This document shows positions 1-64,000 of a stretch of DNA of 64,000 nt, piece by piece (the stretch's first letter is position 1; each line of letters starts with the position of its first letter). Origin of the DNA: Octopus vulgaris (Eukaryota). The stretch is from contig OX597818.1 of assembly GCA_951406725.2 (NCBI GenBank), forward strand, positions 67,208,001 through 67,272,000, written 5' to 3'. The notes under the pieces were generated by a model, which was not told the origin of the DNA, did not search any database, and was given only the letters and a program-made list of their open reading frames with translations. Both the position numbers and the translations under genes were made by a program.

Positions 1-364
1 TATAAGAGAGAGAGAGAGAGAGAGAGATACATACATATATATATATATATATTCAGATGCTGAATTTTTATGCATAAATTCCCATACACACACACACACA
101 CACACACACACGTGTATATGTTTAAAAGTTTGAATGTTGATTCGTCCTTTAATTTGAGTGGTTTCCCAAAAAATATCCAACGTTCATTCTTCATACTTCG
201 CTGAGATTTTACTAGTGTAAATTTACGTAGATATGCAAAGTAGTATTAGTATATTAACTGCATGATAAATTTATGAAACGAAGTTCTGTGAATCTAATTC
301 TATTTGTAAAAAAAGGAGGCGGTAAGTTGATAAGAATGTATCTATCTATCTATATATCTATCTC

Positions 365-770
365 AGGAGTGGCTGTGTGGTAAGTAGCTTGCTTACCAAC
401 CACATGGTTCCGTGTTCAGTCCCACTGCGTGGCACTTTGGGCAAGTGTCTTCTACTGTAGCCTCGGGCCGACAAAAGCCTTGTGAGTGGATTTGGTAGAC
501 GGAAACTGAAAGAAGCCTGTCGTATATATGTATATATGTATATATGTATATATGTACGTGTGTTTGTGTGTATGTGTTTGTCCCCCTAGCATTGCTTGAC
601 AACCGATGCTGGTGTGTTTACGTTGTCGTCACTTAGCGGTTCGGCAAAAGAGATCGATAGAATAAGTACTGGGCTTACAAAGAATAAGTCCCGGGGTCGA
701 ATTGCTCGACTAAAGGCGGTGCTCCAGCATGGCCGCAGTCAAATGACTGAAACAAGTAAAAGCGTAAAAG
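365..770 (+). mobile_element. tRNA-derived SINE, family A (full length, internal TA/TG microsatellite, LINE-like 3' tail)
   Basis: A-box-like TGGCTGTGTGG and B-box-like GTTCAGTCCC at the 5' end; tail GGCGGTGCTCCAGCATGGCC-hairpin-AAAC-(GTAAAAG)n; near-identical copies at 38703-39118 and 55174-55573 on the minus strand. Confidence 0.9.
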
Positions 771-793
771 ATATATACATATATATATATTTA

Positions 794-878
<85 letters not shown>

Positions 879-879
<1 letters not shown>

Positions 880-1239
880 TAGCAGTATCGCCCGGCGTTG
901 CTCAGGTTTGTAAGGGAAATAACTATAAAGCATTTTTAGAGAGTTATAGCCAAAAAATAGCAAAAAAATGATGGTAAATTTTTTTTTAATCTAAAAAAGG
1001 TGGAGTTGCGTTCCCTAGACAGTTTGTGGTTCATGTTTCTGATTCTCGACCCCATGTCGAATCTATCGATTTTTTTCAAGACTGGGGGAACATTTCAAAA
1101 TTTTCGCTGTGTTAGTTTTGAATTATGACATTGGGCTATGTGTGTGTCAGGTTTCATCAGAATCGGTTGAAAGCCGTGGTCAGGGTGAGGGTACAAGCAA
1201 ACAGACACACAGAAACACGCACAGACAAACTGCCGTTTA

Positions 1240-1290
<51 letters not shown>
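879..1290 (-). mobile_element. Non-autonomous Helitron
   Basis: Minus-strand 3' end GAGCAACGCCGGGCGATACTGCTAG|T (subterminal hairpin plus CTAG) shared with 18660-19051; the 5' end merges into a (TC)n(TA)n tract, so that boundary is approximate. Confidence 0.75.
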
Positions 1291-1304
<14 letters not shown>

Positions 1305-1329
1305 GGTGGTGGAAAATGCATGAAATGCT

Positions 1330-2530
1330 TATAGAACGTACTCGCATGGCAGACACTAAGACCCTATCCCTTCATCGGTTAATGCCTTTGACCAAGTAGA
1401 TCATGGGAAAATATGTCACAAAATTTTTGTTTCTGCCGTTATCACTGGTAGACCGGGTGAGTGCCTGCATGATTTCCTGAAGGGCAGATGTCAGGCTGTC
1501 ACAGCAAATGGTGCTCTCTCTAAAGTGGCACCAATCTTTAGTGGAGCCCCGAAGGGAGCAGGGCTGGGTCCACCACTGTTTCTGGTTGCTTTCTAAGACT
1601 GGCTTCAATCACAGAGTCAGTCATACTCACAAGCTACGCCGATGATACAAAAGTATCGCACGCGCTCAAGGATGCTACTAACATCCCGAGAATGCAGAAT
1701 GACCTGAACGCGATACATAAATGGGCTGATGAGAATGATATGCTGTTCAATGGCGCAACATTTCAAACACTCCGCTTTCAGCCCACAAACAAACAGCTGG
1801 AGTAAACAGGACCAGTAGGCAATGTAATGCAAGAGTTAGAGTCGGTGCGTGACCTGAAATTTCCACATGACCAACGACACAAATTTAATGTTGCTCAGAT
1901 GGCAACAGTATGCATGCAGGTGGCAGGTTGGATCCTTAGAACCTTCAGGAACAGTAGCAGGGACACAATTCGTCTGCTTTGGAGAACCTTTGAGCAAAGT
2001 TGTCTAAAATACCGCTTCCAACTGTGGTCCCTACAGATAGTAAATATAATTGCGATCCAGTGCCACTATTCAAAGAAGATAGACTCAGTAAAACACTCCC
2101 TGGAGAGGAGACATTAGCGAGATATGAAGTGGTATACGTAGCGAAAGTAATGGAGGTTTTAGCTCCAAATTTCGGAATCGAAATACACAACAATCCACGA
2201 ATTGGTCGGAAATGCACAGTGCCAAAGATCTACTGTTCGCCATCGAGCGTACGAATCCAATATTATAATAGCTTCCGATTCAAGGAGCCACAAATGTTTG
2301 ATGCCCTACCACAGAACATCAGGAATCTGCAAGGTGTAAACATGGAAGTCTTGTAAAAATCATCTAGACAGTTCTTTTTTTATCTGCAATACCGGATGAA
2401 CCCATATAGGCAACGTCCAACTCACTACTTCGCCGGAAGTAATATTGGAAAAATCAAGGGATGCAATAAAGGCGGTGCCCCAGGCGCTCCAGCATTGTCG
2501 TAGTCTCTGGATGAAATCCATAAAAGATAA
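1330..2530 (+). pseudogene. Degenerate LINE RT C-terminal half plus 3' tail (CR1/L2/I-group-like)
   Basis: Broken frames read SGAPKGAGLGPPLFLV (cf. GVPQGTVLGPLLF), YADDTKV, GWILRTF and NPRIGRKC, collinear with the ORF at 34248-35225; tail GGCGGTGCCCCAG near 2471. Confidence 0.85.
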
Positions 2531-3311
2531 ACGATGCTAAGTTTCGTGTCTTTAACAATAAGACAGAGAACTTCATATATCGGCGACACCCGAAAGCTTT
2601 GCTTTGGATTAGGACTCGAGCAAACAAGATAACACAGGGTGGACGTAGGAAAGTAAACTAATGTAATTTGAAACGAGAGACGAAGATACAATAAATAAAG
2701 TCTTTCGGCCAAACACGAGAATGATGAAGAACTCCTCAATGGATAAGTCGGGATGCGTGGCGTTCATTTACCCAAGAAACAAAAAATGCATTAAATACTC
2801 CAAAACGTAGGACAGACGCAGAAGGACGCTAATTCTTTATCAGTTATCGACAAAACATAATAACACTCAGTTTCATAGCGTTAGCGATAAATGGGTGTGT
2901 GTGTGAGTGTGTGTATGTGTGTGTGCATGTGCGCACGTGCGTGTGTGTGTGTGTGTGTGTGTGTACAAACACATATATCAGGGAAGTGTGAGAACCTGTT
3001 GGTAATACTGTACGATGTTTTAGTTGATACCACGTTTCCGCAATATTGCTTCAGAAAAGCGGATATTCATCGAAAGTGTACGCGTCACTGTCCACTCATA
3101 TTTCAGCGCGTTACGCTTCCAAGACAAAACAGCTCCAACGGGAGAGTCTCAGAAATCGGACGATGCGTTGCAGTTGAATATTGTGAAAAATAAAGTGTTG
3201 CAAAAGAGAATGTAACAATGGCGAATAATGTCTCCAGCAACAGCAGTTGATGATCCAATATTGCGACTGTAGTCCAATTATTCCGTATCTTCCATTATAC
3301 ATATATATGTA

Positions 3312-3372
<61 letters not shown>

Positions 3373-3400
3373 CTATATATATATATATATATATATATAT

Positions 3401-3455
3401 CCTTAAATCCTTAAAAATGTTTTAGCCAGAAGGCCTCGGCCATGCTGGGGCACCA
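3401..3455 (-). mobile_element. Isolated LINE/SINE 3' tail fragment beside a (TA)n tract
   Basis: Reverse complement TGGTGCCCCAGCATGGCCGAGGCCTTCTGGCTAAAAC then a TTTAAGGA repeat; same motif as the tails at 715-770 and 9937-10003. Confidence 0.65.
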
Positions 3456-3456
3456 G

Positions 3457-4432
<976 letters not shown>

Positions 4433-4639
4433 AGACTGCTAGATAGAGAGATGCATAGTAATAAAAGGGCAACACTGCTAAACAAGAAGTAAGTGTTCAG
4501 TCAATGTCCTAATCTAACTCATAACCTACATCAGACTTGAATTTTTGAATTCAGTGAATAATCCGACATGGCCGGAGCCGATTTAAAGGGCTAACCCAGG
4601 CTCTCCTACTGCACACACAAATATTATTTCGTTAGAAAA

Positions 4640-5100
4640 CCAACTGACCGTTAGTTATTTCTTCCTCAACTTCTAGAGAGGTTACGTCTCTTCTGCCATT
4701 TGAGTCTGACGAATCGCTTATATTGCCAAGCACTTTATTGGGGCGAAATCAATATTCAGTCCGTGACCAGCAATACTTTTTATTCTTTATAAACGCACCT
4801 TCCTGCTCTAGTGCTTTTTCGGACATAGGAACTGCAGACGGTTATGTATATGTCTCTGATTACAGAAAACAGAGTGTATAGACATACTAGCCTATCTCTT
4901 AGGATATCCCAGAAGCAGCTGTAAAATTTTAAATCCACTTTAACCTAAATTATTTTAAATGACTTCTGATACTTGTCCTCTCTTGGTTTTTGTTGTCCCT
5001 TTCCTCTCATATATACCTGATAACACGGACGCATAATACGGATCATTAGCTCCAGCCTCAGCTGTGAACTTGGAACTTAACGGTTGGCCAATTATAACAT
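4640..5100 (+). mobile_element. Possible degraded PLE 3'/pLTR remnant
   Basis: CTGACGA at 4706-4712 and GAAA at 4745-4748 in hammerhead order, but the stems are weak. Confidence 0.3.
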
Positions 5101-6022
5101 TTACTCAGCGTACCTATTCGTTTAGACCACCAGTGAAATAGACCCCTCATATCTTTTATTATATATCTATACATAAGTATATTCAATGTTTCTGATGTTG
5201 TAATTGTAAAACATTAAGTGTTAAATATGATATGAATTTTAAGTTATATTTGTTTAGTTATCGTTAAAAGCAATGTTGACATCCTATTCTGAAGTAATGA
5301 GAAATATTGAACGGGATTATGTCATAATGTAGCATTAGAGAATTTGGCAAATCTTCATTATAAGTGAATTAGTATTAGGTTATTGTTTAACATGATAGAT
5401 ATGTAAAATAACCTAGCGATCTTGATAGCATGAATAATTTTTAAACTCCAAAGAGAAAATTCTTTGCCTTGTGCAGCGAAATATTTTAATTTGAAAGGAG
5501 AAAATAATGGAGCTCGTTTGCCCAGTGACATAAAATGACCTCTTCGTATTTTACTATTCAAAATTATGCTTGTATTCTCAAAATTTAAAACAATTAGAGA
5601 ATAGTGGCTCAGTTTATTTATGGAATATGAATTGCGTATTAAAACTTCACGAAGCAGGTTTTAATGTTTCCGAAGGTCTCGAAATTAAATATACATTATC
5701 CTACATACGTTAAATGATTTAAGTTTTTTTATTTTGAACTACAATTAAAACTGAATAAATTTCAAGTATTGCAATATGTATTTCTATGAAATTAATGATT
5801 GTATCACCTAAAAAGAAATATTTCTGAATATAATTGCAATGATATAAAAAATAAATAGAAAATCGATCGCGAGAAAATCAACCCAATACATGACTGAAGC
5901 TTAACTGGAAGCAAAATTTGAAAATCACATACGTATGTATATATATATATATATATATATAAAAGTATATATATATAAGTCCCTCCTAGCGTGTGGCATT
6001 TATGTGTAATAATGCCCTCTAT

Positions 6023-6062
<40 letters not shown>

Positions 6063-6413
6063 AGAGAGAGAGAGAGATGCAGCACGGACTTTGTCAGTGA
6101 ACAGGTCGCGGATTTTAGCGACGAAAATATTTTGACAAATTAAACTTAAATGTTGAAGTGAATCGAACGGCTTTTGTGTGTTTCTTAAATGGCTTATAAC
6201 CACCTTCCACGCTGCAATTGTTTTCGTTTCAGCACACGATCTCAGATCAAATTACTTGCTATGATAGTACATCTCCGTAGTATATATATATACATAATAA
6301 GAAATGAGGTCAAACACAGGTATTATTCAATTTATCCATGTTACACAAAAACAATTCATTTAACCCTGGAACTTCTACCTCTATAAGCAGGCTACTTATA
6401 AAGGTAGTAAGTA

Positions 6414-6979
6414 TTGGGTTGTCCGGAAAATTCGTTCCGATTTTTAAAGGAAAGGAAAAGGTCAATAAATACTCGCCATTACATTTTTAATCACCTAAAT
6501 ATGAACCATTTTGTTGCACAATGCGTCTCCATCTTTCCTTTAACTTGAAAATACTCTCTTCCCAGAATTGAGGTGGTTTCATTGCAATGAATTCTTCAAG
6601 GTATCTTTTTACGTCATCCAAAGTATTGAAATTTTTACCATTAAGTCTATTCTGCAGAGACCTGAATAAGTGGAAATCCGAAGGAGCAATATCTGGTGAA
6701 TATAGAAGTTGAGGTAACACGTCCCAGCCGAGCTGCAGCAATATTTGTATGATTCCCAAAGCATCAAGTGCCGAAAATGAACTTTCTTATCTTCCATTTT
6801 AAAGGGTTAGAAAATTAACGCAGGTTATAGGGACATAAATCTTCTTCCACGAAAAGATAGCTTAAACTATGCTCTAAATTGAGGTGTAGGCAAATCCAAT
6901 TTTTTCGACTCAACCATGTTGTAAAATAAGTCGAAAGTTAAGCTACTATAAATCGGCACGAACTTTCCGGACAACCCAA
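6414..6979 (-). mobile_element. Internally deleted mariner transposon with intact TIRs
   Basis: TIRs TTGGGTTGTCCGGAAA...TTTCCGGACAACCCAA with TA on both sides (6412-6413, 6980-6981); N-terminus MEDKKVHFRHLMLWE joined to C-terminus LGWDVLP..YSPDIAPSDFHLFRSLQN. Confidence 0.93.
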
Positions 6980-7677
6980 TATTTATATTTTCCTTGTTAT
7001 TCGCACATATTTAAGATATATACATACATTTATATATATAAATATATATATATATATAGATAGATATACATGCATACGTATATTCATATGCACACACTCA
7101 AACATGTATAAGGTGTAAATATTATCGATCGCTCATTCGTCATGCGCAATCGATGTTTACATCGACAACTCTGCTTTTAATTCTTCATCGAATTTAATCT
7201 GACGTGTACATCACCGCGGCATATCATCGAATGTTTTAAAACAATTTATACATAGTAATATACTGGCAACTCTATCCGTGCTCGATTCCATTCATGTATG
7301 TGATCGTGAAAGCGCATGAAATAACGATATATCGGTGTCCATCACTCCTGAATTGGATTGGATGAGAGTTGCGTCGCTCGTCTACGACTTTCAGGTGTTT
7401 TCACACCGAGAGTTCGTAAACGTTTTCCTGCACCGAATCCAGCGAACAAACAAACCATAGAAAATGAGTAGGACCGATCGATAATGTTTAAATCATTAAC
7501 GCTGTTTGTGTGTATGTGTGAACGTGTGTCAGGTTTTGTGTGTCTGTATGTGTCTCTGTGCGCCAATGTGTGTGTTGGGAAAAGCTCACATAAATAGTTA
7601 TGCATATATATAAGTGTGTATGTATATGAAAACATATAGATATAATTATAAATATATGTACATTTATTTATGTACGT

Positions 7678-7728
<51 letters not shown>

Positions 7729-8420
7729 TATATATTTATATATTTTTATGTATATGTATATGAAAACATATAGATATAATTATAAATATATGTACATTTA
7801 TTTCTGTACGCATAGATTTATTATATATATTTGTGTGATTCGAAGATATATAAATAGGCAACTACATACGAACTGCCATACATATAATACAATTGAATGT
7901 TGTCGCTAGAGTTTGAATACGAATGCGCATAAAAATCAGTTCTCACAACTATCAGACTATAATTACTTTATCTCATTAATCATTAAAAAATGTTTTTATT
8001 TCTAAAGTAATTAGAAGATGACGTAGTAAGGTTGGGTTGTGACTGGATATTGTGCTAATGACTCCATCATGAGAATATTTAGTGAAACTGACAAAAATAC
8101 ATTTAATATTTACAATAATGATTTATACATTTAAATGTATATCAATGACAAGAGTAACAAAATCAACTGGTAGCTATATCATAAATAATTACCTTTATTG
8201 TAAATATAGATCCTCCTACCGTACCCACCGTTATTAGCACCACAATAGAATTAACAAATGTAGATATGAAAGCATCAACAGACACGGCCACCTTTTTATA
8301 TATGAGAGCACGTGTTACTGTAGCGTGTCAGAAATAACGCTGTCTTCCTATCATAGTACAACAAGTCTGAAAAGAGAACGAAGACCGCGCATCCGTTGAC
8401 ATCGTCCCAGTTCTATTATA

Positions 8421-8617
8421 TATTTCTTTAGTGCCCACAAGGGGCTAAACATAAAGGAGATAAACAAGGACACACAAAGGGATTACGTCGATTACATCGA
8501 CCCCAGTGCGAAACTGGTACTTTATTTATCGACGCCGAAAGGATGAAAGGCAAAGTCGACCTCGGTGGAATTTGAACTCAGAACGTAACGGCAGACCAAA
8601 TACCTATTTCTTTACTA
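8421..8617 (-). mobile_element. SINE family B fragment (core GCCTTTCATCCTTTCGGGGTCGATAAA)
   Basis: Matches copies at 10790-10985, 14085-14534, 38522-38660 and 41258-41466; the core resembles Meta/MESC-type SINE cores from memory, not verified. Confidence 0.8.
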
Positions 8618-9356
8618 TATTAGGGATATGCGTTGGTCAATGGTTGGGCATGTTCTTCAGCGATAATAAATCTAATCATTCGGAGCAACCATAAAAATCA
8701 TTTAGGGTTTACTGCGGATCACAGAAAACGTAGGGGACAATAAGGTCGCTGCTTGGATATTATTGCTGATAAATCATAGAAAATTGGTGTACGCCAAAAG
8801 GATACATGCCCCCGAATCCCACGTTCAATGAATTGATGACAATTTGGTTTTAGTTAGGGGTGAAGTATCATATAATCTGTGTTCGAATGGAACTTGTTGG
8901 GTGTGAGTGTAAGTAGGTCAATGGTGCAGGGGAGGAAGGCACTGGGTGTGTGTTGAAGGGGTGGTGGGTGGTCGAACATATATCCGAGTAACAGCTGACA
9001 CAATTAACAGAGAGGAAGAAAAGAAATCATTTAACACACTTCGATTTTTCTACTTGATACGTAGCCACCGACACGATGGCGAGAAGAACGGACTGACGCA
9101 AAGACGAGTAGCTACAATATATGGTTCTTGTGGTGTCTGCGGTCACTGGCTTAGCCTGGGTTGAGGTCAACAGATTACCTACACCGATATTTACTAAGGG
9201 GAGAAACTTACTGTTCAGGAATATAAAAGAGTAGAACTCAGTGAAATTAGTCCTCTGGAAGATGTAATGGATGTCATTCAGGGGTTTGACGCATTGGAAG
9301 GATTGGTGAAAGCCATTTTCGCTGATTATGTCTTCGCTATACGTAAAAGATGAGTT

Positions 9357-9719
9357 GAGTGATACCTCGCATTACGAGATTAATTTGCTCCATAACCAAG
9401 CTCGTCTTACGATTTACTCGTTTTACAAATCAATTTTTCCTCATTGAAATTAACTAAAATATAATTAATCCGTTCCAGCCCCACAAAACCACTCAAAATA
9501 ATTTTTTGTGAGTTTTGAAACATAAAAGGTGTAGTTACAGTAAAATGCCAATTATAAAAAAAAATGCAAAAGAAACTGGTTCTATTAACTGAATTACCTT
9601 AAAGATGGGACGATTTGTGTTTTCGTACTGCGGATATCAATCGAAAAATTCGCACAGACTCGGCTCGTGCAGCCAATTACTCGTACTATGGGGCACTCGT
9701 ACTAGGAGGTTCTACTGTA
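9357..9719. mobile_element. Degraded pogo/Tigger-like MITE
   Basis: Imperfect ends GAGTGATACCTCG...GAGGTTCTACTG|TA; repeated CTCGT subterminal motifs. Confidence 0.45.
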
Positions 9720-9837
9720 TATAGTTGGAAGGTGGTAGGTCACTGCTGAAATTCCTTCAATAACAGGTCTGAATGTTCGAATTTGAACTGGAACCACAGA
9801 ACACTCCAAACGTAATAAACAACATTAATATGTGGTG

Positions 9838-10003
9838 TGGGCGGTTTAGCTTAATGGTTCAGAGCACTGAGACGCGTAATCACGAAGGTGTGAGTTCGAA
9901 TCTCATAGCCGGCCGCCAACACTTTTTTAATAAAATGGCGGTGCCCCAGCATGGCCACAGCTCATAAGCTGAAACTGGAAAAATCAAAAATCAAAATCAA
10001 AAT
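9838..10003 (+). mobile_element. Short SINE: tRNA-like head fused directly to a LINE-type tail
   Basis: TAGCTTAATGG (A box), GAGTTCGAATCTC (B box), a T-run, then GGCGGTGCCCCAGCATGGCC-CAGCT/AGCTG hairpin-AAAC-(AAAATC)n. Confidence 0.7.
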
Positions 10004-10178
10004 ATGCTTATATCCTTTTAAAATAGTGAAATATAGAATTGTTGGATATTGCTGTGTTGCGGGGTTAGAAGATTTCTTGTTTGGGGAAACGACGTTCCAC
10101 ATCTGCTTCGACAATTAACTAATTTCCTGACATTTTCCAGCTGTCGTGTCACTGGTTCTTTTTATCAGATGTGCCTGT

Positions 10179-10238
10179 AGAGATATATATTAATTACTCA
10201 AAGATGCCAGAGATATATATTAATTACTCAAAGATGCC
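10179..10238. repeat. Perfect 30-bp tandem duplication
   Basis: AGAGATATATATTAATTACTCAAAGATGCC x2. Confidence 0.9.
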
Positions 10239-10479
10239 ACAAGGAAACAGATGAAGCATACGTTAAACATAAAAACATATAGAAATTAATCAACTTCAAT
10301 TACTTCTATAGTTCCGAAAGTATGTAGCTTGTTTCTATAATGTTCGGCAGGTGAATGCAAACTCATAGCAGCTTGCTCTCTATGGAGGTAATTTTTGTTT
10401 CAAAAACTATTTACAATGATCTCTCTCTCACGCTCACGCATATGTATACATACCAATCTCTCTCTCTCTCTCTCTCTCT

Positions 10480-10555
<76 letters not shown>

Positions 10556-10574
10556 TTGTGTGTGTGTGTGTTAA

Positions 10575-10790
10575 GGCGCATGGCTCAATGGTTAGAGCGT
10601 CGAGGTTTAGAGCATGAGGTTGTGAGTTCGATTTCACATTGCACCAGTTCACTCAGTTGTAGAAATGAGTTGCGACATCACTGGTGCCAAGCTGTATCGG
10701 ACGTTGCCTATTCCCTTGCATAACATCAGTAGTGTGGAAAGGGGAGGCTGGAATGCATGGTCGACTGCTCGACTTCTACAGACAACCTTA
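10575..10790 (+). mobile_element. tRNA-derived SINE family C, internally deleted and 3'-truncated
   Basis: TGGCTCAATGG and GAGTTCGATT boxes; body CAGTTCACTCAGTTGTAGAAATGAGTTGCGAC matches the reverse complement of 35845-36151. Confidence 0.8.
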
Positions 10791-10985
10791 CGGTGGCAAT
10801 CTGGCAGAAGTTGTTACTGGTATTTCGTTTCAATTTCCACCGAGTTCAAATCCCGCCGAGATTGACTTTGCTTTTCAATCCTTTCGGGGTCGAAAAATTA
10901 AGTACCAGTTGCGTATTGGGGTCGATCTAATCGAATATCCCCTCCCCCCAAATTACGGGCCTTGTGTTTAGAGTAGAAAAGAATA
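10790..10985 (+). mobile_element. SINE family B
   Basis: GAGTTCAAATCCCGCCGAG...CTTTCGGGGTCGA...GTACCAGTTGCGTATTGGGGTCGATCTAATCG; abuts the family C copy. Confidence 0.8.
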
Positions 10986-12699
10986 TATATGTATCAGTGT
11001 TTGCTATCTTTGTTATATAGATCAATGTTCTTCTGTTTGGGTGCACATTATTGACGTGTCAGTTTTGGTATTTGGTTGTGTTTAGTATATTTTGGCTTCT
11101 TTGGCTCCTTCTCACCTCCTTTGACATCGCATGCAGGGAGAAAGAATATTGAAGATCAAATGCATCTTTAAGGTGTGTGCTCGTGACTCGATTCCAGTCG
11201 TTTCAGGGGCCCTTTTGTGTTGCGGTCTAGGATGTCGGTGTGCATGTCTACAGCAATGTTCAAGATGCAAAACCTGAACTCGCTCGTTCGGCTTGCATGA
11301 GTTTTTTGGGTTCTCCGTATAACTTTGCAGCTTTAAATACTTTCGCCCAAAAGGCTTAAGCACGTTCCGAGCAATGCTAGGGAAGTGCTTTCCAAGAGGA
11401 GATCTTTTATGGCAATGACGTTACAACATTCATATAATCTATACACACGCACGCGTACACACACACACACATATATATTTCTTGTGTATGTGTGTGTGCG
11501 CGCGTGTGTGAAGGAGTCTGTATATGAAAATCTATGCATTGTTTCTTTCATTGTGACTTAACACTCTTGAATTTCTGATTCTAATTCGTCTGAAGTGTTC
11601 TATAAATTGCAGCCATCTAATAATTGAGTTATGAAAAAAAAATAGACAAAATTATACATAAAAGTTACATATAAAAAAGCTGTAATAATTCAATACATTT
11701 CGGTCAGTCTTTACCTTAGGAAATCTCCTACACAAAATTACGTGTTATTCAAAGAAGAATCTAAGCGCACACTTTCTTAACTAGCACTTACATAATTTAA
11801 TTATATCTAAAAGCTATGTAGGAAATTTAGAATTCAAGAAAGAATTATAGTCTTAACCTATCACTAATTAATGAATTGTCTAAATTGATCGAAAATATAA
11901 ATTGTAGTTATTTGTTGTTTCCTTTTGATTAGTTAAAGTCAATTGTTTTTAACTAAAAATGATGAAAGATTTCATTTATATTTTCCACCATCGAAATTTT
12001 TAAAATATAAAGAGTAGAAAGTTTTAATTACATACGACCAAAATTATTAAAATATAAGTAGTTAAATTATAAGTTACGTTATATAATGGTTTATTTGTTA
12101 AATAATACTTTCATGATTATTTAATTGAGGTATTCAGACATCGTAAAACTTACTTCATATGTTTAAGGGGAATACATGGATTTTAACTTTTAAAAATCTT
12201 CGGCTGTAACAGGTCTTTTATTTAAATTATAGTGGCATGGTTCCTTGTGTTTCCTAATCTTGTATGTCTTGTCTTCTCCCTAAATTTTTATGTGAAAAGA
12301 ATAGTCAATTTATTCGTTGTGAACGGATGTACAGCCGTCAGAGGATGTTCAGTAAATTTAGACCAAAAAGCCATAAAGGTATTTTAAATCTAGGATTATA
12401 GAAACAATATCTAGTCTTCGAAGAGGGAATGGGGATTCACAGCCAAAATTGTACTGATAATGTTAGAAAATCGGGTTGGGACTCCCTAACTTAGGAAGAA
12501 ATATAAGCTGAGTGTGTTCCGTCCGGTGGCGAATAAGAAATTGATCGTTTCGAAAAATTGATTTTGAGAAATGATAATAGCATGCGTAAAAGAGGGAGGA
12601 AGCTTAGTGGCTTTACGAACAATAGATCCAATCTACTCATTCCATTAAATGTCCTTAGTAAAAGATACACAGGAAAGAAAAATCGAAACTTGAAAAGAA

Positions 12700-13420
12700 A
12701 GCTTTTAATAATATAGAAAAACGTGGACACCGACAGAGTTGATATGATGCTTACTGTGAATACGATTAGTTTTGGAAGAGGTTAAATTAACCAATCACTG
12801 AGAACATCAATGAGTTAAATGATTATTTGGAAAGCTTCTTTCCACCTGATCCAGAAAATCGGATATCTCATTTAAGGATGAGTTCAAAGCGCTGTCATCA
12901 GAGGAGATTGATAATTCCGGTGCGACATCTTCTGAAAGGTCGTTAATAAATGGTTAGAAAACTTCTGAACAGAAAACCATTAAATCGTTTTAGGTAACAG
13001 TAGTTGCGATCGAGTATGAAAGTATTAAGAAATCCAAATTCCATCTAGAGATTTCACGTTATGGAAAATATCATTGTATAGGACTTTGGCAAAAGCTTTC
13101 GATATGCCAAGGGATACATTGCTGTCTTTGAAAAATAGGAGAAATAGATAGTCGAGCTGGTCTCTCATGATAGTCACGGGTTCATCGATAGATTTTCAAG
13201 AATAGCGATTTACTGACTAATATTGCAAGACAGAAACTGATTCTTCAAAATCTTAACGACACTGTGAGCTTTAGGTAGAAGTTTTTTTGAACCTCATCTA
13301 CGGGACTAGTAATGGCCTTAGAAATTTATGACAGAAGAAGAAACTGGGGTTACCTTTCTGGAATCTGGAAAAACGTGTTATGGTCACGTTGATAAAGTGT
13401 TTCATGAATATTTAAAATAG
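12700..13420 (+). pseudogene. Possible very old LINE RT remnant
   Basis: GACTTTGGCAAAAGCTTTCGAT at about 13082 reads DFAKAFD with a one-base insertion; little else is recognisable. Confidence 0.3.
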
Positions 13421-13830
13421 GAGAGTAAACTGTTTATTAGGGACATTTGAACGACAATAAGAATGACATCATCTAAATAAGAAGTCGTATAAATATCAGT
13501 GTAGAGAATTTACTTTCATTACAGATCTCTAAATGATATGGAAATCAGTGAAAAGATGCGAGATGCAGACGCAAAAATCGCAAAACAAAAACATGATTTC
13601 TAAGTCAAGTGCAGAATCTTTTAATAAGCATTCAGTTGTATTTTTAGCCAGAAAATAATTGAAAGGATGGTGTGAAATATTTACGTATATTCAATCTATT
13701 AATTGGTAGCCTCAATATGTGTTGAATTGTATTTCGATAATGCACTTTCAAAACATGTGAAAACAAATCTCTTCAGGTAGTAGGTACGTACTGTTAAACA
13801 TGTATATATATATATATATGTATATATGTG

Positions 13831-13888
<58 letters not shown>

Positions 13889-14084
13889 TATGATAATTTT
13901 ATGATAAATTTATATATATTTGATAATTAAAAGTAGAAATGCTAATTACCCTTATTTAAAGTCGGAAAAAGATTATGAGTTATAGATTAAGGATTTCAAA
14001 CGGATTTATGACATAATATACGACTGCAATTCTCGGGGTTTAAATTAGTGGAGAAGAGGATGTTAATAGAAATATGTAAATAAT

Positions 14085-14534
14085 GCTTTCAAATTTTGGC
14101 AAAGGCCAGCAATTTCTGGGAAATGCGTAAATCGTTTACAGCTAACCCTGTTCTCAACTGGTAATTATTTTATCAACACGGAAAGGACGAATCGGAAATT
14201 CGCCCTCGGCAGAATTTGAACTCATATTGTAAAGACAAAATTCTGCTATATATTTTGCGAGGTGCGGTGACAATTCTGCCAGCTCGCTCTCTTATTACCC
14301 CTCTTAAATAGGGGTTTAACATTTTAGTACAAGGCCAGCAGGTTCGCGAGAGCGGTTGAGTCGATTACTTCGACCCCAGAGCTTAAATGTTACGTTCTGT
14401 ATCGTCTATCGACTCCCAAATTCTGAGATGCAAAGTGGTCCTCGGCGAAATTCCAACTTAAACCATAGAGACAGACGAAATTCTGACGAGCAATTTGCCT
14501 CCTGTGTTAAAGAATCTGACAGCTCGCTGCCTTA
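14085..14534 (-). mobile_element. Two adjacent degenerate family B SINE copies (about 14085-14288 and 14323-14534)
   Basis: Both carry AAGGCCAGCA...CCTCGGC...TCTG(C/A)CAGCTCGCT, the reverse complement of the family B body and head. Confidence 0.7.
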
Positions 14535-15029
14535 TGGGATACATAAATATTAAAACAGGGTGACAAACTGCAAGTGATTGTTATATTTAGTGTAATACTC
14601 AGAGATTTTGCATTCAGATCAAACGGACGATTGCATACGATTTCATTTGGGATAAATATCAAGTTTAGTAGAAATATAGAAAGGAAGGTACTTCTCTGTG
14701 GTTCTAACTGATTGGAGGCAATCAGTTTTTTCAGCTTCCCCCGAATAGCCTTTATTATTGGAGGCACGATAAAGGAATAACACATTTCATTCATAATTTT
14801 TATACTTCAAACATGAATGTAAAATATTACGGCTGTTTGTAATTTGTTTTTGTGCCTGCGGGTTATAACATACTTGAAAATAACGTATATCCAGAGATGA
14901 TTTTAAAATACAATTTTGCATGTCTTCGGAGTTGTTAAGCTCAGTGTTAGCTCTAATCAAGAGGAAATATGGTCGAAAGTTTCCAACCCAATACTATTCT
15001 GTGTGTGCTTTAGAAAATATATGTTTTTG

Positions 15030-15198
15030 TTTACATTATACATCGTTATATATTATTTACGTTATTTGCATTTGGCATTTGTCCTCATCTTGTTTGTTGT
15101 TAACACAGCGTTTTGGCTGATATACCCTCCAGCATTCATCAGGTGTCTTAGGGAAATTTCGAACTTGGTTTCTCATTCCTAAGAAATTTTTCGATATT
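15030..15198 (-). mobile_element. PLE-P1 pLTR 3' fragment with degenerate hammerhead
   Basis: Reverse complement GACACCTGATGAATGCTGGAGGGTATATCAGCCAAAACGCTGTGTT...GATGAGGACAAAT; homologous to 27605-27780. Confidence 0.85.
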
Positions 15199-15840
15199 GG
15201 TGAGTCATAACAGAAAAAGCCTTTAAGCTTGATCAGCTAAATTTACGTATTACAATGCCTTGCAACTTTTCCATTCGGTTAATTACACCTTAGTATTTTT
15301 TACCTACCTACATTATACATCAAATTGAGAATGAGAACCATAACTATATTCGCTAGCTGAACAGCGTCATAACGCATGGACAATCTTTATCTTCTGAACA
15401 TGAGATGTAGATTTATAACCCCACTGATTTGAGACTGTTTTACAAACCCAGACAGAGAGACAATAAATTGATTTGAGTGAATGGAAGCCAAACCTGTTCA
15501 TACAGGTGCCACTCAATCTAATATTTATTACGTGCACAATCTCTTATTTATATGTAAAAATAGCATGTTATATATGACGTTTTCATTAATAACATTAAGA
15601 ATAATATCGGGTATAATTTAATATTTTAAAATCTATTTCAATCTCACAGCAGCACAATAAAATTACACGTAATATTTGCTGATATTCAAAGGAATATATT
15701 TAAAGAAATAAGGCCGCGCAAATGTAAAGAATAGATTTCCAATAAATAATAATATATTGTCAAATCTGAATGAAGTGGAGTATGAGAAGATGGTAGAACT
15801 TTGACACATGCGGAAAGTTAGAGGCTAACATGTAACCACG

Positions 15841-15873
<33 letters not shown>

Positions 15874-16365
15874 GATTACTTTTTGTGCGATTAATTCCAA
15901 GAATATGTAATTGTGCAAATGAGACCTCAAACACGCCGTATCATATACTTGCGATAATTTTTCACTCTCTAATAAGATATTCCAGTCAGTGAAATAGAAT
16001 TGCGATTTTTCAATCGTATATAATTTTGACATAATGCACGAGAGAAAATGAAAGCTTAAAAGCTTAAAACAAATTATATCTTCAACATTGCTTCTGTCAT
16101 ATATTCCAGGAATATCATATGTTTCAAATATTTTTATTTTGCAGTTTTAAAATTAATCCACACATATATAGGTATAATTTTTTTTTATCAATTGGAGATT
16201 ACGGGTTCAAAAAATATGCCCGAAATGATATAAAGTAAAAAATAAATAACTATATACATCATAATATAAAATGAAATAATAAATTTAAAAAATGGATCTT
16301 AGCAAATAAAAAAAAAATGGAAGCAACAGGCGTAGAAATATTTTTGTATGATTGCAGCCTTGTGC

Positions 16366-16408
<43 letters not shown>

Positions 16409-16411
16409 CAC

Positions 16412-16463
<52 letters not shown>

Positions 16464-18659
16464 GTATGTGTGTGTGCATGTGTGTGTAATTTATTTATTT
16501 ACATGCATATAGTAAATATATACACAAACATTTATAGACATATGTATACACACAAACACAAGCACACACACACACACATATATGTATGTATGTGTTTGCG
16601 TGTATGCGTGTGTTGTACATTTAGCTTACACGTTTTTCAGAGAGTTTATAATCAGTGCATATCAAGTCGCCCATTCAAAAACGAAATATGTACAGCAACG
16701 TTGCTCGTGTAAAAATAATGATAAGGGATCCGTTTACATAAAAAGCATCGTTGATTGACCTTATATTTTATAAATACATTTCACTTTAATATTACCTTGC
16801 TTCTGGTATTTCTTTTTTCTTCTAAATTAAGATTGCCGTCTCCTTACAGCCAACGATTAGCTAACAAACGCTAAACAACATGTGATATGTAATTTTCTAA
16901 TTCGTATAATTCCTCAAGTTTATTTTTATATATTTTGTCGTGTTTATACGCATAAGAATTTTTAGATTGAATCATTTTTTTCATCAATTTAGGTGATAAT
17001 TTATATACAATTTAAGCCATACAACCCATACATATATATTTCCTTTTGATATATTCATTAGCTCCAGATTTTAAGCTCTTCATTCTGTGTGTTCTGGTGA
17101 AAGACTAACATATCATTTTAATAATTCGATATCTACAGGAATAAGAAAGCAAAATGGTTATGAAGAAGAAATCATAATCTAAGGCAACGAAATTTGGAAG
17201 TTGAGAAAGACCTCCTATGGATAGTTTGTTATGTTTTCTGTTTTTTTAATTGAAATAAGCTTAATATAGAGTATAATATTTCTGTTAAGAATATGTTAAA
17301 TGTCATCTTGATAAAATTATATCAATTTCTATGATTACATTCCCTTCATTCTGAAGTAGTTCTTTTAAAGATGAAGTTAATGTCATATCCCATAATTTTA
17401 GGCTTCGTAGCCAATCTCTATTGCCAATGTTTATGCTGCAACATTGAAGCTATATTTGATTATGTATTTCCTATCGTATATTTAAAACGAGTAGCGGGAT
17501 ACACATGTAATTATTTTCGTAATACCACCGAATAAAAAATCGACAGCAACAACAACAGGAACAAATTGTGAGGGGTGTGGGCAGAAGACGGTCAATATGT
17601 GAAGTGAAACTGTCAGTGTGATAAAACATTTGTATAAAGCAAATTATAGAAACCTGTATAATTTGATATCTATGTAACTATGCATGGATGTATGTATGGA
17701 TCCTGGATGTTATCCAATGAACACATGATTTCCAGATGGCTACAAATTGGAGGCTTATACATATTTGTCATCTACCTGATGGCATGAATGTCAGGTCCCC
17801 AAGGCTTTCATATTTCCAATATTATGTATAACATGTAGAGACACCTGAAGCACAATCTTCAACACAATATGCTCTTCGTGTCTGTATAAGTCTATGCATA
17901 TTATAGCTTAGACATAGCTATTTGGGTTCACAATACCTTGACCGTAATGCCAATTTTCAAATCTATATGTGTTAAGGGACCTGTATCTTTCAACAGTGCA
18001 CATAATTCGACACCTGATTATAAGATGCTCATTGCCCAGAATATCCGTGCTGCCTGTTATTATATATTTCATGGCACATGAAATTAAGTCATAGATATGC
18101 GTGATATCAATGTGGCTGGCGAAATTAATCCCTGTCTAAATATATGAAATCACTCCCGATTAATGTTGCTATTCTAAACCCTTCGGATCATGAACAATTG
18201 CTGCGTTCCAATGGTGGGCAACATCGCAATTATATAGTTAGCTGAATTACACACATATATGTAGATCAAAGGCCGTCACTTCTTTGTAGAAAATCCGATA
18301 CCTTCTGAAGGAAATCCAGAAATCTAGCTGTCTATCCGCATCAATATCTCATATTTAAGAACATCTGTCCATCTGACCTTTTTGTCAGCGTGTGAATCCC
18401 GACACTATATCTCGATCAATTAGAAACGTCAGTGAAATTAATATAAATAACCCTAAGATGATAAATTACATGAGGTAGCTTTTTCCTTTTTTTTTGTATT
18501 GCTTTAAGCTGGAAGAAAATGTTGTACACAAAAGCATATGCAATTGAAGATCTCAGACAGTTTATTGCCATGCATGAGTAATTAACAATTCATAACCATA
18601 GTAAAGAACTTTCCAATGCATGACATTATAGAGAACTAGAGCTGCGCTTAAGAAATAAA

Positions 18660-19051
18660 TCTCTCTATATATAAAGCTGAAGTTGTCTGTGTGTGGCAGG
18701 TTTGGTAGCCTTTAACTAACACTATCCCCTCCGACACCCTGTGGTGTAAGTTGACCAAAATTGAGAGTATGATAGAAGAAGATTTGCTCTTCTTTCCGTA
18801 GAAGAAAGAATTCAAATCGGACCATGTTAACACCAAAAATTATTTACATCAAAAAGGTGCTTTTTTTCTATGAAAATCCTTTTTTTTAACGATATTTTGA
18901 CTGCTGTGTCGCCATTTTCGGTGTTTTTCAACCAAAAAGGTTTTCACTTAAAGAGAATAACAAGCTACAATAATGCAAAATTTTTACTTTTCAAAAATCC
19001 CAATTGTAAAGGGTCGAAACAATCCCGAGCAACGCCGGGCGATACTGCTAG
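18660..19051 (+). mobile_element. Non-autonomous Helitron (apparently complete)
   Basis: A|TC 5' end, 3' hairpin CCCGAGCAACGCCGGG followed by CTAG|T; AT insertion site with no TSD; 3' end shared with the copy at 879. Confidence 0.85.
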
Positions 19052-19770
19052 TATAAAATAATATCATTAATATCAGCTATCGGAATTGAAATGGAGGATC
19101 TCTATCTCTCTATGCAGTCGTTTCACATACACACACTCACACACACAGGTACGTGTAACCATATGGTAAGATTTTAGTAATTCCTCCGTTCAGTTACTTC
19201 GCTTCCGTTTATTACTTCTCAGACGAGGCAAATATATTCATCCATGATTGATATAAGCTGTATTTATTCATCGATAGCAAACAGAGTGTTTCTTCATGAA
19301 ACGTAGATTAGCACAATGGACCGATATTAATTAGCAACATCGAGACCAGAGCAATTGTTAATAATAATCTCATTTATGATATAAATCACTAAAGATAACC
19401 TCCCCGTTCCCGTGTGTTTCATTGTTCCGTAGAATCCAAATATTTTTCTTAATTTACACTTATGACTAATAAATTTATGAGTCATTCTTATTCTATTATA
19501 CTTCAAGCTACCAACACGAAAAACGTTGCCCTAACAACATAATAATTCAGTGAACTACGAGCATGAAACTTATTAAACACAGAAAGGAATACAAGAAGCT
19601 TCCTCATTATCATCACGCACATTATGGAGGATTTAATTGAATGAATGTTCTCTTTTAATCATTACTTCCAATCGACTGTAAAATTTGAAATGTAAATAAA
19701 ATCATTACTAGAAATGTTGTGCAGTAGATTAAGTGATTATGCTACTGTTTTACTCAGAAGATTATAAGCT

Positions 19771-19776
19771 TTATTA

Positions 19777-19850
<74 letters not shown>

Positions 19851-19869
19851 GTTGTTGTTGTTGTTATTG
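19771..19869. repeat. (ATT)n/(GTT)n microsatellite
   Basis: Directly visible. Confidence 0.95.
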
Positions 19870-20029
19870 AGTGTGGGAGCGATGCATGACATCAAAGTGA
19901 CATTGGTGTACAAATGTACAAAGCGCAGTATACCCATCATGACTACACGTCCGATAAGAGTACACAAAGCGCATGCAGCACAACCACATGTGCGCGACAT
20001 GGTGATCCCATATCAAGAGTAAAAGCAAC

Positions 20030-20285
20030 AAGGTATTGCCTTGTTCTACCATGTCACCTAGTTTAAACTCCATTGAACATCTGCGGGGTGTTTTGAAAAG
20101 GAAGGTTCAAGTGAAAAATACCCCAATTTTCTCAGAATGAATAGAGGTCAATTTCATCGATTACATGCGTAAATTTAGTCGACTCAATACCCAGAAGATT
20201 TAATGCACTCATTGCAAGCAGGGCGGTCAAACCAAATTATAGATATAGCAAATACTCCTTAGGGTGTACATATTTTTGTAATGTT
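20030..20285 (+). pseudogene. Tc1-like transposase C-terminal remnant
   Basis: PMSPSLNSIEHLRGVLKRKV (cf. SPDLNPIEHLW) and NLVDSIPRRFNALIA..GGQTK across frameshifts. Confidence 0.75.
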
Positions 20286-20443
20286 AGTCAAATTAATATT
20301 TCGTTCATGTGTTTGATAATGCTTATTGTTTTGTGTTCCAAATTTGTATGTTTGCCTGTATAATATATTCTACTAAGAATAATTTCCGTTTGATTTCCTT
20401 CGAAATTGTTTTGCTGTGTACATACTTCTGTGAGATAACGTGC

Positions 20444-20514
<71 letters not shown>

Positions 20515-21040
20515 AATATAAGAGAGGGTCCACTATGTGGACGTTCTTGCGCTAAAAATAGATCCGCTATGGTCTCAACCACCAAGAATTGTTGCCAAGT
20601 AGAATTAGCACAACTATGAACGTAAACGAGCAGGACAAATGAAAAAGAACAAAAATGTAGATTAATTCTAGACAATTGTTTCACTATTAATAGATTATGC
20701 AATGTTACTTACATAATAGATCCACAGCTCATCAGTAGAATTCCTCATGAATATAATTTATTGAACCGCATGCTAGATTTTAACATAAAGCCAAACACAC
20801 GTGTGGTTCAGTCTATTATATTTGCAGTTATGATTCGAATGTCCTCGTTATAGCGCGCCAAAATTTCCGTTGTGTATTAATTTTTACTGTATCCCAGTTT
20901 TTATGCGCTAAACCACTTGGTGTTAAACTAATGTTATTAAATTAATATCCAATTTTTTCACCCTCATTTTATATATATATTTATATATAAAAATATATAC
21001 ACGTGTGCGTGTGGATATGTGTGCGTGTATGTATATATAT

Positions 21041-21780
21041 AGTAGCGTTCAAAAGTTTTCTGTCACCTCACATAAACCGATGAATATACAGTGTTTTAAA
21101 ACAGAGAAATGTCCAAAAAGGATAATTTATTATTTAGTGATCAATTCAAGAAGTTTCCTGGAGGCCTTCTGACAAATTCTCGCCTATTAGAAACCGAAAC
21201 AACCAATATTGTTTGGCGTCAAGATTGTAAAGCTTTGTGGATACATAGAAAGTGATGGTCCAAGAAAGTTGGTTAAAATTCACGGTAACTTGAATTCTGC
21301 CAAATACATCCAGTTGCTAAATGACAATTTGATACAGAATTCGGTGAAGGTATGGTTTTTTTTTAGCATGACGGAGCATCAGGCTACAGATCTTGTGCAT
21401 CACATCAGAATCTGGCTGATGAATGTACAACCGCATTTGAATATTGGCCAGCTCAGTGCCCTGCCTGAAATAACGTCGAGCGAATGTGGACAGAACTGAA
21501 GACAAGAATTCGTCAGAAGAATCCACGTAAAATTGAAGAAGTTTAGGAGCACAGACACAATGAATGGTATCTTATACCTATGAACGTGGGGAAGGATTTG
21601 TACAAATAACTTGTCAGTTGCATTGTAGCAATTATTCGAGTTAAGGGAAACCTCACGAGCTATTAAGAAAGAGCTTGAAATGAACGTCATGTACTAAATT
21701 TTCATTTGAAATATTTTTTCTGATTTAAAACGGTGTAGCATTGGATTATGTGAAATGCCCGAAAACCATTTGCACGTAAT
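21041..21780 (+). mobile_element. Degraded Tc1-like element
   Basis: GPRKLVKIHGNLNSAKYIQLL, HDGAS and WPAQ motifs across frameshifts; TIR-like start AGTAGCGTTCAAAAGTTT. Confidence 0.75.
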
Positions 21781-21840
21781 TATATGTAGATATATATGTG
21801 TGTGTGTGTGTTTTTGTTTGTGTATGTGTGTGTGTGTGTG

Positions 21841-22438
21841 TTTGCGTGAAATTCAACACATTAGAAAGAACAGCTAGGTTCTGTAAACCACAAAAATAAC
21901 GGATAAAATTCGACAGGAATAAATTTTGAAATGAAAAACATTTACCATCTAGCACCCCGGACCAATTGGTTTCTGATCTTCTTTTAGCAAGTCGGGGGAA
22001 CTCGCAAGGTCTGATCTTCTTCGGCAAGGTGCAACCTAGCGTTAAACATATACAACACGAGACAAACACCGCTACTTGTGTCGTGTTCATACGAACTAAC
22101 TTTTCAAATTTTTCTGCGCAATCGCAGTCCAATCGCTGGCTACAATAAAAACCGCCAACTTTAACCGAAAATGATCAAGAAACTTATAATGTTTCATCAT
22201 ATCAAAGGGAAATGGAATTTAATTAAAATTAAAATATTCAATCAAAATTTACATTTCCAATGGTCTAACGTTCAAAAATATTAGTCAAGAAGACTATATA
22301 TTAGTCATACGATATAGTGTATATTTATACACATAAGAAATCCACTTTGCGTGAAATTCAAAACAATAGAAAAAACAGCTAGGTTCTGTAAACAAAAAAA
22401 ATAACGGATAATATTCGACAGGAATAAATTTGGAAATG
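21841..22438 (-). repeat. 505-bp unit bounded by about 93-bp direct repeats, containing a hammerhead-like motif
   Basis: 21841-21933 matches 22346-22438; minus-strand GCACCTTG-CCGAAGA...GAAA-CCAATTGG-TC-CGGGGTGC at 21952-22032. Confidence 0.7.
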
Positions 22439-22528
22439 TATATATATAAACATTTAGATATGTATATATATATACATATATATTATATGTATATATCTAT
22501 GTATATATATATATATACATATGCATGC

Positions 22529-22566
<38 letters not shown>

Positions 22567-23359
22567 GCATATATACATACATAAATACATAATACATTTA
22601 TATACTTGTGTGTGTACGTGTGTGTATGTATGTGTATACATGTATTTGTACGTAGGCATTATGTCCATCGAAATTAATATACAAGCATTAAATTGCACAT
22701 ACCCTCGCACATACATATAAACACTTATGTATAGGCGTGCACACAGACAATAACGCATACACGCCATGTCCCCCTACACTCACACACACAGAGATAAAGA
22801 CACGCAAGCAAGAATACACATAACTGCATTTGTATGATTATGCTTTTTCATTTGTATGCGAATGTAATATTTTACCCACACCAATTTCTGACTTGTTACC
22901 TGGTTTCGTATGCTTATAATCTCTCTACAACACCCCAATACCAAATATCAATACACACACACGCGCGCGCGCAGATAGATGTTTATTTATATAGATCATG
23001 TTTAATGTGAGTTTTCTCTTTTTTACCAATGACTCTTTCATTGTGCATTTAGCTTTTAGAGAATCTGCAAGATTTTTTTTCTCCCTTTTTACACCGATGT
23101 CATATTTTCTCTCTTGCAAAAACTTGAAGAAAATATTGACAATGTACCCGAAATAATGAAGAGGTCAGCTAAGTGAAATATACTTAGGTTATTACTTGTT
23201 AGCATAGAAACAAACCAATATGTGTACACGAAGATATGTTCATGTATATAGGTACCCAGTGTAATATGTATAGAAGCATATACAACACAGACATATCTAA
23301 CCTCATGTAAGTAGAAACATCTATACATATATGTATGCACCATGTCTTTCTATCCTTAT

Positions 23360-23407
<48 letters not shown>

Positions 23408-25256
23408 ATACGTGTGTGTGTATGTACATATATATACATACATGTACTTATATATATATGTGTGTGTGTGTGTGTGTGCGTTTGTATATATATATGTATA
23501 TATGAATTTTCCTCTATCTATCTATCTACATATATATATATATACATGCATATATACATACATATATATGTATATGTATGTATATATATATTTATATATA
23601 TATATGCGTGTGTGTGCGTGTGTGCATATATATATATGTATATTACACAAACTTGTACACTCTTACATTGATATATTATTTTATATTAAAAAAATATATA
23701 TTATTGGCTGTCATTGTTATTTTGATGCACAAAATATAGTTTATATCTACTGATATCACGACATAATATTCTATCATTATTAAAAATTAAATATAAATAA
23801 ATTTAAAAAACTGCTCATATATTCTGTAATAGAAAATGTCTTGTCTGTAACATTGCAGAATTATAAAGTTTCATAGAATTCTTCTAACTTTCGCTTGACA
23901 TTTGACAGTTAATTCATCTGAAATTGTAGAATTCTCCCAAATAATATTACCATTCATAATTAGCTGTATTCATCAAGTTACCTCCCCTCTCTATTTTTTT
24001 TTACTATGGTATTGCTTTCACTAAAAAAAATTGTTATCGGTTACATTTTTAAACACGTGAATTTATATTTAACAGACAATATTTTTGGCTATTGTATTTA
24101 AGTTACTAATGATCATATAGATTTGATAGAAAATAAATAATTGTTGAACAGCTGCAGTCAGTGCAAGCGAATGCGCTTAGGAAATGTTTTGATATCGATA
24201 TCGATCTGTGTTTTAGCCTCACCCATTTACATTTAAGTTTCTTCATATCATATTTTCACATTATATAAACTTATATAGTCCTTCTTTACTGCAACTCTGC
24301 ACGGCATATAATATGTGACTGTTCACGCCTTTCGTGCACTCTTATTTCACATCTTTCGCTGTCTGTAGCATGCTATGGGATATGAAGTTGCTTGCCTGTC
24401 AGTCAATAATTCTAGATGAGGCTTAATAAAGGATGGCCTCCCGTGACTTCATATTGCTGAGTAGTCAATTGTGACAAGGGCTGGGAGAGCGAGGGAGATG
24501 GTTGAGATGGGGTGAGAAAGATAATAATGAGACGCCTCAAGCCTAGTAATTACTTTATCGCACCTCGAAACGCGAAGGAAGAACGTAAAACTGACATCAA
24601 AAAGCATTGCATACAGAAGACAAAGCACTTAGAGCAAGGAATTTTACCGAAGTTCAAAAATTTCTTAGAGTCGATGTTTTATGAAATTGTCTAATTCTAT
24701 CGACTTCACCTTATAATTACAAGAGTCAGAATTTTGCACAACTTTTTACTCTCTACCTCTGTTGGTTCCTAATTAAATCGAGATACGAGTATTCTTTCTA
24801 CTCAAACACACAAATCCATTCTAAAAGAGATATGCACATGCGCATAGACATAAACACATATACATAAATATTTGGTATGTATATTTGTGTGTGTGTGTGT
24901 GTAAGTATGTGTGCTTGTATGTACGTGCGTGCGTATGTGTTTGTGCGTGTTTTGGTTTATACGTTTCGCATCAGGAGAATAGTTGTCTTTTATAAATTAT
25001 ACCGACTTTATTCCACATAACGGACGGATGTGGATGTATCTTAAATTTCAAGGAATATAAAAATGCGACTCCTTTTCGAAGATGATCATTTTTATTTATT
25101 GAAGGTTTCCCTTTTAACCTACGATCATTAAGTCTCATATTAATATAAGCTTAGTCAAATGGCAACGTTTCTGCTCGGTGATATTAAATTCGATTTCAAT
25201 ATATTGTCGTCGGTATTCATTCAGTTTTCGTAGACCACGTCTTACAAACAGCGAAC

Positions 25257-25399
25257 AACTAGCGTGGCTAGAGTCTGTACTGTCCGAGATGGCTCTTCCG
25301 TTTACCTCGTCCGAATACCACAAATAACCCTTCTTGCCTACAGCAGATCCCAAAGTGCCGCCCGGGTAAGACCGACCCTCCCCACTAGCTACGCCAGTG
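25257..25399. mobile_element. Possible small MITE
   Basis: Imperfect terminal inverted repeats ACTAGCGTGGCTAG / CTAGCTACGCCAGT. Confidence 0.35.
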
Positions 25400-25909
25400 C
25401 CGCAAACATCTAAGAGATAAATCTTTTTGAAATTTACAATATATTATCACACTGTCGTTAATATGAACTCGAAATTATAGGAGCAATTCCTCAAATAAAG
25501 TATCATTCCTTCTCAAATCCATTCAAAATTTAAACCTTGCGTTGTCATTGAACATTATCTCAAAGCATGATATTATAAATATTTAGATAAATTGTAACGC
25601 TTAATGAGACTGCAAGTAGAGATATATAACAGAGGAGGCCTTTCAGAAAAATATCGTTTATTTCTAAATGCCAGTGGGTAATTGCAAGAATAAAACTCAA
25701 CGAGTAAACATGTAGAACACTGTCATGCGGGGTCAACTTGATGGATGATTTCAAAGGGATTTCTATCAGTAATTGGAAGTAAAGCGCAAGGGCAAGAAGG
25801 TTAACATATTACAGCGTTTTAAATATTAACTAATGGTATTCTGATTCCAGCAGAAACTGAATTCTGCTTTCGAAAGATGAGTGCCTATGAAGCTAATATA
25901 GGATTAGTT

Positions 25910-26533
25910 CAGTACTATATTTAAGAGATGAGGAATTATTTACATTATTTACATTTGACGGTTATTTGTCACAACACAACGTGTCGGCTGATATACACTT
26001 CATCAGGTGTCTTGGGGAAATTTCGAACCTCGGTTCTCATTCCTAAGGTACATTTTTGATGTTATTTTAATTATAGTAATAATAATAATAATTGGAATCG
26101 AACTCGGAATCTTGGGGTTAGAAGCCCGCGATCTCAACTACTACGCCATATGCTCGTATGCAATTATGGAGTGAATTTTAGGGCTTATAAATATCCTTCC
26201 TTAATACCGGTTCCTATATGCTGCTCATATCTGCATTCGGTCTGCTTAGGAGGTTGTTGCGTCCTAGCATATGTGCTGCTTCTTTTAGTTTCCGTATTTT
26301 CCATTGGTGTTCTCTGTCTATTATTTCAACAGGGGGAGCTGGTTTTCTATTTTTAATACATGATCAACTATACCCAATTTATAAATATCTCCTCGTGTCA
26401 CAGTTTTGCGATGTTCGTCTACCTTTATTTTGAGGGAGCGACATGAAGGCTGAATGGTACATCAGCCGAAGCGTTGTTTTAACAACAAACAAGATGAGGA
26501 CAAATATCCTTCAAATGTAAATAATATAAATAA
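25910..26533 (-). mobile_element. 5'-truncated Penelope-like element (PLE-P1): GIY-YIG C-terminus, pLTR with tRNA-like head, (AAT)n and hammerhead, plus an inverted partial pLTR at 26443-26533
   Basis: Minus-strand translation of 26440-26177 gives a PLE endonuclease C-terminus; pLTR homologous to the 27372 and 48364 copies; an inverted pLTR at the truncated 5' end is typical of PLEs. Confidence 0.85.
26177..26440 (-). pseudogene. PLE GIY-YIG endonuclease C-terminus
   Basis: RSLKIKVDEHRKTVTRGDIYKLGIVDHVLKIENQLPL / VEIIDREHQWKIRKLKEAAHMLGRNNLLSRPNADMSSI*EPVLRK (one frameshift, one stop); not in the ORF track. Confidence 0.8.
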
Positions 26534-27371
26534 TATACTTTTACTTCTTCTTTGCTTCAAGTACACTGCACATTGCAATGCTGCGTTCCCTCAAAAAGTT
26601 ACTTTGATCAAATATTTCTCGGTGAAATTTGGCATCAGAGAATTGTAATCTATCATTCGACAAAAGACTTAATAATCAAAGTCTATAATATTGTTCTTAC
26701 GACCGATATCAACCTCAAGAAAGTGAAATATTACAGGATTAACATATCTTTTCTTTAGGCTTCAGAAATGTCGTGCACCATGCCCTTTACAAGAGACTAA
26801 TCGTTAATATATGGTAAGTAGTTCATATGCGCATAAACATCTGAGTTATTACCATAAAAGATCATGAGTAATTAGAGTGTAATTTTAACACCACCACACT
26901 AACACCACCACACTACATACAAAAACATTCAACGACGACCTCAAGAACATATCCGAAGGCCAATCACAAACACAGAGGTTCTCTTTATAATGTGTGTGTA
27001 TGTGTGTGTGTAGAGGGAGAGAGGGTTAAAGAAGTAAACAGACAGATACACACCCACTCTATACCGCACACAGTCTCTCTTTGTATCGCTACCTATGTCT
27101 CATATACTTTCTCATTCACCTGCATGCAGAATATACACCTACAACATGAGACACTCACACACAGAATTAGGCAGAGACGTGAGGTAGATGTGGAGTAATG
27201 GGTAGGGCGTGTCATTACTCAGGTCACGGATGGCAACGAAAGGAACTTTGACAAAGTTGAATGTTTGGTTAACCTAAGGCAGATAGTCAATTGGTTAAAT
27301 AGTTAACCGATGAAGAATTAAATAGTAAAGACGCCGCTCCCAAGATTCAATACAATATTTTCAACACACAA

Positions 27372-27550
27372 GCGTAGTGGTTACGAACGCTGGATACTAA
27401 CCCCAAGATTCCGAGTTTGATTCAGGTAGTGACCTGGATAATAGTAGTAGTAACAATAATAATAACAACAACAACAATAATAATAATAATTATAATTATA
27501 ATAATTATAATAATTATAATAATGATAATAATAATTATAATAATTATAAT

Positions 27551-27597
<47 letters not shown>

Positions 27598-27780
27598 CAA
27601 CAACATCGAAAAATACATTAAGAATGAGAACCCAGGTTCGAAATTTCCCCTAAGACACCTGATGAAGACTAGAGGGTATATCAGCCGAAACGTTGTTTTA
27701 ACAACAAATAAGATGAGGACAAATATCCTTCAAATGTAAATAATGCAAATAATTCCTCATCTCTTAGATATAGAACCGTA
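27372..27780 (+). mobile_element. Solo PLE-P1 pLTR / SINE-like copy (tRNA head, (AAT)n, hammerhead, tail)
   Basis: Starts at GCGTAGTGGTT; B-box-like GAGTTTGATTC; (AAT)n at about 27438-27604; ends TTCCTCATCTCTTAGATATAGAAC like the 25910 end. Confidence 0.88.
27654..27699 (+). ncRNA. Minimal type I hammerhead ribozyme motif (PLE-P1)
   Basis: GACAC-CTGATGA-A-stem II-GAAA-CG-TT-GTTTT; both core boxes intact; consensus of copies gives stem I GACAC/GTGTT and stem II GGCTG/CAGCC. Confidence 0.65.
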
Positions 27781-28074
27781 TCATATTAAGTATGTTGGAA
27801 AACAAATACAAGAATAAAATTTTAATTAATTTTAGGCTTCAATAAGATTCAGTATGAAAGCTTTATAAATTTTCAAATCCTGCAGTTAAAATGTAATTTT
27901 GATATAAATAAAGTTATTTGATTATAACCTATGGGATTACGTATAAGAAAAAATAGTGAAAACATAGTTTCTGAAAGCTATCTCAATATTTGCAAATAAT
28001 TTAAATAAAAAACAGCTAATTCCAGTTAATCATCGTTTGTGCCACGATATACCTCTCTCTCTGTTCTTTTGTGG

Positions 28075-28143
<69 letters not shown>

Positions 28144-29884
28144 TTGTCTCTCTCAATCACACACAAACGCACATAATGTATAACATACAGACACTCGTGT
28201 GCACAAATAAGTTATGAACAAAATGTCTGCTAAAAGCGTGCATATTTTTCATTGTTGATAAATACATATATATATTGCCTCAATTAGAACTTTCTGTCAC
28301 ATCCTGTAGCTTTGCAGCACCTTACACCCTGGTCCAATTGGGTCATCTTCTTTTAAGACATTGGTCTCGCAGCTGCTGCTGCTATGTCTGGCACTGCCAA
28401 AGCAGATAGGTAATTCGACAGGTTCATGTTTCTGTGTGCGAGGAACATGAGTATGTCCACAAATCACTTCCGGCTAGCTAGGGGAATTTTTTCTTAAGAT
28501 GCTGTCAAAATGCCCATTGATGCAGGAGCACTACCGTCATAGGTGTAAGAACTGCGCCCCGTTATGTTAGATAAATTCCAACAACGGAGAATAAAGATTA
28601 ACAAGCGAAAGAAAAAATCACATTTCGGATATTTAATGGGATAAAATGAAGAATTTTGAATTATAAGTGATATATAATCTACTTCAATCCCCAGAGGTAA
28701 ATTTCTATGAGTGTATATATTACATGCGAGTAAGTATTCACACTGTTGTGTATAGTAGGTGTATAACATTGTAATTTATAAAAATCGTTTATTTTATATA
28801 TGTTGTAATAACTGTTTGACATAGATTGATTTGTTAAACCCTATTTCAAGGAATCGTGGCTGGCCAACTAGAAATAGGGAACATTTTAATGCAGAGAAAA
28901 CATTAAATCAATTCGTATTTTGTGATGTCTAAAAAGACAGCTCGTGTCCACTATCCCTATTCTATGATAAAATATATTTTGTCTTCTCCCTTCGAATCTA
29001 AAACTATCACCGAATCATTATCAATTAAAGAATAGCAGACGGGTAGGAACTAACAATTTATACTTTATTTGGTAACTCAAGCTGCTAGAAACAGCAGGTA
29101 AACACCTTGAATTCATACCTGCATTTTATTTAAAAAATAAAAAAAGAAGATCCATTCAATAACCAGATCCAATATAAAAGTGCTACAAAAGCGAATCAAA
29201 ACAGCAAAGGATTATTGGTGGAAATTATAAAAAAAACACGCATGTACACACACAGACACACAAATACACACATACACGCACACAGACACACATACACGCA
29301 CATACACACCTACAAATACAAGCATACACGCACATACATACACGCATATGCACACACATACGCACATATACACACATACAAACATACACATACATACACA
29401 CGCAAAAACACACATACACACACGTGTATGTGTGTATACGACGGTCTTACACCCAATTTTTTACAAGGCAGACTTACAGTTTAGTGGCCAATTAGATCTT
29501 GTAATATATTTGTTGTAGGTAATTCGCTTTGTTAGTGAACCTGAAACCACATCGTTGCAAATGATCTTCCTACTCGTACAACAGAGCCTATCCCTGATTA
29601 ACTGTTTATATCTTTTGATCTTGCATCAAAATATAAGTTAGAAAGACTCAACCTTATGAACGGCTTGTAATCATATACAGGGAAGTAAGGACATTTTGCC
29701 AAATATATCGCCAAACCTACAACGACAATGAGATTATAGATTTCATCATCAAAGGCAATATCATTCCGTTTGCAAGCATCAAGCTTTCTAAGTAGCTCCC
29801 ATATATTACAAACAATTCCATCTATCTCTGATTTGGTTCAGACATGCTTCGTAAATGTTTCTTTTAAATTGGGAGACATTGAGT

Positions 29885-30078
29885 ATGGTGGCATGCTAGA
29901 ATCGTGAGACAGTGCATGATGGCGTGGCAGAATCGTGAGACACAGTGCATGGTAGTGTGCTAGAATCGTGTGACAGTGCGTGGTGACGTGCTAGAATCGA
30001 CAGCACGGCGGGCGCAGTGCCTATCCGCATTTTATCCGTTTTGAATCCAAATCCAGCCGAGTTCAACATAGCTATCCA
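29885..30078 (+). repeat. About 4 x 31-33 bp minisatellite running into a degenerate family B SINE body
   Basis: Unit TGGTGGCATGCTAGAATCGTGAGACAGTGCA; followed by CAAATCCAGCCGAGTTCAAC (cf. CAAATTCCGCCGAGGTCGAC). Confidence 0.7.
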
Positions 30079-30771
30079 TCTATTCGAGCACTGGGACCGA
30101 TGCAATCGCTTTACCTCACCTTTCAAATTACTAACTTCACCCAAATATTTAAAACTGAGTTGTAGATTACATGAAAATTTTCGATGCATAAACTCGATTA
30201 ATACATTTATTGGTTTAGTTTTAATTTAGTGATTACAAAAGAGACGTATTTGCAATTATCACAGCTTTGATTAGCGCTAAGAACAAAAACTTTCTTCCCG
30301 TAGTCAATACTGCATGATTCCATATCTTGAACCGCATTTTTTCAGTAAGTCCTTCAATTCCTACTGCCTTTAATATTTTTATTACACAGATTTAGCTACC
30401 GTTTCTCTCATGACTGCTTGAGTACTTTTCTGATCGTAGGCGTTGAAACCATGGCAATCCCGCCTGTTATACTATCTGATCTATCGTTTGTTGAAGTCAA
30501 TGTGATAATATGAATTTTGACTCTGAGTAGAGAAGCTCACTCATAATGTCTTTGTAAAATTATTTTCCCGATGATATTTTTCTCCTTTAACAGAACAGCC
30601 ATGTTCAAGTGGCGACAAAAGCCACTTCTCAGTGCGGTTACTTCTTTCATCTCTGATAGAGATGACATAAGTAGGTACTTTGCTTAATTAGAGACAGTGA
30701 AACACACACACCTGAGTATGTATGGATAGATAGAAAGATAGATAGACAGATAGATAGACAGATAGATAGAC

Positions 30772-30802
<31 letters not shown>

Positions 30803-30803
30803 C

Positions 30804-30838
<35 letters not shown>

Positions 30839-30851
30839 TAGGTAGGTAGAT

Positions 30852-31335
30852 ATATAATAACAAAATAATAGATAAAACATATGCATATATACAAACGTAT
30901 ATCTACTAGCTACCTCTACATGTATATATACATGCATATATGGGTACAGGACACCAAAAAAACGTCGAACACAATGAGAAACGAAAACAAAACAAAACGA
31001 AGGACAGGGACATTTGTTTAAACAACGAAAAAACAGAGTACAAACATAGAACACAAGGAAAATTCCCCTTCTTCAGCCGCCTCTGCTTCGTCTTACTCCG
31101 TGTTAGGCGGCTGAAGAAGGGGAATTTTCCTTGTGTTGTATATTTGTACTCTGTTTTTTCGTTGTTCAAACAAATGTCCCTGTCCTTCGTTTTGTTTTGT
31201 TTTCGTTTCTTATTGTGTTCGACGTTTATTTGGTGTCCTGTACCCATATATGCATGTATATACACATATAGATGTAGCTAGTACATATATGTATGTATAT
31301 ATGCATATGTTTTATCTATTATTTTGTTATTATAT
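30852..31335. repeat. Long palindrome, arms about 230 bp, 22-bp spacer; probable inverted PLE pLTR pair
   Basis: 30852-31082 is the near-perfect reverse complement of 31105-31335; mirrored ORFs appear in the track; CTGAAGA lies near the inner ends. Confidence 0.85.
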
Positions 31336-31751
31336 GATCCACTTCTTAAGTAGATGTATATAGATAGATAAACCAGCATTGGAAAATGTGTGAGATCTTT
31401 GGTACAGTTAGTTATATTCGAAATAAGAAAAGGTGTGGGATTCATGGTAGTTCATATCAGTGTTATGCATTATTGTGTCTTTAAATGTTTTGATAATATA
31501 AGTTTTATACTTCAGTTAGTAGATTTAGTAAGTTGTTTGTTACCTTGGGGGGGGGATAAGTTTTTTTTTCTAAATCTCCCCACACAAGTTGACAAAGAAC
31601 TTAATAGATTTACGAAGTAACGTGTAAAATTCATATTATTGAAAAATTATAAAAATTATAAATTAAACTGATTTAGCCAGTGACGTCATTCTTTTCTTTT
31701 TTCAAATATATATATATCAATATTTATATATATATGTATATATATATATAC

Positions 31752-31793
<42 letters not shown>

Positions 31794-32268
31794 CTGTGTA
31801 TGTGTCTGTGCGTGCGTTAGTGTGTTTGTGTGCAAATAAGCATGCATACAAACACACACACATACACAGAAACACACATATATATATATATATGTATATA
31901 TGCGCAAAGGAAATGTACACTTATATCAAGGTTGCAGCTATTAAGGTGAAACAAGAATTTCTGTCAAACGAAATACAGAACAAAAAGAAAACAATCGTAA
32001 GAGAGAAAGCGGGAGAAAAGGAGAGAGTGGGAAATACAGTGAGAGAAAGATACAGGTGGTTTTGTTACAAAGAGATATAAATATAATAAATGAATTAATT
32101 TTTATTCCTGACAAGAACACCTGAAATATGTTCAAAGTAATTTTAGGGAACGTCGTAGAAACATCGGGTTTTATGAGACTTTGATTTATTCCGTGCTTTA
32201 TTTACATGAGAAATTACAAAGGTAAGGATGTGTACATACATACATGCGTGTGTGCGTGAGTGTATGTC

Positions 32269-32301
<33 letters not shown>

Positions 32302-33802
32302 ACAATGATTATATACAAGTGAGATTTATGATATGCACTGCCTTGGGAATATCAAAATACTTACTCTTAAATAAAAGTGATCTATTCTCTTTGATTAGCG
32401 CCTCAAACATACAATAACCATTTAAATGTTTAGGTATCATCATTCTAGTTGTTGTTGCATTTTGATTACGGAAACAGGAACTGTCGTAAAAGAATCATTT
32501 CCTTCAAAATGTTGCTTCAAAGCGTTTCTGATATTGAAAGACAATGCGGCGCTGAGATTTAAGACGACTTCGATCACCAACCACATAATGAATCTTTCGA
32601 AGCTTACTAAACATTAATACGTTCAGAAATCATGATTAAATGCGATTGAAGTGTTCTTTCAACTTCCTTGTTTATTACCATGTCGACTGCTGCCACTGTG
32701 GTGACATTTACGTTCAACTGGATGTTTTCGTCTTACTTGCACTTCTATGTCACTGCTTTCTTCTTCCTAGCAACAACAAATATGTACCAGTACTTCTGTC
32801 ACTTTCAGTTAAGTTTCAGACATATTTTCCAGAACCTCGTTGCTTTCTTTTCAACTTACATTTTGAGTGTATTCAACAAATGTCTACACCAAATTCCGTC
32901 GTAACAAGTACCAGATATGTTTTCTATTTTACCAACAAACCATTTAGAGTATGCAAGTATTTAATTTCATGGTTTGTGCAATGCATATCTTTCCCATTGG
33001 TTCTTATAAATGCATTCCAATCATTCACTTTAAACTTCTTTAAGCAAAGACATTCATCATTCCCTTCTCTCAAAGAGGAATCTTGAACTGGCCGGCTTTA
33101 CATTCAGAAATTTTATCCACAAAATGTTCCATTAGTGAAGAATCACTTATGATGCTGCTTAGATTCTAACCCAACTGGTATACACACATATATCTTTGCC
33201 CCAACATTCAGCTGTCTCGACGAGTATTCAATAAAATTTAGAGCCAGCGCTAAAGCATACGACGTCCCGTACACGAATACGCCTATATAAAAAATGTGAT
33301 CATTTTTCTATCTGCAGTTTCATTGCTGGCTTTAATTTCCATTAAAAAAATCTGTAGAAATCAACTTTAAAATAATCACATCGCACTGTTAACACAAAAT
33401 ACAAAGAGATTAATAAGTCATAAAACTTTGATATTCTTCATATTGAATTATGGTTCATAGAGGAAATACGGTATCATATCCCGCAATTACTACAACCAAT
33501 TAACTAATCTAACTTTTATATAGGCTGCAGTTCATTTAGGCCCTCTGCGCTACACACAAGCCTGTGTATGGTACATATTATTTATTCCCTTGTATAGTCA
33601 ATTTTACCCCCACATTACTGAGGAATCAGTATTTCCCTGTAAAATATTTCTTTGAAATTTTACGTAAAATTGTTTCAACCAAAGTCGTAGAAACACGTGA
33701 CAAGGAGGTGTAGCTGTTGAATTTTTTCGGAAATTGACATTAAAATTAAGTTAAGTAATAGCAGCAGTAACATCTGATTTCTCACACATACATATCTAGA
33801 TA

Positions 33803-35839
<2,037 letters not shown>

Positions 35840-35844
35840 ATATA

Positions 35845-36151
35845 GGGGTAAACACCCCCTTCGGTCATGAATGACCATGGGATTGCACCTAGAAAGTTAC
35901 CCTCCTAGACACAAGTCCGGGCAAGGTTGTTTATGGAAGGCCAGCAGTCGCCCATGCATACCAGCCTCCCCTCTCCACGCCACCAGTGTTATCCAAAGGG
36001 AAAGACAAAGGTCGATACAGCTTGGCACCAGTGACGTCGCAACTCATTTCTACAGCTGAGTGAACTGGAGCAACGTGAAATAAAGTGCCTTGCTCGAGAA
36101 CACAACACGCACTCCGGTCCGGGATTCGAGCTCACAACCTCACGATCGTAA
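35845..36151 (-). mobile_element. tRNA-derived SINE family C (5' tip missing)
   Basis: Reverse complement GAGGTTGTGAGCTCGAATCCC...GCAAGGCACTTTATTTCACGTTGCTCCAGTTCACTCAGCTGTAGAAATGAG; homologous to 10575-10790. Confidence 0.85.
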
Positions 36152-36175
36152 ATATATATATATATATATATATAC

Positions 36176-36458
36176 TTCGCACCATCTGACTTTCACCTCT
36201 TTCCAATCATGAACTCTTTTATGAAGGGGAAGCATTTTTCGGATGATAATGAAGTTATTTCCGAGGTAAAGTCTTGGCTCCAGACGCAACCTATCGACCT
36301 CTACAGACGAGATCTGCACAGTTACAAGAATGGACGAGAGAAGTGTATCACAGTTGGTGGTTGTTATGTAGAGAAGGGACAATAATTATGCCAAATTTCG
36401 TTTATCCAAGTCTGTGAACTGGGTTAGGGTAAATCTTTAATGAAATTCCCTTGTGTAT
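36176..36458 (+). pseudogene. mariner transposase 3' fragment
   Basis: FAPSDFHLFPIMNSFMKGKHFSDDNEVISEVKSWL...EKCITVGGCYVEK. Confidence 0.85.
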
Positions 36459-37904
36459 ACGTACACACTCTGTGTGTGTATATGTGTCGCGGGGTGGTGG
36501 TGGCTCTCGATATAATGTATCCCAAAATATTTTAATATCTCAAAATTTCAATATAACCGACCATGTTTGTCTTTCAGTCGCAGAAATTCTTTTTTGATAA
36601 ACCATTTCTTTATCGCTAATTTACATGCAGCCTACGTCTCTGCATTCCCTGCTTATGATGTAAATTTCATAACAAGTAACTCACGAGAATTTCATAACCA
36701 ATCAATAATTGAATAGGAATACTTAATTTCTAAAATAAATATTGTTGTTATAAAGGTTGTTTACAGTATAGAATTCATGTAATATAGCAAAGATATTGCA
36801 ACTGTAAGGCAATAAATTTCTTTAAGCCATCCATGAAATCTTATAACCAAGAAATGAATTTGCAATTGACTGTTTCTATTACTATTTTCCACTAACTCTC
36901 GCTTTCTTCTGTTTGTCTCTCTGACTCTCTCTCTCTCTTTCTCCCGCCCTCTCTCTCTTTCTCCCCCTCTTTCTCTCTTTCTCCCCCTCCCCCTCTCTCT
37001 CTCTATATATGTACTCTATATTTGTGAGTACGTGTGTGAATACGTACGAGAGCGCATATATTTATGAGCGTTCAACGTTTCCATTTTCTTATTGAATATA
37101 ACGTGTTAACGTTGGCATGCAAAGGTCTTAAAACACAAACCACTTTTAGTAATCTCAGTATTTATTTCAAAATTACTGCCTCTGTATGCATAGTTATTCC
37201 AGTCATAATCACCTTTTCTGTAATACGCCATTGAACAAAAGGTGTACATTTACTTTATTTTCCTTAAAGTTTCAAAATTTTAATTATATTGTCTCCACAA
37301 TTCTTTCAATATTCCCTCCAAAGAGGAGCCGAATTCTAATCATTATCATTGGTCATGCTTTGAGATATCTAAAGAAAATTAAACTTGCTGCTTCGGTCCT
37401 GTTTTCTTAGAGAAACAGGTAATTAGATCTGGAAAACTTAAAAATTTTTTCCTCATCTCGCACAAAATGTTTTTCGTTTTTAGAAAATAGTTTTGATAGA
37501 AGTTAATGCTTTGTTTTCCAGATGAAACCGTATGCTCATTCATATGCAGATTATATCCTAAGTTTCAATATCACTGGCGTTTTGCGTTTCATAATGCAAA
37601 AATGAACAGATGAGCAAAATAAAAGCCGAATTAAAATAAATAAGTAACTCCTGTAACGTGATGCTTGGAAATTCATGCTATAAGGAAGAATGGAATATTC
37701 TGATTGAATCGTTATTATATTTGATGCTTGATGTTACGGGCTTAAAAGATATTCCGATGTATGAAAAAAATTATCTCTAAACAAGTGACCTCAAGTGTGT
37801 GTCTTGCCTGAAAATATTGCTCTGCTTGAACATTCGTAACAGTAATATATGTCCAATCTTTGGTAATAATTATGAAATTTATGTCGGTCTAAAAAATATT
37901 TACA

Positions 37905-38068
37905 CAAACTATGTAAAGAATTCATTCAAAGTCTTCACGAAGCGCATTGAAAGGTGTATCACCATTGGTGGTGGCTATGTAGAGACGGACCAATAATTAT
38001 GCCACCTTTCGTTGATCCCCGTCTTTGGGAATCGGGTGAGGCGAAATATTTAATGAACTCTCGTCGTA
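37905..38068 (+). pseudogene. mariner 3' end fragment related to 36176-36458
   Basis: KRIERCITIGGGYVETDQ*; shares the 3' UTR CAATAATTATGCCA...TTTCGTT...TTTAATGAA. Confidence 0.7.
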
Positions 38069-38521
38069 TATGCCTACACACATACACACGCATACATACA
38101 CAAACACACACACACACACGTGTTTATATATATATATATATATATTTGTGTATTTGTATGTTTGTGTAGTGTGTGCGTGTGCGCGCGGAAGTTCTTTTGC
38201 GTGTGTAAACTCATGACAAAATAATATATTGACCCGATCAAAATATCGTTGATCACCAAAATAAGATTCTACTTTCCTATTCTAGTTCAACCAACCAATG
38301 AATTTGGTGTTAAATACGATAAATTATTTGGTTTGACCAAAATAATGAAATGCAGAATAAAAATCTTAGAAATTTTGGAAAAGGTGGATAAAAAATATTC
38401 CATGCCATAAAGAATTAATGAATGGATATAATATCGTGCCATAATCTTTGGGGATCAATCACACATTTACAAAAATAGAAGAAAAATAACACATCGCATA
38501 CCTTTCGTATACACTGAGAAA

Positions 38522-38660
38522 TATCCTTTCCTACTCTAGGCACAAGGACCGAAATTTTGGGGAGTGGGACCGGTGGATTTTATCAACCCCAGTACGCAAC
38601 CGGTACTTAAATTATCGACCCCGAAAGGGTGAAACGTAAAGTCGAGCTCAGCGGAATTCA
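38522..38660 (-). mobile_element. SINE family B 3' part
   Basis: CTAGGCACAAGG...CCCCAGTACGCAACCGGTACTTAAATTATCGACCCCGAAAGG. Confidence 0.8.
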
Positions 38661-38702
38661 GACTGAGGAATATTGTACAAAGAGTTATGTACGATGGGGT
38701 AT

Positions 38703-39118
38703 ACTCTTACTCTTTAACTCTTTTACATGTTTCAGTCATTTGACTGCGGCCATGCTGGAGCACAGCCTTTAGTCGAGCAAATCGACCCCGGGACTTATTC
38801 TCTGTAAGCCCAGTACTTATTCTATCGGTCACTTTTTTGCCGAACCGCTAAGTGACGGGAACGTAAACACACCAGCATCGGTTGTCAAGCAATGCTAGGG
38901 GAACAAACACAGACACACAAACAAATACACACACTTATATATATATACATATATACGACAGGCTTCTTTCAGTTTCCGTCTACCAAATCCACTCACAAGG
39001 CATTGGTCGGCCCGGGGCTTTAGCAGAAGACACTTGCCCAAGATGCCACGCAGTGTGACTGAACCAAGAACCATGTGGTTGGTTAGCAAGCTACTAACCA
39101 CACAGCCACTCCTGCGCC
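38703..39118 (-). mobile_element. tRNA-derived SINE family A (full length)
   Basis: Reverse complement of 365-770 over its whole length. Confidence 0.92.
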
Positions 39119-41257
39119 TATATATTTATAAAAGTGTTGTAATATGTTATTCCTGAAATTAATTTGTACTAAAAAGTAAATATGAAACCGAACGAGTGTG
39201 ATTTGGCGAGTGTGCTTTCTTCTATTGGATTATTGAATCTACATTGGTCTTTCATACAAATAATATCAAGTCTGACTTCTAAGTTTCAATTCATATGTTC
39301 TCTTGTAGTTATAGAGTTTTAATTCTATTATGGAAAACAAGTAAAATTTCGTTGAAGCTTTTCTTTCTCTCTATTTTAATTAATGCACTTAGATACACTT
39401 ATTGCACATATGTATACCGGTGTGTGTTCCTATGCAGGTACATATTTATATATATGCATATATATGTGCTTATATGTAACTATGTATACGTGTAAGTATG
39501 AATATGCCTCATTGATGAAAGAGGAGGAAAAGTCAGGGAGGGAAAGCGAGCAGGGGAAGAGAGACGAAGAGAGGCATAATCGGTATAAATATTTGATATA
39601 GTGGATTAATAGTTATAGAAATGCTATATTGATAATTTAATAGATATTGAAAATAACAATCATATTTCAAATTTATTATTCATAAAAGAGAATAATCTTA
39701 ATTTTTCTGACATTCCAATAATATAATGTTTCATAACTTGTCTGCATATTAACAAATTCTAGTATAATTAACTGCATTATATAATATTTCATAAAACCAA
39801 TAAAATCCTAAATTTGCAAGATTAATGTCAATAGTTTCTAACTAAAGGTATAACGTAGAAGAAAAGGAAAGAAAAACTTGTGTCTTTTCACTAATAATAA
39901 GGCGAATTCTATGAGAAATAAAGGAAACATTCCAAGATATTTTACATTAAACCAAAGCATTTTACGGCATTATTCCTTCTATGATATCCATTCAAAGTAT
40001 ATTTCTAGGGAATATAAATGGATTTTGTGTTTATAATTCTTTTTCAAAGAGGCTTTCATATTCAGTTTGATTTTCAATAAATTTGACATTTCAATGATTG
40101 AATCTCGTGTTTATATATTCATGAACGCAAGACTATCTACACACACACACACACGCACGCAAGCAAATACTCGCGCGTGCAGAAACGTACGTACACACAA
40201 ATGCACGCACACAAACACACGCACGCACACACGTGAACATACAAGCACGCACACACACTAATGTTATACATATATATTTACGTACATAAACATACACACA
40301 CCGACATGCACACATACATATATATGAATACATCAATATGTCCGGCTACAGAATTTATACTAATATCATGTATATAATAACGCAATAATGCGTCTACATA
40401 TATGTGTATATTTTTGTATTTACAAAGGTGTGTTTGAAAGGAGACAGGCATAGAATATATGGTCATAATACGAGGAAGCTAGATAGAAATTAACAAAGAT
40501 GACAAGGGTGTGGGGTAGATAATACGTTTGCAGATTTAGAGAAATATATGAAGAATTGAAAATGCGATTATTGATATTTGAAGGGAAAGGCTTGCTGAGT
40601 AGGATGTTATGAAGAAAGACTTATATAGAATAGCAAAAATCTATGCGGATAGTATAACTGAATTACCGCTTAGCTGAAGTTGCCACTGGGAATGGCATTA
40701 TGTGAGGAGTAGGAGCAAGTATTTCACGGTCGGGGGCAAGTACCAGATTAAATACGTTGACAAACGTCCATATTTGTAGCACGGTAGTCAATGCAATGTG
40801 CATCGCAAAGAAAAATGTGACGACTGGTCGGGAAATGATAGGTCATGTAAGTATATGGGTATATATCGTGATGAGATTTAGCGGTATAAATTAATCATCT
40901 ATAGGAAACCAAATGAGGTCAGTGAGTGCACATGATTTGTATGCGGTTGTAGATAATACAGCGGTGATTTGACACCGAGTCTCTACATGCATGTTCTGAC
41001 ACCACCGTAAAACACCATAGATTCGCGTGAAGGGTCTATTACCCGACCAACCACCGTGAAGCTAGGACCGGGGCAGATTATTCTTTAACAAATTATTATG
41101 TTTCACTTCATATCTCCTATAAAAAGCCGTTGGGTGCGCATTTATAGGACCCATGAGGGCAGCGAAGACGAATGGCGCAGAGAGGTTGACAGGAACTTTC
41201 GTCGCCACGTGTATGACAACATTGTTTGCAGTTATGCTAGGCAAGCCATATATCATT

Positions 41258-41466
41258 TACTATTCTAGGCACAAGGCCCGAAATATATGGGGAGAGCGGC
41301 AGTCGATTAGATCGACCCCAGTACGCAACTGGTACTTAATTTATCGACCCCGAAAGGATAAAAGGCATAGTCAACCTCGGCGGAATTTGATCTCAGAACG
41401 CAAAGACAGACGAAATACTGGTAAGCATTTCGCCCGGCATGCTATCGTTTCTGCTCGCTGCCTCAG
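41258..41466 (-). mobile_element. SINE family B (near full length)
   Basis: Reverse-complement head GGCAGCGAGCAGAAACGATAGCATGCCGGGCGAAATGC, B-box-like GAGATCAAATTCC and the conserved core. Confidence 0.85.
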
Positions 41467-42149
41467 GCATGCCGCGCATTGCCATATCAAATGCTACAGT
41501 AAACACCCACCAGTATCTCACTCCAGTCTGTAATTATTGCTGTTGTTATCTGTAAGATGCCAACACAGTTTGACTTTCTACGCAATAATAAAATCGTCTG
41601 TTAATTGTTCGTGGGTGTTGTTCTGTTACTTCACCACTACAATCCAGCCCCACAACCTACAGACCATAACAATGGCTACTGAAATAATAAGTGTATTTAT
41701 TGCAAGAACAAATAGTTAATATTTAAAACTGTAAGTTCAATGAAGAGTATGAATATATTTAAATGCTGGCGTTGGAGTAACGTAGGAGAACCAGAAAGAT
41801 GTAAATATTATACGTTTGCTAAAGTTATAAAATACTGTAACTCATTAGGATATATTATTTAGTTAAAACATTGTAATTAAATTACGAGCAGAATGTAATA
41901 GATTGAAATAAAAAATTCAAGGAAGATTAAATAAGTAACAAATTTTGAAGACTGTTAGCAAATACAGATTTCAAAGAAACGTGTAGAATTAAATTCGAAG
42001 AAAAAGATGAGGAATAAAGAGGTACGTACATTACAGATTAAATTAAATTAGATAAGCATATAATGCACTCCGAATTCCTATGAGTGAAAACTGGGCTTCT
42101 GAATGTATTCGTTCTTCTATCTACACAATATAAATTTTTAGCCCCAGTA

Positions 42150-43940
42150 TCGTAGTACGAACAGCATCATAGGCGTTTTGAAATACTTTCCTATTTCCTT
42201 TCTTTGTAGGTAGAAGCTGTCGGTTTTACTTATAGAATGGCACGTGTTGTGCACTGTGAATAGCCTTTGAGTTATTCTATCAGGTTCTGTAGTTCGGCAT
42301 TCGTCTGTTTCCAGAAAGAGAGCAGAACATCTCAGTACCGGCATAGCCTATGTATTTAAGGCTTTAATGATGTTCCTTCAATTTAATTTTGTTTGAAGCG
42401 CCTCCCAAATTCTCTTTTATTATTTGAATATTTTTTTCTCTGATTGTCCTTCTGTCATTCTATCGCCTGGCAGTATTTCTCTCCCTCAGTCTTGCAAAGT
42501 TATCTAATGATGTACACTTTTGGTAATTTTGTGTCATCAGAGCCTATCTTTCAGCCTCTCTACATAATGTTCACTGCGCACTTATTTACCCCCGACTACA
42601 TTGCAATATGTTTACTAAATACCCTTACAGTTTGGATCAAAGGTCCCTGTTTTTCTCATTCTGTTGTATATCGTTTGAGATCATCCATACAAAGCAGGTG
42701 GCCTATTTTCACTCTGGATTTGTTAACTTTTTAAGTAGGCATGTAATTTTTTAGTATATTTGTCAGAGGGATTTATGCAATGACGAAGTATATTTGAGAG
42801 GGCGAATCTTCCCAGAAAATGCCCTTTTGTATTTTCGTATTTCCAGCCATTCATTCACAAATGTCAGTTCTGCTTTTCACACTCACATTGCTTTTTGCAA
42901 ATATTTCTTTGTCTGTTGATACTGACCGTCCCCAGGCACTGCGAGAATCACTGTTAGGAATATTGTCGTAAGCCTACCTGTAATCAGTGCCACCAACAGC
43001 TAAATCATTCATCCTGACCAGTACCACCCTTATTACCTTAGAATCTATTTTATATAGCAGAACAGCATTCTCCCATGACTGCTTTCTGCATCTGTTTTGA
43101 TTCTCTCAAAACAAATTCTCCTTTTCTCTAGAAATGTACATGATACATCTAATTTGAGACCAGATATTGTCTAGAGTAACGATAAACATGCAATAGGTCT
43201 AGGGTCATTGGCTTAAATAAGCTTTTCTTTCTTCTTCTGTATAAACGCTGTCTTATTGTATCCAAGGCGGAGCTCCATTTTCTATACAGTCGATGTGAAA
43301 CGGTGGTATATTATTAGCTCTGTATGCTTGGGAAGTTTGGGTGGCCAGAATCCATAGACCCATCTGGTATATTGTATTTTCTTACTGTTTCAGCATTTTA
43401 CATATCATTCTCTCAGACTACCCTTCATTGTTTAGTTGTTTATTGAATTCTCTTTCGTTAAAAACCCTATTCAATAATTACTGGTTTGTTTCCTGTTTTT
43501 CACCCGACACTACATCAATTTTTGTCTTAATTCTTCATCAGCTGCCTGTAGTCCGCTGTGTTTTCTGTCGTACTTTTCTTGCTGTTCGTTCCGGTATCTT
43601 TTTTCACCCTCATCTTTTCTATGATGGCACCTATCCGTCCAAGAACTTTCTTGGGCAAGTGAATGTGGCACTCAAATTGTCGGTACTTGCAGGTGACTTG
43701 GTCGTTTGTTTCCTTTTGACCTTAACCTCAAGAATTTGTAACACGACAGCAAATACGTTGTATGCCAAATCGTTTAAATCTGTTATATTTCAAGGTACAT
43801 TATCCTTAATAAATCCTTCAAGTTCTCACTAATTTAGTTAATCTTCTTCGCTCGGTTCCTCTCAGAGCTGGTAGTCTAATCTTTCACTCTTTGAGGCGTT
43901 ATAGTAAACTCCTTTCTTCATCTTAACGGTCATTCTTCCC
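42150..43940 (-). pseudogene. Degenerate non-LTR retrotransposon RT, R4/Dong-like clade
   Basis: Broken motifs RPIACL, DYR*AYDNIPNS (cf. DYKKAYDSVPHS), KGIFWEDSPS (cf. RGIFQGDSLS), KIGHLLCMDDLKRY and LIQTVRVFSKHIAM..NKCA. Confidence 0.75.
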
Positions 43941-44427
43941 ACGCAATAAAATTTGCATTCGTCTGACTAGCAGTTTCTTTCGTAAGGTTTACGAAACAGC
44001 TTTTATTTTGCTTCCATTTCTTGATTTGAAAATTTGGCTTCATGAATTGGCTTGTATTTGTATTTATCTAAATTTTACAATAATGAGATGTAAGGGAACT
44101 GAATCCAGAGTTTATCTGGATGCACGAAAGTTTTAATTTTAGCCATTGCTTTCAGATCCAACCATGCAGAAACGTTCTACTTAGCGAGTGGATACTTTAA
44201 CATTCTAAAAATATTAATAGAATAGCATTCTAGAGATAGCTGTTTAATCGACATGTGTTTAATTAACACATTATTTTAAGAATTCTTAACGTAAAGAAGA
44301 GGAAGTAGATCGCAGTAGATTATTTCAAGTGCACTAATTTAAATATTATTTTCGAAGATATTGCCTTTTTAAATAGCAAGCAAATCAATAAACAATCTCC
44401 CACTTGCTTTCATGTTCTCTCTCTCGC

Positions 44428-44468
<41 letters not shown>

Positions 44469-44517
44469 AAACAAGTCAAAAATAGAAAATGCTAAAATAA
44501 TTTTATAGTGAACATTT

Positions 44518-44555
44518 CAGTACCGGTTTCGGTCATTTTGAGACCTTTTCAACTG
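44518..44555 (-). ncRNA. Minimal hammerhead motif, U3-A8 variant
   Basis: CAG-TTGAAAA-GGTC(TCAAAAT)GACC-GAAA-CCGG-TA-CTG. Confidence 0.65.
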
Positions 44556-44904
44556 TAACGATTAAATAATTAAATTTAGGAAAATTAGAAGAAAAGTTTT
44601 TTTAAAAGAATATTTCTATAATAGTGTTCAGATTTAAGTGGCATTCTGCCTTTCTCTGACTCCCTTGTTTGCACTTGTGTGTCGGAGGTCGTTGTGAGTT
44701 CTTGGAAGGGTAGTAGAGGAAGAAGGCTGGTGGGGAAAGGGGGATGGGAGAATCTGGGAGTGCCCTGATGGTCGTATTTTGAATGGTCAGTGGCGGCTGG
44801 CAGTCTCAGTTCAATTCAGGAGAATATTTATATTGACAGGCTTGTTTATAGAATTAGCGTAGGTGTTATACTAAAAAACATTAGTGACAAAGTTAAGGGG
44901 TGGG

Positions 44905-45172
44905 GGTGGAGAAGTAGAAGAAGAAGAAGAAGAAGAAGAAGAAGAAGAAGAAGGAGAAGGAGAAGATGACGATGATGGTGGTGGTGGTGATGATTATGAC
45001 GACGATGATGATGATAATGATGATGATGAAGAAGAAGAAGAAGAAGAAGAAGAAGAAGAAGAAGAAGGAGGAGAAGGAGAAGATGGTGGTGATGATGGTG
45101 GTGATGATGATGACGACGATGATGATGATAATGATGATGATGAAGAAGAAGAGGAAGAAGAAGAAGAAGAAA
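44905..45172. repeat. Duplicated compound (GAA)n/(GGT)n/(GAT)n microsatellite in the PLE-P2 3' UTR
   Basis: The block (GAA)n-GGAGAAGGAGAAGAT-GAT/GGT-GATAATGATGATGAT-(GAA)n occurs twice. Confidence 0.85.
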
Positions 45173-45301
45173 AAAACAGAGAAGGGGGAATATGAATGGG
45201 TGTAAGTATAGCTATGAAGGGGCTGATTAGTAATGGATTCTATGGAGTGTAATATTTGTGTGTGTATATATATTTTTCTTTTATTCTAAAGTTGAGGTAT
45301 A

Positions 45302-46042
45302 TTAATTGCTTGTCGTAGACCAGTTTAGAAGTGGCTTGTATTTTGTAATAAAGAGATTTTCTTTACTTATTCGTTGTCTCGAGGTTGTATCGTCCCTAAA
45401 TTGGTAGAGGGGGAAAATTCTGAAGTTTGGTGTTATTTTGTTGGCGCAAGTATCTATGTGTTGGCTAAAAGCTATTTTTCTGTTTTGGGGAATTTTTATC
45501 TGGGATCTGTGCAGGGCCATTCGTTTACGCAAACCATTTTTTGTTTGGCCTATGTACTGCTCTTGACACCCGGAGCAGGTTAGTGAGTATATTAGGTTCT
45601 CCGAAGCACATGTGAAGTTGCTTTTCACTGTAAACCGTTGTCCCTGCTTGAAGGAGAACTCTGATCCCTCAATTAGATAGTCGCATATCCCGCAATTGGG
45701 TCTTCCACATTTTTTTACTGTCGGCTTCTGTGTTGAGGAGTGAATTCGGGCTTGTGTAAGGATACTTTTCATGGATCTAGGCTGGCTTTTGCTTTTTATG
45801 ATCGTGTGTGTTTGGAGGATTGTGTTCATTCTGTGGTCTTTTTTTAGGAGGGGTATGTTGTGGAGGATGGTGTCGAAGGCTTCGTTATTGAGAGGGTTGT
45901 GTGTGGAGATGTATGGTAAGGCTTTTGGTTGTAAGTTTTTCTTTGATTTGGGATGTCTCAGTTCCTTGATGTTAAGTTGAAGGGCACGTTGAATGCACTT
46001 GTCAATAAGTGAAGGTGGATAGTTCCTGGTGATTAGGGTATC
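45302..46042 (-). CDS. PLE ORF C-terminal part: RT thumb, zinc-binding linker and GIY-YIG endonuclease (fragment)
   Basis: Stop-free frame LITRNYPPSLID...CGRPNCGIC...FTCASENLIYSLTCSGCQEQYIGQTKNGLRKRMALH...SKENLFITKYKPLLN. Confidence 0.9.
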   Translation of the reverse strand, partial: DTLITRNYPPSLIDKCIQRALQLNIKELRHPKSKKNLQPKALPYISTHNPLNNEAFDTILHNIPLLKKDHRMNTILQTHTIIKSKSQPRSMKSILTQARIHSSTQKPTVKKCGRPNCGICDYLIEGSEFSFKQGQRFTVKSNFTCASENLIYSLTCSGCQEQYIGQTKNGLRKRMALHRSQIKIPQNRKIAFSQHIDTCANKITPNFRIFPLYQFRDDTTSRQRISKENLFITKYKPLLNWSTTSN

Positions 46043-46047
46043 TTTTT

Positions 46048-46355
46048 GCCTCTAGTCCTAGGTTGTGGGGGATATTGGAGTAAAGGTTGACTACATCGAA
46101 GGATACCAGTATGGTGTTTTTGTTTATAGTATTCGGTAGGTGATTGAGCATATCTAAGTCGTCCCTTATATAGCTTTTGACATGTTTGAGGAGTGGTTTT
46201 AACAGGGTGTCTAAAAAGTTACTGAGGCGGTGGATTTCGCATGCGGGACCTGCTATTATGGGTCTCAATTTGAGGTCATTAGGATTAGGGACTTTAATTA
46301 TTTTGTCTGTAGCTATCTTGCATGCGTTGCTTATTTTTTCACTTTTGTGGATCTT

Positions 46356-46359
<4 letters not shown>
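46048..46359 (-). pseudogene. PLE RT N-terminal motifs fragment
   Basis: PKIHK...LKLRPIIAGPACEIHRLSNFLDTLLKP...SFDVVNLYSNIPHNLGLEA; no YxDD region follows. Confidence 0.9.
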
Positions 46360-46427
<68 letters not shown>

Positions 46428-46547
46428 ATCCAGGTTTCTCGTAGCACTAGGCCACTTGGTGTGGAATAAATATACTATTAAATTAGTATCTAATTCTCTC
46501 ACCCTTATTAATTAATTATATATATATATATATACTTATATATATAA

Positions 46548-46583
<36 letters not shown>

Positions 46584-47843
46584 TACATATATAAATAAGA
46601 GTAATAACCACCAAGGCTGATTCCTAACATGCTAGAAGAAGACGCCAAATCGCCTTACCACGCCTTATTCTCAAAACTTTTAGCAGATGCCTGAATTTTT
46701 GAGAACATATTCTTCGTGGTAAGGCGATTTGGAGTCTTCTTGTAGCATATAAGAAATGCACCTTTTGTGCTATCCCTTTTATTTCTATATATAATATAAT
46801 TTATAGTCTTCGGACATTTTGAAGTATGATAGGCCACTGATTTAAATTGATATTATTCGCTAATATTAAGTTCTGCCCTCATTATTTAATTTATATATGC
46901 ATATGTGTGTGTGTGTGTGTGGGGGGGGTTGTACGCGTGGAGTTTGTGAGTGTGTGTCTGACATTGTAAAATATTAGCAGAGAAAGCATTGAAAACTCGC
47001 TAAAAGATAGACATAAGGTAAACTATTTGAAAAGTATGGATGCGCATGAGTGTATTGTGAGGGAGGGAGTCGTGTGTTTTTTCGAGTGTTTGTTTTTGTG
47101 TACTTCTTCCTGAAAAAATGATCCCCACAAAGAACAAACTATTCTTCATTTCAATAACTTATGAGTGATTTATCAATCCTTTGGGAAACGCTTAAGAATG
47201 AATCCTTACCCCTTTTCACAAATAGTAATAACCTTAGTCCTGTTAAAGTACTCATCTACCAGATCCTCTACGCAAACCTCAACCTGGTCGTCATTACCTT
47301 ACCACGCCTTCTACACCATTTCTCCTCATTCCGACGCCAGAGATTATTGTTCGTTTCTTTAATCTTCTATATATTATATATTCGAGCATCTGCGGCCCTC
47401 TCTCTTAATGGTAACCCTGAGGCAAATAATCCTATCGTTTTTTCATGGATTTACTATTGGTGATACACGTGATCAAGTGCTAATGTAATTCCATACATTC
47501 GGTTGCTCGTCAGGTACATTCTCATGCATAAATCCCCATTGACATTATAAATATCTACGAACTGGAATCGGGTGATGGACCCTTTGGACGATAACAGCTT
47601 CTAGCAGCTTTGTCGAGTCACATTTTCATATGAACTAATATTTTTCTATCTTTTGTTATGTTACTATCCAGATATTTGACCGAAACAAGTCGGCCCGGAT
47701 CTGGAATTGGTGCCTACAAAAAATAAATATGCAAAACAGGATTTCCTCCCACACAACAATTCAATTGCGAGAGTAAAATCACGTCTCCCAAATAATTACC
47801 GCTTTAGGCTTTCCAGTGACGAACTAAAGAACAACCTTTGAAT

Positions 47844-48094
47844 TAAAGTGATAGCATGTTGCCAACTTAATGTGACAGTCCCATGAAAGGGAAGAATGGT
47901 ACTGTTATTTAGCCCTAGGAAACACCGTTTCCTGTTGGACTTGACACGTTTCCTGTGTCCTTATGTTTTCAAAGTGGAGACAAGCACTTCCACCCAGCAA
48001 AATGGTGTTTCCTAGGGCTAACTAACACAAGCATTCTTCCCTTTTATGGTTTTATGGGACTGTCACATTAAGTTGATAACATACTATTACTTTA
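47844..48094. mobile_element. Foldback MITE with about 90-100 bp inverted arms
   Basis: CAACTTAATGTGACAGTCCCAT / ATGGGACTGTCACATTAAGTTG and TTAGCCCTAGGAAACACC / GGTGTTTCCTAGGGCTAA. Confidence 0.8.
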
Positions 48095-48363
48095 TCGTGC
48101 TGCTACGACATAAATCTCTCTGAGAGATTTAGAAATTTATTATTTCAACATTTGAATTGTTTTCACTAAAACTACAGTGAGTTTATATCTGGCTTTCTTA
48201 TACATGTGACACGATATCCAGATTAACTACGAAGTTCCGGTTCCTCTTTCATACAGATTCCTGAATCCGGTAATAATCTTTCTTCTAATGGAATCGGCTA
48301 TCGTCAGATAATCAGATTTATATACTTATCCTGTCTGGATGTAAGAGTATGAAAGTACTATAA

Positions 48364-48427
48364 TGGCGTAGTGGTTAAGAGCGCGGGCTACCAACTCCAA
48401 GATTCCGAGTTCGATTCCAAGGAATGA

Positions 48428-48514
<87 letters not shown>

Positions 48515-48603
48515 TAATAATAATAATAACAACAACAATAATAATAATAATAATAATAATAATTATAATAATAATAACAACAACAACAACAGCAATAATA
48601 ATG

Positions 48604-48696
<93 letters not shown>

Positions 48697-48842
48697 TCGA
48701 AAAATACCTTAGAAATGTGAACCCAGGTTCGAAATTTCCCCAAGACACCTGATGAAGGCTGGAGAGTATATCAGTCAAAACGTTGTGTTGACAAGAAGCA
48801 AGATGAGGACAAATATCCGTCAAATGTAAATAATGTAAATAA
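48364..48842 (+). mobile_element. Solo PLE-P1 pLTR / SINE-like copy
   Basis: A box TGGCGTAGTGG, B box GAGTTCGATTCC, (AAT)n at about 48432-48695, hammerhead at 48744-48789 (GAAA changed to AAAA). Confidence 0.9.
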
Positions 48843-51204
48843 AGCTTTTATTTGTATAAGGACATATATACTTATACATGATTACTGATACTCAATCTAT
48901 GTTCACACTCGGAAACATACGCACTCCACAGTCACACACATGAACTAAAGAAAAATATTGTACAATCGAACGTCTAAATCCGTCCCCCACCCCCACCTTG
49001 TACAACATTTGCTTAGTCATTTATTTTGGTATTCCATTGCTTAAAGCAAACATTAATTCTTTTTTTCAAGGAACCGTCATTGGGACCCACTCGGATTTCA
49101 TATTTTGTTGTGTGCTCTCAGAAATTAAAAATCCAATAAGTGATTTCTTTTACATAGATACAGATATTAAACTTCTAATTACGGAATCCTGATCCCGAGT
49201 TTATTCAATCTAGTGTGAGTGAAAAATATACATGGTGAGAACTTTCGAGTACAAAACACTCAATCTAGAGAGTTTTTTGTCATGTAAACGGGTCCCAATA
49301 ATTGCTGAAAGATGTCACAAGCTCCTCAATTATTGATAAATTCATTAATTTAGATCCTTAGAAGTTTCTAGTTTATATAATTAGAATATATACAAAAGTA
49401 TTCTCCCATATTTTTCGGTAACATCGATTAAATTATGACACTAGATATCGTTTGACTTCTGTTGAAGTCTATTTCACTGCGTTCGAGTTCCGTGGTTTTG
49501 GCGTTTGTTCTTACAAGTGATGTTACCGTTCTACAAATGACAAACAACTTTACTCATGAAACTGGGCGCGAAGATAGGTACGCATATTTTTTTATGGTAT
49601 TATCATGTGTAAAATCTATAGAATGAAATACAAATGATGCAAATTTATTTAAATTCTTAAAACTTACTTGCAAGCATACTTTGACACCAAATCATGGTAA
49701 ATGTAAATTCTGAACGGACTAATTTTTGCATTGTACGACATAGGATTCAACATAACCTGTTGCACTAAATCTACAATATTATCTAACATGAGGTTACCAG
49801 TCTATCAAATCCTTATGTTCTTTGACAACATAACAATTAATTTCATTAGCATAAACAGAAAGGAACTTCTTTGTTGACTGTTATCAATTGTTCCCGATTT
49901 ATGATCGTATTCTCATGGTGACTCGTTTCCTCATCGACTGACAGTGCTTAATTAATTATGCTAGATTCTTCCTTCGCATAAACATGATATAATGAGTCAG
50001 AACGAAGAACATCCAAAGTGCCTCGCAACTGTCTTTGGATTAATTCACTTGTTGCATGATAGATGATATCTCATGTAGCTACTTGACACTGCACCACATT
50101 ACCGACAACGTGAAGTGGATTCGGAATTGTTGTTTGCAAAAAGAGATGGTGCAACATAGCGCCACTTGGAATTTCTTCCTTGACGCCTTATTTTCAATAA
50201 TCGTAGCATCTTATAAACGCTGTTTTTACCTTTTCTCCAAAAGTGCCTACAAAAAATAAATATGGAAAACAGGATTTTTCTCCCACACAACAATTCACTT
50301 GCGAGAGTAAATCCATAATAAAAAAGCACATTGATCCAAGTTGAACGGCTGGAAGGAAATCTCCATTAAACGATGTTTTACCCCATGGTGGTTGAGATAC
50401 ATGTAATAAGAGACAGAGATTTCACCTACTCATAAGATATTCCGGATACCCGACAAGCCAAGTGTGTTCCGGATCATCGTAACCGATGTACGTGTACATG
50501 CTTACTGAAATACATGCACGCATACACCGACATCTTAACATGCAAATTAATTTCCTTCTGACTTTGTTCCTGTTCTGGTTGTATTAAAGTCATTATCCTG
50601 GTGATTTACAAACCTGAACATATTGATTTATCATGTTGTTTGTATGTGATGCTGTATGGTTTATACGAGGTACAATATGATGCCTCTATATTAATACGAT
50701 AACAATACAAATTGGAGAAATTTCAGGAAATTCCACAGCTGCTACTGTTCGGGCCATAAATAATTTATAAACTGCTTTGACTGACGTTTATGTGGAAGCA
50801 GTCATCTGTAGAAGATTTAGAGAATTAAAACCCTCTCTAAACTGACATGCCGCTTAGGTTATGAATAAATTCGATACGAACACATACTCAGCTTTCATAA
50901 ATCGCGACAATCAAGTTGCCTTGCTCCTTCTCTCACCCCTTTCTCTTCTCCCACTATATGTATGTATGTATGTATGTGTGTGTGTATGCATGTATATATA
51001 CATATACATATTATATATATATATGCATGTAGATATATACATATATATGTATATATATACATTTATATATAATATGTATACATTTATATATATAAGCACC
51101 CACAAATGAAGAGTTATACATCCATACATATGTATATCTACCTATCTATATATTTATCTATCATATCTATCTATCTATCTATCTATATTTCTATATCTAT
51201 CTTT

Positions 51205-51240
<36 letters not shown>

Positions 51241-51394
51241 TATAGAGAGAGAGAGAGAAAGGGAGATAGATAGATAGATAGATAGAAAGATAGATAGATA
51301 AATAGACCGATAGATAGATCGATAGATAGATAGATATATAGATAGGCAGATATATAGATAGATATATAGATAGATAGATAGACAGATAGATAGG

Positions 51395-51487
<93 letters not shown>

Positions 51488-51628
51488 TGAATAGCGCAAA
51501 GTAGCAAAGGAAATAGAGAAATAACAAATTTACTAATGTGAACAAAGACGGAATGCGTCTTCAACTTTTGCGGAGGAAGTGAAATTTACCAAGTTCAATA
51601 TATGCGTAAATATAGAGCAACAACAATA

Positions 51629-51698
<70 letters not shown>

Positions 51699-51906
51699 TT
51701 ACTGTATAGCATTATACAGTAAACATTTTAGCGAAACGCCTGTGATAGATTGCTAAGCACTTTTGTGAATAGAAATATAGAAAATATAGAGACAATTGTG
51801 GAGAAGAAGGTGCAGGAAGAAAAGGAGTGAGAGACAGATAGAGACAGAGAAACATAGAGAGAAAGGGAGAGAAATGCGGAAGTAGTGAGGGAATGAAAAT
51901 ATCAAT

Positions 51907-51942
<36 letters not shown>

Positions 51943-51944
<2 letters not shown>

Positions 51945-52017
51945 TTTGATACTTTGATACTTTGATAGGTTTCGGCCACTATTGGCCCAGGCCATGTCTA
52001 ACTTAATAGCACCACCT

Positions 52018-52020
<3 letters not shown>
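51943..52020 (-). mobile_element. 78-bp 3' tail of the 34258-35517 LINE family inside (TA)n
   Basis: Reverse complement ACCAGGTGGTGCTATTAAGTTAGACATGGCCTGGGCCAATAGTGGCCGAAACC(TATCAAAG)3 nearly identical to 35440-35517. Confidence 0.92.
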
Positions 52021-52080
<60 letters not shown>

Positions 52081-52163
52081 ACATATATATGCATTAGACT
52101 GAGCGCCCTCGCGTCGATTCGATTCGTTTTCGTTTCGTTTCATCTCCTCGAAGTAAGTTTTGT

Positions 52164-52323
<160 letters not shown>

Positions 52324-52342
52324 ATGTATATATATATATATG

Positions 52343-52402
<60 letters not shown>

Positions 52403-52431
52403 GTATGTATATATAAATATATATATATATG

Positions 52432-52626
52432 TTTAGGGAATCCAAACAAAGAAGAACAAGAAAAAACAATAACGCGAGGACGTGGTACACGTGCTGTATT
52501 ATCAGACGATCAGTAAAGGAAGGAAAGAGAATTTAGCGTTTCAAGCAAAGCTCTTCGTTAGAACATGAGTAAAGTCCAAAGGAAGGAAAGACGGAGGTAG
52601 AAAATCGCCAACGATACACACGTGGT

Positions 52627-52629
<3 letters not shown>
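52432..52629 (-). mobile_element. Putative PLE-P4 pLTR with degenerate hammerhead
   Basis: Reverse complement TGTAACCACGTGTG...GTT-CTAACGA-AGAGCTTTGCTT-GAAACG; homologous to 57560-57760. Confidence 0.65.
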
Positions 52630-52676
<47 letters not shown>

Positions 52677-52682
<6 letters not shown>

Positions 52683-53152
52683 TAAATTAGAGATAAAACC
52701 ACTATTAGACAAATCATACAATGAAAAACTTAAGCCAATATATATAATTAATTATTTATATTATTAAATATATATCAAAATTATTAAAAAAAGATAATTA
52801 GTATAACACTACGATCGTTTCATGGCTGTCCAATTCTTAAAATTTCGAGTTACAGTCATTCTTCAGGTGATTGAAATATTTAACTTAGCGAGGAATGACT
52901 GTAACTCGAAATTTTAAGAATTGGACAGCCATGAAACGATCGTAGTGTTATACTAATTATCTTTGTTTAATAATTTTGATATATATTTAATAATATAAAT
53001 AATTAATCATATGTATTGGCTTAAGTTTTTCATTGTATGATTTGCCTAATAATGAGTTGCCTAATAATGATTTGCCTAATATTTTACTATAAAATTGGAT
53101 TCAATCCTAAATCTGATTTTTCCCGGTAAGTTTGGATTTATTCCCTAATATT

Positions 53153-53157
<5 letters not shown>
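52677..53157. mobile_element. Putative PLE-P3 inverted pLTR pair (arms 52703-52861 and 52893-53051) in (TA)n
   Basis: Near-perfect palindrome of about 160-bp arms; full hammerhead on the minus strand of the left arm. Confidence 0.85.
52807..52869 (-). ncRNA. Minimal type I hammerhead motif (PLE-P3)
   Basis: CAC-CTGAAGA-ATGACTGT...ACAGCCAT-GAAA-CGATCG-TA-GTG; palindromic ACGATCGT helix III. Confidence 0.75.
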
Positions 53158-53202
<45 letters not shown>

Positions 53203-55173
53203 GTGTCTCTGAGTGTTAGATCATATATATATTTTACATGCACATATGCGTATCTGTATTTGCATCTCCCACTCCTTCTCTCTGTCGTTTGATCCAGCAC
53301 CCTATGAGTGTTATTACATTTGTGGGTCAGTAACTTTACCTATATAGGTTTATATTTAACTTGCTTTATGAAGGATCCTCCTTGTGCAGTTGAAGCACAT
53401 ATCGTTTCCTTAATCTCTAAAAACTTCAAACTGTTAGAAATATCTAACTCGAAAGCCAGAATACCTATTTTTCACAACTATAATGCATCATTCAGGAATA
53501 ACATTTATACGTGTTTTGTTTGTTATTGTAACGAAAACAATTTCACGTTGCCTAAAACAGTTTGATTTGCAAGAACTTCACCAACAGGTTCTTTTTTCAC
53601 AGCGTTACTTGTACCTCAAATACGTTTGTGGAGTACAGCATATATTTATTCATTAAGAGTGTCGCGCGTATTCATATGTATTGATACGATATTTCGCAAA
53701 ACATATTATTATTGCGCAGAGACTTTAGCTGTGCTGGACTTTTCATATATAACAACAGCAAGTGTTACAAACAACAAGAGAAATAGCAAATTGAAATTAC
53801 GTCGAACTTTATAGAAACAGTACAATGTGAACGGCCCAACTTCTCTGGAAACAGTTGTGTTACATTTGTTGCAGCGGAGATTCCTGTCCTCTATCTCTGT
53901 GTTCTGGTTTATCGCACCCCTTGATGGTTTTTTTATGGCAATACAGACATATGGCGTTGCCACCTCTACATTCTGGCTGGTAAGAGGAGAGATGTGAGAA
54001 TAATTTCGCCGCTCTCATCAATCTGAAATGTATTTAGGCGCCAACACTTGTCTTTCATGGGGTAAAAACAGAAGATTCTATATAATGGAATGATGCGATG
54101 GCTTGGAATTGATTGGTTGCTTTAAACACTGATCACTTGAGACTACTATGGTTCGTTCTTACTGCATTAACGATTACCTAGCGTAGAGGTTTCGAATCAC
54201 CGCTACAATCGCATAACGCAGCTTGCCTACCGATGTGGCGCTCCAGGATTACTGCTAGGTCTGACAATTTCTTCATGCAACACCGTCTGAAGAATATGGG
54301 TGCGAAGCCCTACACGCAATAATAATGATTTTGTATAGTTTCCCAATATGACACAACGGTTACGAGTCGTATATATTCTTAATATTACCGAACTCTGAAG
54401 TCAAACATGATTTCTTTCCTTTCGTTCTGTAATATTGGTCAAAGTCCACTTAACAGCCATTCATGAAGAGAGTTCATAAAAACAAAGATTGCATATTTGT
54501 ATTTTTCTAGCCGAATCAAAAGAAATCATTTATTATCATGATCAGTAACTTTAATTCGATCACACATACACAATCCGGGAGTATTTCAAACTACAAATGC
54601 AACAAAACACTAAAGCAACTCACTCTTAACAGGAACAATACATGACTCTCATCTAAGCGATAATGACTAAACTACACTTTTTCACAATGTTGGAGGAGTG
54701 CCACCAAAAGTAAGTCTTTCTGAGTCACTCGCAGTTTTATAAGTACTTTTATTTCTACTAAAACCATATAGAGTGGTCCTTATGTAACTGACTGATACGA
54801 CGTTGAATTTTCCGAGTGACACAAACAACAGAACAGCGGCTTGGGATATTAAGGTGCAAGAGGCTGAGTACACTACAGACACTCGTACACTTAACATGGT
54901 CAAATCACCAAGATTTTCCCTTGTAAACTGTTCATAACATGTTCTTGTCATCAGAGAATGTATATATGTATTGTAGTATTTTGTGACAACCAGTAACTCA
55001 CACCACCAAGCTTTTACATGTTACTTTTGACAATCATTTTCTAAAAAAGTTAAACCGGTAAAGTAAATAAACGTCTTTTAAAATTGCATATTCAAACCGT
55101 CTTTCATATATAATTCCACTCGTGCGATACCTTACAACTCCACTTTGTTATATATATATATATATATATATAT

Positions 55174-55571
55174 ACTCTTTTTTACTCCTTTACTTGTTAC
55201 AGTCATTTGAATGCGGCCATGCTGGAGCACCGCCTTTAGTCGAGCGAATCGATCCCTGGACTTATTCTTTGTAAGTCCAGTACTTATTCAATCGGTCACT
55301 TTTGCCGAACCGCTAGGTGACGGGGACGTAAACACACCCACATCGGTTGTCAAGCAATGCTAGGGGGACAAACACACACACATACACACATATATATATA
55401 TACATATATGCGACAGGCTTCTTTTAGTTTCCGTCTACCAAATCCACTCACAAGGCATTGGTCCGCCCGGGGCTATAGCAGAAGACACTCGCCCAAGATG
55501 CCACGCAGTCGGACGGAACCCGGAACCATGTGGTTGGTTAGCAAGCTACTTACCACACAGCCACTCCTGCG

Positions 55572-55573
<2 letters not shown>
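55174..55573 (-). mobile_element. tRNA-derived SINE family A (full length)
   Basis: Reverse complement of 365-770; (TA)n on both flanks. Confidence 0.92.
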
Positions 55574-55622
<49 letters not shown>

Positions 55623-55912
55623 TATTTGATTTGCAAAGTTTCATTCTGTGAGTCCCGTGGTTGACGCATATAGTGTTGTCTAGGGAGAGTCATAGGTTTT
55701 GGGCTTAATTATTTCACACAGTCACCGGTTCAGTTTCTACTCATTTAAATATTTTATTTTTGCGCCTTACAACATTTTTAATAGATGTTTACAGTTAACA
55801 AACAACGAACATTTTAGAAAAAAGGAGTAAGTAAATGAATGGAAACTGAACCGGTGAGTGTGAAAAAAATGAGGCACAAAAAGAGAATGACTTTCCCTCT
55901 TTCCCTAGACAC

Positions 55913-56003
<91 letters not shown>

Positions 56004-56054
56004 ATTATATTTATATCTACATATAAATACACATACACCACACACATATAAATA

Positions 56055-56107
<53 letters not shown>

Positions 56108-57559
56108 ATATATATGTATATTCATATATGAACATATATATTTACGTATATATATATATATATACATGTGTGCGTGTGTGTATTTATTTACGTATATATG
56201 TGGATATACAAACGCAGTATGTGAATATGTATGAAATTCATTGAACACACGCACTCATATTTATTACAGACAAATGATGGTACTAAGTGTTGCAGAGCTG
56301 GTATCAAATATTTTGTTTTGCTCGTATCGAACAATTAACAGAAATAAACAGCATTAAAACATGAACCAACAACAACATATAAATCAATCCAATTATCTAA
56401 TAACCAAACAACTTAGTGGAAACATATCATGCGACGAGTTAATTATGCATTAGTCTTGATTCATTTGTAATTATTATTGCGATATATTTTATTCATGACT
56501 TATGTATTGTTTTGCCACATTAATCTAACAATCACTGAAATTATATGTTTGAAATTTAGAAATAAAAATCGAAAAAACGAAACATTTGGCTGAGTTCTAG
56601 TTATTCTTCGTACCCTCTATATATTTGTCTCTTATCGTATATATATATATATATACAAACATACACCCACACATATAGATAGATAGTAAGATAGATGTAT
56701 GCATGTACATATATATATCATCTTACTATCTATCTATATATGTGTGTCTATATATATGCATATATATATATATATATATATATTCATGCATATACGACTA
56801 TTTACGTGTGTGCGGTCTCATGATATATTAATTGTATTCTAGTGCACGTTACTTAAGTTGTATATTCGAATTGTCCCTCTTGCGGTGGCGAGTTTGTCCT
56901 TCAGCAAAGAACATGATTGCGTTTCCTTTAGTCTCATGTTTAGGAGTTACGCCTCGATGGTTTAAATGGAAACTTAGCGGAATCCTAGTTATTTCGTTGA
57001 CCCGTATTCTTCGTCACTTATTTCATTCTTGTCATGAATAAATCCCGATAATTGACTTGTAGGCGTGATAATGGTTTTTCAGCATTTATATTCAATTGTT
57101 AAAATTCTGAGGATGCTGCTCGACGGTCGATGAGGGCTGAGCTCATGTGTGTCCTTTGTGTTTGATTCTTTTCTGTTTTTCGATAAATTCTCTTGGTGTA
57201 GCGTTGTGATATATATAAATATATAAATTCCACTCGGTCGCGTTTGTACGGTTTTCACTTATGTATTAAATGCATCTGCAGTGCCGAGCAGATGGCATCC
57301 TAATTTCGTTTTTCTTCATTTTCACCTTCTGAAACATCGAGCATCTGAAAGACGGGGTCTTACCAGACCTGGGCAGGGACTCTCTGTTGCGCTTAGTAGA
57401 CAATAACAACGCTTAATAAAATAACATTTTCAAAGACACGACATGGCACTAGATCGAAGAATCAACACCTTAATAGTAGTCATCAAGTAAAGTACTTTGA
57501 ATGTTCCCTATATGCACCCTATATGTGTATACACTATGTATGTGTATAAGTTTTCATAA

Positions 57560-57760
57560 TGTAACCGCATGTGGATTGTTGGAGATGTTTTTACTCCGTC
57601 TTCCTTTTCTCTTAGACTTAACTCCGGCACATGTTTCTGACGAAGAGATTCCCTCGAAACTTAAAAACAAACTTTCCTTCCTTCCCTGGGCGTCTGCCAA
57701 TACATAGCATGGACCACGCCCTCGTGTTGTTTTTGTGTGGTTGTTCTTCGTTTATTGATT
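57560..57760 (+). mobile_element. Putative PLE-P4 pLTR with hammerhead motif at 57633-57668
   Basis: GTTT-CTGACGA-A-GAG(ATTCC)CTC-GAAA-C-TTA-AAAAC; homologues at 52432-52629 and 62458-62525. Confidence 0.65.
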
Positions 57761-57789
57761 TATGATATATATATATATGTGTGAGTGTC

Positions 57790-57847
<58 letters not shown>

Positions 57848-58091
57848 TATATGTATATATATGTGTTTATATAAATATACACACATATGGTCACACACAC
57901 ACACAGAGACACACATATATATTTATCCATATCTATCTATCAATATATATATATATATATATATATATCTGTAAATTCCTCTATTTACATAATATCGAGG
58001 TCTCTTTCTTTCCTTTGCTGTCTTCCCATTTTTATCAACTTATATATCTGTATATATATATATATGTATATGTATATATATATATGTTTAT

Positions 58092-58215
<124 letters not shown>

Positions 58216-58216
58216 G

Positions 58217-58249
<33 letters not shown>

Positions 58250-59149
58250 GCATATATACATATATACATACATACATGTATGCATGTTGTGTATTCATGA
58301 ATTCAATTTCATGTACGCGTTTACTTTTGTGTGTTTGCTACATGTTCAAATTGCCGCAGCTTGAAAACAAATATTCTAATTTAATTCTGATATATTTTTA
58401 TTTATTTATATTGAAATTGCAACATAAACATTAGTGGTCTTCAAAACTTTATAGTGATATATCACTGGTTTTGTTTGGTAAATTTTATTTTTATTTTTCA
58501 GATTTTTATTAACTGTACAATTGAAATTGATTGCTAAATTCATAATTAATCAAAATATTGAATTACATATACAATAATTGTCATTATTGATTATTTAAAA
58601 TGTTTAAACTTTGAAAGTAAATGCAAAGCGCTTCATTGGAAGATTCTGCTTTCCCCTGTTCTAATTTCTCTTTGAGTAGAGCTTCGCTTTCATCTGTTTG
58701 ATAATGACAAAATACGTTCAGTGACCCATTTCGTTATCTTCAATTACCCATTGTTGTTTCTTTTAAGAACAGAAGTGACCGACTGACAAATATATATTTT
58801 TGTGGCTTTCTACTGCTGCTGCTATATCCGTGAATGCTGCTGCTGTTGATTTGCTGCTCCGCTTTCTTATCCCCGCTTCAGCAGACAACGGTTAGTATCT
58901 GGGTTAGTTTGTGTTCTATGTAGAGTTCATTATAAAGTTTCTCCTTCAACGAAATCGTTATTTGCAGATCTATAACTTACATTGAAACACACACACACAA
59001 ATACACACACACACACACAAACATGCACACACACACACACCTCTAATGGGTGAGTGGAAAGTAACAAAGCATTAGAAATTTTCTTATATAATTTCACTGA
59101 TGTAATGACAAAATCATTTTTTTAACAAGCAGCACTGATGGGGATTTTT

Positions 59150-59900
59150 TATTTTCTTATCCTACATCCTATTTCTTATTTTACCACCTGGCCGGTCGCT
59201 TGACAACTTAGGAGCGAACTGAGAGAGCAGCTCGCTATGAAGTGTGGAATTCCATTGTCTTGGTTCAGAGATCATGGCGTGCATAGAACGTTAAAACCGC
59301 AGCACTACGTCCGGATACAAAGTGGTCATGCAAAGGCGATGACCACGGTCTCTGTGAACGATGCAAGAAGAAATGACAGTCCAATGACATCTCGATCAGC
59401 GAAGAACGTGGCAACAGTGTAGGAAAAGTTTAATCGCGGCCTGCAAAAATAAACAGGTCAAGCAGATCGCAAGCTGGACTCACGAGTCACTCAATATGTA
59501 CGGTGCTGCATAAAGAACTGCATTTTTGTCCGTGAAAACGCCATTTTCCTGCAGGAGCTAAAGGTTGAGAACTGGGACCGTAGAAGTACAGAAGAACGGG
59601 ACTGTAAGAATTCCAGATCTCAAGCAATATGATTTTTACACAAGAGATGTGTATAAGACAAAACCTCGCAGACTGGAGGACTCGGAGACACGGTTTCAGG
59701 CGGTTCTTAATGAAGTCTCAGCCGATGTATTTCGGAAGTTTGCACAATTCATCCCTGGTCATTTGAGGGAACTGGTTGACGCCACTCGCTTCTAGCTTGG
59801 AATATGAAGGTTTACTTTCATTCTTCCCTGTAAGAAAGAATATGTATTATTTGTTTCAATAAATTTCTAAAAGGAATATGGATTTTATTACCAATTTCTA
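59150..59900 (+). pseudogene. Degraded, internally deleted Tc1/mariner-superfamily transposase
   Basis: N-terminal ERAARYEVWNSIVLVQRSWR; C-terminal RIPDLKQYDF..VYKTKPRRLEDSETRFQAVL..IPGHLRELVDA. Confidence 0.65.
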
Positions 59901-59919
59901 ATGCCTACTTTCTTCTCAT

Positions 59920-59996
<77 letters not shown>

Positions 59997-60258
59997 AATT
60001 AAATAAGGGTAGAAATTGATATTAATCAATTAAAACCAGTGACAATGCATATTTTAAAAAATTCCGAAGATTAAAATCTTATTTACATACAAAATTTAGA
60101 GGACTGACAACTAAACAAATTTTTTACACTTTGGTTTTTTGCTGAATTTTTTTTTTTTTTGAGAACACATTCGTCGTGGAGGATGACGATTTTGACGTCT
60201 ATATCTAGCACATAGGTTATCCATTTTTTAATGGTCAGTCCTCTAAATTTTGTATATA
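59997..60258. mobile_element. Probable PLE terminal fragment with a short inverted repeat
   Basis: ATACAAAATTTAGAGGACTGAC (60087-60108) versus GTCAGTCCTCTAAATTTTGTAT (60234-60255); the left end resembles the reverse complement of 46480-46518. Confidence 0.5.
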
Positions 60259-60300
60259 CATACATACATACATACATACATACATACATACATACATACA

Positions 60301-60342
<42 letters not shown>

Positions 60343-61141
60343 CATATGTTTTTGAAGTTAACCTGTTCTAAATATTTGTTACATTCATAAAATTTTACCA
60401 AAAAGACTCACGGTCTTAAAACAGAGGCTGATAGCTTGCCTAGCGGCTTGATTTGCATATAAATAGGCCCCTCACATGAAGCCCTACACGGAAGACGAAT
60501 TGTAAACTTCAGATTCGTTTTAAAAAAATAAAAAAAAACATATTGCTGACATCGCTTTGAACACTTCTTTCCCATTCGGCCAAAATTAGCGTACGTATAC
60601 ACATACGTACGCGCACACACGTGTAGAGAAGATGGGAGAGAAAGTGTGAGGGAGATAATTGATACATATTTATATGTATATACACAACCGCATACATAAC
60701 TTCGAGTATGTATACTTAATTTACAGATATATAATATATATATTTAGTGGTGGAATGTGAAGAGCTTTGTAACGTTTAGATAAAATGCTATTCGACATCA
60801 ATGTGAATTACTGGAAAACGTTATACTATTAACAAACAGCAAAGAATTCATTCCATCACAAAATATATTTTAGAATCTGTAGGCCTTCACTTATCAATCA
60901 TATTAGAATTAGACATAAATCATAAAATGTCGACTATTTATCCATGAGTCTTGGGAAGTGGATAATGGAAAATTTTGTAATTAATGCGCATATACGATTT
61001 TATAAATCTGATAACACCTGGGTTTGATACGCTTCCATAAGAAGAAATTCGATACGTTCAAGAAACCTTTATTTATATACAATTCAATATACGTTTAACG
61101 TGTTTAGATATACTTGTATAATGTTAGTAAATGAAGCGTGG

Positions 61142-61478
61142 GGAGACGCAATGACCTAGTGGTAAAGGCAGCGGTCTCGCGGTCGTAGGATAGCTGTTTC
61201 GATTCCCAAACTGGGGGTTGTAAGTGTTTATTAAGCAAAAATACTTAAAGCTCCACTAGGCTCCGTCAGGGGTGGTGACGACACTTGCTGCACTCTTTCT
61301 CTCAATCTTTCTTCCCGTTTCTTTTGTACCTGTATTTCAAAGGGCCAGACATGTCACACTCTGTGTCACGCTGAATTTCCCAGAGAACTCCTTTAAGAGT
61401 ACACATGTCTGTGGGACAAGGCTGTTCCGTTTGTCGGATCAACTGGAACCCTCGTCGTGGTAACCGATGCAGGGCCAC
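61142..61478 (+). mobile_element. tRNA-derived SINE family D (degenerate, 3'-truncated)
   Basis: TGACCTAGTGG (A box) and GTTTCGATTCC (B box) at tRNA-like spacing, followed by a GC-richer body. Confidence 0.65.
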
Positions 61479-61587
61479 GGAGTGAAGCGCGATAAGATAT
61501 TTGACAATGTTAAAGCATATTTCACGACTGTTTTCATGAATTACATTGACTGAATCAATAACACTTTCAATAAATTAATTTATGTTC

Positions 61588-61755
61588 ATCATCATCATCA
61601 TCATCGGTTAACGTCCATTTCCCATGTTTGCACGGGTTGGAATGTTAGGGTGAGGGTTTGACTGTGGAATCTGATATGGCAATATTTCTACATTTGGATG
61701 CGTTTCCTAAGGCCAAACACTCCGATAGTGTAGTCGGTGATGTTTACAGGTCAAC
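61588..61755 (-). mobile_element. SINE 3' fragment with (GAT)n tail
   Basis: Reverse complement TTGGCCTTAGGAAACGCATCC resembles the Nin/Deu-type core (from memory); ends GGACGTTAACC(GAT)n. Confidence 0.45.
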
Positions 61756-61992
61756 GGAATTTGAATTAAATTATGTTGCGATATATGATGGTTCTGAAAG
61801 ACCAGACTGATCAAGCTAACGTTGGATCTCTTCATGCTAATGAAGTCTCACCTGATTAAAATCTAACCTGTTTAATATTTTTACCTGTTGATGGTGAATT
61901 ATATGATGGGATGCAATATACTTTGAATTCCACCAAAACACATATCGTAGGTTTTTAAACGCCATTTGCGTTTGCTTTTATATAAGACACAT

Positions 61993-62187
61993 GGGTGGCT
62001 GCGAGCAAAGAAGCATCTTTCACAACCATATGGATCGATGTCCCGTGTTACTGCGTGGGACCTTCGGAAAGTGTCTTCTGTTATAGCCTCGGAACGACCA
62101 AAGCCCTGTGGATGTGTATTTTAAAGAAATAAATGAAAGAACTCATCGTGTATAAATACACAGAAACACACGAAGATACACACACAC

Positions 62188-62227
<40 letters not shown>

Positions 62228-62437
62228 CTGTGTGTCTGTATGTTTGTGTGTTAGTATCTGTGTTTGGCCACTCGCAAACCACTTTTGAAACGGTGTTGGT
62301 GTGTTTGTGTCCACGTAAATTAGTACTTCTGCGAAGAGAAAAACCATATAATAAATATCAGGGATTTAAAAAAATAAATACTGGGGCCGACTCATTGGAC
62401 TGAAAATTCAAGCCGGTGCCCTAGCATGGCCGCAGTA
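61993..62437 (+). mobile_element. Old family A SINE copy
   Basis: GTGGCTGCG...AAGTGTCTTCTGTTATAGCCTCGG...AAAGCCCTGTG...CGGTGCCCTAGCATGGCCGCAGT collinear with 365-770. Confidence 0.75.
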
Positions 62438-62457
62438 TAATAAAGTTAGAGATTATA

Positions 62458-62525
62458 TATGTTTTGCGCAAAGCTCTTTGTCAGAAACAGGAAACGGAGG
62501 AAAATCCAAGAAAAAGGAAGATATT
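62458..62525 (-). mobile_element. Putative PLE-P4 pLTR fragment
   Basis: Reverse complement GTTT-CTGACAA-AGAGCTTTGCGC-AAAAC. Confidence 0.45.
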
Positions 62526-62812
62526 GATAGATAGATATATTCACATACACACCCACCCACCTATATATGCGCGTGTGTTCCGTGTGTGCGTATATACATA
62601 TATAAATAGATTAAGACACATACACAAGCTTACATTCATACATATACACACACACGCATGAATATTTTAAAATAGACTGGGAGATTTTGCATAAGTTTTA
62701 ATTTCATGTTAAATGTCTTCCAATAGACTAGAGGAAATGCATTTTGAATATAAATATTGAGTTTAGTAATGCTATAAGTATGATAATTTCATAATCCACC
62801 CGCACACACATA

Positions 62813-62920
<108 letters not shown>

Positions 62921-62936
62921 TGTCTATTTGTCTATC

Positions 62937-63037
<101 letters not shown>

Positions 63038-63061
63038 TACATACACACACACATACACACA

Positions 63062-63105
<44 letters not shown>

Positions 63106-64000
63106 CAAAATATCTATTGGCTCTCCTTATCAGTTGATGATTTATATATAGTTCCTTACCTATCTGTCTGTCTATATATATGTGCCTATGTATTATGTAT
63201 GTATGTACGTGTGTGTATCCGTGCGTGTGTGTGTGTGTAAATGTGTTGGTGCGTGCTTGTGTGACTGCGTGTTACTTTACACATACAAAAACGTCCATAG
63301 TCCTGCTGAAGAGAATCCATCATACATACCGAGGTGCATTTGTGTCGTTGTTATTATATTACATTATAAATTTCTTCTATTTTGATCATCATCCTTATTT
63401 TCGAAGAAAACATTTATATGTTTTCCAAGATGGATATTTGATGGTTCTAATCAACTAATCACTCTCATGAATATGTCTACCCTGTTTCCTGAAATTTCTT
63501 CAAAATCTGTGACTATAATTAAGTATCGACGAGTGCTCGTTTGTTGTTCATTGGATAATAATACACACGATGTCTCTTCCTAGCAAACGGTACATAATTT
63601 GGAATCACATCATATCGGCCTGCAGTTTTTATCATGGATCAGGTTGCTTGCTGTACAGTGATGCGTTCTATTTCATTTTCTTTTATTATTAATTTTTTGT
63701 TTCCAGTGATCAAACATGATTACATCATCTATATTTGAAAAGTGTAGATTATGTCCCTACAAGTGTGTATTCTCTGGCCTATCATCCGACTGCTGTGCAA
63801 CTATATACGATGCTTTTATGGAGGCATTCATTTTCTATAGGACATGCTTAATTATGTGTACAGCCACATTTTTCATATCACCATCAATATAGATATATTA
63901 CATTAGTATTCTTCTTTCTACACTTTATAGTAACCCATGCACCTCCTCCCTTTCCTCCTACTCATTATTGATATTACTGTTGTTGATATTAACATTGTCC

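Follow-up and report, generated by a model that had tools for sequence, protein, structure and literature searches.

Solo copies of an octopus Penelope-like element that start in a tRNA-like head, and their possible origin from Pol III transcripts

A tRNA-like head with an A box and a B box lies in the 3′ untranslated region (UTR) of a Penelope-like element (PLE) of Octopus vulgaris, and two solo copies of the end of this element start within that head. Five pieces of the element, A to E, were located in the 64-kb stretch of contig OX597818.1 that was analysed (positions 67,208,001 to 67,272,000; hereafter the window). We put at roughly 0.5 the probability that the solo copies, B and C, descend from RNAs started at the head, presumably by RNA polymerase III (Pol III), and copied by the PLE protein. 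Judged from its sequence, the element would behave in a SINE-like manner with a PLE as partner; a separately breeding family is a proposal. Mobilization of copy B by PLE RT/endonuclease is well supported, and was the best-borne-out part of the idea put forward in an earlier sequence-only reading of the window.

Copy B occupies 27372–27778 on the forward strand (407 bp) and consists of head, microsatellite and PLE end module. The tRNA-like head (27372–27437, 66 nt) begins at tRNA position 10 and is followed by an internal composite (AAT)n/(AAC)n microsatellite of about 165 nt (27438–27601). The PLE pLTR module then runs to a short 3′ end (27602–27752) and includes a minimal type I hammerhead motif at 27654–27699, with its core from 27659, assigned from the core motif and the stems. 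An optional PLE tail of 26 nt (27753–27778) takes the copy to a long 3′ end. The 177-nt end module is common to the four other pieces in the 64-kb window. The homology to copy A that had been noticed from the tRNA-like head at 27372 onwards was confirmed by alignment: 27372–27423 matches 26146–26095 of A with 85% identity, and B can be aligned with the end module of A as far as 27776. The start does fall in the A box, as had been claimed, but inside it rather than at its edge, the first two bases being missing; the B box carries a single C-to-T change. Copy B has lost its promoter and cannot serve as a source.

The longest piece, copy A (25910–26442, reverse strand), joins an ORF end, head, microsatellite, pLTR and long tail. 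Its 26193–26442 section is the broken 3′ end of a PLE ORF, encoding the C-terminal part of a GIY-YIG endonuclease with one frameshift and one stop. The tRNA-like head within the PLE 3′ UTR follows at 26093–26155, and then, at 25910–26092, come a short, partly inverted microsatellite and the pLTR with the long tail, in which two internal deletions are present and the ribozyme is broken. On the element strand the microsatellite of A (26060–26095) reads (ATT)n, the reverse of its orientation in B, C and the contigs, and A lacks 13 nt after its B box. Copy C (48363–48842, forward strand, 480 bp) has a head from tRNA position 7 with both boxes intact, a microsatellite of about 265 nt and a pLTR that runs to the short end. 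Its start at 48363 is 3 nt from that of B in tRNA numbering (positions 7 and 10), bearing out the near-coincidence reported earlier. The flanks upstream of the heads are unrelated, also as reported: over 150 nt before the head, none of the three pairs differed from shuffles (p 0.30, 0.49 and 0.23). Copy D (15052–15202, reverse strand) is a headless pLTR that starts exactly at the microsatellite/pLTR border and has the short 3′ end.

Piece E (26443–26537, forward strand) is an inverted, 5′-truncated pLTR fragment that adjoins the 5′ break of A. An inverted 5′ copy is a hallmark of PLEs (excerpts of PMC8557442), and because E is inverted and lies directly at that break, A and E are probably the same insertion. 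All five copies or fragments that had been counted in the 64 kb exist, but they probably represent four insertions, and a head is present in only three of the five pieces (A, B and C). Within the shared module, pairs of pieces are 84–92% identical (mean 87.6%), which corresponds to about 19 My at the rate given in PMC13282606; the same source, in its accessible part, dates a SINE/LINE burst close to this, at 18 My. B and E share two variants (E 26478 and 26510) that are absent from A and occur in about 6% and 1–2% of contigs. The sharing could be due to chance, local conversion or two templates.

The ORF tail of A is 87% identical to protein P0001, and the separate ORF pieces match it at 85% and 60% (E 2.6e-28). 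P0001 has 27 longer relatives, among them proteins with RT and GIY-YIG and a model from Octopus sinensis, and the ORF tail of A aligns with the C-terminus of one RT-bearing protein, P0004, at 62% and 46%; the full element is absent from the window. The annotation of O. bimaculoides includes a spurious ORF that spans the end module. Pfam searches with the ORF fragments and P0001 gave nothing at a useful level, and a PDB search gave distant RT matches only. Inspection of the relatives P0004 and P0042 revealed CCHH in EN and no CX2-5CxxC linker finger, the window copy itself starting downstream of these features; CCHH in EN without the linker finger is a Penelope/Poseidon trait in the available portion of PMC8557442. 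The parent, judged by inspecting these relatives, thus fits an endonuclease-bearing (EN+) PLE of the Penelope/Poseidon type. Between 24,518 and 30,479 contigs per DNA run were placed on the A+E stretch. In each of three DNA runs, 100–120 contigs had letters differing from A at 26154, 26158 and 26159, immediately 5′ of the head; individual contigs also extend from the ORF or UTR into the head (26093–26270 in run X1, 26032–26188 in run X5). A GIY-YIG ORF precedes the head not only in A but also in numerous other copies in the genome, and the head therefore belongs to the PLE. The window also contains another PLE remnant, unrelated to this one, at 45323–46268 on the reverse strand; its RT and GIY-YIG pieces are 28–40% identical to P0004, and its motifs look Neptune-like.

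The tRNA-like character of the head rests on its boxes. For numbering, tRNA position 8 was equated with the T that opens the A box (A 26148, C 48364, B 27370). In A and C the two boxes lie 45 nt apart, exactly as in a class I tRNA. A strict scan for both boxes at this distance found four matches in 64 kb, whereas 25 Markov shuffles averaged 0.04 per window; the four are the heads of A and C, a tRNA-Thr-like gene and one other repeat. The head of B was found only in a loose scan, the count of which equals background (27 versus 26.1). None of the three heads matched the Rfam tRNA model at E<=10 and none was called a tRNA by ARAGORN, indicating that the cloverleaf was lost or never there. The earlier proposal of a tRNA-like Pol III head is thus backed by boxes at tRNA spacing in A and C, but not by the tRNA models. 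Among the 150 of 221 matches listed from an Rfam scan of the whole window were microsatellite/miRNA noise and one tRNA. A tRNA-Thr(CGT)-like gene above the Rfam tRNA cut-off lies at 9839–9918 on the forward strand and is followed by a T6 run. Lack of a T4 terminator on the sense strand was discarded as a sign of Pol III transcription, as it is expected from composition (66–77% of shuffles also lack one) and B has one.

The end module carries a hammerhead with a 5-bp stem I, a 6-bp stem II and a palindromic stem III. Metazoan PLEs have minimal type I hammerheads with a stem I of 4–5 bp, a long stem II and a palindromic stem III (PMC4209133, in part). Stems I and II were paired in 91% and 88% of cells, as compared with 34–53% for the whole structure when slid, while two-sided change (covariation) was seen in 0 of 21 stem pairs in these five decayed copies. 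By inspection, the whole core is kept only in B, which has two mismatches in stem II and one in stem I; G12 is lost in C and D, part of A is deleted and E is truncated. Rfam gave no hammerhead match on copy C. The earlier description of B as ribozyme-bearing therefore holds for the motif and its intact core, but the stems of B are damaged. We consider the motif a minimal type I hammerhead and its ribozyme activity a presumption, no copy in the window being fully intact.

Downstream of the hammerhead the element has two 3′ ends, 26 nt apart, the long one used in A and B (two of five pieces) and the short one in C, D and E (three of five). The contigs point to the same two ends. Loose contig ends with unrelated flanks were found at the long end, 25910, in 166 (X1) and 215 (X5) contigs, and at the short ends, 26525 and 26534, in 181–235 contigs. 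Spurious ORFs covering the module behaved alike, with four of 14 running through the tail, eight ending at the short end and two ending earlier. These 14 were sorted by eye from 27 matches, the remaining 13 being nine from a sister family and four due to chance. Near the short end the only simple repeat is an imperfect 9-bp unit present 2.3 times, (AAT)n being internal. The tail of B pairs back with a 9-nt arm at 27711–27719 (fold z −3.33). The anole PLE PAc has a tail and two sites of RT initiation, with internal priming close to the ORF start (accessible part of PMC11167929). When the tail peptide P0076 was compared with the first 40 residues of the full RT ORF P0042, a position chosen from the PAc model, p was 0.014; tail peptides of the window copies against the whole of P0042 were not significant (p 0.25–0.27). 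The tail probably consists of the first codons of the PLE ORF, as in PAc.

The sister family (P0078, P0082, P0083, P0085, P0088, P0090 and P0094) is known from spurious ORFs only. Seven of its nine ORFs contain two or three tandem units of about 39 codons over hammerhead and tail, resembling retrozyme arrays, and its tail matches the N-terminus of the RT ORF P0042 (p 0.001–0.003). P0049 has an inverted copy of the module at its start.

The PLE-type tail, the two 3′ ends, the inverted 5′ fragment and the lack of a TSD together argue for mobilization by PLE RT/endonuclease, as the sequence-only reading had supposed. No TSD, of the kind for which that reading had called, was seen directly at either end of any of the four insertions (B, C, D and A+E). 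We envisage a PLE made up of an ORF, then the tRNA-derived head with (AAT)n, then the hammerhead-bearing pLTR; the simplest origin for this architecture would be a simple tRNA SINE that once inserted into a PLE 3′ UTR. Pol III, directed by the A and B boxes, would start RNA at the head and run through pLTR and tail. The PLE protein would bind this RNA, nick AT-rich DNA and prime at one of the two tail sites, and its RT would copy back to the RNA 5′ end with the loss of a few bases, giving rise to B and C. These copying steps are modelled on the anole PLE (PMC11167929, as far as accessible) and are suggested here by the ends of the copies. A and D would be ordinary longer and shorter 5′-truncated products. 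The source RNAs may come from free copies, which would make a true family, or from pLTRs that an ORF still accompanies.

Several other explanations could produce solo copies with these ends. PLE insertions are mostly 5′-truncated (in the accessible text of PMC8557442), D and E break off at other points, and the starts of B and C lie 6–9 nt short of the predicted +1, at different bases. B and C might then be ordinary 5′-truncated copies, the RT having stopped near a GC-richer, structured head once past the microsatellite, and the head having no promoter role. ORF-tail contigs are also abundant, and summed depth at the head is only 1.4–2.2 times that of the best ORF bin, a ratio that is not a copy number. 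Truncation nevertheless seems unlikely to us. Two of the four insertions, B and C, start in one window comprising the first 10 nt of the head, and uniform truncation over the length of A gives this a probability of about 0.002 (range 0.00007–0.006; post hoc, n=4). The three heads fold no better than shuffles (z +0.95, −1.02 and −1.16), and summed depth drops 5–7 fold from the head to the adjacent UTR, a drop of which mapping bias is a possible cause.

It is rather improbable that B and C arose by run-off from a Pol II mRNA of the PLE itself, started in an upstream pLTR near the head. In such a scheme RT primes at the tail of the upstream pLTR and the cDNA extends from tail to transcription start, so that neither Pol III nor a separate family is needed. 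An internal promoter in the upstream pLTR drives transcription of Penelope (excerpts of PMC2377424), internal priming in PAc takes place close to where its ORF starts (PMC11167929, in part), and the tail found here resembles an ORF start; what run-off leaves unexplained is the coincidence of the start with an A box and a correctly spaced B box. Because the transcript would start in the upstream pLTR and RT would initiate internally at the tail, run-off also predicts a pile-up of 5′ ends, and the sharp 5′-end peak earlier offered in support of SINE behaviour would not be decisive. Least credible, and very improbable, is a chance composite of a LINE-dependent tRNA SINE with an (AAT)n tail and a headless pLTR inserted later at ATT. 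PAc does cleave at ATT (PMC11167929, in part) and D starts exactly at the microsatellite/pLTR border, but all three heads in the window lead to the pLTR through the same junction, and numerous further copies have the head after the ORF.

Beyond the reading that we prefer, in which Pol III starts RNA at the head and the PLE protein copies it, the element might be a true Pol III SINE family. We advance only tentatively, as a possibility that we would not back at even odds, that this family is a major one in octopus, has a PLE rather than a LINE as its autonomous partner and is propagated from ORF-free source copies. With the same reserve, it may have been born in the PLE 3′ UTR, with the PLE priming tail and the hammerhead as its recognition element. 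SINEs are defined in SINEBase as LINE-dependent (PMC3531059, in part). The octopus copies are short (B 407 bp, C 480 bp, under 700 bp), non-coding, interspersed and numerous, as SINEs are. In place of a LINE partner, their 3′ part is a PLE end with a PLE-type tail and two ends, and in place of a simple-repeat 3′ tail they have an internal (AAT)n. With PAc, a template must include about 172 nt of ORF past the priming sites (excerpts of PMC11167929), and solo copies may therefore be dead ends.

Searches for further copies and boundaries added little. No peak of loose 5′ ends at the head was seen among the top six listed per run, the substitutions of A hindering mapping there, and no empty site was present among the 15 of 317 contig joints listed. 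Viral contigs, metagenome contigs and prokaryote genomes yielded 0 matches in a search for further copies with flanks. A search for loci by protein found a single distant one (L001, 41%), and viral contigs gave none; with the antisense translation of C as query no candidates for ORFs across the 5′ border of the head were found among proteins of 22–70 aa. Summed contig depth in the three DNA runs gave ratios of 2.8–3.5 for pLTR/head, 5.2–7.2 for head/adjacent UTR and 1.4–2.2 for head/best ORF bin; in run X14, only guessed to be RNA, ratios were 18.6 and 11.5. Contig depth was rejected as copy-number evidence, as it cannot rank the parts of the element and the substitutions of A bias mapping.

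Two other dispersed repeats were observed in the window. One of about 450 bp (336–800, 38700–39130 and 55149–55600; 86–90% alike), with a loose A/B-box match at 370, is possibly another SINE. The other is shorter (10631–10988, 35923–36081, 38521–38658, 41248–41424 and 8487–8603) and has a strict A/B-box match at 10802. Near-palindromic, MITE-like stretches of 200–500 bp are present at 30852–31335, 52700–53054, 46583–46794 and 47844–48094.

A tRNA-headed element partnered by a PLE, with a tail that reproduces the PLE end base for base, would, if real, represent a new class of partner and extend the SINE definition to a third class of retroelement. It would also offer PLE priming in trans a short, naturally occurring substrate, and the element lets the sufficiency of a tail-ended pLTR for such priming be tested directly. 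If instead one of the rival explanations holds, what we describe is a PLE that has taken up the remnant of a tRNA. In the O. vulgaris genome, SINEs account for 11.6% and PLEs for 6.83%, and most active SINE families are unclassified (accessible part of PMC13282606). The octopus repeat may be divided between SINE and PLE classes in annotation.

Three tRNA-derived octopus SINEs, OK, OR1 and OR2, were reportedly described by Ohshima and Okada in 1994. OK is said to be about 410 bp and OR1 about 390 bp long, and copy B, at 407 bp, is close. The octopus element may be OK or OR1, and, if the PLE-partnered reading is true, the partner of a long-known octopus SINE might be identified. OR2 is a CORE SINE (PMC4758252, in part) and is therefore unlikely to match the octopus copies. 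The consulted portions of PMC4758252, PMC9223172 and PMC3747384 held nothing relevant beyond this, and those of the octopus annotations PMC13282606 and PMC8967140 made no mention of a link between PLEs and SINEs. No PLE-mobilized tRNA SINE in octopus was found in the literature searched, which included few subscription papers and neither Repbase nor Dfam. The novelty earlier claimed, on the grounds that SINEs take LINE tails and retrozymes lack tRNA heads, was overstated, given the known tRNA–hammerhead elements of Schistosoma and the non-autonomous PLE derivatives already described (PMC8557442 and bioRxiv 10.64898/2026.07.22.740005, both in part).

The closest relatives are the solo and truncated pLTRs of EN+ Penelope/Poseidon elements (excerpts of PMC8557442, PMC4209133 and PMC11167929). 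They share with the octopus copies the GIY-YIG ORF end, a minimal type I hammerhead with a long stem II and palindromic stem III, two 3′ ends, an inverted 5′ fragment and 5′ truncation. The optional PLE tail is 30–40 bp by the PLE criterion, as compared with 26 nt here. Among these elements, as far as described in the same excerpts, only the octopus PLE has a 3′ UTR with a tRNA-type A/B-box head and (AAT)n, and solo copies that start at the head. Sm-alpha and Sj-alpha of Schistosoma also combine a tRNA-derived part with a hammerhead at high copy number, Sm-alpha being tRNA-Gln-related and apparently transcribed by Pol III (PMC2770079 and PMC6765202, in part). Sm-alpha differs in that its hammerhead is canonical (PMC4209133, in part), its copies are often tandem and no PLE is named in the accessible text as sharing its end, whereas the octopus copies are monomers with a tail that is demonstrably a PLE's own end. 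Non-LTR retrozymes (available parts of bioRxiv 10.64898/2026.07.22.740005 and PMC7229834) are likewise non-coding, pLTR-derived, presumably PLE-mobilized and equipped with a type I hammerhead; they consist of at least two tandem hammerhead units, in contrast to the octopus window copies, all of which are dispersed monomers with a tRNA head. The MRC1-type non-autonomous Chlamys elements (PMC8557442, in part) are similarly non-coding, pLTR-derived and presumed to be mobilized by a PLE. A promoter for Pol III derived from a small RNA and set in the terminal repeat of a retroelement is found in the Cassandra, Helenus and Ajax TRIMs (excerpts of PMC10886601). These are non-autonomous LTR elements, whereas the octopus host is a PLE and the head is present in ORF-bearing copies as well. 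What looks new is thus the occurrence of a tRNA-type promoter inside an endonuclease-bearing PLE, together with solo copies that start there.
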